Source: Promethearchaeia archaeon (GTDB lineage: Archaea; Asgardarchaeota; Lokiarchaeia; Sigyniarchaeales; SOKP01). From it: a stretch of 64,000 bases of DNA. The notes under the pieces are model-generated. The model was given only the letters and a program-made list of their open reading frames with translations, ran no database searches and had not been told where the DNA came from. This document shows, piece after piece, positions 1 through 64,000 of the stretch (its first letter is position 1; the number at the start of each line of letters is the position of its first letter). The position numbers were made by a program, and so were the translations under genes. Location of the stretch: positions 1 to 64,000 of the forward strand of contig JAWOCD010000005.1 in the NCBI GenBank assembly GCA_046483985.1, given 5' to 3'.

Positions 1-84
1 TTATTTTTAGTAAAATATAAAACTTAAAGTAATTAAATTTTATTTGAATTACATCAAAATTGGAATTAAATTTTTTATCGAATA

Positions 85-576
85 GTGACTACTATGGGAA
101 AAGATAAGATAAGAGCAGAATTTGAAATCTTAATCCATCCGAAACTTGAATTAAAACCCGCAGAAACCATTTTAATGTACAGTTTAGATGATGGAGACAA
201 TTGGGATGATTATTACGGAAATAAATTGGGGACCCCTAAGAAGTGGCAAGTAACTATGTATGATATGCCCGAAGGGGAATCCATGAGCTTTTTTATCCGG
301 TTCATCCAGAAAGACGGAGAAATCTTTATTGCAAATAAGGAGGGAAAGAATTATAATATCGAACTCCGAAAGAATCAAAAAGATCATTACAAGGCGCAAA
401 TTCGTATACGGAATGTGCGCCAAATCGGGAAAAAATGTATTGTATGTGGGACAATAATAGGAAAAAATAAGAACTTGTGTCCAAATGAAGAATGTAAAGC
501 AACCTACTGTCCTGAATGCTTTCGAATGCTTCCTCCCTCGTCAAATTATTGTCCGTGGTGTGATTTACAATTTTAA
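85..576 (+). CDS. Hypothetical protein: N-terminal beta-sandwich (CBM21/25-like) plus C-terminal 8-Cys double zinc ribbon
   Basis: 163-aa ORF (ATG alternative at 94); CIVC..CPNEEC..CPEC..CPWC; YSLDDGDNW...FFIRF..DG....NKEGKNY resembles starch-binding CBM motifs. Confidence 0.6.
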   Translation: MTTMGKDKIRAEFEILIHPKLELKPAETILMYSLDDGDNWDDYYGNKLGTPKKWQVTMYDMPEGESMSFFIRFIQKDGEIFIANKEGKNYNIELRKNQKDHYKAQIRIRNVRQIGKKCIVCGTIIGKNKNLCPNEECKATYCPECFRMLPPSSNYCPWCDLQF

Positions 577-675
577 GTTTCCAATTTCTTTTGGTTTTTA
601 CAAATAAAATTTTTATAAAATATATAAATCTCAATATCTAAAATTAATTTAACGAGTAATTTTAAAAAATAAATT

Positions 676-2841
676 TTGATGAATATGAGTCAATCACAAT
701 CTGATAAACCCATTTATATTCGCTTGCCGTGTATAAAATGCGGCTACGAGATAAAGGAGCTAATAGAAGGCACTTCAATTCGTTGCTTTGCATGTCACCA
801 AGAAAATAGTTTCTTGGAATCTAAAGAAAAGTTAGAGAAATTGGCAATTGATATGTTTGGGCAAGTTCCTTCCATTGATTTTATCGAGGATCCAAGTACT
901 CGGAAACAAACCCGGATTACAAGAGAAAACAAGTTGGGAAACAAGTTTTCTGAACTGGAAGGAAAATATACAGATCAATTTGGGAAGGTTCCGGTGATTG
1001 CCACACCGCTTGAGCAATACCCGCTTTCAAAAGAAGATGTCTTAAAAATGGCAAACGAATATAATTCTGTTGCAATTCTTCTCAAAAATTATGTATTTCC
1101 CTTGGCATTAAATGAAGCAGAACAGAAAAATTCAATGCAGATGCACTATTTCTGTGCTTGTAGAGCAATGCTTTTAATAGGATCTTACCATACGATATTA
1201 GCATCGACAGCTCAAGACAATGATCAAGCATGGGATTTATATTCCAGAGCTGCCCAAAATTTCGAGAAGTTAACCGATCTTGCAAAAGAGGCATTAGCTG
1301 AGAATATTGAAGATGACAGATTTGACACCTTCATTGCCCTCGGAGAAGCATATAGTGATTATGCCACGGGATTATCAAGTGTTTCAAAGGGGAATCCCGA
1401 ATGGTTTACCTCTCGAATTAAAAATGCGAGAGCTCGCCTCAAAGAGATTATCGACGCGGGAACAAGCCCACGAGCAAAATTAGACCATGCAGCAGCTGGT
1501 ATTGTTGAATCGCTCAAACCGACTGTGGATGTTATTTTCTCAGAAATAAAGGAAGGAAAAGCTATAAAAGAAGCGTTAAGTGTTCGTTCCTTACCCATCG
1601 ATGTGGCAGATCAAATTTTGGAAACCCTCACAAATGTTCGGGAAAAAATTGAGAAAACAAAAGATAGATTTGAGGGGATTATAGAATTCTTCATTAAACT
1701 CAACTTTGGGGAAGAACTGAATTATGTAAAGCGATTACGAGAAGACTTCCAAAAGATTCATGTTGAGCAGAAAAAACGGTATGACGAAATCATTAACGGG
1801 ACCTTAAAAGGCCTAATCAGAGACTATAAATTCAGAACCCGGGAAGTAATTCGGCGTATGAAATTAGTTGCTGAAGCGGCAAAACTTCCGGGGGAAGAAA
1901 CCCGTAACTCAATAGAAGAAGAACGACAAGAGATCGACATGTTAGAGCGAACCTTAGAACCCACATTGTCAAAAGTTTTGTCACTAAGTTTCGAGGAACT
2001 CCAAAAAGATGGATTCATCCGAGAAATTCAGCCACATCTAGAAGAGTCTCATGAAAAATTTGATAAATGGGTACGAGCTGCCATATTAGAATTAATTTCA
2101 GACTACTCGGCCACTGCGGGGGATATTTCCGGTGCTCTTGATGCCATGATCGACGTGGGGAAATTAGATTCTGGATTAGAGGAACAATTCAAACAAGCGC
2201 GAGCAGATTTAGATTCTCTGGGATTTGCCATTTCAGAAATAATAGATTTATCTTATAATGTAAGAAGGGCAGAATTTACAGATCAGATAAGCCTTGCTCA
2301 ATCAAATCAGAGAAGGCGATTTGACAGGTTAGTACGAAACGGGATTGTAAGTCTCATTAGAGATTATGAGTTTAAAAATAATGCCATTGTAAAGGGTATA
2401 GAGCCCTTAATAGAAGCTGCAAAAGTCCTTGGAACCACAGCAGTTGAGGAAATCGTACAAGCTAAAGCCGATATAAATAGTTTGGACGCGTTATTTGATT
2501 CGGTAGTGGGTCAAATTTTAAATACCAGTTATGATGTCAAGAGAGGAGAATTTACAGAACTAATCTCTGAGGTACAAGCGAAGCGTAAGAGAGATTTCAA
2601 TGATCAAGTTCGATTAGCAACTAGAAAGATTCTCGATTATGCAGGACGAGCAAGAGTTGAATTACGTGATGACTTGAAAGCTGTACAAGATCGTGCAGAA
2701 TCCGCGATGATTGAAGGTGATTATGAAGAATCATCTCGGTTGTTTGAGATTGCCTCTCGTATTGCCTCGGAACTTAACTTAGAAGAGCAAAGTAAGGAAC
2801 TCCTCAAACGTTCTAAATCTATGAAGCGTTTAATTTTATAA
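676..2841 (+). CDS. Large alpha-helical repeat protein with N-terminal zinc ribbon
   Basis: 721-aa ORF; CIKC...CFAC; about 90-aa internal repeats containing L(I)xDY; TPR/MIT-like C-terminal hairpin. Confidence 0.75.
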   Translation: MMNMSQSQSDKPIYIRLPCIKCGYEIKELIEGTSIRCFACHQENSFLESKEKLEKLAIDMFGQVPSIDFIEDPSTRKQTRITRENKLGNKFSELEGKYTDQFGKVPVIATPLEQYPLSKEDVLKMANEYNSVAILLKNYVFPLALNEAEQKNSMQMHYFCACRAMLLIGSYHTILASTAQDNDQAWDLYSRAAQNFEKLTDLAKEALAENIEDDRFDTFIALGEAYSDYATGLSSVSKGNPEWFTSRIKNARARLKEIIDAGTSPRAKLDHAAAGIVESLKPTVDVIFSEIKEGKAIKEALSVRSLPIDVADQILETLTNVREKIEKTKDRFEGIIEFFIKLNFGEELNYVKRLREDFQKIHVEQKKRYDEIINGTLKGLIRDYKFRTREVIRRMKLVAEAAKLPGEETRNSIEEERQEIDMLERTLEPTLSKVLSLSFEELQKDGFIREIQPHLEESHEKFDKWVRAAILELISDYSATAGDISGALDAMIDVGKLDSGLEEQFKQARADLDSLGFAISEIIDLSYNVRRAEFTDQISLAQSNQRRRFDRLVRNGIVSLIRDYEFKNNAIVKGIEPLIEAAKVLGTTAVEEIVQAKADINSLDALFDSVVGQILNTSYDVKRGEFTELISEVQAKRKRDFNDQVRLATRKILDYAGRARVELRDDLKAVQDRAESAMIEGDYEESSRLFEIASRIASELNLEEQSKELLKRSKSMKRLIL

Positions 2842-2970
2842 TTTTTTTCTTTTCTATTTTAATTTAAATTTAAATATCCGTATCCAAATAAGGGGTTTGG
2901 ACCCTCTAGAGAAAAATTTAAAATCTTGTCTTTCCTAATAATATTTGATTTTTGAAAAAATGTGAATAAT

Positions 2971-3129
2971 ATGAAAAACGAAGAAAATAAAAAAGATCTC
3001 GATATCAATAAAGAACGAGACAAATTAGATCAAATGGGAGCAAAGAGCACCTGGGATCTCTTAGAAGAGAAGAAGAAAGAGGAATCAGACTCAAACGAGA
3101 AGCAAGGGAAAAATAAGCCATTTACCTAG
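2971..3129 (+). CDS. Small charged hypothetical protein (52 aa)
   Basis: ATG 2971 to TAG 3129, MKNEENKKDLDINKERDKLDQMGAKSTWDLLEEKKKEESDSNEKQGKNKPFT; purine-rich coding-like composition; below the ORF-track cutoff. Confidence 0.45.
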   Translation: MKNEENKKDLDINKERDKLDQMGAKSTWDLLEEKKKEESDSNEKQGKNKPFT

Positions 3130-3240
3130 CCTTTTGTTTTGATATAGCAATTTTTAATATTTCTAAATTTGATTTATAAAAACATAACTATAAAATCCTA
3201 TAGAATATTATTTCATATGTCTTTAGGAAATTAAAAGAGA

Positions 3241-3504
3241 TTGAATATGGCGGGAAAAATAGTTTATTGCGATGTTTGTGAGGATTATGTACGGTTGACC
3301 AGAAAAAAATTTGATCACATTTACCATGAGGTGCTAGTGTTTCTTATTCTCACTGGAATTGGTGCCATAGTTTACTTGATTCTAAAATATTCGAGATCCA
3401 AAAATACTTGTCCAAATTGCGAAAAAGAATTTAATTTAGATTCTCTTTCCGACATGGGAAAACGAGAACCACACACGGGAGAAATCATATATAAAGAAGC
3501 TTAA
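3241..3504 (+). CDS. LITAF-like zinc-ribbon membrane protein
   Basis: CDVC - hydrophobic segment (VLVFLILTGIGAIVYLIL) - TCPNC architecture. Confidence 0.65.
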   Translation: MNMAGKIVYCDVCEDYVRLTRKKFDHIYHEVLVFLILTGIGAIVYLILKYSRSKNTCPNCEKEFNLDSLSDMGKREPHTGEIIYKEA

Positions 3505-3579
3505 AGTTTTCGTATATTTAGTTGGTTCTTGCATTATAAAGAAGCTTAAAGTTTTCGTATATTTAGTTGGTTCTTGCAT
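3490..3579. repeat. Perfect 45-bp tandem duplication (2 copies)
   Basis: tataaagaagcttaaagttttcgtatatttagttggttcttgcat at 3490-3534 and 3535-3579. Confidence 0.95.
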
Positions 3580-3857
3580 CGAGGGCATATTTTATCTTTT
3601 TCGTTTAATTTCCGTTTCACCAATGTTTTCTCAAATTTACAATTATCGCATTTTAATTTGAATTTTGTAAATGAAAATTTTTTTTTCGGAGAAGGTTGTG
3701 CTGCTGCTTCAGTTTGCTGAGACTTTTCTTCAATTTTTTCTTCTTTAGGTTTTTTTACCTCCTTGGATTCCTTTTCTTTTTCTTCTTTTTCTTCTTTTTC
3801 TTCTTTCTCCTCTTTTTCCGTTTTCTTATCTGTTTTTAACCATTTATCTAAGCTCAA
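3546..3857 (-). CDS. Small zinc-ribbon protein with K/E-rich low-complexity linker
   Basis: CDNC...CPRC at the C-terminus; KEE repeats; aggaggtg SD-like motif upstream. Confidence 0.7.
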   Translation of the reverse strand: MSLDKWLKTDKKTEKEEKEEKEEKEEKEKESKEVKKPKEEKIEEKSQQTEAAAQPSPKKKFSFTKFKLKCDNCKFEKTLVKRKLNEKDKICPRCKNQLNIRKL

Positions 3858-3868
3858 ATTTACACCTC

Positions 3869-4126
3869 CTAATAAGGATTAGAAACAATTACGGTAATTC
3901 GATCACTTCTCGGATCAATAGGGAGTCGTTTGAATGCAATATGGTTTGATTCCTCTCCGTAACGCTTTCCTTGCCAGAGAAAGGTAATTTTAGCCTTCGG
4001 CATTAGTGTGAATTTTTTCTTCACCAACTCTTTTACCTCTTTTAAACTCATACCTCCATCCACTAAAATCTGCCGTTCGCCTTTGTCGCCGAACACACCC
4101 ATAAGTTTAAACTCAACAGATGGCAA
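3869..4126 (-). CDS. Ubiquitin-like (beta-grasp) protein lacking C-terminal GG
   Basis: ILVDGGMSLKEVKELVKKKF...KITFLWQGKRY aligns by eye to ubiquitin [20 protein letters not shown]...RLIFAGKQL; ends SNPY. Confidence 0.7.
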   Translation of the reverse strand: MPSVEFKLMGVFGDKGERQILVDGGMSLKEVKELVKKKFTLMPKAKITFLWQGKRYGEESNHIAFKRLPIDPRSDRITVIVSNPY

Positions 4127-4236
4127 TTTCTTGGAAAGATGTGATTTTTTTAGAATAATTCTAATTTACCCTATTTAATATAAAAAAGAATGAAAAAGAA
4201 TTAAATTTTTACCCTATATCTCACTAACAGAAATAT

Positions 4237-5466
4237 TTAAAATACTTGTTCTTTTCCAGCGATGAGTCGCTCTCTAAGATTGATTATGTTTTCATTACTG
4301 AGTTTTTCGGCAGAAACCTCTTTTGCGATCTTTTTTACACTTTTAAAATTTACATTGTCCGCAGGAATTAGGCTTATTGAATTTACCCATGGATCAGTAA
4401 TAGGTCGGCCAATTTGAGACACTAATTTAACATTCGCTTCAATGATATCTCCTTGACCTCTTTTTATAATTTCTTTGGCCATATTATTTGCCAAAACATT
4501 ATAAATCTTGCCCACATGATTGATTGGATTTTTACCGCATACCGCTTCAAGACTCATAGTACGACAAGGGGTGATCAGCCCATTGGCGCGATTTCCCCGT
4601 CCTACTTCTCCGTCGTCACCTGCTTCGGCTGAAGTACCAGTCAATGTAAGATAGACTAACCCGTCATCAAGATTATCCCCTACATTTACAGAACATCTTA
4701 CTTCTCGTTCTGGAATTAACTTGGCGGCTAAATCAAGTACAGCTTCTTTCATCTGATTAGTATAATTAATATATTCTCCTTTATCATTAATATACTTGCT
4801 CACCATTGCACAGCATACCGTAATATCGATTTTATTCCCTAACCGCTCCGTCATAACTTTAATATCCTCACCAGACCCTGGACATTTTTCCTTGAATTTA
4901 TCGGAATTTAATAATCTTTCTGCTTCTAAAGTTATTTTTTCTACATCTGAAAGCGGTGCATATCCAACTCCGAAGCTAGTATCATTTGCCAGAGGTACTT
5001 GTTCAAGAGCATCTGACTCTTCAAACACGCCAGTTAGATCAATAGATCCGGGACGTACAGCATAATCAAATTGGATTTGGCTTGTTAAATCTAGATTGCG
5101 GAATATATCAGAAACTACCTGACGGCAAGCATCGAGACAAATAGTGGCAACGGGTATATATTCAAGATCTTTTTCTCTTAGTACTTGATTGATTGCTCTT
5201 CCAACAATTAAGAAATATTGCGGTTCAATTATCATACCGCCTCCGAATTCGGGCTTAGAAATCCCCCCAACCAGCGCTGCTTTATCTACATTATGATGAT
5301 AATATCTCCCAAAATTTTTGTAATAATATTTACATAATGCTCGAGAACAAGCATCTGCCGCAGCATCACACACAGAATCAGGATGTCCTACACCTTTCCG
5401 TTCCACGATTTCGGGAAAATCAGACTCTTCAATTGGTTTAACATTTGATTTGTTTATTTTCTGCAT
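4237..5466 (-). CDS. mat: S-adenosylmethionine synthetase, archaeal type
   Basis: [35 protein letters not shown] and [10 protein letters not shown] motifs. Confidence 0.96.
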
Positions 5467-5693
5467 TATATGTCAACTATTCAGTAATTATATTTTAAAA
5501 TTTAAGTTCTCATATAAAAAAATTGTTTTTTGGTATAATAATAATTAGTTTTATTATACCTAAACCAAATCTTTGATATTCGGATAAAGATTAAACCAAC
5601 CAATTTCATCTTGAAATTTTTACGATAAGATTTAAATTGTCTTATTAATTTTGTTAAATTAATTATATTAACAGAAAGGTTTAAAACCTTAAA

Positions 5694-6500
5694 ATGTTTG
5701 CCAATCAAATTCATGTTGTATTTAATGCGAAAGAAGATAAACGCATAACTGACCCCATCTTGAAGAACCCCCCAAATAAACTATATTATTTTACCGCAAA
5801 TATTGAAGCTACGGGCCAAAAAGATGAAAATATGGATTATTTTCAAAAGAATACGAAATTATTAGAAAAAAAAATCCCAACATTGGAGATCATTCATAGG
5901 GAATTAGACTATACTAATTACATTCAAGTGATCCAAGAAATATCCAAGATCATTAAGGATGAGCGTGAGGAAAATGAGAATGCAGAAATTTACATTAACG
6001 TGGGAACGGGCTCAAAAATTACTGCATTAGCATCCAGTGAAGCATCAAAATTATGGAACTGTTATATATATTACGTATTTGCGAGTAAATATGATCCGTC
6101 AGGCGAAGGACCCCAACATAAAGGGGAAATGTTTATTAAGGAGCCTATTACCTTCCCTATTAAAAAACCAAAACCGTTATACATAAAAATACTGAAATTG
6201 TTCAAAAATATGTTAGTGGAAAAATATCAGGGGAAGGAATACGATAAAAGCCAAGGAAAATACATTTTTAAGAAAAACTTTATTGATAAACTGATTGAAG
6301 AGGCCATCCTCCAGTTGGAGCATGAAAATGAAAATGAAAGAAAGCGGCGCGCCAGTTATTACATGAAAAGTAAGAAATATTTTGAACCTTTGGAGGATCA
6401 GTTGGGATACATTGAAATCTCCGATGATAAAAGAAATAAAAAAATTCGCCTTACTAAAACGGGAAAAGATATCCTGAAAATATTTAAACATTTAGTATAA
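5694..6500 (+). CDS. DUF6293/HFX_2341-like protein (CARF-like Rossmann domain plus winged helix)
   Basis: IYINVGTGSKITALAS motif; C-terminal LEDQLGYIEIS....KKIRLTKTGK wHTH signature. Confidence 0.75.
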   Translation: MFANQIHVVFNAKEDKRITDPILKNPPNKLYYFTANIEATGQKDENMDYFQKNTKLLEKKIPTLEIIHRELDYTNYIQVIQEISKIIKDEREENENAEIYINVGTGSKITALASSEASKLWNCYIYYVFASKYDPSGEGPQHKGEMFIKEPITFPIKKPKPLYIKILKLFKNMLVEKYQGKEYDKSQGKYIFKKNFIDKLIEEAILQLEHENENERKRRASYYMKSKKYFEPLEDQLGYIEISDDKRNKKIRLTKTGKDILKIFKHLV

Positions 6501-6667
6501 AAGACTAGGGAGGTTGGTTTCTTTGCCATATGCATTAAGAAAAAGTATTGAAATTTATAATTAAGTTCAATTAAATTTTTTTATCGGTAATATTATATGT
6601 TATATGAACTACTTGAATAAAATTTTATATTTTCATTTGATCAAGAACTAAATAAAGAGGATTTATT

Positions 6668-7687
6668 TTGACTGTGGAAAAAATTGTTGAAAAAGCTAAT
6701 AATTTACTGAAACAGTTAAATTATCATACGTTCACCTTTATCGGAGAGCAAAGTAAATTTTGTTTCGATTTATTGGTGAAAAAAGGGAATTATATTTTGA
6801 TGCTAAAAGTTTTCTCCAACATAGATAATATCGATAAGGAGGAAATAGAAAATATAAAGAGCCTTTCAATATTATTGAAATCAAAGCCCGTATTAATTGG
6901 TATAAGAAATCGATATCAAAAACTGGATGATAGCACTATTTATGTACGCTACGGATTACCATTTATTACCTATACCACCTTCAAGCGGATTCTTACCAAG
7001 AATCAATACCCCCATATTCTTGCAAGAAGAGGAGGAGGGGTTATCTATCTGGATGGGGATTTGATGAAAAATATCCGTTCGGAAAAAAGGATCTCCCGTA
7101 AAGAATTATCCGAGGAGTTAGGAGTAGCCAAAAGAACTGTTTTTTCCTATGAAAATGAAAAAATGCGTCCTTCAAAAGAAATTGCAAATAAAATCTTAAA
7201 TATTTTAGAAGAATCCTCGATCTTCAGGCGTATTAATGTATTTGAATGGCATATGAAATTTGATCTCTCACAGGAAATTTTTCATAAAAAACAAGAACTT
7301 TCCGAGTTTAAAGCTCATCTGCAGAATATCATTAATGATATAGGTATATCATCGCTATGGTATGAACAAGGAAATGCTCCATTTGAAGTCACGATGTATT
7401 CCAGTGACTATATTTCAAAGGGAGAGGATAATAAATCTGGAAAAAGAAAAAGAAACTTTTATCCCTTATTCTCTGGAGTCTCTGATGATGCCCAGCGCGT
7501 GAAAGACATTAACATAGAAGCTTTAAATATGTTCACGAGATTATTTAATAAGAAGGGAATTTTCATAGTAGATAATGATTTTAAACTTCCCGACAATTAT
7601 CTGAAGAAATTACCTTTCATAAAAATAAAACAACTTGATAAAATCGATACTGAAGAGGAATTCATTGACTTCATTAAGAAAAAATAA
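6668..7687 (+). CDS. Archaeal HTH (Cro/C1-type) transcriptional regulator, COG1395-like
   Basis: FDLLVKK..LKVFSNID N-domain; ARRGGGVIYLDG; RKELSEELGVAKRTVFSYENEKMRPS HTH. Confidence 0.85.
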   Translation: MTVEKIVEKANNLLKQLNYHTFTFIGEQSKFCFDLLVKKGNYILMLKVFSNIDNIDKEEIENIKSLSILLKSKPVLIGIRNRYQKLDDSTIYVRYGLPFITYTTFKRILTKNQYPHILARRGGGVIYLDGDLMKNIRSEKRISRKELSEELGVAKRTVFSYENEKMRPSKEIANKILNILEESSIFRRINVFEWHMKFDLSQEIFHKKQELSEFKAHLQNIINDIGISSLWYEQGNAPFEVTMYSSDYISKGEDNKSGKRKRNFYPLFSGVSDDAQRVKDINIEALNMFTRLFNKKGIFIVDNDFKLPDNYLKKLPFIKIKQLDKIDTEEEFIDFIKKK

Positions 7688-8369
7688 GGATGTTTTAGAA
7701 CCTCTTATATGTGGGATTGATGAGGCGGGAAGAGGTCCAGTCTTAGGCAGCCTTGTGATTTCTGGTGTATGCTTTTTTTCAAATGACTTGGAATTTTTAG
7801 AAGACATTGAAGTGAAAGATTCTAAAAAACTTATCCCCACCAAGAGGGCAGAACTTGCAAAATCTATAAGACAAAATTGCCACTCTTATCATTTGATAAT
7901 TATTGATGCAGAAGAAATTGATAAGAGAGAAAAGCAGAGAATAACATTAAATCGCCTGGAAGAATTAAAGATGGCAGAAATAATAAATCATTTGCAACCG
8001 GACATTATTTATATTGATGCTGCAGATACCAACGAGTATCGATTCAAAATGGCAATCAAACATCTAATGGATTATTCGCCTCAAAAAATTATTTCCAAAC
8101 ACAAGGCGGACGAGTTGTTTCCGATTGTGTCTGCTGCTTCCATTCTCGCTAAGAATAAACGAGATGCGTTAATTAAAGATCTAAATACAAATTTTTTGGA
8201 AGATATAGGTTCTGGGTATCCTTCTGACGAAAAAACAGTTACATTTCTCAGAAATTATATTAGAACCAATAAAAAAGCTCCCTTTTGTGCCCGAAAGACA
8301 TGGAAGACCACCAAAAAAATATTGAACGAAGAAATTGGAAATCGTAAAATAACTGAATTCTTTACTTAA
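7635..8369 (+). CDS. rnhB: Ribonuclease HII
   Basis: GIDEAGRGPVLG, DSKKL, KAD, SAASILAK and GSGYPSD motifs; C-terminal PIP-box-like NRKITEFF; true start uncertain. Confidence 0.96.
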   Translation: MIKSILKRNSLTSLRKNKDVLEPLICGIDEAGRGPVLGSLVISGVCFFSNDLEFLEDIEVKDSKKLIPTKRAELAKSIRQNCHSYHLIIIDAEEIDKREKQRITLNRLEELKMAEIINHLQPDIIYIDAADTNEYRFKMAIKHLMDYSPQKIISKHKADELFPIVSAASILAKNKRDALIKDLNTNFLEDIGSGYPSDEKTVTFLRNYIRTNKKAPFCARKTWKTTKKILNEEIGNRKITEFFT

Positions 8370-8384
8370 TTTAACTGAGATCCT

Positions 8385-9077
8385 TTAACCTTTTTGAATG
8401 ATAAGGGCAATATGGTTCGCTGCAAATTTATGGATATTTATGGTTTCTACGATTTGATATCCCGCTTCTTTGAATTGTTCTTTTTCCTCCTTATAGACTT
8501 TTTCTGAGCTCTTTACACTATTAATGGATTGTGATTTTATTGCAACAATGATAATGCCCTTTTCCTTTAAATAATAATCAGAATTTGCGATTGCAATTTC
8601 CGCCTGATTTGGCTGGGCAACATCTTGGTATATGAGATCTATATTTGTAAATATCGATTCTGCAAATTTATGAGGATATCGGGCGTCATCTAAGATGGGA
8701 ATAATATTTTCTCTTTCCGTTGTATTTTGAATTAATTGTCGCATACTTCGGGGTGCAAACTCCACTCCATATATAACTCCCTTATGGGCAATATCCGAAA
8801 GGTGAGAAATGGTAGTCCCTGAGGAGGCTCCTAAATAAAGACATTTTAAATCATCAGAGAGAAAATTTAGCATTGGGTTGTTTAACAATATTGCTGCTAA
8901 TTTACTTCGATAAGGATCCCAACCCCGGTATTCTTCATTTTTAAATTGATGTAGTCTTTCTCCATATACCTGATTTCCGGGAATCAAGTTCTTAGTATAT
9001 AATTTCCAATTCCCAGCGGGACCAGATACAAATACTCCGTTAAATTTCGGATGACTCCTAATTGTCTTATTTCCCAT
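8385..9077 (-). CDS. flpA: Fibrillarin-like rRNA/tRNA 2'-O-methyltransferase
   Basis: VYGE, WDPYRSKLAA, LYLGASSGTTISHLSD, DVAQPNQ. Confidence 0.97.
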   Translation of the reverse strand: MGNKTIRSHPKFNGVFVSGPAGNWKLYTKNLIPGNQVYGERLHQFKNEEYRGWDPYRSKLAAILLNNPMLNFLSDDLKCLYLGASSGTTISHLSDIAHKGVIYGVEFAPRSMRQLIQNTTERENIIPILDDARYPHKFAESIFTNIDLIYQDVAQPNQAEIAIANSDYYLKEKGIIIVAIKSQSINSVKSSEKVYKEEKEQFKEAGYQIVETINIHKFAANHIALIIQKG

Positions 9078-9108
9078 TCTAAATCACTTTTAACATTTTA
9101 TAATTTTT

Positions 9109-10278
9109 TTATTTTGGCGGTTCTGGATATTTTTTTTCCAACTCTTTAATTTTTTCTTCAATTTCTTCTGCGTATTGATCTCCGATAAAGTCGCCAGAAA
9201 AATAGTCGACTTTTGCAGCAAGACCAAGTTTTCCAGCAATAAGGCGTGCGATCTTGCCACGTAACCATGGTTTTGCAGACCTAATTTGTTTCCATTGAAA
9301 GATGATTCCGTACTTAGGGCGTTTTTCTCCCGTCTTTAAGAAACGATATAATGCTTTCTCTGCTCCTAAAATTTGGATACGAGATGCAGGACTGTAAGCT
9401 AGTTCCTTCAAGCTTCCCGATTTTGAAATTAATTTCGCACCAATTAATGAACCAACGATAGCTTTCATATTGGGTGCTGTTTCTTCCATGAGTTCATCTA
9501 ACCGACCCTCCAAATCCTTCCGATAATTGTTAAGGCTTAATATCTTATCTGCAAACTGTTTGACCATTTTTAAATTAATATCTGCCCCCATGGAGATAGA
9601 AACTTTCTCTCTTATTTCTTTAATTTTTCTTTTTTCTCCCTCTAAAATGGATTTTAGATTTTCCTCAGTGAATTCCTTTTTCTTTCCCAATTCAGAAACA
9701 AGTCGAGAAAACACTATATTGTCATCGATAATTTTATCGCTTAATTCTGGGAAATGCAAGCCATACCATTCTTTTAACCGTCCCGAAAAGAGGCTTATGG
9801 TTTTTTTTAAGGTTTGTAAAGTTTCGATTATTTGAATTATGGTTACGTCATTCTTGGTTCCTTCTTGCTTAATATGATACTTGATCAATGCTTGATTTAC
9901 TTGTTTATAGGTTTCTTGAATTTCCTCCCTTGATTTTGAGATTCCAATCTTTTTAAGTTGAGTGGTAAGATTCAGTCGGAAATTTCTAAATTCCAAGGAG
10001 GAATAGTCTTTCTGAAGATTATAATTAAAGTGGTTGTCCAGTTTCGACTTCAATTCAAAATTATCCAAAATAAACTCTGTATACCCTGAATCTTCTAACT
10101 CTGAGAAAATTTCATTGAAAAATTCTAAATACGGTCCCAATTTCTTTTTGTAACGAATATATTTATAGAACTCCACAATATCATCAACTTCTCCATCGAA
10201 ATCCCGAAAATTAATAATGGTTCCTCTATCATCGATAGCGAAAATTCCTATTAGTGTATCTATTATCCAGCATTTCAT
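9109..10278 (-). CDS. nop5: C/D box sRNP protein Nop5 (Nop56/58 homolog)
   Basis: EWYGLHFPEL, SMGADI, PASRIQILGAEKAL, PKYGIIF; adjacent to fibrillarin. Confidence 0.96.
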   Translation of the reverse strand: MKCWIIDTLIGIFAIDDRGTIINFRDFDGEVDDIVEFYKYIRYKKKLGPYLEFFNEIFSELEDSGYTEFILDNFELKSKLDNHFNYNLQKDYSSLEFRNFRLNLTTQLKKIGISKSREEIQETYKQVNQALIKYHIKQEGTKNDVTIIQIIETLQTLKKTISLFSGRLKEWYGLHFPELSDKIIDDNIVFSRLVSELGKKKEFTEENLKSILEGEKRKIKEIREKVSISMGADINLKMVKQFADKILSLNNYRKDLEGRLDELMEETAPNMKAIVGSLIGAKLISKSGSLKELAYSPASRIQILGAEKALYRFLKTGEKRPKYGIIFQWKQIRSAKPWLRGKIARLIAGKLGLAAKVDYFSGDFIGDQYAEEIEEKIKELEKKYPEPPK

Positions 10279-10379
10279 GATAAACGCACATCTATGATTA
10301 ATTAAACAATTACTTAAACAATAATATTAATTATGTCTTAAATATAATAATAATCATCTTTCAATTTTATTGGAAAATT

Positions 10380-11306
10380 ATGCTTGAGATAAATATTTCT
10401 GGTTTAAAATTAGCCCCTCCTGTCATTCTTGCGTCTGGAATCTTAGGTATATCCTCAGGATCAATGTACAGAATAATTAAAGCGGGAGCGGGAGCAGTAA
10501 CCTCTAAATCTATCGGTCCTCAACCCAGAAAAGGATACAAAAACCCTTCCATTATTCAAGTATCAGATGATACTTTTATTAATAGCGTAGGATTGGCCAA
10601 TCCCGGAATCGATAATTTCATCTCAGAAATAAAAGAGATTAAAAAACAACACATTCCCCTTATCGTGAGTATATTTGGAAATGATGAGCGCACATATTTG
10701 GAAGTTGCAAAAAAGGCGGTTCATGCGGGAGCGGATGCAATCGAATTAAATATTTCTTGTCCTCACGCTGAAGTATCTTCTATCGGAATAGATGAGAAAT
10801 TGACATATTCTCTCATAAATTCCTTACGCTCTGTTATTAATAAACCACTCCTCGTAAAGTTAAATCCGAATGTCACTGATATTTGTAAAATCGCTAAGGC
10901 TGCAGAAAAAGCCGGTGCGGATGGAGTAGTGGCTATCAATACTATGGCAGCGATGGTAATTGATGTTGATGTCCAAAGACCAATCCTATCTCATGGGAGT
11001 GGAGGCCTTTCGGGAAGAGCAATTCATCCCATTGCCGTGAAAAAAGTCTATGATCTCTATGAAGATTTGGATATTCCGATTATTGCATGTGGTGGAATTC
11101 TAAGTTGGACTGACGCCATTGAGTTCTTTTTAGCCGGGGCGAGTGTGGTACAAATTGGAACTGCTTTACATAAAGGACCAGAAATTATCACAGAGATTGT
11201 GAAAGGGATAGAAACATATTTAAAAAAGGAAAATTATGAATCAATAAAAGACATAATTGGACTCTCTCATCAATTTAAACTACAAGAGGTACCGGATTTT
11301 GAATAA
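10380..11306 (+). CDS. pyrD: Dihydroorotate dehydrogenase family 1B, catalytic subunit
   Basis: ELNISCPH, KLNPNVTDI, AINT, GGLSG, VQIGTA. Confidence 0.95.
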   Translation: MLEINISGLKLAPPVILASGILGISSGSMYRIIKAGAGAVTSKSIGPQPRKGYKNPSIIQVSDDTFINSVGLANPGIDNFISEIKEIKKQHIPLIVSIFGNDERTYLEVAKKAVHAGADAIELNISCPHAEVSSIGIDEKLTYSLINSLRSVINKPLLVKLNPNVTDICKIAKAAEKAGADGVVAINTMAAMVIDVDVQRPILSHGSGGLSGRAIHPIAVKKVYDLYEDLDIPIIACGGILSWTDAIEFFLAGASVVQIGTALHKGPEIITEIVKGIETYLKKENYESIKDIIGLSHQFKLQEVPDFE

Positions 11307-12135
11307 ATATCGTCCAAAAATCTTTAAAATTAAACGGATAATTAATCGATGTAAGGATGTTAAAACATTTATCATAAAGACTAATGATCTTGCCACACCT
11401 AAGCCTGGGCAATTCGTTATGATTTGGATACCTGGAGTAGATGAAGTGCCCATGTCTCTTTCTGGCTATGATAAAAAAGGAAATTGGGGCATTACAGTCA
11501 AGAAAATAGGAAAATGCACCGCAGCAATGCACAATTTACAAATTAATGACTATGTCGGAATTAGGGGCCCCTTAGGAAATTACTTTAAAATTCCTGATAA
11601 AAACAAAGAAATTTTTTTAATTGCTGGCGGAATAGGATCTGCTCCGTTAAAGTGCCTTGCATTTGATTTAAGTCAAAAAGGGTATTCCTTTTCATTCATA
11701 GAAGGTGCTAAAATCCACAATGAGCTAATGTTCATGGATGAATTTCGTGTTATCAAGAAAAAGGATACCGAGTTTCTCTTTTGTACGGATGACGGAAGTT
11801 ATGGACATGAAGGGTTTCCCACAAAGATATTTAGAAATAAAATCAAAAACTTTTCCACGGATAGACTTTCTGATGTGGTAGTCTATACATGTGGTCCAGA
11901 GAAAATGATGTATGAATTATTCGAGATTTGTGAGCAAAACAACATCCAGATGTTTGCTTCGTTGGAGAGGAATATGAGGTGCGGATGCGGCTTATGTGGC
12001 CTATGTACCTTGGATCCACTTGGTTTAACAGTTTGTAAAGATGGACCCGTTTTTGAGTCCAACGTTTTAAGGAAGCTCAGCGATTTTGGAAAATATAAGC
12101 GTAAATTCAATGGAACAAAGGAAAAAATTGACTAA
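11257..12135 (+). CDS. pyrK: Dihydroorotate dehydrogenase electron transfer subunit
   Basis: PGQFVM, RGPLGN, AGGIG, CGPEKM, MRCGCGLCGLC...VCKDGPVF; likely start TTG 11299 after gaggt. Confidence 0.94.
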   Translation: MDSLINLNYKRYRILNKYRPKIFKIKRIINRCKDVKTFIIKTNDLATPKPGQFVMIWIPGVDEVPMSLSGYDKKGNWGITVKKIGKCTAAMHNLQINDYVGIRGPLGNYFKIPDKNKEIFLIAGGIGSAPLKCLAFDLSQKGYSFSFIEGAKIHNELMFMDEFRVIKKKDTEFLFCTDDGSYGHEGFPTKIFRNKIKNFSTDRLSDVVVYTCGPEKMMYELFEICEQNNIQMFASLERNMRCGCGLCGLCTLDPLGLTVCKDGPVFESNVLRKLSDFGKYKRKFNGTKEKID

Positions 12136-12567
12136 TAAAGAGAGGAACTTTATTGATTTTTTATTATTAGTATTCATAAAAAGGTTTTAATCTAAGAGCT
12201 ATTTTGTCATGATAATTACTTATTTTATCATTTTTGGTAAAAATGTATCTATTTTGATAAAAAAATAATACCGTGTTGATCTTTTTAGAATCATTCTCAT
12301 ATTTTAAAAAAATAAAATTTAATGAGGAGAAACTCTAAAGCCTCCAGGATCTGAATTTTATTATCTTTCTTATGGTGATTTTCTATTATTTTTTAATCAT
12401 AACATTTAAATATATGGGTGTATACTTTTTTACTATCAAATGAAGATTGTGTGTATAAAAAAATATTCTTTCACTTTTTAATGGTAAAAAATCCATTTTA
12501 GTCTAAAAATATTTTTTGTGATATGCATATTCTTCTTTAATATTTATCTAATAACAGGTAGTTTAAA

Positions 12568-13452
12568 ATGGTTGAAGTAGAACAGAATCTCCAGATGAAT
12601 CTTTGTCCAGAATGTGGTGGTAGTGTAGTATCTACTCACCAACGGGGAGAAATTGTATGTAGAAAATGTGGTCTCGTAGTGAGTGAAAGAGAAATAGATC
12701 TTAACCATAGTGGGGTAAGAGCATATAGTAAACAGGAAAAAGATAAAAAAGCAAGAACGGGAAGTCCTATTTCTATACTTATGCCCGATATTGGCTTAAG
12801 TACGGTCATAGATCGCTCAAAAATAAAAAACCCCGATCTACGCCGAGCCGCTAAATGGAATACTCATATGAGCTGGAAAAATAGAAACATGCTGATAGCA
12901 ATAACGGAATTGAAACGAATCGGAAGTAACTTGAACATTCCGACACGGGTTTTAAAGGCAACAGTTCATTTATATAAAAAAGTATTTGGACGAAATCTAT
13001 TAAGAGGAAGATCTATAAATGGGATGATTACTGCTTGTGCGTACTATAAATGCAAAGAAGAGAAAATTCCTATTACTATGCAAGAAATTTTAGATGAAGC
13101 ATCCATTAATTCTAATATTGTAAAAAAATGCTATAAAGTTTTAGTGAGAGAATTTAATTTACAGACTCATCATTTAGATCCCATCTCATTGATCCCTCGA
13201 TATTGTGCTGAGCTTGGCTTGGGAATTGAGGTTGAAAAATCAACAATTAATTTGCTTAAAAAATTTCTCTCTGAAGCTTCTATTTGCGGAAAAGATCCCA
13301 AGGGATTATGTGCAGGAGCGCTCTATTTAATTGCTAAGTTAAAAAATCAGAAAGTAAGCCAAAAAGAAATTTCAAAAATGGTTAATGTTACGGAGGTAAC
13401 ACTACGCTCTCGCTATAAGGAATTATTAAACCACGTTAGTTTTAAATTCTAA
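12568..13452 (+). CDS. tfb: Transcription initiation factor IIB (divergent paralog)
   Basis: CPECG..GEIVCRKCGLV zinc ribbon; LLRGRSI; GKDPKGLCAGALY; SQKEIS..VTEVTLRSRYKEL. Confidence 0.93.
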   Translation: MVEVEQNLQMNLCPECGGSVVSTHQRGEIVCRKCGLVVSEREIDLNHSGVRAYSKQEKDKKARTGSPISILMPDIGLSTVIDRSKIKNPDLRRAAKWNTHMSWKNRNMLIAITELKRIGSNLNIPTRVLKATVHLYKKVFGRNLLRGRSINGMITACAYYKCKEEKIPITMQEILDEASINSNIVKKCYKVLVREFNLQTHHLDPISLIPRYCAELGLGIEVEKSTINLLKKFLSEASICGKDPKGLCAGALYLIAKLKNQKVSQKEISKMVNVTEVTLRSRYKELLNHVSFKF

Positions 13453-13457
13453 ATACT

Positions 13458-14939
13458 TTATTTACCTATTTTTTTACTTGTATCCCTTAGAAGCACATTA
13501 TACCAATCGTCGTGATACTTTTTCCACATTGCTAAACCAAATATATTCTTATAATTAAAGAAATTCTTAAGGAGAGGAAAATATTTTTCTTTATAATCAA
13601 AAATTAGAGAATTTAAGGAATAATTTTTAGAAGGCTTATTGGGAACTGATACTTTTAATTGATTCATTTTCCTTTTCCACCATTCCTTAATAAAGATAGT
13701 CCCAAATTTTTTCTCAAATTGTTTCATATGATGGTACACAAATACATTTGGATAATTTGAAAATAGAGTTGGACCTATTTGGATTTTATTACTTTTTATG
13801 TTTTCTTGGAGGAAATTTATCGTATTATCAAAAGTAACTGAGTTTTCTCCCGGAAAACCGGCAAGGATATTAACTCTACAATAGGTTCCTGGGTTTTCAT
13901 TGTAAATTTTTAATATTTTCTTCATATTTTTAACATAACGGGGGGGATATTTGGTTTTATGCATTTCTTTTAATAAATTGTAATCCGCCGACTCAAATCC
14001 AAATCCGATGATGAAATTATTCTTCCTAAGACGTTTTAGATTGTTGTTTTTCGCAGCGGTTTCAACTCTAGATTGACAAGAAAAGATAAATTCTTCATGG
14101 AGTTCATTTTTTTCAATGTATTCAATTAATTCCTTTTTAATCTTGACTTTATTGAACAATTGATCAGCAAATATAATTTTTGGATTTTTGGGATTATATT
14201 CCTGGACAATATTACATAGATTCTCAAATCTATGCTTGAAAGAATCAAAATTAAAGGACCGGAATTTGAAATTTTTAGCGCAAAAAGCACATTGATAAGG
14301 GCACCCTCTTGAAGTATATATCTCAAAATTGAATCTATTTTTAAAAGGATAATTATTTAAGTATTGGGAATAATCGGGTATGGGAAGCTTATTGATATCT
14401 ATTAGTTTATCCGCGGATAAGACGCACGATCTTCCTTTATTGGCTTTAATGTTTCTATTCTTATTTCTCTGTAATAAATTTAACAGTACACCTTCTCCTT
14501 CGCCTTTGATTATAAAATCGAATGGAGATTTTTCATATGTAAAATCGTGGGGTATTGCCGTTGGATGGTATCCTCCGGTAAAAATAATTTTATTGGGGAA
14601 CTGCTCTTTTAAAATTTCCGCAATATATTTACTAAATAGGTATTGAAAACTTGTATAACAACTAATACCAATATAATTATACTCTGAAATATTATAGGTT
14701 TCTAAAATATGAATAAATTCTTTTTTATATTCAACTAAATCTGGTATTTTATGATTTAAAGTACTATGCTTTTCGTTTTCGATCCGTAAATCAATAATAT
14801 TAGTATTTGCATTTAGTCTCTTTTTTAAAAAAGCGGATATCTGTAATGTACCAAGGGGAATATCGTTGTAATATAAATATTTTTGATAATCCTCAATATA
14901 GAAAAAATCAGGAATTAAGAATAATATATTAACTGCCAT
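13458..14939 (-). CDS. B12-binding-domain radical SAM protein
   Basis: PLGTLQISAFLK, GGYHPT, GEGE, TSRGCPYQCAFC, GFESAD, GFPGE. Confidence 0.9.
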   Translation of the reverse strand: MAVNILFLIPDFFYIEDYQKYLYYNDIPLGTLQISAFLKKRLNANTNIIDLRIENEKHSTLNHKIPDLVEYKKEFIHILETYNISEYNYIGISCYTSFQYLFSKYIAEILKEQFPNKIIFTGGYHPTAIPHDFTYEKSPFDFIIKGEGEGVLLNLLQRNKNRNIKANKGRSCVLSADKLIDINKLPIPDYSQYLNNYPFKNRFNFEIYTSRGCPYQCAFCAKNFKFRSFNFDSFKHRFENLCNIVQEYNPKNPKIIFADQLFNKVKIKKELIEYIEKNELHEEFIFSCQSRVETAAKNNNLKRLRKNNFIIGFGFESADYNLLKEMHKTKYPPRYVKNMKKILKIYNENPGTYCRVNILAGFPGENSVTFDNTINFLQENIKSNKIQIGPTLFSNYPNVFVYHHMKQFEKKFGTIFIKEWWKRKMNQLKVSVPNKPSKNYSLNSLIFDYKEKYFPLLKNFFNYKNIFGLAMWKKYHDDWYNVLLRDTSKKIGK

Positions 14940-15004
14940 TGGAATATGTGTTATTTAGCAATATTTCCATATCCAAATTTAAAAACCTCTAAATTTTACT
15001 TTAT

Positions 15005-16114
15005 TTACATTCCTTGGTTTTTTAAAAATTTGGCATAATTTAGAAATTTTCTATACGTATTTTCAAAGAATAACTTATATCCCTCACAGAAATAAGTTTT
15101 GCTTTTTTCTTTCATATTTGATGTTTTTCTATCTTTTACACACCCGCCATGGCAGAATTTTAACCATTTGCAGTCGCTACATTCCTTTGGTAAATTTCCT
15201 TTTAAATCCATGAATTGCTCATTTCTACGTTGTTTTAATCCTGAAAACGTATTTTCTTTGAAATTTCCTAATTTATACTCTTGATTGACAAAAAAATCGC
15301 ATGGATACACATCGCCGTTCCATTCTATTACCATATATTCCCCACATTTTTTATTTAGAGCACAATAGCCCCTGGGATAATCTAATATTTGCGACAATAT
15401 CGAGTTAAAAATACGTATATGCATTTCTTGGGGATTTTTTATCCAAAGATCAAAAAGATCCGTCAAAAATTTTCCGTATTGTCTTGGGCTGACACAGAAA
15501 TTCGCAATCTTTCCTTCTCTATTTAATTCTAGCGTGGGAATAAACTGTACATGATGAAAATCGTGCGCCAAGAAAAAATTATACAATTTCTGTACCCGAT
15601 TTATATTGGCTTTACTGAGCACACATAAAATATTGAAATTGACTTGATGCTGTTTTAAAACTTCCGTTGCTTGCATAACTTTTGACCAGACAGACTCATG
15701 TTTTTTTGACCTCCGATATTTATCATGCATCTCTTTTGGACCATCAAGGCTTATTCCTACAAGAAATTTATATTTCGAAAGAAATTTTGCCCAGTTCTCA
15801 TCTAATAATATCCCGTTTGTTTGTAATGCATTTCCGATAACTTGCCCTGTTTCTCCATATTTTTGTTGAAGTTCTACAACCTTTTCAAAAAATTTCAACC
15901 CCATTAAGGTTGGTTCTCCCCCTTGCCATCCAAAAATTGATTCTTTAAATCTAAAACTCAAAAATTTAGAGATCATTGTCTCTAAGACATCTTCACTCAT
16001 TCTCGGATGCTTTATTTTCGGATATTCCTTACAAACTCTTAGATAAAAGCAATATCTACAATAAAGATTGCAATCAAACGATGCTGGTTTAATAAGAAGT
16101 TGAAATTGTTTCAA
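15005..16114 (-). CDS. Anaerobic sulfatase maturase-like radical SAM/SPASM enzyme
   Basis: KPASFDCNLYCRYCFY, WQGGEPTL, QTNG, ISLDGP, GDVYPCDF, CSDCKWLKFCHGGC. Confidence 0.92.
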   Translation of the reverse strand: MKQFQLLIKPASFDCNLYCRYCFYLRVCKEYPKIKHPRMSEDVLETMISKFLSFRFKESIFGWQGGEPTLMGLKFFEKVVELQQKYGETGQVIGNALQTNGILLDENWAKFLSKYKFLVGISLDGPKEMHDKYRRSKKHESVWSKVMQATEVLKQHQVNFNILCVLSKANINRVQKLYNFFLAHDFHHVQFIPTLELNREGKIANFCVSPRQYGKFLTDLFDLWIKNPQEMHIRIFNSILSQILDYPRGYCALNKKCGEYMVIEWNGDVYPCDFFVNQEYKLGNFKENTFSGLKQRRNEQFMDLKGNLPKECSDCKWLKFCHGGCVKDRKTSNMKEKSKTYFCEGYKLFFENTYRKFLNYAKFLKNQGM

Positions 16115-16320
16115 TTTTAATCAATCATTTTTAATTGAATTCTCTGAAATATTATTGGGTTGTCTGTTCTTCATTCTTTCGCTTGAAATCTTTTTCTTTC
16201 TCATTTTTAAGAACCAATAGATCATAACAATCCAAATATTTTTAAATTAATCGAGAATATATTTAAATCTTTGAAAAATAAGATTAAATGCTCAAAAGAA
16301 ATGGATTAATTAAAACTAGT

Positions 16321-17046
16321 TTAATTTTTGTGACCTGTGCGTCTTGCAGAGATTTGTCCCACTTTTCGCCCTGGAGGAGTATTCCTTCCTACGGTAGTTG
16401 ATTTATGAGATGATTGCTTTTGACCTCCTCCATGAGGATGAGCAACTGCATTCATTGTACAACCACGAACAATGGGCCATTTCTTTCCTTTGGGTTTTAA
16501 ATGATGATATTTTGCTCCAGCTTTCAAGAATGGCTTGTCAGTTCTCCCTCCGCCCGCTACTACACCAATAGTACATAGGCATTTGGGATTAAACCATTTT
16601 CTTTTTTTGGACCTGAAAATGACTTGTACTTTCCCATCCTTTTGTTTCTCATTTATAATTGCCGAAACTCCCGAAGATCTTGCAAACTTACCTCCATCTC
16701 CGGGTCTAGCTTCAATATTGTAGATTAAAACACCGATAGGAACTTCCCTTATTGGCAAGACATTTCCTACTTTAATATCAACATTTATTAAAGATTGAGT
16801 AAATTTATCACCCACAAAAATCCCTTCTGGGGGGAGCCATAAATCTTTTACACCATCTTCATAGCGAATTTTTGCAACAGGAGCCCCTCTTCCAGGAGAA
16901 TGTAATAAATCAATTACTTCAAATGTGAATTCTTTCTCATTCTCTTTAAAACTACGATATTTTACTCTCCCAAGATGTCGATGAGCTGGAGAGCGAGACC
17001 ATAAGTTTCCTTGTCCTTTCCTTTGAGCTAGAATGCGCTTTCCCAT
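16321..17046 (-). CDS. rpl2: 50S ribosomal protein uL2
   Basis: MGKRILAQRKG, HSPGRGAP, PGDGGKFARSSG, WPIVRG.MNAVAHPHGGG; ATG 17046 preferred over 17058. Confidence 0.97.
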   Translation of the reverse strand: MGKRILAQRKGQGNLWSRSPAHRHLGRVKYRSFKENEKEFTFEVIDLLHSPGRGAPVAKIRYEDGVKDLWLPPEGIFVGDKFTQSLINVDIKVGNVLPIREVPIGVLIYNIEARPGDGGKFARSSGVSAIINEKQKDGKVQVIFRSKKRKWFNPKCLCTIGVVAGGGRTDKPFLKAGAKYHHLKPKGKKWPIVRGCTMNAVAHPHGGGQKQSSHKSTTVGRNTPPGRKVGQISARRTGHKN

Positions 17047-17186
17047 TTGTATCATCACGAAATATTTTAGAATTAAATAACTTAATTAATAAAGATTTAA
17101 AATTTTTATTAATTTCTCCTTCCTCACTACGAAAACAAGGAAAGAGCATAAAGGAAGTTAATTTAAAAAAAATAAAAATTACGTTT

Positions 17187-18545
17187 TTACTCATTGAGTA
17201 GGTTTTTAATATCCCGCTCAGAATAATTAAAGGCAATGGGTATCTCTCGTTTCAAAAATTCTCCAGCAATATTAGTTTTTAACAGTCTTGAAACCTCATT
17301 CTTATTGGTAGTTTGTCCTAATACCCAGCCAAGCTTTACATAGCCCACCTCTGGGATCATATTTCTTCCAGGGATAACACCCAAATTAAGCAATTCTCTC
17401 CCTGTAGAATAGACGTTCATTCCCGTAAACCCATGAAGAGTCTGGACAGTCATTAAAATCGTGATCCCCTCTTCAATAGCCCGTTCAATGGCATTATAAA
17501 AATTCTCGCCTACATGTCCGAGACCAGTTCCTGCCAAAACAATCCCCTTATATCCCATATCGATATAATGATGTAGAATCTCATCATCCAACCCTGGATG
17601 ATAGTATATCAGCCCTATCTTCTTTTCAAATTTCGTTTTAGCTACTGTCTCTTTATTTGATCTTTTTTGATAATCATTTTTCAGCATATTAATTTCTCTA
17701 TCCTTTACAACGCCCAAAGGAATATCATCAATTGTCCGAAAAGTAGCCCTCACCGAGGAATGCATTTTCCTTACTAATGTCCCACGATGAATAAATCCAT
17801 AATTATGAGACGAAGACCCCAACATACATAAAACGACTTCAGCAATATCTGAAGTTGCGGTGACTGTTGCATTGATGAGATTTAGAGCAGCGTCTGAGGA
17901 GGGCCTATCGGAACTACGTTGGCTTCCCACGAGAACAACGGGTATCGATAAATCCTTTAACATAAACGACAGAGCAGCGGCTGTATAGCCCATTGTATCC
18001 GTTCCATGTCCGATAACGATTCCCTCTATTCCTGAATTAGCTGCTGTTTCAATTTTTTTGGCTAACTGTTGCCAATATTGGGGTTTCATATTTTCCGATA
18101 AGATTTCAAAGACAATTTCCGTGTCCAAATTACAAATTTCAGCTAATTCTGGCACGGAACTAAATAATTCTCCAGGAGTGAATGATGGAATCACCGCACC
18201 AGTTGTATAATCTAATCGGGATGCTACTGTTCCGCCAGTCCCAAACAATTTAATATTAGGCAAATCTTCGTTTTTGGGGAATTCCTTCTCGGGAATTTGA
18301 TATTTTGCTTCCTTTTCTCCAATTTTTTTAATCTTAGAAATATCTGAAACGCTTATTCCTACGTTATAATTATTTGCGAGTTTAATTTCGATATAATTTG
18401 GTGGGGATGTCTCAATCCTCGGAAGCAATATTCCTTCAAACTCATTTTTCTCAGTTGTGATCTGAAGAATATCCCAAACCTCTATCTCTTTTTCCGTTAG
18501 GATCTCTAATGCCTTATCTTTATATCCTTTTAAATTTTCAGTCAA
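17187..18545 (-). CDS. gatD: Glu-tRNA(Gln) amidotransferase subunit D
   Basis: GTGGTVASRLDYTTGAV, HGTDTM, GSQRSSDRPSSD, RKMHSS. Confidence 0.97.
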   Translation of the reverse strand: MTENLKGYKDKALEILTEKEIEVWDILQITTEKNEFEGILLPRIETSPPNYIEIKLANNYNVGISVSDISKIKKIGEKEAKYQIPEKEFPKNEDLPNIKLFGTGGTVASRLDYTTGAVIPSFTPGELFSSVPELAEICNLDTEIVFEILSENMKPQYWQQLAKKIETAANSGIEGIVIGHGTDTMGYTAAALSFMLKDLSIPVVLVGSQRSSDRPSSDAALNLINATVTATSDIAEVVLCMLGSSSHNYGFIHRGTLVRKMHSSVRATFRTIDDIPLGVVKDREINMLKNDYQKRSNKETVAKTKFEKKIGLIYYHPGLDDEILHHYIDMGYKGIVLAGTGLGHVGENFYNAIERAIEEGITILMTVQTLHGFTGMNVYSTGRELLNLGVIPGRNMIPEVGYVKLGWVLGQTTNKNEVSRLLKTNIAGEFLKREIPIAFNYSERDIKNLLNE

Positions 18546-18548
18546 TTT

Positions 18549-20480
18549 TTATTCCTCCTTTATCATTTTAAGTAGTTGTTTTTTTAATTCTTTTGATACG
18601 ATTGCTCCGTCGATTTTTCCCCGCACTTTTTTCATAAGTTCCCCCATTAAAGGACCCATTGCTCGCATTTCTCTTTCCTTAATCATCTTTTTATTCTGTT
18701 CAGTGATTTGGGTAACTACTTCTCTTAAATCTTCTAATGATATGCTTTCTATATTTAACTCATCTTTAATTTGTTTTATATTCATCTTTGGATTCTCCGT
18801 TTTTCCAATCATTAATTCCTCTATTGCCTCTTTTCCGATTTCCTTCTCGCTTAAAAGAGTAAAAATATCTTTATAGTCTTTTGAAATAATGTTTCCGATC
18901 TGTTTTCCATCTCTCCTTAAGGCGGTGGTTGTTTCTAATAATGTAGTTATAATTAACATAGGGTCTTTAGGATAAATCTTATTTAATTCTTTGAATAAAT
19001 CCAACTGCCCAGTAAAAATTAATTCTTTTACCATTCGTTCCTCAATATCGAACTCCTTTGAAAATTCCTTAATTGTTTCCCAGGGATAATCGGGAAGTTC
19101 TTTTTCTATCTGTCTGATCTCATCGTCCGGGTTAAGAATCGCTTGCAAATCCGTATCGGGATATAATCGTGCCCCCCCATGGAGTTCCCGTAAGAACTCT
19201 GAATTCCCATTTTCTAATGCTCTTCTAGTTTCTGGAGGCACTCCAGTTAGGGAAAATTTGACTCTTTTCTTGATAACCTTTAACGCTTTTTTAACATTAT
19301 CTAATTCCCCTAGAACCAGTACTAAACAGTCTGACTCTTTTGAAGCGTCTAGTTCTTGAAAAATTTTATTGATATCTTTCTTTGAAAATCCATAATCTTT
19401 CAAATTTTCATCAGAGTGAATTATGCCTTGCAAGCCAGAAATTGATTTAACTTTGCTACTTACCTCAGTTCCAAATCGATAATCTGGCATTAATTCCTTT
19501 CCAAAAATATCCTTGAACTTTTCGAACTTGATCCCATATAATTTCTTTCCCGATTTAATTCCTTTCTTAATAAATTGGCACGTTGTATCCCGAAGTGCTT
19601 CCGATAAATCTTTCTCCACCTCGTTGATATCAGACGGTTTAATTTCTCTTTCCTTAAGTATTTTTTTTATTTCCAATAATCCTAGTTGTCTTGAAATTTC
19701 ATGATTAATGAGTAAGGGTATCCAATCTAGTTTCTGTACCCCCTTGATCTCAATCCGGGTTCCATTCTTAATACTTACATTGACATCTTGGCGGATTGAA
19801 CCCAATACTTTTTTAACATTTGTGGACCATAGTAAAAGCCCTAATCTCTCTGCACACTCACGACACTCCTCTGGGTGGTTAATATCGGGTTTGGTGGTTA
19901 TTTCAACCAACGGGATTCCTAATCTATCTAAGCGATAATAATTCGTCTTGTTTTCAGTTTTGATCTTTCTTGCTGCATCTTCTTCCAAACAGACGAGATC
20001 AATTCCGATTTTTTTTCCATTCTCTAATTGGATATTGCCGTCTTTTGCAAGAATCATTGTTCTCTGAAATCCGCACGGCACACTCCCATCTAAATAATTT
20101 TTCCTGCATACGTGCATCTCCTCTATTATATATGCATTTAAAAGGAGGGCAATTTCGATTCCTATTCGTTTAGCTTCTTGATTACACGGAAATGGAGGGG
20201 TTTCATCCAATTCATAGGTACAGATGAGATCATTATAACATTCATAAACGATCGTCATATCTTTTTCGTATTCTGTTAACATTGCTTTGTCATAAGTTCC
20301 CATTTCCCCTAAAACAGGTCGCATATACCGCTGAACGGTAAAATCCGGATCTCGAGTACCTTGAAGTTCATTTGGACATCGACAGAAAAGTTTTGTGTTC
20401 GAGTTGAGTTGTTGATGAATTTCCAAACCACATTTCAAACCAAGTTGTTCATAATCAAAATCATTCATAACCGTATTCAC
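18549..20480 (-). CDS. gatE: Glu-tRNA(Gln) amidotransferase subunit E
   Basis: GLEIHQQL, KLFCRCP, LEEDAAR, LDRLGIPLVEI, IRQDVNVSI, RLYPDTD. Confidence 0.97.
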   Translation of the reverse strand: MNTVMNDFDYEQLGLKCGLEIHQQLNSNTKLFCRCPNELQGTRDPDFTVQRYMRPVLGEMGTYDKAMLTEYEKDMTIVYECYNDLICTYELDETPPFPCNQEAKRIGIEIALLLNAYIIEEMHVCRKNYLDGSVPCGFQRTMILAKDGNIQLENGKKIGIDLVCLEEDAARKIKTENKTNYYRLDRLGIPLVEITTKPDINHPEECRECAERLGLLLWSTNVKKVLGSIRQDVNVSIKNGTRIEIKGVQKLDWIPLLINHEISRQLGLLEIKKILKEREIKPSDINEVEKDLSEALRDTTCQFIKKGIKSGKKLYGIKFEKFKDIFGKELMPDYRFGTEVSSKVKSISGLQGIIHSDENLKDYGFSKKDINKIFQELDASKESDCLVLVLGELDNVKKALKVIKKRVKFSLTGVPPETRRALENGNSEFLRELHGGARLYPDTDLQAILNPDDEIRQIEKELPDYPWETIKEFSKEFDIEERMVKELIFTGQLDLFKELNKIYPKDPMLIITTLLETTTALRRDGKQIGNIISKDYKDIFTLLSEKEIGKEAIEELMIGKTENPKMNIKQIKDELNIESISLEDLREVVTQITEQNKKMIKEREMRAMGPLMGELMKKVRGKIDGAIVSKELKKQLLKMIKEE

Positions 20481-20992
20481 TTGTTTTTCTTTTAAATAAT
20501 TGAATTCAAATATTCAAATAAATTTTTAGAAAGTGAGAATAAATCTGGACATATCGGGACAATCCCGACAGATCCTCAGAGGAATCGCTGACTGACGATC
20601 GGGGTAAAAGTGAGTTCGAATAGTTTTTAAAAGAAAACGAGATTGTTGAATTTTGGAAACCATTATTTAAAACTTTTGAGCAAGGGATAGCCAATAATAT
20701 GAGCGACATCCTTGGAGAAGCAAAACCAAGGTAAAGAAAATTTTGGAAAACATAGAAAAAAATGAAGAAAAAAAGAGATAAAATCGGCAGACTCTGAAAA
20801 ATTTGGTCGTAAACCCTAAGGAATACGACTTATAAACCGTTAAATCATCCGGATAATAGATAGATTTAAATTATGTCCAAGTTTGTCTAGATACATATCA
20901 GCTATTACTTATACTAAAAAATGAGTTCTTTCATTATCAAAGAATTATTAAAATAAATGGAGAATTATAACAAACAAAATTAATATGAGAAA

Positions 20993-21643
20993 ATGCTGCA
21001 TATTATATTTTTAATCCTATTCTTTGCGGATTATGGGCTGCATCTTTATGGAACCTATTTAGAACATAAAAAATTAAGGTGGGTTACTAAACCACTTTTA
21101 CTCCCCTTTATTATTGTAGTTTATATTTCTGGAGCTTTTCCAGATCTGAACATCCTTCTGATAATAGGATTAATTTTTGGCTGGTTGGGCGATATTTTTT
21201 TGATGATTGATCGTGAAGAAAAATGGTTTATCTTGGGTCTCGGCTCGTTTTTAATGGGGCATATATTCTATATTATCATCTTTCTTTTGTCAATCCCCAA
21301 TCTGCTTGATTTTTCTTTCCTGGGAATTTTGTATCTTATTCCCGCTGCTTTGATAGCACTATATGTGCTTTATAGAATTAAGGGGAAAATGGGTGATATG
21401 ACTAAACCGGTTCTGATATATATGGGTGTAATCTTTTTGATGGGGCTTTCGGCAGTTTTACGTTATGCTGGGGGTCAAGAAATTTCTTTCTTCTTGGTAT
21501 TGATAGGTTCAATCCTTTTTATTATCTCTGATGGATTGATTGCCCTCGATAAATTTCATAAAGAGATTGACCAAGTCCACGTGTATATTATGGCTACATA
21601 TGCGATAGCACAATTTTGCATTGCATATGGCTTTATCGTCTAA
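20993..21643 (+). CDS. YhhN/lysoplasmalogenase-family membrane protein
   Basis: TKPLL, GDIFL, FLMGHIFY, LFIISDGLIA, IMATYAIAQ. Confidence 0.9.
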   Translation: MLHIIFLILFFADYGLHLYGTYLEHKKLRWVTKPLLLPFIIVVYISGAFPDLNILLIIGLIFGWLGDIFLMIDREEKWFILGLGSFLMGHIFYIIIFLLSIPNLLDFSFLGILYLIPAALIALYVLYRIKGKMGDMTKPVLIYMGVIFLMGLSAVLRYAGGQEISFFLVLIGSILFIISDGLIALDKFHKEIDQVHVYIMATYAIAQFCIAYGFIV

Positions 21644-21682
21644 TTTCGTTTCTTTTTTTCTTTTTTTTTGCACATGAGAAGA

Positions 21683-23311
21683 TTATAACGATTTCGAAAC
21701 ATATGGCCCATCGCGTTGATATCCCAGTTCATAAAACCAATTTCGTACACCGATCCCACTAATTACTGAAATCTTGGTACAGTTAAAATCCTCTTTAGCT
21801 ATTTTTTCTGCTTCTTGCATCAGATTAGTTCCATATCCTCTATGCTGCATTTGGCTTTCTCTTACGGGTTTGTTGTCTTTTGGGACTAATTCGCCGACTA
21901 TCCTGACCTCCCGTACTATCATGGTTTTTCCGTTATTAAACTCCTTTCGATGTGCCAATTCGGAGGGTTTTCTCAAACGCAAATATCCCACCAAAAAATC
22001 GTATTCCTTATTTTCATAGGATAAGAAAACTTCGTGTCCTTTTGATGCCCGATAATCCATCCTTTCTAACTTTAGGTCATTCAATGCAGAATCCGGGATC
22101 TTTTTCCTCCGTTTTGCAATTCCATATTCCCGACATCGGATACAATTACACGTTTTATTGAGTTCCTGAAGCCGCTTTTGAACCAGTTGTCGCAAATTAC
22201 TTTTATGACATCCTGCCTCAATTAATGTCGCCGGAATATCTCTCATAATTCGCTGAATTCTCACGTATTTAGGAAGATTTTGCTTAGCTGTAGCGATAAG
22301 TTCAATTAACTCGTCCAAATCATAGGGCTGGTACTTCCCATCTTTCCAGAGCCTATAGAGATCCGTCCCCTTCACCACCACTGTGGGATAAATCTTCAGC
22401 ATATCAGGACGGTAATCTGGATCTTCAAACAAAATCTTAAAAGTTTGTAAATCTTGTTCATAATTCACTTTTGGTAAATTGGGCATCATATGGGCATTCA
22501 CTTTGAACCCGGCATCTTTTGAAATTCTTATTGCATCTTTACTATCTTGCACCGTATGTCCTCGTTTAACATATTTATATACCTCATTAAACACGGTTTG
22601 GATTCCGATTTCCACTCGGGTTGTGCCGTAATCTAACATTCTATCAACATCGGTCTCTTTACAATAATCTGGTCGAGTTTCAATAGTAATTCCTACCAAT
22701 CTTCGTTCAGCATTTTCCGCATATTTTTTTGCCTCTTCCAAGCTCGAGAACCGTTCATTTATTACTCCTTCTAATGCGCCTTTCACAAATTTCTGTTGAT
22801 AATCTGTATCAGTTGATAAAAATGTCCCCCCCATTATGATAAGCTCAATTTTATCTATTTTGTGTCCTATGGCTTCAAGATCATTAATTCGTGACTTGAC
22901 TTGATAATAGGGATCATAATGGTTATGAATAGACCGCATTGCCGCGGGTTCACGTCCTGTGTAGGATTGTGCAACTTTTTCGCCTGGCTGTGAGTCTCTT
23001 CCAGGACAATAAATGCATGTACCTGGACAAGGTAAGGGCTCGGTCATGATCGCAATAACTGAGACTCCCGATAAAGTACGTGTGGATCTCCGTCTCAATT
23101 TCTTAATAATTTGCTTTCTTTCTTCTGCCCTTGTGTATTCTAAAATTGTCGCGTTTTTAATTACTCGATCATACCCACATTTTTTCGCAAATTTTCCCTT
23201 GAGATTGGTTATTTTAGAACGAGGGGTGTTGGGATTCTCAATTAAGTAATTAATGGTCCTCCTTGCAACATTTTTGATTTTTTCTTCTTCTGATTTGTTT
23301 GAAGCTTCCAT
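21683..23311 (-). CDS. elp3: Elongator protein 3 (radical SAM plus KAT tRNA U34 carboxymethyltransferase)
   Basis: RTLSGV, CPGTCIYCPG, QSYTGREPA, ETRPD, KIYPT, QHRGYG. Confidence 0.97.
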   Translation of the reverse strand: MEASNKSEEEKIKNVARRTINYLIENPNTPRSKITNLKGKFAKKCGYDRVIKNATILEYTRAEERKQIIKKLRRRSTRTLSGVSVIAIMTEPLPCPGTCIYCPGRDSQPGEKVAQSYTGREPAAMRSIHNHYDPYYQVKSRINDLEAIGHKIDKIELIIMGGTFLSTDTDYQQKFVKGALEGVINERFSSLEEAKKYAENAERRLVGITIETRPDYCKETDVDRMLDYGTTRVEIGIQTVFNEVYKYVKRGHTVQDSKDAIRISKDAGFKVNAHMMPNLPKVNYEQDLQTFKILFEDPDYRPDMLKIYPTVVVKGTDLYRLWKDGKYQPYDLDELIELIATAKQNLPKYVRIQRIMRDIPATLIEAGCHKSNLRQLVQKRLQELNKTCNCIRCREYGIAKRRKKIPDSALNDLKLERMDYRASKGHEVFLSYENKEYDFLVGYLRLRKPSELAHRKEFNNGKTMIVREVRIVGELVPKDNKPVRESQMQHRGYGTNLMQEAEKIAKEDFNCTKISVISGIGVRNWFYELGYQRDGPYVSKSL

Positions 23312-23417
23312 CTTGCTGTATGTTCTAATGAACGAGTTGTATAGTTATTACAAAGCAGCAAAAGACAAATAGTTTTGGATTATAGAACCAAAAATGAAAA
23401 TTAAAAAAGTCAAGATC

Positions 23418-24248
23418 TTAATCCTTTAATAAATCAAAAACAAATTCAAAATCTGAAAAATTAAAAGGTTTCAAGATATAGCCGTCCGCTCCGGTTTCTT
23501 CCAATTTTTCTTTTACTTCCGTCCCGGCTACTCCCGTGAGGTAATATACCTTAATATCTTTATACTCTTCATCCGATTTTATCTTTTTACAAATATCGTA
23601 TCCACTCAGATCCGGAAGAATGATGTCCAATAAAATTAATTTAGGCTTTCCATTTTTCAATTCTTCCATTCCCCTTGCTCCCGATACGATTCCCTTTACG
23701 GTAAACCCTTTACTTTCGAAAAAGCTTTTTATTAATCGAACAGTACTCAGGTCATCCTCGATTAAAAGGATATCATATTCCGTGTCCTTCTGTTTCATAT
23801 TATCTAAAAAATTAATGATTCTTTTTTCTAATGAGATGCTCTGGTCGAATATATTTTGAATTGTCTCATGTACATCTTCGTTCAGGTTATTTCCATAATT
23901 CTCTAAAACGAGTTGTGCATATCCCTTAATTGAAGTAAGGGGCTCTTTTAATGCATGAGAGATATTTGACATTTTTTCGGTGTTTATATTTCCAGAGAGC
24001 ATCTCTTTATTATAGTTCTTAATATAATTTTTCACGCTTTTTCTGATTAAATTCGAGATAGTGGAATAATTCTCGCTTTTCTCTATGAATTTAATCCATT
24101 CTTCCTTCATATCTTCTTTTACATACAGAGAAATCCGTTCCTTATTCCGATTATATACTTTCTCTCCCTTTAGCCACCGTTTATAATTTTCCGTCACAAC
24201 TCCACGCCATATCGCATGCTTTCCGGTCTTTTCCTCATATTCCATCAT
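23418..24248 (-). CDS. Response regulator with N-terminal W-rich module, RHH-like domain, HisKA-type DHp and C-terminal REC
   Basis: RISLYV..MKEEW...TISNLIRKSV; SHALKEPLTSIKG; LLIEDD, LLDIILPD, LTG, KPF; frame stays open upstream to 24369. Confidence 0.85.
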   Translation of the reverse strand: MMEYEEKTGKHAIWRGVVTENYKRWLKGEKVYNRNKERISLYVKEDMKEEWIKFIEKSENYSTISNLIRKSVKNYIKNYNKEMLSGNINTEKMSNISHALKEPLTSIKGYAQLVLENYGNNLNEDVHETIQNIFDQSISLEKRIINFLDNMKQKDTEYDILLIEDDLSTVRLIKSFFESKGFTVKGIVSGARGMEELKNGKPKLILLDIILPDLSGYDICKKIKSDEEYKDIKVYYLTGVAGTEVKEKLEETGADGYILKPFNFSDFEFVFDLLKD

Positions 24249-24662
24249 TTTTGGGGTTTTCTTGGGTGATATTTTTTCATATTGATCCTCCTGGTTGTTT
24301 TTTTGGGAAGAGTCTTTTTTTCCTTCTTTCTTTGGGCCGTCTTCGTCTATCTTTTTATCACCTGAAAATTATTCTTATTATATTGTTTTGGAGACTATAT
24401 TAAATTTTTCTGACTGTTCAAATAATATTCTTCTTTTTTATAAACATATCGGATTCGAAAAAGGATTACATCTAATCACAGTTTATTCTTTAAAGTGCAG
24501 TAATCCAATTTGATCCAAAATTTTTAATTTTTGTTCTAGAGATTTAGACTAATACTTTTTATATATAAAACCTTATTATGTAGTGAATATTCTGTGGAAA
24601 AAAATATGACTTAGAAATATAATTTAGTAAAAACACTTTAACTTTAATTCTTTTTTAAAAAG

Positions 24663-25646
24663 ATGGGAAAAAATCAAGACTCCGACGGGAAAAAACCCTC
24701 GCCTTCAAAAAATGAGGAAGATATTACCGCGCAAAGAGAGAGAGATACGGATACTCTTAAAAGGCTTGAGGAGAAGAACGGAAATCTCACCGACGAAGAT
24801 AAAACAGAGGAAATGAAAAAGTATGAAGAGGAAACAGATAAGTTCGCGATTTGGAGGGGAAAAATAACAGAAGGATTTCGGAAATGGGTCAGGGGCGAAA
24901 AAATCTATGACTACGATAAAGAACGCATTTCCCTCTATGTTTCAGGAGATACAAAAGAAAAGTGGCAGAATTTTATTAACACCCATGGAGTCTCGACTAT
25001 ATCGAAACTAATTCGAGAGAGCGTAAACAAGAATATTGACAAAAAAACGAAGATCTATGGTTCATTCCGGGAAAAATCCGAAATGGATTTTCAATTACTT
25101 TCCAATTTTTCTCATTCGCTTAAGGAACCGTTGACAACCATAAAGGGGTTCAGTCAGCTCCTTATGGAAAATCATAAAGACGAATTAGAAGAGCCGGTTT
25201 TGAAGACGATAAAAAATATCTTCGAAAGTTCTAAGAAACTGGAACATAAAATTCGAAAAATGCTGGATGATATTATAGTAGAAAGTTCAGAATATGATAT
25301 TCTCTTGATTGAGGACGATCTAAGCACCATTAAACTTATAACCAGCTATTTTGAAAGTAAGGGCTATTCTTGCAAGGGGGTTGTCAGTGCTTCCAAAGGG
25401 TTGGAGGAGCTACGAAATTTCAAGCCCAAATTTATCTTACTCGATATTATTTTACCAGATAAAAGTGGATACGAGCTGTGCAAGCAGATCAAATCGGAGG
25501 AAGAGTATAAAGAAATCCCAGTCTTTTTATTAACTGCCATTCCCGCTGCGGAGGTGAAAGAGAAGTTGGAAGAAACCGGAGCGAACGGCTATATCTTGAA
25601 ACCTTTTGATTTCTCTGACTTTCAGATTTTATTTAAATATTTATAA
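24663..25646 (+). CDS. Paralogous response regulator (W-rich module, RHH-like, DHp, REC)
   Basis: RISLYV..TKEKW...TISKLIRESV; SHSLKEPLTTIKG; LLIEDD, LLDIILPD, LTA, KPF. Confidence 0.87.
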   Translation: MGKNQDSDGKKPSPSKNEEDITAQRERDTDTLKRLEEKNGNLTDEDKTEEMKKYEEETDKFAIWRGKITEGFRKWVRGEKIYDYDKERISLYVSGDTKEKWQNFINTHGVSTISKLIRESVNKNIDKKTKIYGSFREKSEMDFQLLSNFSHSLKEPLTTIKGFSQLLMENHKDELEEPVLKTIKNIFESSKKLEHKIRKMLDDIIVESSEYDILLIEDDLSTIKLITSYFESKGYSCKGVVSASKGLEELRNFKPKFILLDIILPDKSGYELCKQIKSEEEYKEIPVFLLTAIPAAEVKEKLEETGANGYILKPFDFSDFQILFKYL

Positions 25647-25765
25647 TATCTTTAAAATTCATTTTATCAACTTTTCCTTCATAACATCCTTCCCTTCCTA
25701 AATGTATTGTATATTACGTTAAGGATTATGAGTTCTTCTGTCTTTTATAATAGAAGTAAGATAAG

Positions 25766-25839
25766 CGGGCTATGAGGGATTTGAACCCCCGGCCATCAGG
25801 TTAAGAGCCTGCTGCGCTACCTGTCTGCGCCAATAGCCC
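25766..25839 (-). tRNA. tRNA-Lys (CTT)
   Basis: Minus strand GGGCTAT...CAGG CT CTT AA CCTG...GGTTCAAATCC...ATAGCCC G cloverleaf. Confidence 0.93.
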
Positions 25840-26042
25840 ATTTTTTTTTATTAAAATAAGTAGAAATAGGGTCTTATATGTAATTTTTAAAATAAAAAAT
25901 GCTATTTTACTTTTACGATTTATATTTCTTCTTGAAAACTAAGCAAATTACAAGAGATAAGGATCTTTTCCAAATATAAAAATTTATAGACCATTTTAAG
26001 GGACGGATTTATCTAAACCGAGATTGTCTGGGAAAAGAAAAG

Positions 26043-26124
26043 CGGCGACGGAGGGATTTGAACCCACGAGCGCTCTCGCGCACTGGCTCTCAAGGCCAGC
26101 GTCTTACCACTAGGCTACGTCGCC
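26043..26124 (-). tRNA. tRNA-Ser (TGA)
   Basis: GGCGACG/CGTCGCC acceptor stem; CTGGC CT TGA GA GCCAG anticodon arm; long variable arm; G discriminator. Confidence 0.88.
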
Positions 26125-26399
26125 ACAAAATACGTAACAGAAACGGTTAGCCAGTACTGAGTGTATTATTATAATAAATTATAATATTTGATTTTTATGA
26201 ATTTCTAAATTTGCTACTTTGAGGGAGGGTGAGTACAGTTAAAACTACTTTTTACGAAGAGTGGCTCTCGTATACGAGGCAAAACTTAAATTTGGATGGT
26301 TACCCAATATATTTCTTAAGATTTTTTGCATTTGTATAAAAAAATAAGGAAAAAAACGAAATTCTTGAAAGATTCCTAATAATCGCCCTAAATATTTTA

Positions 26400-26882
26400 T
26401 TATTCCGAGATTATTTCAAAAACCATCTTTTCAATTATAGGTTTCTTGGTATACCGCTTATCGTAATACCAGCCCACTAAATGCGCTTTCTGGTCCTTCT
26501 CCTCAATCTCAGGGATAACAATGATCATTACCCCATTACTCAGATACTTTAAAACTCGTTTATCTATTTCGTGCAACTTTTCATTGCCAGACGGGTGGGA
26601 ATGCCATTGCCATACAATATCTACATCCCGTTCTTCTTTAAATTTGCGCATGTTATAGATCTTTGACTTTTTATACCGCATCCAACTGCTTGGCTTCTGG
26701 TGGCCCTTGGTTTTGTCTATGTCGGAATTCATGATATACTTTTTGCAGATTCCGAAATTTTCCTTTCTGTCCGCAAACAACCATCCATGTACAATATAGG
26801 GAAGTTCTTCCTTTGCTTTTTCGGTAATCTCTTCAAAAAGGCTTTGTGGTATCAGATAGCGAAAATCGTCAGCGCTGCCCAT
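26400..26882 (-). CDS. JAB/MPN (Mov34) domain protein with atypical JAMM motif
   Basis: WQWHSHPSGNEKLHEID; ggtga SD upstream of ATG. Confidence 0.85.
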   Translation of the reverse strand: MGSADDFRYLIPQSLFEEITEKAKEELPYIVHGWLFADRKENFGICKKYIMNSDIDKTKGHQKPSSWMRYKKSKIYNMRKFKEERDVDIVWQWHSHPSGNEKLHEIDKRVLKYLSNGVMIIVIPEIEEKDQKAHLVGWYYDKRYTKKPIIEKMVFEIISE

Positions 26883-27137
26883 ATACTATCACCTCTATTG
26901 GGTAAAATGAAGCATAAAATTTATAACTTCCTTTTTATAGAGGTTGGAAATTCCTTTCTCGAAGAAAGGAGAAGGCAGTTTCGAGGTTGTGCGATTGTAA
27001 AATCCGCCGCTTGTCTCCCTCTACTGCTATTTAAAGCCGCAAAGAACCATCTCCGGAAAACCGAAAAAATAAAAAATGGACGATGATTTACTAACATACT
27101 ATCTAAATGGGTTATCATACTTTGGATAGAAAGTGCT

Positions 27138-27253
27138 GCTCAGGTCGCTTAGCTTGGTAGAGCGCTGGTCTGCTAAACCAGTATCCTACGGATGCGCGGG
27201 TTCGAAGCAAAAATGCGTCTCGCGTTTTTTCGAGACTCCCGTCCTGAGCGCCA
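27138..27253 (+). tRNA. tRNA-Ser (GCT) with 30-nt non-canonical intron at position 59/60 (27207-27236); CCA encoded
   Basis: GCTCAGG/CCTGAGC acceptor stem; CTGGT CT GCT AA ACCAG; removing 27207-27236 restores the GCGGG TTCGAAT CCCGT T-arm; BHB-like junction. Confidence 0.9.
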
Positions 27254-27393
27254 TTTTTCGCTCCGAGTGTCCATCGGAAGTAATATAAAAAGTGGTCGGC
27301 ACGGTAAAACAAGGAAAAAGCGATAACAAACTATTAAACATTTCAAATATTATCACTACCAAATACGGCTTCTGCGTATCGGAACAAAACCGT

Positions 27394-27467
27394 GAGCCCA
27401 TAGTCTAGCTGGCTATGACGTCGCGCTTACACCGCGAAGATCGGGAGTTCGAATCTCCCTGGGCTCA
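27394..27467 (+). tRNA. tRNA-Val (TAC)
   Basis: GAGCCCA/TGGGCTC A; TCGCG CT TAC AC CGCGA; GGGAG TTCGAAT CTCCC. Confidence 0.94.
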
Positions 27468-27822
27468 CTATATCTCCTAATATTTCTCAAATAAAGAAAA
27501 ACCATATATATTCCTTATCTTAACTAATATCTGTTATAGGAGGCTCTACAATTACAAATATTAATCTTGTAATGATTGAACGTATTCCATTTTGGGTTTT
27601 AAATCATCGTAACATAAAATACATCGAACTCGGAGAGAATGAGATAAAAGATATTCCAAACTAAAAGAGAAAATTAGGTTTACTAAAATATAATATTTGT
27701 AGTATTTAGATATTTCCGAAGTCTCTTTGGGCTCACCCTTTTAATTTTATAATCAGCAGGGTAGAGGATTTTAAGAGGATTCTGAATAAAAAAAAAAAAT
27801 TGGAATAATTATTTTATTTAAT

Positions 27823-28320
27823 CTATACGTTATAATTTAAATTATTAATGAGATTCAGTTCTAAAATATTGAGTAGTATCGCTATAATGATTACTCCTGC
27901 GATAATAAGAGCAATCCATCGTGTCCGATTATCGATCTTATCATTTACCGCAAAACCAGTAAATCCAAGAAATACGAACAAAAAGCCGAGATATACTCCA
28001 ATTCTTGCTAAGTTAACAAGGATCGCCTCTTGAAATTCCATCCAATATGTCATTTGCTCTATCTCCTCTCTCCTCTCCACATATTCTCCGTACCCATATT
28101 CTCCGTCCCAATAATTCATCTTATTTTCTTGATCTTGTATATTTTTCCAAGTACTTGCATTATTCGCTAGGGAAGTACTTACAGCCATAATAACACCAAA
28201 AAGAAGGGCTGCAATGATACCGTAGACAATGAACTTTGTTGCCTTCCTTTTATCGATGAATGCAAGGTCGTCAAAGAAGCTCCCTTTCTTTCCAGTTCGT
28301 TCTTGTTCTAATTCCTCCAT
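27823..28320 (-). CDS. Hypothetical membrane protein (about 3 TM)
   Basis: 165-aa ORF with three hydrophobic segments, 1 bp after the stop of the upstream gene. Confidence 0.75.
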   Translation of the reverse strand: MEELEQERTGKKGSFFDDLAFIDKRKATKFIVYGIIAALLFGVIMAVSTSLANNASTWKNIQDQENKMNYWDGEYGYGEYVERREEIEQMTYWMEFQEAILVNLARIGVYLGFLFVFLGFTGFAVNDKIDNRTRWIALIIAGVIIIAILLNILELNLINNLNYNV

Positions 28321-28321
28321 T

Positions 28322-28987
28322 TTACGCTTTCACCTCGGTTGTTCTTTGATATAACTGATAGGACACCACGGCTAAAAAGGCAACGATCAAACTCCCGCCG
28401 ATAACGTTAAAGACCGTGTTGATAACATCGCCGGCATCCATTGGACCGTCTGTCTTGATGCTGATATCGAATTGGGTTTCATTTAATCCGGCAGATACAA
28501 TAACTACGTAGTTTCCAGGTACGGATTTTAAGTTTCCATTTCCATCAGTATCTCCAGCAAATTCGATATAGTAATAATCATCATTTTCAATAGTGACGGA
28601 TGATACATCCTGACTTACACCCGTATTTGGAGTATCTCCCATTGCAAATTCACTATAAACAAAGTTTTCCCCCGTCATAGCTGATGGATCATCATCAGGT
28701 TCTGAGTCAAATTCACCCTTTCCTATTATTTCAAGTGTCGCTGTACTATTGGGATAGGAGGTTGAAAATTCAATTATTGCTCTCTCATTTGTTTCTAATG
28801 ATATTTCTTGTGTGTAAGCTTTTTCTGCGTCCGTTTCAGAATCTGCATCGATTTCTTTTTCCGTTTCCTCCGCGATTACGGTTTTATCCAAGGCTTTCCC
28901 GAGTACCGGCGCAAGACCGAGCAAGACAATGCCCGCGACTAACAAGATTACCAGTATCAATTTCGTTTGTTTTGAATTTAAATCCAT
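28322..28987 (-). CDS. Acidic extracytoplasmic beta-rich protein with N- and C-terminal TM helices
   Basis: Probable start ATG 28987 (MDLNSKQTKLILVILLV...); the longer 29182 start runs through AT-rich intergenic-like DNA. Confidence 0.7.
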   Translation of the reverse strand: MDLNSKQTKLILVILLVAGIVLLGLAPVLGKALDKTVIAEETEKEIDADSETDAEKAYTQEISLETNERAIIEFSTSYPNSTATLEIIGKGEFDSEPDDDPSAMTGENFVYSEFAMGDTPNTGVSQDVSSVTIENDDYYYIEFAGDTDGNGNLKSVPGNYVVIVSAGLNETQFDISIKTDGPMDAGDVINTVFNVIGGSLIVAFLAVVSYQLYQRTTEVKA

Positions 28988-29184
28988 TTTTTTCACACTC
29001 GATTTATTTTTGACTAAATAATTTGTTAAATAATCATTATGTTTTTCCTTATTTAAGTATTTCCTAAAGGGTATGAAAAAAAAGAAGATTACTGGAGAAT
29101 CAGCGACATTAAAAATGTATCCCCAAAAAAAGACCGAGATTAATAGATTAGAAAGCAGATCAGAAGGGGCAGACGCGTCCAAGC

Positions 29185-30000
29185 TTACAAAAATAAGTTC
29201 CGAATCTTTTGCGGGCGCAGCGCACTTAGATCACAAAATTGTAAATCGTGTCCGATCTCGGCAATGATGCCCGGTGCGGTGGTCTCTGTTCGGAGGGTCA
29301 CCATATGGTCCAAAAAGAAATACCGTTCTCGTTCAAGTATGTCCTCATAATGCCCATTTTTGACGATCGCTTTTTTCACTTGGCTTTTGGTGGCGCCCGA
29401 CACAAAAATCCGTTCTAATCCATCATTGATGAGATTGCGGAAGAATCGAATGGAGTCAGCGGCGAGTTTGCCTTCTATCTCGTGGGTTTTGGGATCTATT
29501 TCTGTAATCTCAACGTGGATCGGGAAATGGTTAATAAACCCGTAGGTGTTAATGATATCGCGCACGGATACTTGTCTGAAATTACATAACTGCTCCCTGA
29601 GAATATGTAACGGGATTAGTACGTCTGTTGATGGGACGGTAATTCCGCAGTCGATAAATAGTCCAAAGCCCACCTCGCCGACATCAACCATTTGCCCTTT
29701 TAAGATGTCACCGGCTTCTAAATCCTTAAACTTTTTCAACGTTCCGATCTCAGTCTTTAAGAAATTTGCAACGAATTCCTCTTCGGATCCCCGAATCTCG
29801 ACTTCAAACCGTTTATCGTGCTCCCGAAACCGTACTAAGGTAATCATTACCTCCGGAAAATCCTCTCCGATTAAGACCTTTAAATATCGGGAATAGATAG
29901 CCCGATAATCCTTAATATACCGAAGCTCTTCGAAATTATGAAACCGATCCAACAATACCAAACGCTTTGAAATGGCTCTCACCGGAACTAATAAAAACAC
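29185..30000 (-). CDS. DUF2110 family protein (archaeal, OB-fold-containing)
   Basis: NFLKTEIG, GQMVDVGEVGFGLFID, GHYEDI, APGIIAEIG. Confidence 0.8.
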   Translation of the reverse strand: MFLLVPVRAISKRLVLLDRFHNFEELRYIKDYRAIYSRYLKVLIGEDFPEVMITLVRFREHDKRFEVEIRGSEEEFVANFLKTEIGTLKKFKDLEAGDILKGQMVDVGEVGFGLFIDCGITVPSTDVLIPLHILREQLCNFRQVSVRDIINTYGFINHFPIHVEITEIDPKTHEIEGKLAADSIRFFRNLINDGLERIFVSGATKSQVKKAIVKNGHYEDILERERYFFLDHMVTLRTETTAPGIIAEIGHDLQFCDLSALRPQKIRNLFL

Positions 30001-30281
30001 TTATGCCATATATAATTTGTCATTTCAAAAAAGACTTCGCATCATTGGGGTTTCTGATTGTTCGCCTAAAAAACCGATTTCCTTCTCTGGGTGAAATCTG
30101 CAAGGTTTGATCCCTTTTCTGGGGATAATCTCCCTTTTTAACGGGATTATATTCAAAAATAATAAACATTAATAATGTGATAAAATTATTTTATTAAACA
30201 GCAAGATTTGTTTTTCTAAAAGTTTAAATTAGAATAGTCTATTTAAACGAATACAGAAGTACTCTTAATAGGGGATTAAGA

Positions 30282-30659
30282 ATGGAGGAACTAGAACAAA
30301 AATTTGAAGAGATGTGTGATGATCTCAAGGAATATGAAGGGGTAAAGGAAGCGTTTTTGTTAAATAATGAAGGGAATGTGCTTTTTAAATCAAATAATTT
30401 TGAACTTTCCAACGAAGAATCGCGGGCAATCCTACAAGCGTGGAAAGATAAAAAACCAGCCCTAAATTATCGTAATGCGCGATATGCCGTCTTAAAAAAT
30501 GACGAAATCCAACTCGCTGCAAAAAATGTCTCCAATGGGAAGGGAATCGCAGGTTCCGTGACCAAGGATGGAAATTACCTTATAATTCAAACAGAACAAG
30601 ATTCCGGTATGATTCTCTTGGAGTGGTCGATATTTGTAAACAAGGTCGCATGGACATAA
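30282..30659 (+). CDS. Profilin (Asgard eukaryotic-signature protein)
   Basis: 125 aa; AFLLNNEGNVLFKSNNFELSNEESRAILQAW...LNYRNARYAVLKNDE matches the profilin pattern AIxgxdGxvwaxSxxFxlxxeExxaixxaF...lxxxGxkYxvlrxdd. Confidence 0.8.
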   Translation: MEELEQKFEEMCDDLKEYEGVKEAFLLNNEGNVLFKSNNFELSNEESRAILQAWKDKKPALNYRNARYAVLKNDEIQLAAKNVSNGKGIAGSVTKDGNYLIIQTEQDSGMILLEWSIFVNKVAWT

Positions 30660-30752
30660 CCCTCTTTTTTAAAGATAACGTTAGTGTTTTCTCTCTTTAT
30701 TTAGTACCTAAAAATCTGAAATAATATAAGGTAGGTTATTTTCACTATCATT

Positions 30753-31772
30753 ATGGATAACAAACAATTTAATATCGTTTATGTTATTGGTCTCGCTGTT
30801 ACCTCTCTTTTGATGGTATGGATCCTTTTTGCCGGTGAGACTTCGCTCAATTTCACGTTCCTTGTGTTCTTTTGGGTGGTCAGGTTTTTATCGGGTTTTG
30901 GATTAGTTCTGGCAGTAGCGCGTGGATTTTTACTCCTTCTTGATAAGGCTGGTAATAAACTGGGAAAAAAGGGGACAAATGTTCTTATAGTGATTGAAAT
31001 TATTATACCTGTCTTTTTAATCGGATACGGCATTTATAAAATCATGTCAAGTTATGCGGCCCGAGCAGTCATTACTCAGACGGGACTCTTGTTATGGTTC
31101 GATAACATTATTTATATCTATGGTATTGCCTCTCTATTGCTGAATTTATATATCATACCGTTAATTAGCGAACAATTTCAAAAAGCAGTTGAGTTAGGAA
31201 AAGCATCAAGTATTAAAAAAGGTGCCAAAAAAGTTGCCCGGAAGGTGAAAAAGAAATACTTCACCCTTCGGAAGAAATACGCTAAAGCCCAAGTGCAAGA
31301 TCAGATGACAGTGCGGGATATTTTAGATCTCTGGCGTAACAAATTCTCGGTCATTCTTCTTCTTGTGCTTTCTATTGGTGCTTTTCTTTTTATGCCCGTC
31401 GCATTTGTGTGCGTAATGTTTTGGCTAAGATTATATGTATTCTTCAGAAACCCGACCCAACGCTTTGAAAAAATTTTCCTTTTAATTTCAATGATCTTTA
31501 TTGGACTGGTTGCCTCTATTGCCTCTCTCCCATTCATTCAGTTTGGACTGTTAAATGAACTTTTCACCAGTATCGAATATTATTACTGGACAGTAGATCT
31601 GTTCTACTTAGTGGGAATCTGTATCGCCACATTCATTTTCGTTAAGAAACTGTTGAATCTGCAGGGAATCACCCTCAGGGCACTAAAGATGTGGAGAAAA
31701 GAGAAAAAAATTGATCAACTTACCCAAGAAAAAGAACAATTGAAAAGACAATTAGAGGAGAAAAAGGAATAA
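30753..31772 (+). CDS. Polytopic membrane protein with polybasic loop and C-terminal coiled coil
   Basis: About 7 hydrophobic segments; KKGAKKVARKVKKKYF loop. Confidence 0.75.
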   Translation: MDNKQFNIVYVIGLAVTSLLMVWILFAGETSLNFTFLVFFWVVRFLSGFGLVLAVARGFLLLLDKAGNKLGKKGTNVLIVIEIIIPVFLIGYGIYKIMSSYAARAVITQTGLLLWFDNIIYIYGIASLLLNLYIIPLISEQFQKAVELGKASSIKKGAKKVARKVKKKYFTLRKKYAKAQVQDQMTVRDILDLWRNKFSVILLLVLSIGAFLFMPVAFVCVMFWLRLYVFFRNPTQRFEKIFLLISMIFIGLVASIASLPFIQFGLLNELFTSIEYYYWTVDLFYLVGICIATFIFVKKLLNLQGITLRALKMWRKEKKIDQLTQEKEQLKRQLEEKKE

Positions 31773-32039
31773 AACCTTAGACAATAATATTTATTTTTTT
31801 ATTTGATTTCTTTTTTTTCCTCCATTCTATTTCTTTATTTATCACGACATTCTAAAAGAATAAGGTTAGATTTATGGAATTTATAAATAAAATATAAATT
31901 AATTGCTTTATTTATTAGATGTAAGTTTAAAAAAAAATAAATTTAAAACAAAACAAAATTTAAAGGTCTATTATTGTTTTGAACATGCAATATGTGTGTA
32001 ATGGACCAACAAAATAATTTAAAAAGAGGTTTATGACTT

Positions 32040-32756
32040 ATGTTTCAGCAAAAAGGACGCGGCTATGATAGGGCAATAACTCAATTTTCTCCGGAAGGTC
32101 GGCTCTTTCAAGTCGAATATGCTATTGAAGCAGTTCGCCGGGGAACTACAGCAATTGTGTGTAAAAATGAAAATTCTGTTGTGTTTGCTGTGGAAAAGAA
32201 AAGCTCAGAACTTCAATCCGAGAATATTGGTTCTGAAAAGATTTTCAAGATAGATGATCATATCGGTGTCGCGATCGCGGGTCTTACCGCAGATGCACGA
32301 GTTCTAATCGATCGTGCTCGAGTACAAGCGCAAGTTAATCGATTATCGTATGATGAGAAAATCTCTGTGAAGGACGTGACTTTAAATATCTGCGAATATA
32401 AACAGCAGTTCACGCAGAACGCAGGCGTAAGACCCTTTGGCGTTTCATTATTGGTCGCCGGTATAGATGCTGACGGCCCTTCTTTATATTTAACCGACCC
32501 CAGTGGAGCCATGTGGGGGTATAAGTCTTTCGCTATAGGCTCGGGAGCGGATGAGGCTCGAACTTACCTTGAAGAAAACTATGATGAAGAAATTAGCGAT
32601 GAGGAATTAAAGATTTTACCTCTCAAGGCGTTGAAGGAAATTATGGGTGATGATTTAAATAAAAATGCATGTGATGTAGCATTTATTCTGAAAGAAGATG
32701 TCACTTTTAAATTATTAAACTTGGAAGAGAAAGAAGAATTACTCGAAAAACTTTAA
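32040..32756 (+). CDS. psmA: 20S proteasome alpha subunit
   Basis: GYDRAITQFSPEGRLFQVEYA, GLTADAR, RPFGVSLL, DPSG. Confidence 0.98.
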   Translation: MFQQKGRGYDRAITQFSPEGRLFQVEYAIEAVRRGTTAIVCKNENSVVFAVEKKSSELQSENIGSEKIFKIDDHIGVAIAGLTADARVLIDRARVQAQVNRLSYDEKISVKDVTLNICEYKQQFTQNAGVRPFGVSLLVAGIDADGPSLYLTDPSGAMWGYKSFAIGSGADEARTYLEENYDEEISDEELKILPLKALKEIMGDDLNKNACDVAFILKEDVTFKLLNLEEKEELLEKL

Positions 32757-32900
32757 TCAGATGTTAGAACAGATTAATTTCATTTTAAGCATATCAAGGT
32801 CAAAGATTAATTTCATTCTCTTTTCACCTTTTACGATTATAGGAAAAGGGATTAATTAAAAATAAAAATTAGAATATCGTCTGAAATTTGTGAAAAATAA

Positions 32901-33689
32901 ATGATTGATCGAGGCAGAATTGATTTAGGAAAACACATTATTGGTCATTTAGAAAAAGGGGGAAGAACTTTTGAGATGTTAATGGACCCCGAAAAAGCGT
33001 GGAAAGCAAGAAAGATAATTCGTGAAGAAATCAATTCCCGATTAAAAGAGGGTAAGCAAAAATCTCGGCTCACCGTTGAAGATGTTAAAAAGGATCCTCG
33101 GCTAGATTTAGATTTAATATTTGAAAGTTTTATTGTGTTTGAAGATCTTAGACGGGGTAAAAAGGCGACCAATGGAGATATGGAGGCAGTATTTGATACG
33201 AGTGATGGAGCAGATATCGGAGCGCATATCCTGCTGGAAGGAAAGATACATTGGACAAAGGCTCAGCGAGAAGAAGAGCGTAACAAAAAACTTAAGCAGA
33301 TCATTAATATTATTAGCAAGAACGCAATTAACCCTCAAAATAAAAAACCGCATCCGCCAGAGAGAATTGAAAAAGCAATAGAAGAGGCCAATATCAACAT
33401 TGATTTAATGAAAAATGCGGAAGAACAAGTGGATGACATTGTTAAAAAATTGCAGACGATTATTCCAATTCGGATGGAACAAGCCGAATTAGCAATTAAG
33501 ATCCCATCTTCTTATACTGCTAAAGGGTATAATGTAGTTGCTCAATTATCGCAAATAAAAAAAGAAGAATGGCAAAAAGACGGATCTTGGGTTTCGGTGG
33601 TAAGTTTACCAGCAGGTTTACAAATGGAATTAATTGACAAGTTAAATAAGTTAACACACGGGCGTGTTCAGACAAAACCTTTAAAGTAA
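32901..33689 (+). CDS. Ribosome maturation factor SBDS/Sdo1
   Basis: FEMLMDP, INPQNKKPHPPERIEKA, KKEEWQKDGSW; position in the exosome superoperon. Confidence 0.95.
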   Translation: MIDRGRIDLGKHIIGHLEKGGRTFEMLMDPEKAWKARKIIREEINSRLKEGKQKSRLTVEDVKKDPRLDLDLIFESFIVFEDLRRGKKATNGDMEAVFDTSDGADIGAHILLEGKIHWTKAQREEERNKKLKQIINIISKNAINPQNKKPHPPERIEKAIEEANINIDLMKNAEEQVDDIVKKLQTIIPIRMEQAELAIKIPSSYTAKGYNVVAQLSQIKKEEWQKDGSWVSVVSLPAGLQMELIDKLNKLTHGRVQTKPLK

Positions 33690-33778
33690 AATTCCTAAAA
33701 ACGAATAAATAAATATCTTAAATTAATATTATTTTTTAGGAATAAGGAACTACATAATAATTTAGAGTGTGAATAGAA

Positions 33779-34666
33779 TTGAACAGTCAAGAAGATTCAG
33801 ACGAAAATCAAGATGCTGAGGAAATAGATAAGGACGAATATGATGAAGACGAGCAAGTTGAGGAGGATTACGAAGAAAATGGAGAATACGACGAAACTCA
33901 AGACGATGCCCACGATGAGGATGAAGAGGAGTACGAAGATGTTGACGATGAGGACGATAATCTAAGAGATATCGTTGTTCCGGGAGAGACGCTTACAGAG
34001 GACCTTGACACTTACAAACCAGGTAGAGGCACCATAATTAATAAAACAGAGAATAAGATTATTTCTCTTTATATTGGGCTTAAAAATATCAAAAATAACT
34101 ACATTAATGTCATCCCCTTACGAGGAATATACACGCCGAAAGTTGGAGATAAAGTAATTGCGATAGTGGTTGATAAGAACCCCGTGAAATATAAGTGTGA
34201 CATTAATGCGAAATATAAAGCTCAATTGAGACCTAAAAATACCGTGAAACAGGGTAAATTTCGAAGAAAAAAACGGAAAAGAATGGATACTTCCAAATAC
34301 GATCTTGGCGATGTATTAGTTGCGAAGGTTATTTCAGCTAATAGATTGAATAAACCGAGGTTAACAACTGTTGGAAAATACTTGGGTAAAAAATCAGGAG
34401 GAGTTGTTATCAACATTGATCCTCCGAAAATACCCCGAGTGATTGGCCGCAACGGTTCGATGATAAAAATGTTAAAGCGAATGACAAATTCAAATATTTT
34501 TGTAACTCAAAATGGTCGAATCTGGCTTAAAGGGGATAGCCCCGCAAATGAACGTTTGCTAATTGATGCAATAAATAAAATTCAAAGGGAAGCGCACACC
34601 AGTGGTTTAACTGATCGTGTGCAAGCCTATATAGAAAGCGAAAAACAAAAAAGAGGGATTGATTAA
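33779..34666 (+). CDS. rrp4: Exosome RNA-binding subunit Rrp4 with acidic N-terminal extension
   Basis: IVVPGE, YTPKVGDKVI (S1), PRVIGRNGSMI (KH), QNGRIW, AHTSGLTDR. Confidence 0.95.
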   Translation: MNSQEDSDENQDAEEIDKDEYDEDEQVEEDYEENGEYDETQDDAHDEDEEEYEDVDDEDDNLRDIVVPGETLTEDLDTYKPGRGTIINKTENKIISLYIGLKNIKNNYINVIPLRGIYTPKVGDKVIAIVVDKNPVKYKCDINAKYKAQLRPKNTVKQGKFRRKKRKRMDTSKYDLGDVLVAKVISANRLNKPRLTTVGKYLGKKSGGVVINIDPPKIPRVIGRNGSMIKMLKRMTNSNIFVTQNGRIWLKGDSPANERLLIDAINKIQREAHTSGLTDRVQAYIESEKQKRGID

Positions 34667-34669
34667 ACA

Positions 34670-35452
34670 ATGACGTTATTAGTTAAGGATGAATATCCAG
34701 AAAAGTTATTTCAAGAAGATGGAAAAAGACTTGATGGTCGAGATAAAAAACAGCTGCGACCGATTAGTTTTGATGTTGGAGTAATTCCAAATGCTGATGG
34801 TAGCGCATATTTAGAATGGGGAAACAATAAAATCTTTGCAGCAGTGTACGGACCTAAAGAGGTTCACCCACGTCATATAGCTAAATCTGATCGTGGAATA
34901 TTACGTATATTTTACCGAATGGCGACATTTTCTGTGTTTGACAGAAAGCGTCCTGCTCCTGGTCGAAGGGAGAAGGAAATTTCAATGGTTGTTTCTGATT
35001 GTTTAGAACCTGTACTATTTCTTGAATTATATCCTCAAACATGTTTTGAGATATACATAGAAGTAATTGATGCCGATGGAGGAACTCGGTGTGCAAGCAC
35101 TACTGTTGCGGCTTTAGCGTTAGCCGATGCAGGAGTTCCTATGAAAAGTTTGGTAACCGCTCTTGCAGTTGGAAAAATTGATGGTGAATTGGTTGTAGAT
35201 CTCTCGGGAATCGAAGATAAGGCAGGAGAAGCGGATTTGCCGGTTGCAGTTACATGGTTTAACGAAGAACTTTCTTTGTTGCAATTTGATGGGGAAATAT
35301 CTATGGATGAACTTAACACATTATTGGACTATGCTGAAGATGCGTTACAAAAAGTATACGAAAAACAAAAAGAGGCATTGAAATCGAAATATATTGATAT
35401 TCAATTAGAAACTAAAAAAGAACTTGAAGAAACTCAAGGAGGAGAAGAATAA
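34670..35452 (+). CDS. rrp41: Exosome subunit Rrp41
   Basis: RLDGR, ADGSAYLEWG, YGPKEVHPRH, DADGGTRCAS. Confidence 0.97.
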   Translation: MTLLVKDEYPEKLFQEDGKRLDGRDKKQLRPISFDVGVIPNADGSAYLEWGNNKIFAAVYGPKEVHPRHIAKSDRGILRIFYRMATFSVFDRKRPAPGRREKEISMVVSDCLEPVLFLELYPQTCFEIYIEVIDADGGTRCASTTVAALALADAGVPMKSLVTALAVGKIDGELVVDLSGIEDKAGEADLPVAVTWFNEELSLLQFDGEISMDELNTLLDYAEDALQKVYEKQKEALKSKYIDIQLETKKELEETQGGEE

Positions 35453-35454
35453 AA

Positions 35455-36285
35455 ATGATGGACGTTAAACGCGTAATCTCGACTATTGAGAAAAATCATA
35501 TCAAAAAGAACCTTAAGGACGGAGTGCGAATTGATGAGAGAGGTCTTTGGGAATTTAGAGAGATTGAAGTGAATACGGACGTAGTCGCTGCAGCAGAAGG
35601 ATCCTCCGATGTAAAAATCGGAGATACACGGATTATGACTGGTCTTAAATATGATATTGGGACTCCATATCCCGACTTACCCGATGAAGGAGTATGTACC
35701 GTAATGGCAGAATTACTTCCATTAGCTTCACCCTTATTTGAACGAGGTCCTCCAGATGAGCAATCCATTGAATTGGCAAGGGTAGTGGATCGGGGTATAA
35801 GACATGCCGACTGTATTCAAACCAAAAATCTATGTGTCAAGGAAGAGGAAGCTGTATATATCTTATTTCTTGATATGTATGTCATCAATTATGCTGGTAA
35901 TTTGATTGATTGTGGAGGATTAGGGGGACTCATGGCCCTAATTTCAGCACAACTTCCCGAAGGAAAGTGGAATGAAGAAACAGAAGAGCCCGAATGGACT
36001 GGAAATTATATCAAACCGGAAAATCTGGTGAATGAACTTCCAATAGCCATTACTTTTGGGAAGATCGAGGATATGTTATTCGTGGATCCGTCTCTTCCCG
36101 AAGAGTTAGTGGCCGATGGAACTGTTACCTTCTCTTGCACCGAGGAAAACATAACTTCTATCCAGAAATCAGGTTCAGCAACCTTTACTTTTGACGAGAT
36201 AAGAGAACTGGGAAAAAAATCACTGGAAATTTCGAAAGATCTCAGAAATCAATTAGATCCTTGGCAATACAAATCAGAAATCTAA
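35455..36285 (+). CDS. rrp42: Exosome subunit Rrp42
   Basis: AEGSSDV, PYPDLPDEG, IELARVVDRGIR, IQKSG. Confidence 0.96.
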   Translation: MMDVKRVISTIEKNHIKKNLKDGVRIDERGLWEFREIEVNTDVVAAAEGSSDVKIGDTRIMTGLKYDIGTPYPDLPDEGVCTVMAELLPLASPLFERGPPDEQSIELARVVDRGIRHADCIQTKNLCVKEEEAVYILFLDMYVINYAGNLIDCGGLGGLMALISAQLPEGKWNEETEEPEWTGNYIKPENLVNELPIAITFGKIEDMLFVDPSLPEELVADGTVTFSCTEENITSIQKSGSATFTFDEIRELGKKSLEISKDLRNQLDPWQYKSEI

Positions 36286-36412
36286 AAAAAAATCAAACAA
36301 TTTTTTTATAATCTCAATTTTTGCTTATTTTTTAATTGCCAAATTTAATAAAAAATTCTTCCTTTTAAATTAATATAATCTTTAATCTATATGAGAAATT
36401 GAACTGGTTGAC

Positions 36413-36715
36413 ATGAAAAAGAAAAAGAAACTGCGGAAAGTTGGGATTACCGGCAAATACGGTCCTAGATATGGAGCCGTTGTAAGGAAAAGAGCAAGAG
36501 CGTTAATGGAAGGAATGAAGGCGGAAGATGTTAGATGTCCGCGCTGTGCTACAAAGGGGAAGCTAGAGAGAGTCTCAACGGGGATCTGGCATTGTGCAAA
36601 GTGTGATGTAAAGTTTACAGGAGGCGCTTATTTAAGCAAAACAGAACGTGGAAGAGAGTCATTTAGAATAGCAAATCGGAAAAATAGAGAATTAAAGAAC
36701 AAAGAAGAATCATGA
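36413..36715 (+). CDS. rpl37ae: 50S ribosomal protein L37Ae (eL43)
   Basis: KVGITGKYGPRYG, CPRC, GIWHCAKC, FTGGAY. Confidence 0.96.
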   Translation: MKKKKKLRKVGITGKYGPRYGAVVRKRARALMEGMKAEDVRCPRCATKGKLERVSTGIWHCAKCDVKFTGGAYLSKTERGRESFRIANRKNRELKNKEES

Positions 36716-36975
36716 ATCATGAACCTCTTTCTATAAGAACTTCCACACAAATTTCTTTCCCTTCTCAGAAAATATGTAATTCTTGTTATAAATCATTTTT
36801 ACCGGAATTAAATGAATTTCAGACAGATCGGTCAACAATAACTATGAAGAAAGCAGAAAATTGTATAATTTTTGATATAAAGTGTAAGGATATCACCGCT
36901 TTTCGAGCAACAATGAGTTCTGTTATCGGGTTTGGAAAAATTTATGAAAAAATTTATGATTTATGTAAAAAATAA
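36712..36975 (+). CDS. pcc1: KEOPS complex subunit Pcc1
   Basis: 87 aa; LPE...RS, DITAFRATMSS motif; conserved position after L37Ae. Confidence 0.85.
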   Translation: MNHEPLSIRTSTQISFPSQKICNSCYKSFLPELNEFQTDRSTITMKKAENCIIFDIKCKDITAFRATMSSVIGFGKIYEKIYDLCKK

Positions 36976-37065
36976 TTTTATAGATTAAATGATAATGGAA
37001 ATTAACAGATTAAAAAAAAATAAATATTAACAAATAAATACTTTATTAAAGTGTAGGTTTTTAAT

Positions 37066-37422
37066 ATGTCCATAAATCTTGATAATTATAGCGATGAAGT
37101 GAAAAAGAAAATTCAGTCTTTACAAAATTTACAACAGAGCCTTGAATTTTTAAGTAACCAAAGGATGCAAATTCAAAGTAATTTACGAGAGACTGAACAA
37201 GCAATTGAAATTCTGGAGAAAACAGATGAAGACGAAGTAGTATATAAATCGATTGGTGGAATCATGGTAAAATCTGATCAAAAAAAACTTCTTGATGAAA
37301 AAAAGTCGCTTAAAGTTACTCTTGAAATGCGATCAAAAACGGTTCAACAGAAGGTTGATAGAACTAAAAAACAATTAGAAAATTTGCGACAATCACTCCA
37401 GTCTGAACTTCAAAACCAATAA
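37066..37422 (+). CDS. pfdB: Prefoldin beta subunit
   Basis: Coiled coil - VYKSIGGIMVK - coiled coil. Confidence 0.94.
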   Translation: MSINLDNYSDEVKKKIQSLQNLQQSLEFLSNQRMQIQSNLRETEQAIEILEKTDEDEVVYKSIGGIMVKSDQKKLLDEKKSLKVTLEMRSKTVQQKVDRTKKQLENLRQSLQSELQNQ

Positions 37423-37499
37423 TTTGCTATCTTTTTTACTCTCTCTCCCTTAACTCTATTTTTATTTTATCTATCTTGAAAAAGCCAATTTGATCGAGA

Positions 37500-38531
37500 A
37501 TGATAATTGAGGATAAAATCAAAAAGCTGATAAAATATCTTCGGAACAAACAGATTTTAATTTTGACTCACCATTCCGCAGATATTGACGCGCTAAGTTC
37601 TTGTTATTTGTTCCACCATGTACTAAAAGAAATCTTTGAGCCTAAGACTTTAGATTTATATTTTTCAAGCATTTCAAGGACAACGAGGCAGTTTATGGAT
37701 CAGTTCATTTCCTCCTTTCCAAACTTTAGTTTTGACATGAAGAAGACTATAGACCAACAAGACTATGATATTATTATAATTATAGACACCAACAATCTGA
37801 ATCAAGTTGAAGGAATTTCTTTTTCAAACGATCCTTCTAATTTAGACTATCTTTTTATCGACCATCATGCGAATTTAGGGCAACAAACCATTCGTAGTAT
37901 ATCAGAATATAATATAATTGATGACTATTATTCGTCTGCGTCTGAAATTATCTTTGAAATTGTAAAAGTATATCAGCTTAATTTAAGTATTCCTTTGAAA
38001 TTCTTGACTATTTCGGGAATACTTGTTGATTCTGGTTTTTTTAAGTTTGCAAATAATCATACCATTCACACCTGTTCTCAATTATTGGATGAAGATTTTA
38101 CGATTTATGATGTCTATTCAATGCTTGAGTTTGAAGAGGATATTTCCCAAAAGATCGCCAGAATAAAGGGTTTGCAACGTTTAAATTTAATACGCCATGG
38201 TGATTATCTCCTCGGTATAACTCATATTGGAAGTTTTGAATCCGTGGTTGCATCGAATATCATCAAGAACGGATTGGATATCATAATCGTGTATTCAAAA
38301 AAAGCTGAATCACGATTTCGGATTACAACGAGAGCGAAAAGAAAGATTTGCAAATCGACTGAACTTCACTTAGGAAAATTATTAAACGAAACATCAAAAA
38401 AATATCATGCAAATGGAGGCGGACATGATGGTGCAGCGTCGATGAATTTACGGAAGACTTCAGAGGTGGAGATTGAAAAGCTGCTTGATGAGCTAATACA
38501 ACAAATAAAACAAATTTTAAATGAATCCTAA
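37500..38531 (+). CDS. DHH family phosphoesterase
   Basis: THHSADIDA, IIDT, IDHH, GILVDSG, GGGHDGAA. Confidence 0.92.
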   Translation: MIIEDKIKKLIKYLRNKQILILTHHSADIDALSSCYLFHHVLKEIFEPKTLDLYFSSISRTTRQFMDQFISSFPNFSFDMKKTIDQQDYDIIIIIDTNNLNQVEGISFSNDPSNLDYLFIDHHANLGQQTIRSISEYNIIDDYYSSASEIIFEIVKVYQLNLSIPLKFLTISGILVDSGFFKFANNHTIHTCSQLLDEDFTIYDVYSMLEFEEDISQKIARIKGLQRLNLIRHGDYLLGITHIGSFESVVASNIIKNGLDIIIVYSKKAESRFRITTRAKRKICKSTELHLGKLLNETSKKYHANGGGHDGAASMNLRKTSEVEIEKLLDELIQQIKQILNES

Positions 38532-38550
38532 ATTATCTTGAACAAGAAAG

Positions 38551-39396
38551 ATGTCCCTCATAAATTTTCATAATTTCTCGTTCCGATACAAGGGAAACAC
38601 CGATTATGCGATTAAAGATATTAATATCGAAATAGAAAAAAATAAATTCATTTTACTTTGCGGAGAGACTGGCTCCGGAAAAACGACTTTAATTCGCACT
38701 TTAAATGGTTTGATTCCTCAATTTTATGCGGGATATTATAAAGGCTTTGTAGAAGTTAATGGTCAAAATACAGAAGAGATATCTATCGCTGATTTATCAA
38801 CAGAAGTGGGCATAGTTTTTCAGAACCCAGAGAATCAATTAATCGCTATGAATGTGGAACACGAAATCGTGTTTGGGTTAGAAAATTTGGGATTTCCTTC
38901 TGATGAGATTTCAAGACGCCTCAAAAAGAGCGTAAGAATTACGCAAATAGAACACCTTTTAGATAAACCTCCATTTGAGTTAAGCGGAGGGGAGCAACAA
39001 AGAGTGGCCATTGCCTCGATTATCGCCTTAGATCCAGATATTCTGGTATTAGATGAACCCACTTCTCTTTTGGATCCTTTTATGGCAAAAAGAATTTTAG
39101 AATTATTAAATGAAATTCAAAAAAAAAGAGATATGACGGTAATCATAAGCGAACATAGAATGGATTTAGTCCTACCCTTTGTGGATGAAATCATATTGAT
39201 GAAGAAGGGTCGGGTATTTGACCAAGGTGAAGCCCATAAGATAATAAACGGAGATAAATTTCAGCGGGTAAAAATCAATCAACCCAGCATATATAGGGTT
39301 TTTAAAAATCTTAAAGAGAAAGGGCTTTATGCAGATAAACTCCCCAGTTCAATTCCAGAGGCGATAAAGTCTCTTAAACAAAACACACCGATATAA
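38551..39396 (+). CDS. ecfA: ECF transporter ATPase component A
   Basis: GETGSGKTT, FQNPENQ, LSGGEQQR, LDEPT. Confidence 0.92.
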   Translation: MSLINFHNFSFRYKGNTDYAIKDINIEIEKNKFILLCGETGSGKTTLIRTLNGLIPQFYAGYYKGFVEVNGQNTEEISIADLSTEVGIVFQNPENQLIAMNVEHEIVFGLENLGFPSDEISRRLKKSVRITQIEHLLDKPPFELSGGEQQRVAIASIIALDPDILVLDEPTSLLDPFMAKRILELLNEIQKKRDMTVIISEHRMDLVLPFVDEIILMKKGRVFDQGEAHKIINGDKFQRVKINQPSIYRVFKNLKEKGLYADKLPSSIPEAIKSLKQNTPI

Positions 39397-39401
39397 ATGA
39401 G

Positions 39402-40265
39402 TTGCAGAATTTGACAGATAACATGAAAAAAAATCACCCGTTAATCACCATTAATAAAGTTTCATATTCATATACCGAACAAAATAAAGCCTTAGATAAT
39501 ATTAATGTAAATATTTATGCGGGAGAGATTATGGGAATCATGGGGCAGAATGGCGCTGGAAAAACCACCCTTATCAGAACTCTCAATGGTTTAATAAGAC
39601 CTTCTAACGGAGATGTGTTTATTGACGGAAAAAACATAGAATTACAAACAATTGCTCAGTTGTCGGCAAAAGTTGGAATTATTTTCCAGAATCCCTCTCT
39701 TCAATTATTTTCAAACACTGTTGAGGATGAAATTAAATTTTCTCTAAAAAATCTTGAATTAGATCAACAAAAATTAGAGGATAAAACAGAATATTATTTA
39801 GATTTATTCGATCTCAAACAATATAGAACTCGTTCTCCCTTAAATTTATCGGGAGGAGAAACAAAGAAATTAGCAACCGCTACGATATTATGCAGAGATC
39901 CGGATATTTTAGTTTTTGATGAACCAACCCTGGGACAAGATGCAAAGGAAATTGAATTTTTTGTTAATTTAATTACGGAACAAAAAGAACTTGGAAAGAC
40001 CATCATTATCGTAACCCATAATATCGAATTTGCCGTTGAATATATTCCCAGAACAATACTCATGGCGGACGGAAAAATCCTTGCCGACGGGCCTACTAAA
40101 AAAATATTAACCAATAAAGACCTCATTAAAAAATCTTCCTTAATATTACCACAAATATATAAATTCTGTTTGGAATTAAGGAAACACGGGATCCATTGTC
40201 CTGATGATATTTTGCTCAAGGAGGATATGGTTCATTTCTTATCAGAATATTTAAAAAAACAATAA
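39402..40265 (+). CDS. ecfA: ECF transporter ATPase component A'
   Basis: GQNGAGKTT, FQNP..QLF, LSGGE, FDEPTLGQD. Confidence 0.92.
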   Translation: MQNLTDNMKKNHPLITINKVSYSYTEQNKALDNINVNIYAGEIMGIMGQNGAGKTTLIRTLNGLIRPSNGDVFIDGKNIELQTIAQLSAKVGIIFQNPSLQLFSNTVEDEIKFSLKNLELDQQKLEDKTEYYLDLFDLKQYRTRSPLNLSGGETKKLATATILCRDPDILVFDEPTLGQDAKEIEFFVNLITEQKELGKTIIIVTHNIEFAVEYIPRTILMADGKILADGPTKKILTNKDLIKKSSLILPQIYKFCLELRKHGIHCPDDILLKEDMVHFLSEYLKKQ

Positions 40266-40320
40266 ATTCAAAATCTATTATATATTAAATTTATAAAAAC
40301 AAATACAGACAACTGATTTC

Positions 40321-41088
40321 ATGTCTTTGGATTTTTTTAACGCTTTCCAATTTTTTGAAAAAGATACCATAATTCATCGTTTAGATCCAAGGACTAAACT
40401 TATACTTTCTATTATTTATTCAATTTCCGCTCTTTTATATGTTAATCTTATACCGCTCCTCCTTCTCTTGTTATCCCTCTTACCGTTCATCTTCTTTGGA
40501 AAAATCTTTAAACAATGGTTTAAAAGCATACGGGGTCTTTCCTTTCTATATCTGATTATTTTAATTTTGAATACATTTTTTCTTTCATTTTCTATGGCAA
40601 TAGCGATGATTATACGTATTACAATTATGATCTCTGCCTTTTCCATCTTTTTTCTTACTGTTCATCCTAATGATTTGGCCCTTTCCCTTATTTCTATGGG
40701 GATGCCTTACGAGTTTGCTTTTTCTTTCTCTTTATCTTTCCGGTTTGTTCCAACAATAGCCCGAGAGACCCAAAATATAATGGATGCACAGCAAAGCAGA
40801 GGTTATGAAATGCAGAAAAAAGGCCTTATCAATCAAATAAAAAATCTCTTTCCTCTTTTAATTCCATTAATAGTCTGCTCTATTAAACGTGCTTTTAAGG
40901 TTGCTGAAGCATTAGAATCAAGGTCTTTTGGAAGTCAAAAAGAAAGAACTTTTTATTATAGAATCGATTTTACCACAAAGGATTGGGTATTAACCTTTTA
41001 CCTTTTGGCTTTAATTTCGATTTTAATCTATCTTAAAATTCAATTCTCAATTATGCCTGGTTGGTTTCAATGGAGTTTACCAATATGA
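40321..41088 (+). CDS. ecfT: ECF transporter transmembrane component T
   Basis: HRLDPRTK, RFVPT, AQQSRG, ALESR motifs. Confidence 0.93.
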   Translation: MSLDFFNAFQFFEKDTIIHRLDPRTKLILSIIYSISALLYVNLIPLLLLLLSLLPFIFFGKIFKQWFKSIRGLSFLYLIILILNTFFLSFSMAIAMIIRITIMISAFSIFFLTVHPNDLALSLISMGMPYEFAFSFSLSFRFVPTIARETQNIMDAQQSRGYEMQKKGLINQIKNLFPLLIPLIVCSIKRAFKVAEALESRSFGSQKERTFYYRIDFTTKDWVLTFYLLALISILIYLKIQFSIMPGWFQWSLPI

Positions 41089-41780
41089 TTACTCGTCAGT
41101 TCACTATCGATATAAATAGTACTCAATTATCTTATTATGTAGGGATGGATCAATTCATTCTAAAATATGATGAATTTCTTATTGAAAATAATATTAAAAA
41201 TGAGGATAAAACATTACAGGTTTTAATTAATAAAATTTCTCAAATTCAAAATGGATTTGCTGGAAGTTCTATTCAATTACTGGACAATAATTATCTATTA
41301 AATGCGCGTCACCTTTTTTTAGGAGCTTATTTTATGCAAAAAGCTTTTCAATACGGCATTAATATTTCTAACAAACGAAATATTGAATTGTTGTTATATT
41401 TAACAGCTCGAAGACAGATAAAACGCGCTTTAAATACATTTGGATTAAAAATTTCCGAACTTAATAAAGGTTCTCTTACCTTTTGTATTATCTCACCCAA
41501 GAATAACCTAGGGGAAATAAAGAACCAAATTTTAAGCCAAATTTCAACTAAGTCTATAAAAAGATTAAATATAAATGATTTGAGTGTAAAAAAGTTGGAA
41601 GGGATCAGGAACTTTTTTAAGATAACTAACCAACAGATTCAAGTTCTCTTTAGAGCTTATAATCATGAATTTAGCGGACTTCGGGAAGAGGGAAGTTTAC
41701 AAAAGTACGCTAAGGTCTTAGGTGATCTTATTGCTGAAAAAATGGCAAAACTGAGTCTCGAAAAGGTAAATCTCTCTTAA
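41085..41780 (+). CDS. cgi121: KEOPS complex subunit Cgi121-like
   Basis: HL..GAY...KAF, ELLLYLTARRQIKRALNTFG, EKMA; ATG 41085 overlaps the ecfT stop (ATGA). Confidence 0.85.
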   Translation: MITRQFTIDINSTQLSYYVGMDQFILKYDEFLIENNIKNEDKTLQVLINKISQIQNGFAGSSIQLLDNNYLLNARHLFLGAYFMQKAFQYGINISNKRNIELLLYLTARRQIKRALNTFGLKISELNKGSLTFCIISPKNNLGEIKNQILSQISTKSIKRLNINDLSVKKLEGIRNFFKITNQQIQVLFRAYNHEFSGLREEGSLQKYAKVLGDLIAEKMAKLSLEKVNLS

Positions 41781-41782
41781 GG

Positions 41783-42301
41783 TTATTGGGAATTTACCCG
41801 TAAGATTTCATTCTTATCTAAATAGGAAATGCCACAATATTTACCTAATATTTCAAACCGGACTATAATATCTGGCTCTTCTAAATCAACGGGGTTATCA
41901 AAATTTAACGCAATATTGTCAATAAATTCATCCCTTTCAATTATTTTACTGTCTCGCCGTATGAGTCTAATTCGGAATTTATCTGTTTTATTAATGTGAT
42001 CATTTTTAGTTCTTTTTATAAATTCATCAATAATTTCTGGATCCGTTTTACACACGTAATCAATAGGTACAACTTTTAAAATATATTGAAAGAAATCTGG
42101 GTCCTCCTCAAGGAGGTTATGTAATTTTCGAACTACAACGTGACAATCAAGAACACTATATCCTGTAATTAATCCTGGAAACTTGAAATCGGAGATTAAT
42201 GGATATTTGTCTCCATACATAAGTAATATAAACCATAACTCCGCTTTGCAATTTGCTTCATTATAGCGAGAAGTGGAGACTAAGAAATTAAAATTATTCA
42301 T
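41783..42301 (-). CDS. THUMP domain protein (Tan1-like)
   Basis: LKVVPID, KFRIRLIRR, VDLEEPDIIVRFEILGKYCGIS. Confidence 0.88.
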   Translation of the reverse strand: MNNFNFLVSTSRYNEANCKAELWFILLMYGDKYPLISDFKFPGLITGYSVLDCHVVVRKLHNLLEEDPDFFQYILKVVPIDYVCKTDPEIIDEFIKRTKNDHINKTDKFRIRLIRRDSKIIERDEFIDNIALNFDNPVDLEEPDIIVRFEILGKYCGISYLDKNEILRVNSQ

Positions 42302-42325
42302 TATGGAGACCCTCTTTAAATTTAG

Positions 42326-42988
42326 TTATTCTATTGCTTTCTCTAAATCTTCCCTAGAAATTTTTCCTTTTCTTAAAATGTTAATTTCCCCCTCGGTGCA
42401 ATCAACAATAGTGGTAGCGATACCTGATTTGGTTTTTCCAGAATTTAAAATATAATATATCATTCGCGAAAATATTTTTGCCACTTGGGTACCCGAAGTA
42501 TAAGGAGGTTCTTCCGAAAAATTTGCAGAAGTTTCAATTATGCCCCCAAATTTTCCTTTTTTTTTCAAATAGTTTAAAATTGAAAGAACAACTGGATTTT
42601 TAGGGACTCTAAGTCCAATGGTATTACGATTTCCAGTAACTTGCGGTGGAATAAACGAGGATTCTCGCTGTTTCACAATTAAAGTTAGTTCTCCGGGCCA
42701 AAATCTCTGAGATAATTTCTCCGCTAAATTATTGAATTCCGCTATTTTCTTTGCCTCTTCTATATCAGCAACTAAAAGAGGAAATCCTTTCGATCTATCC
42801 CGCATTTTAATACTGTAGAGACGTTCGCAAACATCTAAATTCCTTGGATCTCCTCCTAACCCATATACAGAATTAGTGGGAAAAGCGATTAATTTTCCCT
42901 CAATTATATGATCTGCGGCAATTTCAAAGTACATTCTTTCTTTTTCGAAATTCTCTTTTGTTCCAGTAACTTTGACTACAAAACCCAT
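42326..42988 (-). CDS. tsaC: L-threonylcarbamoyladenylate synthase (YrdC/TsaC domain only)
   Basis: AFPTNSVYGLG, KMR, FWPGELT, GLRVP, TSANFS; no Sua5 C-terminal domain. Confidence 0.9.
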   Translation of the reverse strand: MGFVVKVTGTKENFEKERMYFEIAADHIIEGKLIAFPTNSVYGLGGDPRNLDVCERLYSIKMRDRSKGFPLLVADIEEAKKIAEFNNLAEKLSQRFWPGELTLIVKQRESSFIPPQVTGNRNTIGLRVPKNPVVLSILNYLKKKGKFGGIIETSANFSEEPPYTSGTQVAKIFSRMIYYILNSGKTKSGIATTIVDCTEGEINILRKGKISREDLEKAIE

Positions 42989-43249
42989 CTTTTTCTTATC
43001 ACTTCTGACTTTGTTGGAAAATATGAATAAGATTTGTTATATCTCTCATAGAGATTATAGTTTTGAATTTAATAAACCTATAGGTATGGAATAAATAATG
43101 GGAAAAAAAATCACGCCATTTTAATTTAAGAATTTAATAAACCGTTGGAAAATTCTAAAATATAATGATTCAAAATTAAAATTTTAAATTTAATAAAATT
43201 AAATTAATATTAAATAAAATTATAATCATTTAATAAATTTGATTCGAAA

Positions 43250-44464
43250 ATGAGCATTGAATTCGAAGAATATGAAGATCCACTAGCGAGAGTAGGAGCA
43301 TTTATCCTTCTTCTTGCTTCTGCGCTTATCATAGTATATGGAGCCATTGGAAGCACCATTATCTCAGGAGGTACCGCCTTTGATGCTTCTGAATTATCTG
43401 TTGGTTATACATTTATGGTCATATTTCTTTTAGGCCTTTTAAATGCCTTACTCGCTTTATTTTCATTTATTCGTCCATGGATTAATAGAAAAATAAACGT
43501 ATTTATTGCCGCTGTTGTTGCCTTGGTCACAAATAATGCGATGATATTGATGATCCCAGGGGGTCAAATCACAAGTACCGCAGCTTTAATATTGAATATT
43601 TTTGTGTGGATTGGCATCGGTGCAGTCTTTTTAATTTTTATTGCGAAACGCCCCAATCTCGGAAAGGAGAGTGACAAACATATCTACCAAGCCTATGGCG
43701 GTTTTATAGATATTATTGTAGGCATTTTCATGGTATTATTAGGTCTATATGTATATTATATAGACATAAGTCAATTTGCGGGAAGCGGGACTTTTCCGGG
43801 GGGATTAGAAGCGTTCAGTGATGCATATATTGAAGAATATAGTACGATTGAATACACCTATGAATCTATCAGAGAATCTGGATTAATTATGCTAATTGGG
43901 GGGTTGATTATTATTGGTGCTGCTGCTATTAGGAATTATATCACTCTTACATTGGCTTCTGGAGTCATTATCGCAGGAATTATAACGTCATTGGTTGGTC
44001 TAATTTTGTTTTTTCAAAACTGGCAAGAACTCGATTCGCTTTTAAGAGAGAATTATCCTGACCAGTATTTTGCTCAGTTAATTTTAAGTGATCCGATCGT
44101 ACTCAGTCTCGGGGCTGTTCTAATGCTATATCTTTTCCTTGGAGTGGTTATGATTATTTATGCTTCATCCCAGAGCCAGCCCTTAGAGAAATGGAAGACT
44201 AAAAGAAATCATAATCTTGCTGCCGCCGAGGTAGCCATCCGAGATCAAAAATTGAATAAGGCTATAGACTATTTAGAAACTGCAGCGAAGTGGTCTTCTA
44301 AATTGGGTGAAGAAGATAAAGCCGTAGAATTGATTACGCGGATAAATAACATTAAAGAAAAAGCCATTAAGATGAGAAAGGCAGAAGCGGCGGAGAAAAA
44401 GAAGAAGGAGCTACAGAAGGCGAAGGAAAAAGCTGAGGAAAAGGCCCCATCCGTGAAAAAGTAA
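43250..44464 (+). CDS. Polytopic membrane protein with C-terminal TPR/MIT-like hairpin and charged tail
   Basis: About 8 TM segments, then AAAEVAIRDQKLNKAIDYLETAAKWSSKLGEEDKA. Confidence 0.75.
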   Translation: MSIEFEEYEDPLARVGAFILLLASALIIVYGAIGSTIISGGTAFDASELSVGYTFMVIFLLGLLNALLALFSFIRPWINRKINVFIAAVVALVTNNAMILMIPGGQITSTAALILNIFVWIGIGAVFLIFIAKRPNLGKESDKHIYQAYGGFIDIIVGIFMVLLGLYVYYIDISQFAGSGTFPGGLEAFSDAYIEEYSTIEYTYESIRESGLIMLIGGLIIIGAAAIRNYITLTLASGVIIAGIITSLVGLILFFQNWQELDSLLRENYPDQYFAQLILSDPIVLSLGAVLMLYLFLGVVMIIYASSQSQPLEKWKTKRNHNLAAAEVAIRDQKLNKAIDYLETAAKWSSKLGEEDKAVELITRINNIKEKAIKMRKAEAAEKKKKELQKAKEKAEEKAPSVKK

Positions 44465-44846
44465 TTAGAAATCTAAAGATTTTTTATTTCCCTTTTTTTA
44501 TTAAAAGAACTTCGGCTATAAATTAATTTCTGATTTCTGAAAAGAAAAATGATTAATTGTTATATTTTTTCTATGATCAAACTGTAACTTCTTCATCTAA
44601 AAACCATTCGAACTCCCCCCGAAAATTGTGTCTTCAACTGACCCAGTAGAATCTCTTTCTTAAGGAGATTTTTCCCAGATTCAAAGGGTTTTTTAAACTT
44701 CTTGTTATAATAATGGTGCGAATAGCCGTGTTTACCTTTTTAGAGAACGAAGGAAAAGGAGTGATTTTATTTTTATCTTCTTACAAAAAATATAACACTT
44801 AGTCAAAAAATAAAAGAATAAAGAAATTTGAATAAAAGAATTAAAA

Positions 44847-45809
44847 TTAGTTCTGTTTACCCTTGTTTTGGGATTTCAATTTTGCTTTAATTTGTTTCCA
44901 CTTATTATCTATTTGATTTTCAAGTTTAATTAAATCCTCTTCGCTGATACCCGAAAATCGCTTTTGTTTAGAAATATATTTGCCAAAAGGCTCTCTTTTC
45001 TTTGGATCCAAGAGGCGTTTACTTTTTTTAGATAATTTGAGGATTCCATTTTCTATTTCGTAAAGTGGCCAAAATCCAGTCCTTACCGCCAATCGTGCGA
45101 TCTCCACAGTTTCATCTGAAGCGTATCCCCAACCGGGAGGGCAAGGTGCCAAGATATGAATATATTTACATCCTTCTATTGATTTTGCTTTTTTGAACTT
45201 TTCATAAATATCTAAAGGCTCGCTAACACTACAAGTAGCTACATAAGGAATGTCGTGTGCTGCCATTATCCGAGGCACATCTTTTTTATATCTCTGCTTT
45301 CCAAATGGTGTTGTTGTCGTTTTTGCTCCATGAGGTGTGCTTGAGGATCGCTGAATACCAGTATTCATATAAGCTTCATTATCATAGCAAACATATATTA
45401 TATTTGAATTACGCTCGGCCGCTCCACTTAGCCCTTGAATCCCGATGTCCGTAGTACCTCCATCTCCAGCAAAAACTAAAGCAGTCATATCATCCCATTT
45501 TCCCTCTGGAAACTTCTTAGCTTTGGCTTTAAAAGCAGCATCAAGTCCGCTCGCGGCAGCCGCTCCTGCGGCAAATGCCATGTTGACAAAAGGAAAATCT
45601 GGTGCTGTTTTAGGCCATAAACCAATAACTACATTTAAACAAGATGCAGGGGTAACCAGAGCTGTTTTAGGTCCCAAAGCTTTCATTGCCCATCGAAGTG
45701 CGATTTCAAGTCCACATCCCGCACAGCATGAATTACCGGGCAGGAACCATTCCTTGCAAGCTATATCATCTTTCATTACTTTTTTTAGAGATGCCATTTT
45801 ATTGCTCAT
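44847..45809 (-). CDS. porB: Pyruvate/2-oxoacid:ferredoxin oxidoreductase beta subunit
   Basis: CAGCG, AGDGGTTDIG, YDNEAYMNTGIQRS, APCPPGW. Confidence 0.93.
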   Translation of the reverse strand: MSNKMASLKKVMKDDIACKEWFLPGNSCCAGCGLEIALRWAMKALGPKTALVTPASCLNVVIGLWPKTAPDFPFVNMAFAAGAAAASGLDAAFKAKAKKFPEGKWDDMTALVFAGDGGTTDIGIQGLSGAAERNSNIIYVCYDNEAYMNTGIQRSSSTPHGAKTTTTPFGKQRYKKDVPRIMAAHDIPYVATCSVSEPLDIYEKFKKAKSIEGCKYIHILAPCPPGWGYASDETVEIARLAVRTGFWPLYEIENGILKLSKKSKRLLDPKKREPFGKYISKQKRFSGISEEDLIKLENQIDNKWKQIKAKLKSQNKGKQN

Positions 45810-47076
45810 CCTCCATAGTTAATTTTCCATGCCACAAAGTTCCGTGTAATAAATCTTGGGGATACTTTCCCTCTTCGTGTATTTTCATCAATAATTTAAG
45901 TTGTTCCTTCTGTTGTTCTAAGGTCACTTCTCGTCCTCCTATACCAGCAATAATGGGAAGCACTTCACAATTTTTCTCTTCTCCTTGTAAAACCGTCTTC
46001 ACTTCTGAGCTGACTGGACCCCCAGTTGGTGAACCAAATGAACATGCTCTATCAATCACACCAAGAACTTTGACCTTATCTGCTATCTCCAAAACCTCTT
46101 CGCTGGGAAAAGGTCTAAAATATCGTAACTTCGTCATTCCTACTTTATAACCGTTTTCTCTTAAATCGTCAATGGCTTGTTCCATCTGAAGAGCCAGATC
46201 TCCGTATATTATTACTCCGACCTCCGCGTCATCCATTTTGTAATTTCTTACTAATCCGTTTCCATAATCTCTTCCAAATTTTTGCTTGAATTCTTTTGCA
46301 ACCTCTCTGATTTTATCCTTAGCACGATTTTGTGCATTATGGATTTTCATCCGAAATTCCGAATAAAAACCTGAGGGCATTATGAGATTTCCGTGCATGA
46401 TCGGCCGATCTGGGTCAATCCAAATATGTGGCCATCCTTTTTCATCCGGTAAGGGAGGCAAAAACTCGTCTACTTTCTCTTGATCTTCTATTTTTACTGG
46501 TTTTGAGGTGTGAGATAAGATAAACCCCCCATATGCCACAAACTTGGGCAACAATACTTCGGGGTCTTCACAAACTTTATATGACATAAGTATTTCATCA
46601 TATATCTCTTGATGAGTTGCACAAAATGCGCTCATCCATCCAGTATCTCTGGTATTAATGACATCCGAAAAATCTGCCCAAATATTCCAAGGGGGTGCAG
46701 TTCCCCTTGAAGCAATAGCCGTTACAATGGGAAGTCGAGTTCCGGCAGCCCAATGAACCATCTCGTTCATATAAAAAAGCCCTTGTCCAGAGGTAGCAGT
46801 AAAAGTACGAGTTCCGGCGAGGCTTGCTCCAACGATTGATGCCATGACACTATGTTCCGATTCCATTTTTAAATAAACTGTATCAGGCATTAAACCTCCA
46901 TCCACGAATTGAGATAATTTTTCAACAACGGTGGTTTGTGGAGTGATTGGATATGCACTAATTACTTGAACACGGGCTGACTTTGCAGCATAGGCTGCAG
47001 ATAAATTTCCTTTGATTATCTTTGTCTCTTTTTTTTGGGTTATATCTTTTTTCTCTGCTTTATTCATTATTTTCAC
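45799..47076 (-). CDS. porA: Pyruvate/2-oxoacid:ferredoxin oxidoreductase alpha subunit
   Basis: AYPITPQT, ESEHS, TATSGQGL, RPFP, GIGGR. Confidence 0.94.
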   Translation of the reverse strand: MKIMNKAEKKDITQKKETKIIKGNLSAAYAAKSARVQVISAYPITPQTTVVEKLSQFVDGGLMPDTVYLKMESEHSVMASIVGASLAGTRTFTATSGQGLFYMNEMVHWAAGTRLPIVTAIASRGTAPPWNIWADFSDVINTRDTGWMSAFCATHQEIYDEILMSYKVCEDPEVLLPKFVAYGGFILSHTSKPVKIEDQEKVDEFLPPLPDEKGWPHIWIDPDRPIMHGNLIMPSGFYSEFRMKIHNAQNRAKDKIREVAKEFKQKFGRDYGNGLVRNYKMDDAEVGVIIYGDLALQMEQAIDDLRENGYKVGMTKLRYFRPFPSEEVLEIADKVKVLGVIDRACSFGSPTGGPVSSEVKTVLQGEEKNCEVLPIIAGIGGREVTLEQQKEQLKLLMKIHEEGKYPQDLLHGTLWHGKLTMEDEQ

Positions 47077-47419
47077 TCTCTCTAATCATTTCAATATTAT
47101 CAGTCGGACATTCTTTTGCACATATTCCGCATCCTTTACAATATTCGAGGTTAATTTTAAAACTTCCGTCCTCTTTCCGCTCAATAGTACCTTCTGGACA
47201 ATACATCCAACAAATACCGCATTGAGTACAATCTTCTTGATCAATAACGGGTCTGAACGTTCTCCAATTTCCTGTTCGACCGATTGACCCACGATTCGGA
47301 ATAGAAATAGGAATAGGGGGTAATTCTTTCCAATTTTTATACTTTTGTACTTTTGGACGCTCCTCTCGAGATTTATTTATTGCTTTCCATTTTTTAGAAT
47401 CGTTTTCTGAATCTGACAT
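47060..47419 (-). CDS. porD: 2-oxoacid:ferredoxin oxidoreductase delta subunit (2x[4Fe-4S])
   Basis: TGNWRTFRP, CTQCGICWMYCP, YCKGCGICAKECP. Confidence 0.94.
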   Translation of the reverse strand: MSDSENDSKKWKAINKSREERPKVQKYKNWKELPPIPISIPNRGSIGRTGNWRTFRPVIDQEDCTQCGICWMYCPEGTIERKEDGSFKINLEYCKGCGICAKECPTDNIEMIRESENNE

Positions 47420-47420
47420 T

Positions 47421-47999
47421 TTATTTCATTTCCTCCACGGATTTAAATGCCTCTTCCGCTACTTTAATGTTTAATTTTGCTTTTTTTTCTCCAAATTCTT
47501 CATTAAGTACCTTTTCCATGACCTTTAAATCATAATATCCTGTAATTTCTCCAAATGCACCAAGCATTGGAATATTAAGAATGGGCCCGCTGGAATGCAT
47601 AAAATTATGCTCGATACAAATTCCCGTTGCGTCGATAAGATAGATGTTGATATTTTTAGGTAAATTTTTTGTATTTATTGGAGTATCGCTATTAACTATT
47701 AATGTGACACCCTCCTTAATGGTATTGTACACTTTAGGAATCTCGAGTAAGGACGTATCAAATATAAATATGTAATCTGGGTTTTTTACGCTGTCGTAAT
47801 TTTTTATAATCTTATCTTTAGAAATCCTTGTAAAGGCTTTAATTGGTGCCCCTCGTCTTTCCGCGCCAATAATGGGGATTGCGATAGTATCTTTAAAACC
47901 AGTTTCGAAAGCAAACTGGGCTAGCAACTTACTTGCCGTAATTGCAGTTTGACCTCCTCGACCGTGAAAAGTGACTTCAATTATTCCATTTTCCATCAA
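47421..47999 (-). CDS. porG: 2-oxoacid:ferredoxin oxidoreductase gamma subunit
   Basis: HGRGGQ, GAERRGAP, NIPMLGA. Confidence 0.93.
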   Translation of the reverse strand: MMENGIIEVTFHGRGGQTAITASKLLAQFAFETGFKDTIAIPIIGAERRGAPIKAFTRISKDKIIKNYDSVKNPDYIFIFDTSLLEIPKVYNTIKEGVTLIVNSDTPINTKNLPKNINIYLIDATGICIEHNFMHSSGPILNIPMLGAFGEITGYYDLKVMEKVLNEEFGEKKAKLNIKVAEEAFKSVEEMK

Positions 48000-48114
48000 T
48001 TTTGTTCCAACTTCTCTTAGTTTCTATTTTTGATTAATAATTTATATACTATACCAATACGACCATAAAACCCCGAGAATGAGATTTTATTATCGTATTA
48101 TAAAATTACTACTA

Positions 48115-48219
48115 CTCGTAAGAATACGAGAATAATAGCTAACAATAATATATTTGTAGAAAGTGAAGATAATAAAATATTCTTTAGGTTATACATTTTT
48201 CCACCAATATATTATTGTT
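48115..48219. promoter_or_regulatory. Palindrome and 14-bp inverted repeat in the divergent por/zpr1 promoter region
   Basis: ctcgta-agaa-tacgag at 48115-48130; aacaataatatatt at 48141-48154 with reverse complement aatatattattgtt at 48206-48219. Confidence 0.45.
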
Positions 48220-48396
48220 GTTTTAATAATGTAAAGATATAATTTAATATTCTTAAAACTTTTTTATTTTAAAAATTTTATCATTATTATAGCATTTTTT
48301 TGTTATTGGGTTTTTTGTGTTCCCTTATTCCTCAAATACCTCAATAAGAGAATTTATATACTGAAATAACTGTTTTGCTATATACGAGTAAAGAAA

Positions 48397-48969
48397 ATGT
48401 CAAAAAAAGCAGAAAAAACGAAAGAAGAATATAGTTTTACGTGTCCTGTCTGTAAAAAAGGAACAGTTTCAATTGAAAAGACCTTGTATCAATTACCAGA
48501 TGAAGATCAAATGCTTATCATTAACTTTGAATGTGATACTTGTACTTTTCATGAGAATGACATTATCCCCATGACCACCCGAACTGAACCGGGATTAAGT
48601 ATATTAAAAGTAACATCGAAAGAAGATTTAGAATCGAAAGTTTATCGCTCGCCGACTGGTAAATTAGAGATTCCAGAACTCGAAATTCTCGTAGAACCAG
48701 GTCCCGCATCCCAATTTTATTTTACAAATATTGAGGGGGTATTAAACAAGTTTGAACGGGCGGTTTTAATCCACAAAAATGATCTCTATGATCAAGATCC
48801 TGAAGGAGAGGATTTTAAAGCTGTTTTGAAAATTTTAGATGATCTCGAAAAAGCTAAGAAGGGAGAATTTGATTTTACCCTAAAAATTGAGGATCGTGGG
48901 GGAGGAAGTTATATCGTTCCTACAGATAAATCTAAATTCTCCTTCAAGAAGATTGAATCAAAAGAATAA
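48397..48969 (+). CDS. ZPR1 zinc finger protein
   Basis: CPVC...CDTC, IPELEILVEPGP, TNIEGVL, FTLKIEDRGGGSYI. Confidence 0.92.
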   Translation: MSKKAEKTKEEYSFTCPVCKKGTVSIEKTLYQLPDEDQMLIINFECDTCTFHENDIIPMTTRTEPGLSILKVTSKEDLESKVYRSPTGKLEIPELEILVEPGPASQFYFTNIEGVLNKFERAVLIHKNDLYDQDPEGEDFKAVLKILDDLEKAKKGEFDFTLKIEDRGGGSYIVPTDKSKFSFKKIESKE

Positions 48970-49083
48970 GACACATAACCATTTATTTTTATAATATTTA
49001 CCGTCTCAATTAATTCAGAGTTGATATTATATTGTATAATTGATTATATTGAATTATACTTTAAATAATAGAAAAAAAGGAGT

Positions 49084-50277
49084 GTGAAGAAAATGGCGAT
49101 TAAAAAAGTTGGAATTTTAACTGGTGGAGGCGACTGTCCGGGACTTAATAGCGTAATCTATGGAATTATGCTAAAAGCATTTGACGCGGGCCTAGAATGT
49201 ATTGGAATCATAAAAGGGTGGAAAGGTTTTATGGAAAATGACACTATTGCATTAGATATAGCAGAACACGATGATCTTCATACCGTGGGCGGGACGTTAT
49301 TATATACAAGCCGTACTAATCCTTTTGAAAGGTTGAAGAAATTAGAAACAGAAGAAGAAAAAGAACAATTTAAGAAGAAAAGAGCACAAGAGATGGCCGC
49401 CCAGTTCGATGAACTCGGGATTGATGCACTTGTAGTGATTGGCGGGGATGATACCCTTGGAGTTGCTGATACGATGCATAAATATGCCGAAACAAATGTG
49501 ATTGGCTGCCCAAAAACGATTGATGATGATGTGAGTGGAACGGATTACACTTTTGGCTTTTGGAGCGGAACTCAATTAGCGTCCAATTCTCTTGACAACC
49601 TCACCACGACTGCTCGTTCTCATCAACGTGTTTTTATCGTCGAGATTATGGGTCGTGATGCGGGATTTCTTACAATGTATAGTGGACTCTCGGCTGGAGC
49701 AGATATTATCTTGATCCCAGAGTCTCCCTTTAATTTGGAAGAGGATGTCATTAATGTACTTAAGGAAAGAGTACGAAGAGGATATAAATATCATATTATT
49801 GCGTGTTCTGAAGGAGCCTATCCTACGAATGAGTCACTTAAAGAAGATTTTAATACTATCTCAAAAGAAACGATTGATAAATTACCGAAGGACTCATTTG
49901 GCAATCCATTACTTGCAAAATTAAACATTTCTCAGATTCTAGTAAAGGAATTGAATATGCGTGATGATATAAAAAAAGTCTTTGCGGAAAACGGAATTAC
50001 TTATGAATGTAGAAGTGTAGTTCTTGGACATACCATGAGAGCGGGAACCCCAAATGCATTTGATAGAATTCTTGGACTTCGATTCGGATTAGCAGCGATG
50101 AAACAAATCCTTGAGGGAAATTTTGGAAAGATGGTCTCTTTACGGGGAAATTCAATCGAACCAGTCCCTCTTGCGGCTGCAGCGGAGAAAAAATATATTA
50201 AAGAAGATAGCGATCTCATGGAACTTAAGGAACTCTTAGTAAAAGTCCGTTATTTGTCCAAGGATTCAAATTCATGA
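49084..50277 (+). CDS. pfkA: 6-phosphofructokinase, PfkA family, probably PPi-dependent
   Basis: TGGGDCPGLN, GGDDT, PKTIDDD, EIMGR, LGH. Confidence 0.92.
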   Translation: MKKMAIKKVGILTGGGDCPGLNSVIYGIMLKAFDAGLECIGIIKGWKGFMENDTIALDIAEHDDLHTVGGTLLYTSRTNPFERLKKLETEEEKEQFKKKRAQEMAAQFDELGIDALVVIGGDDTLGVADTMHKYAETNVIGCPKTIDDDVSGTDYTFGFWSGTQLASNSLDNLTTTARSHQRVFIVEIMGRDAGFLTMYSGLSAGADIILIPESPFNLEEDVINVLKERVRRGYKYHIIACSEGAYPTNESLKEDFNTISKETIDKLPKDSFGNPLLAKLNISQILVKELNMRDDIKKVFAENGITYECRSVVLGHTMRAGTPNAFDRILGLRFGLAAMKQILEGNFGKMVSLRGNSIEPVPLAAAAEKKYIKEDSDLMELKELLVKVRYLSKDSNS

Positions 50278-50410
50278 AACGCTATTCTTCAAAAATAATT
50301 TATCAAAAAATAATTAGTTTTCAATTTTCTTTCTTTTTCTTATATTTCAAGGAGTTCAAAAATAGCGGATAAAAAAAATAAAATAAAAAAATTAAAATAA
50401 AATTAAAAGT

Positions 50411-51649
50411 TCATCCAAAATGTTTCTCCTCTTCGGCATCAGCATCAATTGCATCTTGTTCCACGTCTCTCCCTACCCACTTTTTACTTAGCACTTCATT
50501 ATAATATTCATGTTGTATAATAAGAGACATTATCTCTGAAGTTCCAGTCCAGATCATACTCAACCGAGCATCTCTAAGAAGGCGTTCAATAGGATAAACT
50601 GTAGTATACCCTATACCGCCCATTACTTGCATTGCGTTATTAATTATGTCCCAGCATTTTTCAGTTGCAAACTTTTTCGATTCCGAAACTAATCTCCTTT
50701 GTACGCTCGGAGGGGCTCCCGCATCAATAGCTTTTGCGGTATTCATTACTAAAGATCGCGAAGCATCCAGTAAAGAGATACTGTCCGCAATATTAAAACT
50801 AACAGCTTCGAATTTTTTAATAACTTTTCCGAATGCCTTTCGTTTTGAACTATATTTTGCCGCAATCTTTAAGCACGCTCTTGCAGTTCCAAGTATCCCT
50901 CCTGCGCTAGTCATCCGTTCGGGAACCATCATTTGATAAAAGATTTTTCCGCCTCCCCCTTCTCCAAGAATTAAATTTTCCTCTGGAACTTCAACGTTTT
51001 CAAATTTTAAGCGACCGGCTCCTCCACCTCGGGTTCCCATTAACCCATAAATATATTCCGCAGTTACATTATCTGTTTTATCCACAATGAAAAGACTAAT
51101 TGATTTTTTAGGATCAGCATCAGGATCCGTTTTTGCATATACCAAAAAGAAGTCCGCTCCCTCAGCTCCAACCACAAATCGTTTTTCCCCGTTTAAAATA
51201 TAATGGTCTCCCTCTTTCTTGGCAGTTGTGGTGGCTCCAAAAAAGTCAGATCCTCCTCTTGGTTCTGTTAGCGCTTCCGCGGTAAATTTTTTTCCTTCCA
51301 ACATGGGTTTTAGATAATTTTCTTTCTGATATTCAGACCCAAACATATTTATTGCTTCTCCACAAATTGAGGGCAGCGAATAAAGGCATCCTAATGCCAT
51401 CCCGAGCACACCAATCTCTTGCAGTGCTACTATCTCACTTTCCCACCCTAATCCACGCCCCCCATATTTTTTGGGAAATCGCAATCCAATCAAATTATGT
51501 TCTGCAAGTTTTTCAACATATTCAGTGGGATATTGAATCTCATCTTTGTCCATTTTCTTTAAAAGAGAATGTGGCACCTCTTCTTTCACAAAAGCGCGCG
51601 TCTCCTCTTGAATTTTTTTAGCTTCGTCATTTACAATATAATCAAACAT
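50411..51649 (-). CDS. Acyl-CoA dehydrogenase
   Basis: [44 protein letters not shown]. Confidence 0.95.
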
Positions 51650-51816
51650 ATTTAACTCAACTCTTTTGTTATCAATTAATTATATTTATGGAAATAATTT
51701 AATTATATTTATTTAAAACAACTCAAAGCGACCAAGAAATTTATATTTTAAAAATGATATGGATTTAATCTTTTCTATATTACCATCCACTAAAATATTT
51801 CATGTGGTGAAAAGAG

Positions 51817-52125
51817 ATACATAGTAAAATTCTTCTGGCAGTAGATGACTCTGAAGATGCACTAGGGGTCGTAAAAAGAGCTATTGAGATAAAAAAAAAA
51901 AATTAATAATCCCTTCTGTTGACTATTGGAAAAAGCTAATAAACTTTTTAAAAAAGAGCAATTGGAGGTATAAACCCGGCTTGTAGAAGAAATTAAATAA
52001 GAAGATTTTGATTTGGCGGTCTTAGGGACAGAGGAAGATATTCGAATGTAAAACAAATTGTTTTAGGTACTATGACAACAAATGTGTTGAACATAATTTC
52101 CTGTGATGTCCTTGTGGTTCGCTAA
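51817..52125 (+). pseudogene. Degraded universal stress protein (UspA family) gene
   Basis: IHSKILLAVDDSEDALGVVKRAIE ... LLEKANKLFKKEQLEV*TRLVEEIK*EDFDLAVLG / RGRYSNVKQIVLGTMTTNVLNIISCDVLVVR*; two stops, a frameshift and apparent deletions. Confidence 0.85.
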
Positions 52126-52189
52126 ACAGTTTCTTTAATACGTTCTCAAATCAAAAGGAAGATTATTTTTTTAAACTTGGTTAATAGTT

Positions 52190-52864
52190 CTAATAGTTCT
52201 TTAATTGGGAATAGAGAAAAATAAGTATTCCAATAATCATTATAACGGGCGGAATTTCCAACGGAAAAGCCGGAAAGGAGGAAACAAATAATTCCGTATC
52301 CATCATGTTACCGATTGTTATAAAAATCAATCCGACTAATAACCAAGCTGCATTCTTTCGAACAGCACCTGTCCCCTTAATTATAATATATATGTAAAGA
52401 AAAAATACTACACCGATAGAAACTGGCAAGAGGGTATACATCATGGTAAGCGCGATATATCTGTCCGCTCCACCTATTAAAGAAACCAGAGCTATTCCAA
52501 ATGTAATGAGAGTCACAATTAAAAAGATCTTTTTTGTTTTGGTAATCATGTAGGTCTCTAATATATATAACCAGAAGATTATCCCAATTAAGGAACTGAT
52601 ATAGCCCACAGTGGTGTAAAAATCATAATACTCCGAGTTGCGAACCCCAAAGATGAAGAAAATCCGAGTTAATCCAAAAAATAAAGTAAAAACCGCATAA
52701 CCAAAAAAAACCATTTTACTGCTTTTCAAATCGATTTCTCTTCCCTTCATTAAAAACAAGAAGAACGCAAGAAATAAAAGCCCAATTGATATAATCCAGA
52801 GAATAAGAGAAGGACCTTCGTAATATTCGATTCCTTGAAATGAGTCTGGTAATTCTAATATCAT
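52190..52864 (-). CDS. Seven-transmembrane hypothetical protein
   Basis: Seven about 20-aa hydrophobic segments in 224 aa; no soluble domain. Confidence 0.78.
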   Translation of the reverse strand: MILELPDSFQGIEYYEGPSLILWIISIGLLFLAFFLFLMKGREIDLKSSKMVFFGYAVFTLFFGLTRIFFIFGVRNSEYYDFYTTVGYISSLIGIIFWLYILETYMITKTKKIFLIVTLITFGIALVSLIGGADRYIALTMMYTLLPVSIGVVFFLYIYIIIKGTGAVRKNAAWLLVGLIFITIGNMMDTELFVSSFPAFPLEIPPVIMIIGILIFLYSQLKNY

Positions 52865-52919
52865 TAATATCTAGATTAAGAAAGTATATACTTTTTTAAA
52901 AATTATTTTAATTTAGAAA

Positions 52920-53342
52920 TTATTTAATGATTTCAGTTATGAAACACGTCTCGATTATTTTGACACCTTCAATAGGAGATATCTTTGATTCTATTAGCGG
53001 ATTAAAGTCTTGTATATCCGAAATTTCTACAATGGCAAAGATCCCACAATCCCCCGATAATCTCCAAATATCCGTGATCTCCTCAACAGATCGTAATTTT
53101 TTTAAGATCCTTTTGATTTCTTTATAATTCGGTTCAATTTTAATGGTTGCCTGGATTTTGGGCTCTGAATCAATTTCATATTCGATTGTAAATTTTTCAA
53201 TAACTCCCTCTTCAACTAAGTTTTTAACTCTCCTTCTAACCGTTGCATTTGTCCTATCTACAACTTTCGCAATATCACTATAGGACTGTCTTCCATCTCG
53301 TTCTAATTCTTCTAAAATTTTTTTATCGATAATATCTACCAT
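52920..53342 (-). CDS. Lrp/AsnC family transcriptional regulator
   Basis: IDKKILEELERDGRQSYSDIAK...VRRRVKNLVEEGVIEKF; RLSGD. Confidence 0.94.
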   Translation of the reverse strand: MVDIIDKKILEELERDGRQSYSDIAKVVDRTNATVRRRVKNLVEEGVIEKFTIEYEIDSEPKIQATIKIEPNYKEIKRILKKLRSVEEITDIWRLSGDCGIFAIVEISDIQDFNPLIESKISPIEGVKIIETCFITEIIK

Positions 53343-53673
53343 TTTTTTCTCATCCTATAATACATTATTCTAATATGATCACTTATTTATGAAAAAAGTG
53401 AGATTTCTTATATAATTTGTTTAAAATTTTAAATCTATATTTAGGAACTGGATAGTTGTGTTTTTCATTTCTTAAATAATAATTAAATATTTTCCCTTAG
53501 TATATAGAAAAATTCCTTAAATAGGTTGGTTTTAATGTGTTTTCCTTGAATTCTCTCACTCCACTCATACTTGTGTTAACTTCAACGTTTTTAATAACTT
53601 TACTTTCTGTATCTTAGTAGGAAATAAGAGAAAGGAACGAGATTTTTTAAGAAAATTTGTATTATAATACAAG

Positions 53674-54990
53674 ATGGAATTAAGAATTTCGTTAAACAAG
53701 TGGATATTAAGAGCATTTATCTTATCCATTTTGATCCGTTTATTTTTGGCTTCCTTGAATATCTTCCCATTGATGGATGATATAATCAACCCTTTTTTAG
53801 AACTTGAACTGATTCAAAATCTTGAACTTTTTTCTGATTATCATTTTTATTATAAGGAATTCGCGAAAGAATTTGTGTCCGGCAATTGGATACCGTATTT
53901 GGAAGATGCGAAAATTCACTCTATTGAGTATCCCTTGCTTTATCCTCCCTTCTTTTTGTACGCTATTAGTTTTCCGGCGTTAATTCATCCAGATTTAACG
54001 TTTGTTCTCCTGTTATTCGCGGATTGTTTACTTCCCTTAATGGTCTATAAATTTCTTCGGGAATTTCAAACAAAAAAGGTTGCAGAATGGGGGTTGTTGG
54101 CAACTGCATACTCTCCCTTTCTCCTAATTTATACGGGCGCTTTATTTTTGAATACGTCTTTAGTTAACTTATTTTTTATAAGTACTCTCTATTATGTTGC
54201 GAAGCGGAAATATAATTTAGCTACGCTTCTTCTGGGAATCTCATTTTTATTTAAACAGATTATTCTTTTTTTTATAATCCCTCTCGTGCTATATATGACT
54301 CTTGATTCTACACAGAGTGAGAATGGAAAAAAAGATTCATTTAAATTGGCACTTAAATACTTTGGAATTTTATTTCTTGTGATTTTTCTTGGATCTTTAC
54401 CGTGGATTATAATTAGTCCGTTTAATTATATCATTTCTCTTTCCGTTGGAGAACTACCTAATTTCTTTCCACAATTTCAAAGCTTCAAAAGTTGGTGGGT
54501 CAGGCCGATCAAATGGTACGATTTCTTGATTCTTAAGGATGCTCCCTATTGGGTTATTTATATCGCTGGATTTCTAAACTTTTCTTTATTTGGTATATAC
54601 CTTGTGCAGATACTTGCCATGTATCTTCTTTATAAATGGCATCACACCGAAGAATTAGATTTTAAACACTTTCTCAACTTATTACTCATTATTGCATTTT
54701 TATCGCATCTTTGGATGTCTCGTGGAGTATTTAAATATTATTTTACATTTTTTATCCCTATTGTAGTACTATGGTTAGGATATTATCAAACGGTTCAAAT
54801 ATCGCAACGAAAATCAAAACGGAACAGACTTTTATTTTTAATGATAGGGATTTCATTATTTCTCATACTTCTTAATAGATATATCTATTTACTGATTGTT
54901 TGGCTCTTATTTTTTGTTTTTTCTTATAAAATTATAATGAAGGTTAGGATTGATGGAATTCCCGAAGAATTCCACCAAGGTGGCTTTTGA
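53674..54990 (+). CDS. GT-C fold polytopic glycosyltransferase (GT87/mannosyltransferase-like)
   Basis: SDY..YY after TM1, PY....YPP loop, SFLFKQ, YFTFFIP; about 10 TM. Confidence 0.7.
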   Translation: MELRISLNKWILRAFILSILIRLFLASLNIFPLMDDIINPFLELELIQNLELFSDYHFYYKEFAKEFVSGNWIPYLEDAKIHSIEYPLLYPPFFLYAISFPALIHPDLTFVLLLFADCLLPLMVYKFLREFQTKKVAEWGLLATAYSPFLLIYTGALFLNTSLVNLFFISTLYYVAKRKYNLATLLLGISFLFKQIILFFIIPLVLYMTLDSTQSENGKKDSFKLALKYFGILFLVIFLGSLPWIIISPFNYIISLSVGELPNFFPQFQSFKSWWVRPIKWYDFLILKDAPYWVIYIAGFLNFSLFGIYLVQILAMYLLYKWHHTEELDFKHFLNLLLIIAFLSHLWMSRGVFKYYFTFFIPIVVLWLGYYQTVQISQRKSKRNRLLFLMIGISLFLILLNRYIYLLIVWLLFFVFSYKIIMKVRIDGIPEEFHQGGF

Positions 54991-55163
54991 GGGGGAATGT
55001 GGTTATGATTTCCATGTTGATTCCCAAAAACAGCTTTAATGAATACATTTGAGTGAAATCGCCAGTTAAATGATTCGTCTTAACCCCTCGATTTTTGAAT
55101 GCCCTCCTTTTTTACATGACCACCAATTATATAAATTTGTCGCTACTTAAATATTTTGAAAGA

Positions 55164-55188
55164 TTAACAAGCTTAACAAGCTTAACAA
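55164..55188. repeat. Short tandem repeat (ttaacaagc, about 2.8 copies)
   Basis: ttaacaagc ttaacaagc ttaacaa. Confidence 0.8.
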
Positions 55189-55220
55189 TTCTAAACTTAA
55201 TTTGTTTTTTAGCATCCAGA

Positions 55221-55412
55221 TTAACTAAACACGCCTAAAGGCGTGAGATTCATATTCTCTGATACATAATCTTTACATTAGACAAAATATAGGTTGGCTC
55301 TCCTACCTTAAATTAAGGTCCTGCTTCTTTTTATGATTACGAAGTAGATTTAGTGATTTAAACGCAAAATTCATCTCCATCCTAAAGGATGGAGTTTTCT
55401 TTTGCTTTTTTG
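55221..55412 (-). mobile_element. Non-autonomous IS200/IS605-family derivative (PATE-like), no transposase or tnpB
   Basis: Two related hairpins with the same loop: ctccatcc-taaa-ggatggag (55375-55394) and cacgcc-taaa-ggcgtg (55230-55245); TTTAT immediately 5' of the left end on the minus strand (55413-55417). Confidence 0.72.
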
Positions 55413-55502
55413 ATAAAAATTGCTAAGTACAAAAAATTAAATTTCATAAATGTGTTATTAAGTTAGGTATTGGATATTTTAGTTTTGTGGTAGGATAAGA
55501 AT

Positions 55503-56543
55503 ATGAGATTATACTGGACCGTGCTTAAAGATGTTGATGCAATTGAATATGAATTTGCACCACTCCATTTCAATCGAAGGGCCCAAATTTTAGAGAGCGT
55601 AAAAGCCCCTAAAAATGATAAATGCAACGAAGAGTGGATGAAAGAATCGATTATTATTGAGCAGAGCGCGAAATTGTTACCACTTGTAAGGAGATTTCCT
55701 GGTCGTATGGTAAAAGCGGTTAAAATCGAATTTAATGGAAAAGAGTTATTAATTTTTGATGCTGATTATTCCTTTTTACAGAATGGCTGGTATGGGATGA
55801 CCATTCTAAAGACGCGTAAAGAAGATCTACCTGTGAATCAAGAATTACAGTTGAGTAGCGAAGTTTATGAGATCGTGAATGATTATCTCTTGGGAAAAAT
55901 TACTGATCTGAAATCTGGGATACAAAAGGAAATTGAAAAATATAAAAATTCCCAAGTAGTCTCTTGCTTTAATAAGGCAAGGAAAAAGAAAGGAGAGAAA
56001 TATTTTTTAGAGGATATTATTGATCCATTGGATACTTCCTCGTCAAAGTGGGACATTTTCCTTATCCACAAAACGGGAGAGCCCGTAACAGACATTTATC
56101 GAGTATTTAAAAGCTATTCAAATGGCTCAACCAATTTTATCAAATTAGACATGGAGCGAAAATATGATTTACCAGGATATGAGAAGGAAATGGAACTTAC
56201 CAAAATTCATAACCTAAATTGTATGGCTCTTAGTGCAGCATATACACTTTGCGGGAAAGTGGGCAATTTAATGGGGTATAAACGAGCGAAACTCCGTCAT
56301 ACTACGACTAAACTTCATAAAAACCTAGGAGTTGGATTCACTTTCTTGGAGCATGCTGAGATAAAGGGAAAGGAAATAATTTTTTGTTTAGATGTTAAAA
56401 ATAAACTATCTGCTGGAGATAAACATATCAATAAATTGTTTGGGAACGAACGGAAAACACTTAAAAAGATAAAAAAAAACATTGTTAAGTCGGGTTCTTT
56501 AAAAGCATCAAAAATACGTAAGAGCATTAGAAAAGAGATATAA
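55503..56543 (+). CDS. Hypothetical protein (basic C-terminus)
   Basis: 346-aa ORF; no motif recognised. Confidence 0.7.
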   Translation: MRLYWTVLKDVDAIEYEFAPLHFNRRAQILESVKAPKNDKCNEEWMKESIIIEQSAKLLPLVRRFPGRMVKAVKIEFNGKELLIFDADYSFLQNGWYGMTILKTRKEDLPVNQELQLSSEVYEIVNDYLLGKITDLKSGIQKEIEKYKNSQVVSCFNKARKKKGEKYFLEDIIDPLDTSSSKWDIFLIHKTGEPVTDIYRVFKSYSNGSTNFIKLDMERKYDLPGYEKEMELTKIHNLNCMALSAAYTLCGKVGNLMGYKRAKLRHTTTKLHKNLGVGFTFLEHAEIKGKEIIFCLDVKNKLSAGDKHINKLFGNERKTLKKIKKNIVKSGSLKASKIRKSIRKEI

Positions 56544-56824
56544 TTAAAATAAAGAAATACTTTTAAGATTCTATTAAGGAAAAAATAGAAGTTTTTAAAA
56601 GAGTCTGAATGCTTCTTTCATTTTCTCTATTCGTTTCCTTTATTTCAAATTCGATTTCCAAACCCCTTCTCTTTCCTCTTTATTTTCCAATTCCAAGATT
56701 CCATTTGGTACTTTAACTTTTTCTTTCCGATTTTCGAATGCAAATTTTCTAAGACTGAAAATTTATATGTAGCTTTTTATTTAAAATAACCATTGTAATC
56801 ATAGATAAAGAAGGTGTAAAACTG

Positions 56825-58882
56825 ATGGGAAATAAATGGAATAAATACTTACGATTGAAACGCTATGAAAATCTCCCGAAGATGGTTTTTGATGTCATTC
56901 AGAGACATTCGGAAAAACTTGCGATGCGTTGGTTTGAGGACGGCGGAGATTCCATACAAAAATTAACATATGCCCAGTTAGGCAAAAAAATCATCGATGT
57001 TTTTTATGGATTAAAGCAATTAAATTATGAAAAGGGGGATCATATAGCGATTTGTTCGGAAACTTCTCAAATGTGGGCGTTTGCAGATTTAGGAGTTCAA
57101 TGTCTGGGCGGCGTGACCGTTGCAATATATCCCTCTCTAACCCCAAAAGAGATTCTCTATATTTTGAAGGATTCAGAAACAAAATGTCTCTTTGTTGATT
57201 CACAAGAGAACTTGGAGAAGGTGGTTTCCATTTGGAAAGAGATTATAAATTTAAAAGACGTTATTCTAATGGAAGATATTGATACTGCAACTAAAAAGGA
57301 GGTTATTTCTGATTATTCTTCTAATGAGATTATCCCTCTGGATGGTTCATCGAAACTTGATCATATTTATAGTTGGGAAGAGTTTTTACGACCCGCACTA
57401 GTGAAGAGCATTGAAAGAAAAACTGAATTAGTGGAACAATCAATGGATGCAATTAAAGAAGAGGATTTGGCAAGCCTAATCTATACTTCGGGTACGACCG
57501 GCATCCCAAAAGGAGTTATGCTTACCCATAAAAACTTTCTCAGCGATATCGTTGCCTCCTCTGCAATTGCTAGTACATTGGAAAAGGACGAAAAACCATG
57601 GGCACAAGACACTATTACATATTTACCGTATGCTCATTCGTTTGGAAGGACCGTGGAAGAGTATAGCATGATCTATAATGGTTCTTGTATCAATTATGTT
57701 GGTGGACGTTCCCAAGAGCTATTACAGAAAGCGTTTGAAGAATTCCAACCAACTATTATGATCGGAGTACCTTATGTGTTTCAAAAGCTCTATGAAACCA
57801 TTATGCAAACAGTAGATGAGATGTCTGAGTACGTACAGAATATATTTCATAAAGCAGTGAAGGCGGGAAAGGAATATTATACGAATAAAATCGAAGGCAA
57901 GAAAAATTCATTTGGATTACGTATTAAATATTGGATCCTAAAGAAATTAGTTCTTGGGCAAATTCAAAAAAAGTTAGGAGGAAGATTGAAAATTATGCTC
58001 TCTGGTTCGGCTGCCATATCCCCCTCTTTGATGCTTTTCTTCTTATCGTGCGGATTTAATATGTTAGAAGGGTATGGTCTTACAGAGTCTGCGCCAGTCA
58101 CTCATGTGCTACGAAATGAAGAGAACTCAGACTTTCGTCCCAATTTCAGTAAAAAAATCCCCTTATATGAGAAATTAGGGTCTATCGGTCCACCGGTCGA
58201 GATTCCAAACAATCCCTATGAAAATGTTCAGCAGAAGCTAACTGAAGAAGGAGAATTACTGATAAAAGGACCGATGGTTATGAAAGGATACTGGAAAAAA
58301 CCAAAACTTACAGCAAATGTAGTAGACGAAGATGGTTGGCTCCATACTGGCGATTTAGCGGAGATAGATAATGACGGATATGTAAAGATAAAAGGTCGTT
58401 TGAAGGCTATTGTGAAATTATCTACGGGCAAAATGGTTAGCCCCGCCGCAGTGGAAGGGATGATTGTCCCGTATTCTGAAATAGTTGCTCAAATCATCCT
58501 TGTGGGCTCAGAAAAAAAGTATCTCACAGCGATAGTAGTTCCTTACCAAGAGCCGCTAAAAAACTATGCGGAAGAGCATGACATTTCCTATGATACATGG
58601 GAAGATATTATCCGCACTCCTGAAATACTACAATTAATAAAAAAAGATATAGAAGAATATACTGAGGATGTGTCGCATTATTCCGTCCCAAAGAAATTCG
58701 CAATAAGCAGTCAACCTTTTGGAAAAGGAGATGGATATTTAACTCCGACCTTGAAGTTTAAGCGAAATAAGATTTACGAAGATTTTCAAGACGTGATTGA
58801 CAAACTCTACGAAATTGATGGGGAATTCTATATAATTGAAGAACGGATGACAGATTTCTACGATCAGAGCCTACTTACTTAA
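56825..58882 (+). CDS. fadD: Long-chain fatty-acid-CoA ligase
   Basis: IYTSGTTGIPKGVMLTH, EGYGLTES, GWLHTGDL, LTPTLK. Confidence 0.94.
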   Translation: MGNKWNKYLRLKRYENLPKMVFDVIQRHSEKLAMRWFEDGGDSIQKLTYAQLGKKIIDVFYGLKQLNYEKGDHIAICSETSQMWAFADLGVQCLGGVTVAIYPSLTPKEILYILKDSETKCLFVDSQENLEKVVSIWKEIINLKDVILMEDIDTATKKEVISDYSSNEIIPLDGSSKLDHIYSWEEFLRPALVKSIERKTELVEQSMDAIKEEDLASLIYTSGTTGIPKGVMLTHKNFLSDIVASSAIASTLEKDEKPWAQDTITYLPYAHSFGRTVEEYSMIYNGSCINYVGGRSQELLQKAFEEFQPTIMIGVPYVFQKLYETIMQTVDEMSEYVQNIFHKAVKAGKEYYTNKIEGKKNSFGLRIKYWILKKLVLGQIQKKLGGRLKIMLSGSAAISPSLMLFFLSCGFNMLEGYGLTESAPVTHVLRNEENSDFRPNFSKKIPLYEKLGSIGPPVEIPNNPYENVQQKLTEEGELLIKGPMVMKGYWKKPKLTANVVDEDGWLHTGDLAEIDNDGYVKIKGRLKAIVKLSTGKMVSPAAVEGMIVPYSEIVAQIILVGSEKKYLTAIVVPYQEPLKNYAEEHDISYDTWEDIIRTPEILQLIKKDIEEYTEDVSHYSVPKKFAISSQPFGKGDGYLTPTLKFKRNKIYEDFQDVIDKLYEIDGEFYIIEERMTDFYDQSLLT

Positions 58883-59016
58883 TTTCTTTCTTTTTCTTAT
58901 CTTTTTTAATTAACTCTCTCCTCTCTAGTTAAATGAGTAGTGGAATTAATAACGAAATTTAAAAAACAGTAGTCAATGATATAATATATAGAATTAAAAA
59001 AAGAGTATAATTACAG

Positions 59017-60570
59017 ATGTTTGTCGCTGCACTAGATTTAGGCACTACGGGATGCCGAACATTTATTTTTGACTTAGGAGGCAAAATCATTTCGAGTGCT
59101 TATGAAGAATGGGAAAGTTTCTATCCGCGTCCATCATATGTCGAGCAAGATGCGAATGCATGGTGGGACTCAATTAAAAATACGATTGAATTAGCGCTCA
59201 AGAAGAGCGGAATAGATAAGCAAGAACTCGTCTCGCTTTCTGTTACAAACCAGCGAGAAACTATCGTCCCAGTCAATAAGAAGGGAGAGCCGCTTCATAA
59301 TGCAATTGTTTGGCAAGACAGACGCACCACAGATCAAGTAGACCTTATCAGAGAACGAGTAGGAGAAGAAAAAATATATGAAACCACGGGATTAACTATT
59401 GATCCTTATTTTTCGGCAACTAAAATTCTCTGGTTTAAACAGAGAAAACCGGAGATTTATAAAAAAACGCATAAATTTCTCTTGGTTTCCGATTTCATTA
59501 TCCATAAACTGACAGGTAGATTTTGCACAGATTTTTCCAATGCATCGAGAACAATGTTATTTGATATTAATAATCTACGTTACTCCGAGAATATTGCCTC
59601 CGAATTAGAAATCGATTTAGATAAAATGCCCGAACCAATAGAAAGCGGTGTTGATATTGGGGAGATTAAAACAGATGAAACAGAATTTGATGAAAAAACT
59701 TTAGTTGTGACTGGCGCTGGAGATCAACAATCTGCTGCTCTGGGTGTGGGGGTTATTTCTCCTGGAGAAGTTAAATGCACCACGGGTACTGGGAGTTTTA
59801 TTCTTTCATATCTCTCTGAGCCCAATTTTGATCCCCAGCGGCGTGTACTATGTAGTTGTCATGCCATACCTGGGGCATGGGTACAAGAGGCGAGTATCTT
59901 TACTTCAGGAGCGATGTTGCGATGGTTTAGAGATGAATTAGGAATCCAAGAATGCTTAATTGCGGAAGAAAAGGGTATAGATCCCTACGAAGTAATGACT
60001 AGTGAGGCGGAAAAGTCAAAAATTGGAGCCAATGGCTTGGTACTTATACCTCATTTAGTTGGTGCGGGTGCACCCCATTGGAATCCTTTTGCGAAAGCTG
60101 TTTTGTTTGGATTATCGTTAGGTCATCAGCGTAGAGATGTCTACCGGGCGGGTCTCGAAGGTGTCGCCTTTGAAGTAAGAAAAAATATAGAAGTATTTAA
60201 AGAGATTGGGATTGAACCAAAAGAATTAAGGGTTACTGGGGGTGGTTCTCGTTCAGACCTTTGGAACCAAATTTATGCAGACGTCATAAAAATTACTTGT
60301 GTGCGAAATGAAATCGAAGAAGCTACTTCATTGGGAGCAGCAATATTAGCTGCAGCTGGTGCAGGACTTTTTCCTGATATATCAAAAGCGGCGGAAAAAT
60401 TATGTAAAGTTGATAAAAAGTGGCTTTCTAATGAGAAAAATCATCAAATTTATAACGATTTATACGATTTTTCCAAGAATTTCTATAATACCTTAAACAA
60501 GCAAAATATCTATAAGGATTTTAATGAACTTTTGCTTAAGTTGGAAGCCAAGGAAAAAATGGAAATTTAA
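59017..60570 (+). CDS. FGGY-family carbohydrate kinase (xylulokinase/glycerol kinase-like)
   Basis: LDLGTTG, NQRET, WQDRRT, SNASRT, GDQQSA, GAPHW, GGGSRS. Confidence 0.93.
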   Translation: MFVAALDLGTTGCRTFIFDLGGKIISSAYEEWESFYPRPSYVEQDANAWWDSIKNTIELALKKSGIDKQELVSLSVTNQRETIVPVNKKGEPLHNAIVWQDRRTTDQVDLIRERVGEEKIYETTGLTIDPYFSATKILWFKQRKPEIYKKTHKFLLVSDFIIHKLTGRFCTDFSNASRTMLFDINNLRYSENIASELEIDLDKMPEPIESGVDIGEIKTDETEFDEKTLVVTGAGDQQSAALGVGVISPGEVKCTTGTGSFILSYLSEPNFDPQRRVLCSCHAIPGAWVQEASIFTSGAMLRWFRDELGIQECLIAEEKGIDPYEVMTSEAEKSKIGANGLVLIPHLVGAGAPHWNPFAKAVLFGLSLGHQRRDVYRAGLEGVAFEVRKNIEVFKEIGIEPKELRVTGGGSRSDLWNQIYADVIKITCVRNEIEEATSLGAAILAAAGAGLFPDISKAAEKLCKVDKKWLSNEKNHQIYNDLYDFSKNFYNTLNKQNIYKDFNELLLKLEAKEKMEI

Positions 60571-60674
60571 AATTTTTTATACTTTCCTTTTTATTTAATT
60601 TTTAAATATAATATTAAAATATGAACTTGTCATATTTCTTACTAGACTTAATTATAATTTAATGGGAAAACAAT

Positions 60675-61316
60675 ATGAGTGAAAATAAGTCGAAGGCTAC
60701 AACCAGTGCAAAGAAAGAGATACTTCCAGATTTTGGAGAGTTTTCGAAAAATCAGAGGAGAATTGCGTTAATGTTTTATATATCTATTGTAATCGCAGGA
60801 TTAATTACAATTGGAGGTACAATTTATACAATTGCCGATTTGATAATGGCAACTGGTAAGATGCAACTTTTTTTAGAACTCAGCCTCGGATTTAAAATTT
60901 CAATTATAGGGGGATTATTAGCGGGCCTATTTTTCTTGATAATTTTATTTTATGGCTTATATAAGAAAGGAGTTAAATCTATCTTGCATACTCTCTTTAA
61001 AGAAAGAAAAGTTGCTGAAAGATATCAAAATAAATTATTGGTAAAAATAATTGCGGGAGCATTAATGGTCAGTGTGTTTACGATCATTGTAGGGATTATA
61101 TATTCCATATTTCAATACCTCTTAATTGGATTTATTCAGAGTTCTGAGGTTACTCTTGCCAATATTTTTTCTAATTTCTTACCAGGTCAAATTGTTCTCT
61201 TGATTGGGGGGATTGTCTTTCTTATCATTGGACTCAGCTTTTTGTTCAACTATCTTTGGTACAATGGCTATTACTTTATCATCCACCTCATTTATAGTCT
61301 CGAACCCGAAGAATAA
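60675..61316 (+). CDS. Membrane protein with internal two-fold duplication (2 x 2 TM)
   Basis: Two halves share the pattern TI..xIY.I...IGG...L...LF..L..xG...I.H. Confidence 0.75.
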   Translation: MSENKSKATTSAKKEILPDFGEFSKNQRRIALMFYISIVIAGLITIGGTIYTIADLIMATGKMQLFLELSLGFKISIIGGLLAGLFFLIILFYGLYKKGVKSILHTLFKERKVAERYQNKLLVKIIAGALMVSVFTIIVGIIYSIFQYLLIGFIQSSEVTLANIFSNFLPGQIVLLIGGIVFLIIGLSFLFNYLWYNGYYFIIHLIYSLEPEE

Positions 61317-61482
61317 ATTTTTCTCTTTTTTTCTCTTTTTTTCTCAGTTTCAAACTTCTAGTCTCCAATAATTTCTCTTTTACTGAAAATCGGAAGTCTA
61401 CCTTTCTTTAAATAGTACTCCCATTTATGTTAATTATAAAGATCTAAGATCGTTATAAACAAAAGCAGGCGATTTATCTCAT

Positions 61483-63012
61483 ATGTCGGAAAAAGTAGGT
61501 ACGGTTTTAAACTATGAAAATTTGCCCGATGTCTCTAAATTCCCGTTTGTCATTAGTAAACAAAGCAGTTTGGATGTAAAAAAGGGATTATTTGTCTATA
61601 CGGAGTCCATGGAAGGATTTTTGATTGGCATTGTGGAAAAAATTGTACTCCTGAATGAATATTTTTCAGATGCCTTAACCATTAAATCCTACAATACTAA
61701 CACGAACCCTAATATCTTAAAGGGATTATTTCCTAGTGAAGATTTTGAATTTGCCATCGCCATCGTGGGCTGCTTGGGTATTGTGCAATTCAGCGATGAG
61801 AATAAAAAAGAAATTGAAACGATCAAACGGATGGCTTATCCTGCCACCCCTGGAAAAGAGGTATTTTTAGTGAGCGAACAAATCTTGAATGCATTTATAG
61901 GTTTAGACAACCAGCAAGGCATTAACTTGGGAAACATTAAGGTGTCGGGATATCCGGCGAAGATCAATATGAATCGCCTTTTAAATAAACATTTTGCCAT
62001 TTTAGCCATCTCGGGAGCGGGAAAAAGCTATCTAATGTCGGTTCTTATCGAAGAATTGTTGGAAAGGGAAGATAAGTACGGTACTCCGCAAGTTGTTTTA
62101 ATTGATGTCCACGGCGAATATACGTATCTTAATGAGATTCCCGAATTAGTAAATCATATTAACGTTCAAAACACTCGCTACTTTCAGATTGCGGTTCCTA
62201 AATTAAGTGCATATAAATATCAAAAATTTCAGAGAAATATCTCAAACGTACAAGTCCGTGAACTTGCGAAATATATTAGGGAATTACGCAAAGATGATGA
62301 AAAACATGGGATCTTTTCACTTTCAGATATTATAGATAAGTTGGAATGTGATGAGGAGATAAGTAAAAGTACACGACAAGCATTAACTCAGTGGTTATTA
62401 GATCTGCAGCGTCTTCAGCTATTTGGCCCCCAAGAAAATCCAAAATTAACGAATTTAATTAAAGAAAAGAAACTCACTATTTTTGACCTTTCAAATGAAA
62501 TAAATTTACGGAAAAAACAAATTATAGTCAATTATATCTCCGAGCGTCTATTTAACCTCAGAAGGAGGGATAAGATCCCACCATTTTTAATTGTGATCGA
62601 AGAAGCCCACCAATTTTGTCCGGAAGCGAAATTGTCAAAAGCGATCTCTAAACCTATCATAGAAACAATTGCCCGGGAAGGAAGAAAATTTATGTCTTGC
62701 CTTGCTCTTATAAGTCAGAGACCTAAAAAATTGAGTGTCACTGCACTTTCCCAGATGAATTCAAAACTGGTTTTAAATATTAAGAATCCCTACGATTTAA
62801 GGCATTTAATGGATAGTTCTGAAGCAATTACAAAAGAATATGCGGAGATAATTTCCAGTTTAGGAATTGGGGAAATGCTATTAATGGGGAATGCAGTAAA
62901 TTTTCCGATTTTTTTAAACGTACGACAAAGACATTTCACATCTAATGAGGATGAATTATCTCTTGCGGATGTATGTTTAAAATGGCAAAAAAAACAATTG
63001 GAGCAAAAATAA
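61483..63012 (+). CDS. herA: HerA-family ATPase/helicase (HAS barrel plus FtsK/HerA motor)
   Basis: HFAILAISGAGKS, IDVHGEY, IEEAHQFCP, IAREGRKF, SQRP. Confidence 0.9.
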   Translation: MSEKVGTVLNYENLPDVSKFPFVISKQSSLDVKKGLFVYTESMEGFLIGIVEKIVLLNEYFSDALTIKSYNTNTNPNILKGLFPSEDFEFAIAIVGCLGIVQFSDENKKEIETIKRMAYPATPGKEVFLVSEQILNAFIGLDNQQGINLGNIKVSGYPAKINMNRLLNKHFAILAISGAGKSYLMSVLIEELLEREDKYGTPQVVLIDVHGEYTYLNEIPELVNHINVQNTRYFQIAVPKLSAYKYQKFQRNISNVQVRELAKYIRELRKDDEKHGIFSLSDIIDKLECDEEISKSTRQALTQWLLDLQRLQLFGPQENPKLTNLIKEKKLTIFDLSNEINLRKKQIIVNYISERLFNLRRRDKIPPFLIVIEEAHQFCPEAKLSKAISKPIIETIAREGRKFMSCLALISQRPKKLSVTALSQMNSKLVLNIKNPYDLRHLMDSSEAITKEYAEIISSLGIGEMLLMGNAVNFPIFLNVRQRHFTSNEDELSLADVCLKWQKKQLEQK

Positions 63013-63017
63013 TCCTA

Positions 63018-63290
63018 TTAAGTTAAATCTTTTAAAATATCCTTTTTTAAAGCTCTAGTTCGTTTGTTTAATACGATCATTTTTTTCCGACGTGAAATTC
63101 TGAAAACATTTATAATATTTTGAGACTCTAATTTCATGAAATATTCTTCTAACTGAATAGGGTTAATAAAGGGATATTCTTTCCGAAGTAATTCTTCCAA
63201 ACGCCTATCTAGAATCTCACCTCTATTGTCGACTATAATATCTAAAATTTCGTTTACTATTGGTTTATATACCCATCTCTTTTTACTCAT
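63018..63290 (-). CDS. Small winged-helix protein
   Basis: 90 aa; ILDIIVDNRGEILDRRLEELL...LMKLE-like helix (FMKLESQNIINV) and beta-wing; ggtga SD. Confidence 0.7.
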   Translation of the reverse strand: MSKKRWVYKPIVNEILDIIVDNRGEILDRRLEELLRKEYPFINPIQLEEYFMKLESQNIINVFRISRRKKMIVLNKRTRALKKDILKDLT

Positions 63291-63411
63291 AACTATTCAC
63301 CTTTATCATTTTTTTAATCATTTTAGGTAATACATTATATATTTAAGATTATATAAAATAAGCTGAACCTTCTATATAGTAAGAAATAACGATGTAATTA
63401 AATATTTGTGT

Positions 63412-64000
63412 TTAGACGAACAGTGACTTTTCTTCATCGGAACGATGAGAAGAGACTCGACGTTGTTTCAATTTATCTTGATAATCTTCGTACCATTGAA
63501 CAATATCATCGTTAATACTGGCGCTAACGAATTCTCTTGCTCGCTCAAAATGATTCATATTTACCGTTCGTGCTCTAATATTATCTCGTAATGCGATCAT
63601 CGCTGCTTCCCGGCAGAATGTTTCAATATCTGCTCCTGAAAATCCTTCGGTCATTTTTATTACTTTATCTACCTCTACATCTGTGGAGAGTGGCATTGGT
63701 TCAGCAAATATTTCAAAAATCTCTTCTCTTTCTTCCTTATTGGGAGCAGGCACCAATAATATTCGATCAATCCGACCGGGACGAATCAGAGCTGGATCAA
63801 GGATATCTGGCCGGTTAGTTGCGGCGATAACTACAATATCCTTATTGACTTCTAATCCATCTAATTCTGTGAGAAATTGAGATAATACTTTTTCGGTCAC
63901 ACCCGAGTCTGAAGTATGCCTTCCACGGCTTGGTGCAAGAGAGTCAAATTCGTCAAAGAAAATAATACATGGTGCTGCCATTTTTGCTTTTCTAAATACT
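63412..64000 (-). CDS. cdc48: CDC48/VCP-family AAA+ ATPase, 3' part (gene continues beyond the window)
   Basis: APCIIFFDEFDSLAP, ATNRPDILDPALIRPGRIDR, TEGFSGADI. Confidence 0.92.
   Translation of the reverse strand, partial: VFRKAKMAAPCIIFFDEFDSLAPSRGRHTSDSGVTEKVLSQFLTELDGLEVNKDIVVIAATNRPDILDPALIRPGRIDRILLVPAPNKEEREEIFEIFAEPMPLSTDVEVDKVIKMTEGFSGADIETFCREAAMIALRDNIRARTVNMNHFERAREFVSASINDDIVQWYEDYQDKLKQRRVSSHRSDEEKSLFV

Follow-up and report, generated by a model that had tools for sequence, protein, structure and literature searches.

How a receiver domain might govern DNA binding when the two are joined through the DHp hairpin of a histidine kinase is the question raised by a pair of head-to-head genes in an archaeon of the Lokiarchaeia. 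Within the window (the whole 64,000-nucleotide stretch of DNA that was analysed), P0001 (23418..24248, minus strand; an ORF of 276 aa with HisKA and Response_reg matches and without HATPase) and P0002 (24663..25646, plus strand; longest ORF 327 aa) share 56% identity over 278 aa (E 4e-111). Both ORFs, their domains and their motifs were found as given in the preliminary description, in the order W-rich module, ribbon-helix-helix (RHH) domain, HisKA hairpin without HATPase and intact receiver; the closest relative, P0003, is 80% identical. The first 50 residues of P0002 form an acidic N-terminal extension (24663-24812, plus strand, from the alignment of N-termini) that is poorly conserved and optional among aligned homologues. 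The conserved core begins at M51 (24813), which is also the start site of almost all homologues. Few response regulators of archaea bind DNA (Galperin et al. 2018, PMC5847659), and P0001 and P0002 are the only receiver proteins of this genome with a recognisable DNA-binding domain. A census of the genome gave ~26 HATPase_c, 21 HisKA and 12 REC matches and ~20 kinases. As the only receiver proteins with such a domain, beside ~20 sensor kinases, they are the obvious link between sensing and transcription in the order Lokiarchaeales, to which the cultured Asgard archaea belong. The two proteins are probably DNA-binding regulators that act as dimers, are switched by phosphorylation and receive phosphate from orphan kinases encoded at other loci; we infer dimerisation, DNA binding and the source of phosphate.

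Judged from their sequences, the two genes are products of an ancient duplication and represent two orthologous lineages ("up" and "down"). P0001 falls in a 53-row "up" clade with support of 99, while the tree rows nearest to P0002 are "down" copies, with no well-supported branch enclosing it. Copies were found in 62/68 genomes from a single GTDB family, a Lokiarchaeal one, against 0/233 of the other Asgard genomes sampled. Homologues named Lokiarchaeota or Promethearchaeota "response regulator" are 55-80% identical over their full length. The NCBI names Thor-, Hermod- and Hodarchaeota suggested an Asgard-wide spread, which we rejected, as the GTDB-based sample places all matches in one family.

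The receiver spans 23439..23774 (minus strand, residues 159-270) in P0001, with the phospho-acceptor D208 at codon 23625-23627, and 25299..25622 (plus strand, from the genome Response_reg match) in P0002, with the phospho-acceptor D261 at codon 25443-25445. Pfam Response_reg matches the two at E 6e-21 and E 2.4e-20, respectively. The AF2 model of the P0001 receiver has a pLDDT of ~90, and Foldseek pairs it with the receivers of RpaA, DivK and RR468 at E 1e-10, the full model having returned receivers only. The E-D pair, D208/D261, T, Y and K-P-F are all present, and the motif G-Y-I-L-K-P-F includes a switch Tyr of the CheY type. D165, D208 and K260 are invariant in 119/119 family copies and T238 in 118/119. 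The receiver had been described as intact, and by these residues it looks fully functional.

The RHH domain occupies 24009..24149 (minus strand) in P0001, where residues 34-80 comprise the strand KERISLYV and helices 45-57 and 64-80; in P0002 it lies at 24912-25049 (plus strand; alignment and profile A2 match). Several searches agree on this assignment, which was also the earlier one. Profile alignment with hhalign against RHH_1 proteins of the same genome gives a probability of 87% (E 3.7e-6, columns 37-79), Pfam RHH_1 matches 18/39 family members (best E 3.7e-4), and a PDB profile search returns RHH proteins at E ~0.3. Foldseek found nothing at E <= 0.001 for the N-terminal model, its top rows being RHH antitoxins at E > 1. 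With VIA-align (residues 34-90), nearly all top matches are RHH proteins, several of them solved with DNA (Z 4-5, maximum 5.0; rmsd 1.2-2.3 Å over 44-52 residues). Weakness of the matches taken one by one is expected, since the domain has only 45 residues. The consensus of the strand K-E-R-I-S-L-Y-V is identical in both paralog lineages, and its outward-facing residues K, R, S and Y are invariant, as base reading would predict.

Between these two domains lies the DHp hairpin, at 23796..23981 (minus strand, residues 90-151) in P0001, with His98 at codon 23955-23957, and at 25092..25268 (plus strand, from the genome HisKA match) in P0002, with His151 at codon 25113-25115. Pfam HisKA matches P0001 at E 5e-9 and P0002 at E 2e-9 (36-38 bits, above the gathering score of 26.9), and the genome HisKA match in P0001 lies at 23802-23972. 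AF2 places the P0001 helices at 90-121 and 124-151, and the receiver begins 8 residues past helix 2. Neither protein has a HATPase_c match in Pfam or NCBIfam, so that the DHp is kinase-less, as described earlier. Its consensus is 81% identical between the two lineages. The H-boxes, SHALKEPLTSIKG in P0001 and SHSLKEPLTTIKG in P0002, read H-A-L-K-E-P and H-S-L-K-E-P and depart from the canonical H-E/D-x-x-T/N-P. The changes at H+1 and H+4 are genuine in both copies, but they do not by themselves indicate that kinase or phosphatase chemistry has been lost and do not discriminate alone, because complete kinases of the same genome have them (THALKTPL, with A at H+1; SHDLQEPL, with E at H+4).

Conservation of the H-box raises the alternative that phosphate travels through it. 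On this account the protein would be a phosphorelay within a single chain, combining Spo0B and Spo0A, in which a stand-alone Spo0F-like receiver passes phosphate to His98 and thence to D208, in cis or within the dimer; the DHp would be the histidine phosphotransferase that the genome otherwise lacks. The His is conserved in orthologues (115/119 family copies), within an H-box that is nearly invariant as a whole, and the genome encodes ~8 stand-alone receivers. No Hpt domain (PF01627) was matched in P0001, in P0002 or anywhere in the 97%-complete genome. The two paralog clades also differ at H+12 (DHp helix 1), in helix 1 of the receiver and in its beta5-alpha5 loop; HK853-RR468 and EnvZ-OmpR make kinase-regulator contacts at these positions, yet the changes are conservative (Y/F, I/L). 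Furthermore, 4/119 copies have Y, R or Q instead of the His, all with a perfect receiver and including Tyr in two "up" copies, L055 and L056; the role of the His is therefore not absolutely required. The genome has one kinase with an N-terminal receiver and none with a C-terminal receiver that would need a relay, which also led us to reject a relay from hybrid kinases, and a direct route from kinase to receiver is simpler. We regard the single-chain relay as unlikely. An answer to whether the hairpin serves dimerisation alone or phosphate transfer as well would reveal a new build of response regulator.

With an RHH domain, a conserved His and a functional-looking receiver, the best reading is a phosphorylation-controlled DNA-binding regulator, and this is the part of the phosphorelay-controlled transcription factor first proposed that we retain. 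In such a regulator the DHp four-helix bundle would keep each chain in a permanent dimer, and dimerisation would unite two RHH halves into one DNA-reading beta-ribbon. Sensor kinases encoded elsewhere would phosphorylate D208 and D261 (there are ~20 kinases for 12 receivers), and phosphorylation would alter DNA binding, probably via receiver-receiver or receiver-DHp contacts that change the oligomer state or the geometry of the RHH. The conserved H-box would offer a receiver, whether that of the same protein or a stand-alone one, a surface for docking and phosphoryl exchange, and the N-terminal W-rich module would be a separate docking or binding tag. Given their identical strand residues and near-identical DHp cores, the paralogs probably recognise the same operators and, purely by inference, may form mixed P0001-P0002 dimers. 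The AF2 model of P0001 is of a monomer only (pTM 0.47), and it does not fix the arrangement of the domains.

The layout of the genes had been taken to indicate a head-to-head switch on a shared promoter, an idea that we abandon because the layout is not conserved. The 53 paired loci comprise 50 tandem and 2 convergent ones, the window pair alone being divergent; in one sampled genome (G168) the pair also appears divergent. The head-to-head arrangement is a local rearrangement of a normally tandem pair. A TFB (TFIIB) gene, neighbour cluster 1, accompanies the pair in 50 loci and is upstream and divergent in 48, usually at ~700 bp from the "up" copy; the orthologue in the window (12568..13452, plus strand; Pfam TFIIB and Zn_Ribbon_TF) is displaced by ~10 kb. 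The conserved downstream neighbour in 43 loci is a Prok-JAB/MPN gene (neighbour cluster 2), found in the window at 26400..26882 (minus strand; Pfam Prok-JAB E 3e-4, below the gathering score) and inverted relative to the common layout. The divergent intergenic region, defined from sequence and repeats, covers 24249..24812 (non-coding part 24249-24662) and contains no convincing conserved operator; its repeats, considered as operator candidates, seem to match by chance, the DNA being AT-rich. Between the genes of the 50 tandem loci, which are related by descent, the words TTTACAAAA and TGTAAAAAA are enriched (23/50 and 20/50, respectively, versus 7/412 control intergenic pieces). The enriched word, with a TATA-like A-run beside it, could be a promoter element; on reading the sequence, it is missing from the intergenic region of the window. 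A palindrome derived from it, TGTAA-N4-TTACA, fits 7 loci only and was discarded as an operator.

The N-terminal module comprises residues 1-33 of P0001 (24150..24248, minus strand; copies occur on other proteins) and lies at 24813-24911 (plus strand, by alignment) in P0002, within a profile A2 match that covers the W-rich module and the RHH (24813-25082, E 5e-40). Its core in P0001 reads Y-E-x-E-T-G-K-x-A-I-W-R-G-x-x-T-x-x-F/Y-x-x-W, and AF2 models it with a pLDDT of ~91 as a helix (2-8), a hairpin (13-18) and a second helix (20-26). The VIA-align rows cover residues 34-91 only and so fall outside it. In one protein, 16 residues weakly match Pfam Cauli_VI, the N-terminal domain of RNase H1 (E 0.0016), which is a lead only. 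Together with the KERISLYV...TIS.LIR segment, the module is nearly invariant across homologues, and it is restricted to one archaeal order, that of the host. It had been described as a conserved unknown module of these proteins; it is indeed present and conserved, but it is not private to the family. Many signalling proteins bear it, as do the RNA polymerase A' tail, an ABC ATPase, LRR proteins and small GTPases, and on the evidence of these sequence copies the module is mobile among many unrelated proteins.

More surprising as a lead is that the regulators and the RNA polymerase A' tail have this mobile module in common. It is possible, if distinctly unlikely, that the module is a docking tag that joins regulators, RNAP A' tail, small GTPases, LRR proteins and ATPases to a common partner or to each other, with the RHH-DHp-REC pair as a heterodimeric His-Asp relay that carries two-component signals straight to the transcription machinery; if true, this would be a polymerase-tail recruitment system in archaea closely related to eukaryotes. 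A related and still more doubtful account makes the two proteins polymerase-associated signal adaptors, in which the module docks to a hub also bound by the RNAP A' tail and the RHH mainly dimerises rather than primarily binding specific DNA sequences. The 979-aa RNAP A' subunit of the same genome does end in the module, which is widespread on signalling proteins, and the pair normally adjoins a TFB gene. However, a docking role for the module is itself putative, the synteny block consists of housekeeping genes and perhaps has no functional meaning, and the invariance of the outward K, R, S and Y of the RHH strand is what base reading would require.

NCBIfam best matches to the pair are the hybrid kinases HrmK, ArcB and BarA, which suggests descent from a hybrid kinase minus its ATPase. 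It is very improbable that the ATPase-less DHp pairs with that of a complete kinase, to be phosphorylated in trans or to block the kinase as a decoy: these matches and an H-box, SHALKEPLTSIKGY, closest to those of complete kinases of the genome (SHELKTPLTSIHG, AHELKTPLTSIYGY) speak for such a partnership, but DHp dimers are as a rule specific, the RHH requires a symmetric partner that a kinase would not provide, and across 50+ loci no kinase is conserved as a neighbour of the core pair. Within the window's own contig (C101) there is likewise no HATPase_c match, in keeping with the earlier remark that no kinase is nearby.

The window proteins differ from the classical OmpR, NarL and LytTR types of DNA-binding response regulator, in which an N-terminal receiver is followed by a winged-helix, HTH or LytTR domain; here the order is reversed, with an RHH as the DNA-binding domain. 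NCBIfam matches to PhoB, OmpR and others cover the receiver only and are far below their cut-offs. CopG, Arc, MetJ, NikR and ParD share the strand-helix-helix fold and the S/T-x-S-x-L-I-R that opens helix B, but these are usually small repressors or antitoxins under the control of a ligand or partner toxin, whereas here a receiver is fused. Like Spo0B and ChpT, the window proteins have a DHp-like hairpin with a conserved His and without a working ATPase, and could pass phosphate between receivers. Spo0B and ChpT are separate proteins, each keeping a degenerate catalytic-like domain; in the window proteins, by contrast, the hairpin is fused to a receiver and a DNA-binding domain, and Pfam and AF2 place the receiver directly after it, with no degenerate catalytic-like alpha/beta domain between. 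Caulobacter DivL, a kinase-like protein, has Tyr in place of the H-box His and uses its DHp as a receiver-docking surface, and the Tyr of L055 and L056 is a resemblance only; DivL itself retains the ATPase domain and lacks a DNA-binding one. Among archaeal receiver proteins with a kinase-less HisKA, the REC-PAS/GAF-HisKA regulators without HATPase, such as A. fulgidus AF_1472, have a HisKA predicted to serve in dimerisation (Galperin et al. 2018, PMC5847659), but their domain order is the reverse and they carry no DNA-binding domain.

Closest of all are the "Arc-type RHH-HisKA-REC" proteins of Lokiarchaeum (GC14_75), listed as response regulators in the 2018 census (Galperin, Makarova, Wolf, Koonin, J Bacteriol, PMC5847659), so that the architecture, earlier put forward as a candidate for an undescribed system, has in fact been described. 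Domain order and lineage are the same, and the window proteins show every feature of that class: an RHH, a HisKA without HATPase_c and a C-terminal receiver with Asp, Thr and Lys. We found no experiments on this design in the literature. The census gives it one sentence and does not mention the N-terminal module, paralog lineages, synteny or function, and the window pair stands head-to-head and apart from its usual TFB neighbour. With the design already listed, what is new here is the duplication, the narrow distribution, the H-box context, the conservation of residues and the mobility of the module.

The P0001 ORF (23418-24248, minus strand, 276 aa) and the P0002 ORF (24663-25646, plus strand, 327 aa) lie head to head and share 56% identity across 278 residues (E = 4e-111), confirming the divergent paralog pair of the preliminary description. 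Its account of a HisKA hairpin that lacks a HATPase domain and precedes a receiver (REC) also stands: Pfam identifies HisKA in both proteins (E = 5e-9 and 2e-9, exceeding the gathering score), as well as a receiver (E = 6e-21 and 2e-20), finds HATPase_c in neither, and assigns nothing to the first ~90 residues of either. NCBIfam matches cover the receiver alone or hairpin plus receiver, the best being the hybrid kinase HrmK, far under the cut-off. In an AlphaFold2 (AF2) model of P0001 (mean pLDDT 77), long helices predicted at residues 90-121 and 124-151 are the DHp hairpin, the receiver follows directly (pLDDT about 90), and every Foldseek match to the whole model is a receiver. P0002 residues 1-50 are acidic and variable or missing among homologues, nearly all of which have a start Met that aligns with P0002 M51 (window position 24813).

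Residues 34-80, previously described only as ribbon-helix-helix (RHH)-like, have the RHH fold, on which four kinds of evidence strongly concur, with scores that are each modest because the domain is small. Pfam RHH_1, scanned against each member of an alignment of the N-terminal 95 residues of 39 family sequences, matches 18/39 (best E = 3.7e-4). The profile of this alignment finds weak matches among PDB sequences (E about 0.3), with ribosomal protein S1 first and the remainder mostly CopG/Arc/MetJ-type proteins at columns 35-81. Aligned with hhalign to the RHH_1 proteins of the same genome, it gives a probability of 87% (E = 3.7e-6) over the strand (ERISLYV) and both helices. A second AF2 model, confined to the N-terminal region (pLDDT 83.5), predicts helices at 45-57 and 64-84 after an extended segment at 36-43; an unpaired strand in a monomer model is as expected for RHH. 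Foldseek with this model returned nothing at E ≤ 0.001, its top rows being RHH antitoxins, and when VIA-align was run exhaustively on 48,161 chains, RHH proteins took nearly every one of the top 16 places; aligned over residues 34-90, these include ParD2 (Z 5.0), TacA, NikR, CopA, Arc and, solved with operator DNA, the PutA RHH (rmsd 1.2 A, 44 residues).

Receiver chemistry and the H-box histidine are strongly conserved across 119 family copies. D165, D208 and K260 (P0001 numbering) are each present in 119/119 and T238 in 118/119, as expected of the intact receiver described earlier, which ends in the CheY-type switch motif G-Y-I-L-K-P-F. His98 is kept in 115/119 copies, so orthologues do retain it; it is Y in two copies of the "up" lineage (defined by gene order in tandem loci), R once and Q once. 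The two Tyr copies (ISYVLKEAL; L055 807-1637 and L056 8659-9489) have "down" partners that retain His, with all receiver residues intact. E occupies H+4 in 114/119 copies and P occupies H+5 in 113/119. The substitutions at H+1 and H+4 had been taken as special. The complete kinases of the genome mostly carry SHELRTPL or SHELKTPLTSI, and among other HATPase-bearing ORFs A occurs at H+1 (THALKTPL) and E at H+4 (SHDLQEPL), which argues that such H-boxes are natural variants of working kinases rather than marks of lost chemistry.

The family is narrowly distributed and consists of two lineages. Full-length homologues (55-80% identity) all have HisKA and REC. Relatives are encoded on 370 stretches of species-representative genomes, and the top 66 loci lie on Asgard contigs; in non-Asgard matches among those stretches the receiver alone aligned. 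At E ≤ 1e-10, the N-terminal profile matches 62/68 genomes sampled from the window's GTDB family and 0/233 sampled from 29 further families in the phylum. NCBI titles of seven loci (L008, L017, L024, L027, L037, L046, L052) read Hermod-, Thor- or Hodarchaeota, in conflict with this GTDB-based tally, and such names should be treated cautiously. One tandem pair (L014, DATKTW010000106.1; about 60% identity), labelled "Candidatus Nanopelagicaceae bacterium", is nearly identical to L013 and is probably a mis-binned or mislabelled Asgard contig. Many genomes hold 3-9 copies; that of the window holds just P0001 and P0002.

The gene is nearly always paired with an adjacent paralog, in tandem at 50 loci (gap 250-500 bp) and convergently at 2. 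The head-to-head arrangement is therefore not a family feature, being found in the window and, judged from coordinates, apparently in one other sampled genome (G168). In the tree of 119 copies, an "up" clade of 53 rows (support 99) includes P0001; the nearest rows to P0002 are all "down" copies, with no well-supported enclosing branch. By sequence, P0001 thus groups with the "up" lineage and P0002 appears to group with the "down" lineage. Tandem pairing and the two-lineage tree indicate that the duplication is old, that both copies were kept, and that the window's layout is a local rearrangement.

Between lineage consensuses, identity is 85% in the W-rich module, 66% in the RHH (strand KERISLYV identical), 81% in the DHp and 84% in the receiver. 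Fixed differences are limited to four positions: 110 (H+12, Y/F), 173 (receiver helix 1, I/L), 236 (F/L) and 263 (K+3, N/D). Three of these fall on the classical kinase-regulator docking interface, which hints weakly at contact between the hairpin and a receiver. The DHp core, as read from its residues, would pose no obvious bar to mixed P0001/P0002 dimers.

Clustering ORFs from all loci revealed a conserved neighbourhood. At 48/50 loci a divergent TFB gene precedes the "up" copy by about 700 bp, and at 43 loci a Prok-JAB gene follows some 500 bp downstream; farther out are DUF2110, profilin, proteasome alpha, SBDS, GatD/GatE, L2 and Elp3. In the window all block genes are present but rearranged: Elp3 abuts P0001, JAB is inverted, three tRNA genes separate P0002 from the remaining block, and the TFB orthologue (12568-13452, plus strand; about ten TFB paralogs in the genome) is about 10 kb off, so the TFB link is frequent, not obligatory. 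The profilin-like gene (30282-30659; Pfam Profilin E = 5e-5, just under the cut-off) belongs to the downstream synteny block at 33 loci. Among tRNA-Lys, tRNA-Ser and tRNA-Val sits a candidate tRNA missed by ARAGORN (27138-27253; sub-threshold Rfam match at 27138-27209, 24 bits). Its 5' GCTCAG can pair with a CTGAGC that precedes GCCA near 27245-27253, which makes an intron or insertion probable.

The genome (97% complete) has about 26 HATPase_c, 21 HisKA, 12 receiver and 0 Hpt matches. About 8 receivers stand alone, one is N-terminal on a kinase, another has an unassigned C-terminal domain and neighbours a further TFB gene, and two are P0001 and P0002, the sole receiver proteins with a recognisable DNA-binding domain. 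The window's contig encodes no kinase, in agreement with the earlier remark that none is nearby. The best-supported mechanism, which we regard as moderately probable, is that the DHp would hold a dimer together, the RHH of this dimer would bind DNA, and orphan kinases would switch the receiver. The His may in addition relay phosphate, in the manner of a fused Spo0B-Spo0A, and P0001 and P0002 may form mixed dimers. A second TFB-receiver adjacency occurs at G000:C13:15000-18000: immediately downstream of a 287-aa TFB paralog, and on its strand, is encoded a 282-aa protein whose N-terminal receiver is followed by an unassigned domain of some 170 aa at the C-terminus.

The W-rich module, a putative docking element (residues 1-30; helix, hairpin, helix in the AF2 model, pLDDT about 91), is not private to this family. 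In the same genome one copy ends a 979-aa RNA polymerase A' (Pfam Rpb1 domains 1-5; G000:C115:3777-6713), preceded by some 100 aa of K/E-rich tail, and others begin an ABC ATPase, twice end an LRR protein, and occur in small ORFs. A 33-position profile searched against 1.84 billion representatives matches 388 clusters (61 at E ≤ 1e-10), some proteins having 3-8 copies, with fusion partners including Arf/Ras GTPases, LRR proteins, an Rpb1 domain 4/5 subunit and a NosD-type membrane protein; in the ESM Atlas, like N-termini occur on ABC, MoxR-type AAA+ and LRR clusters, all Asgard. The module is present in 68/68 genomes of the window's family, 6/7 of a sister family in the same order, and 0/226 other genomes sampled. 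Five metagenome proteins (P0122-P0126) join an uncharacterised N-terminal domain to 3-8 tandem modules with K-rich linkers; of the three scanned with Pfam, P0122 and P0126 gave no match and P0123 two sub-threshold matches. P0136 (415 aa) carries an Arf-type GTPase, one module and a receiver very like that of the RHH-DHp-REC family, with no RHH and no hairpin, reflecting either derivation by domain shuffling or a chimeric assembly.

The literature searched contained no experimental work on RHH-HisKA-REC proteins, and a 2023 paper tabulated one merely as "HisKA; REC". The pair is a genuine architecture rather than the undescribed system first proposed: RHH-HisKA-REC was already listed for Lokiarchaeum sp. 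by Galperin et al. 2018 (PMC5847659).
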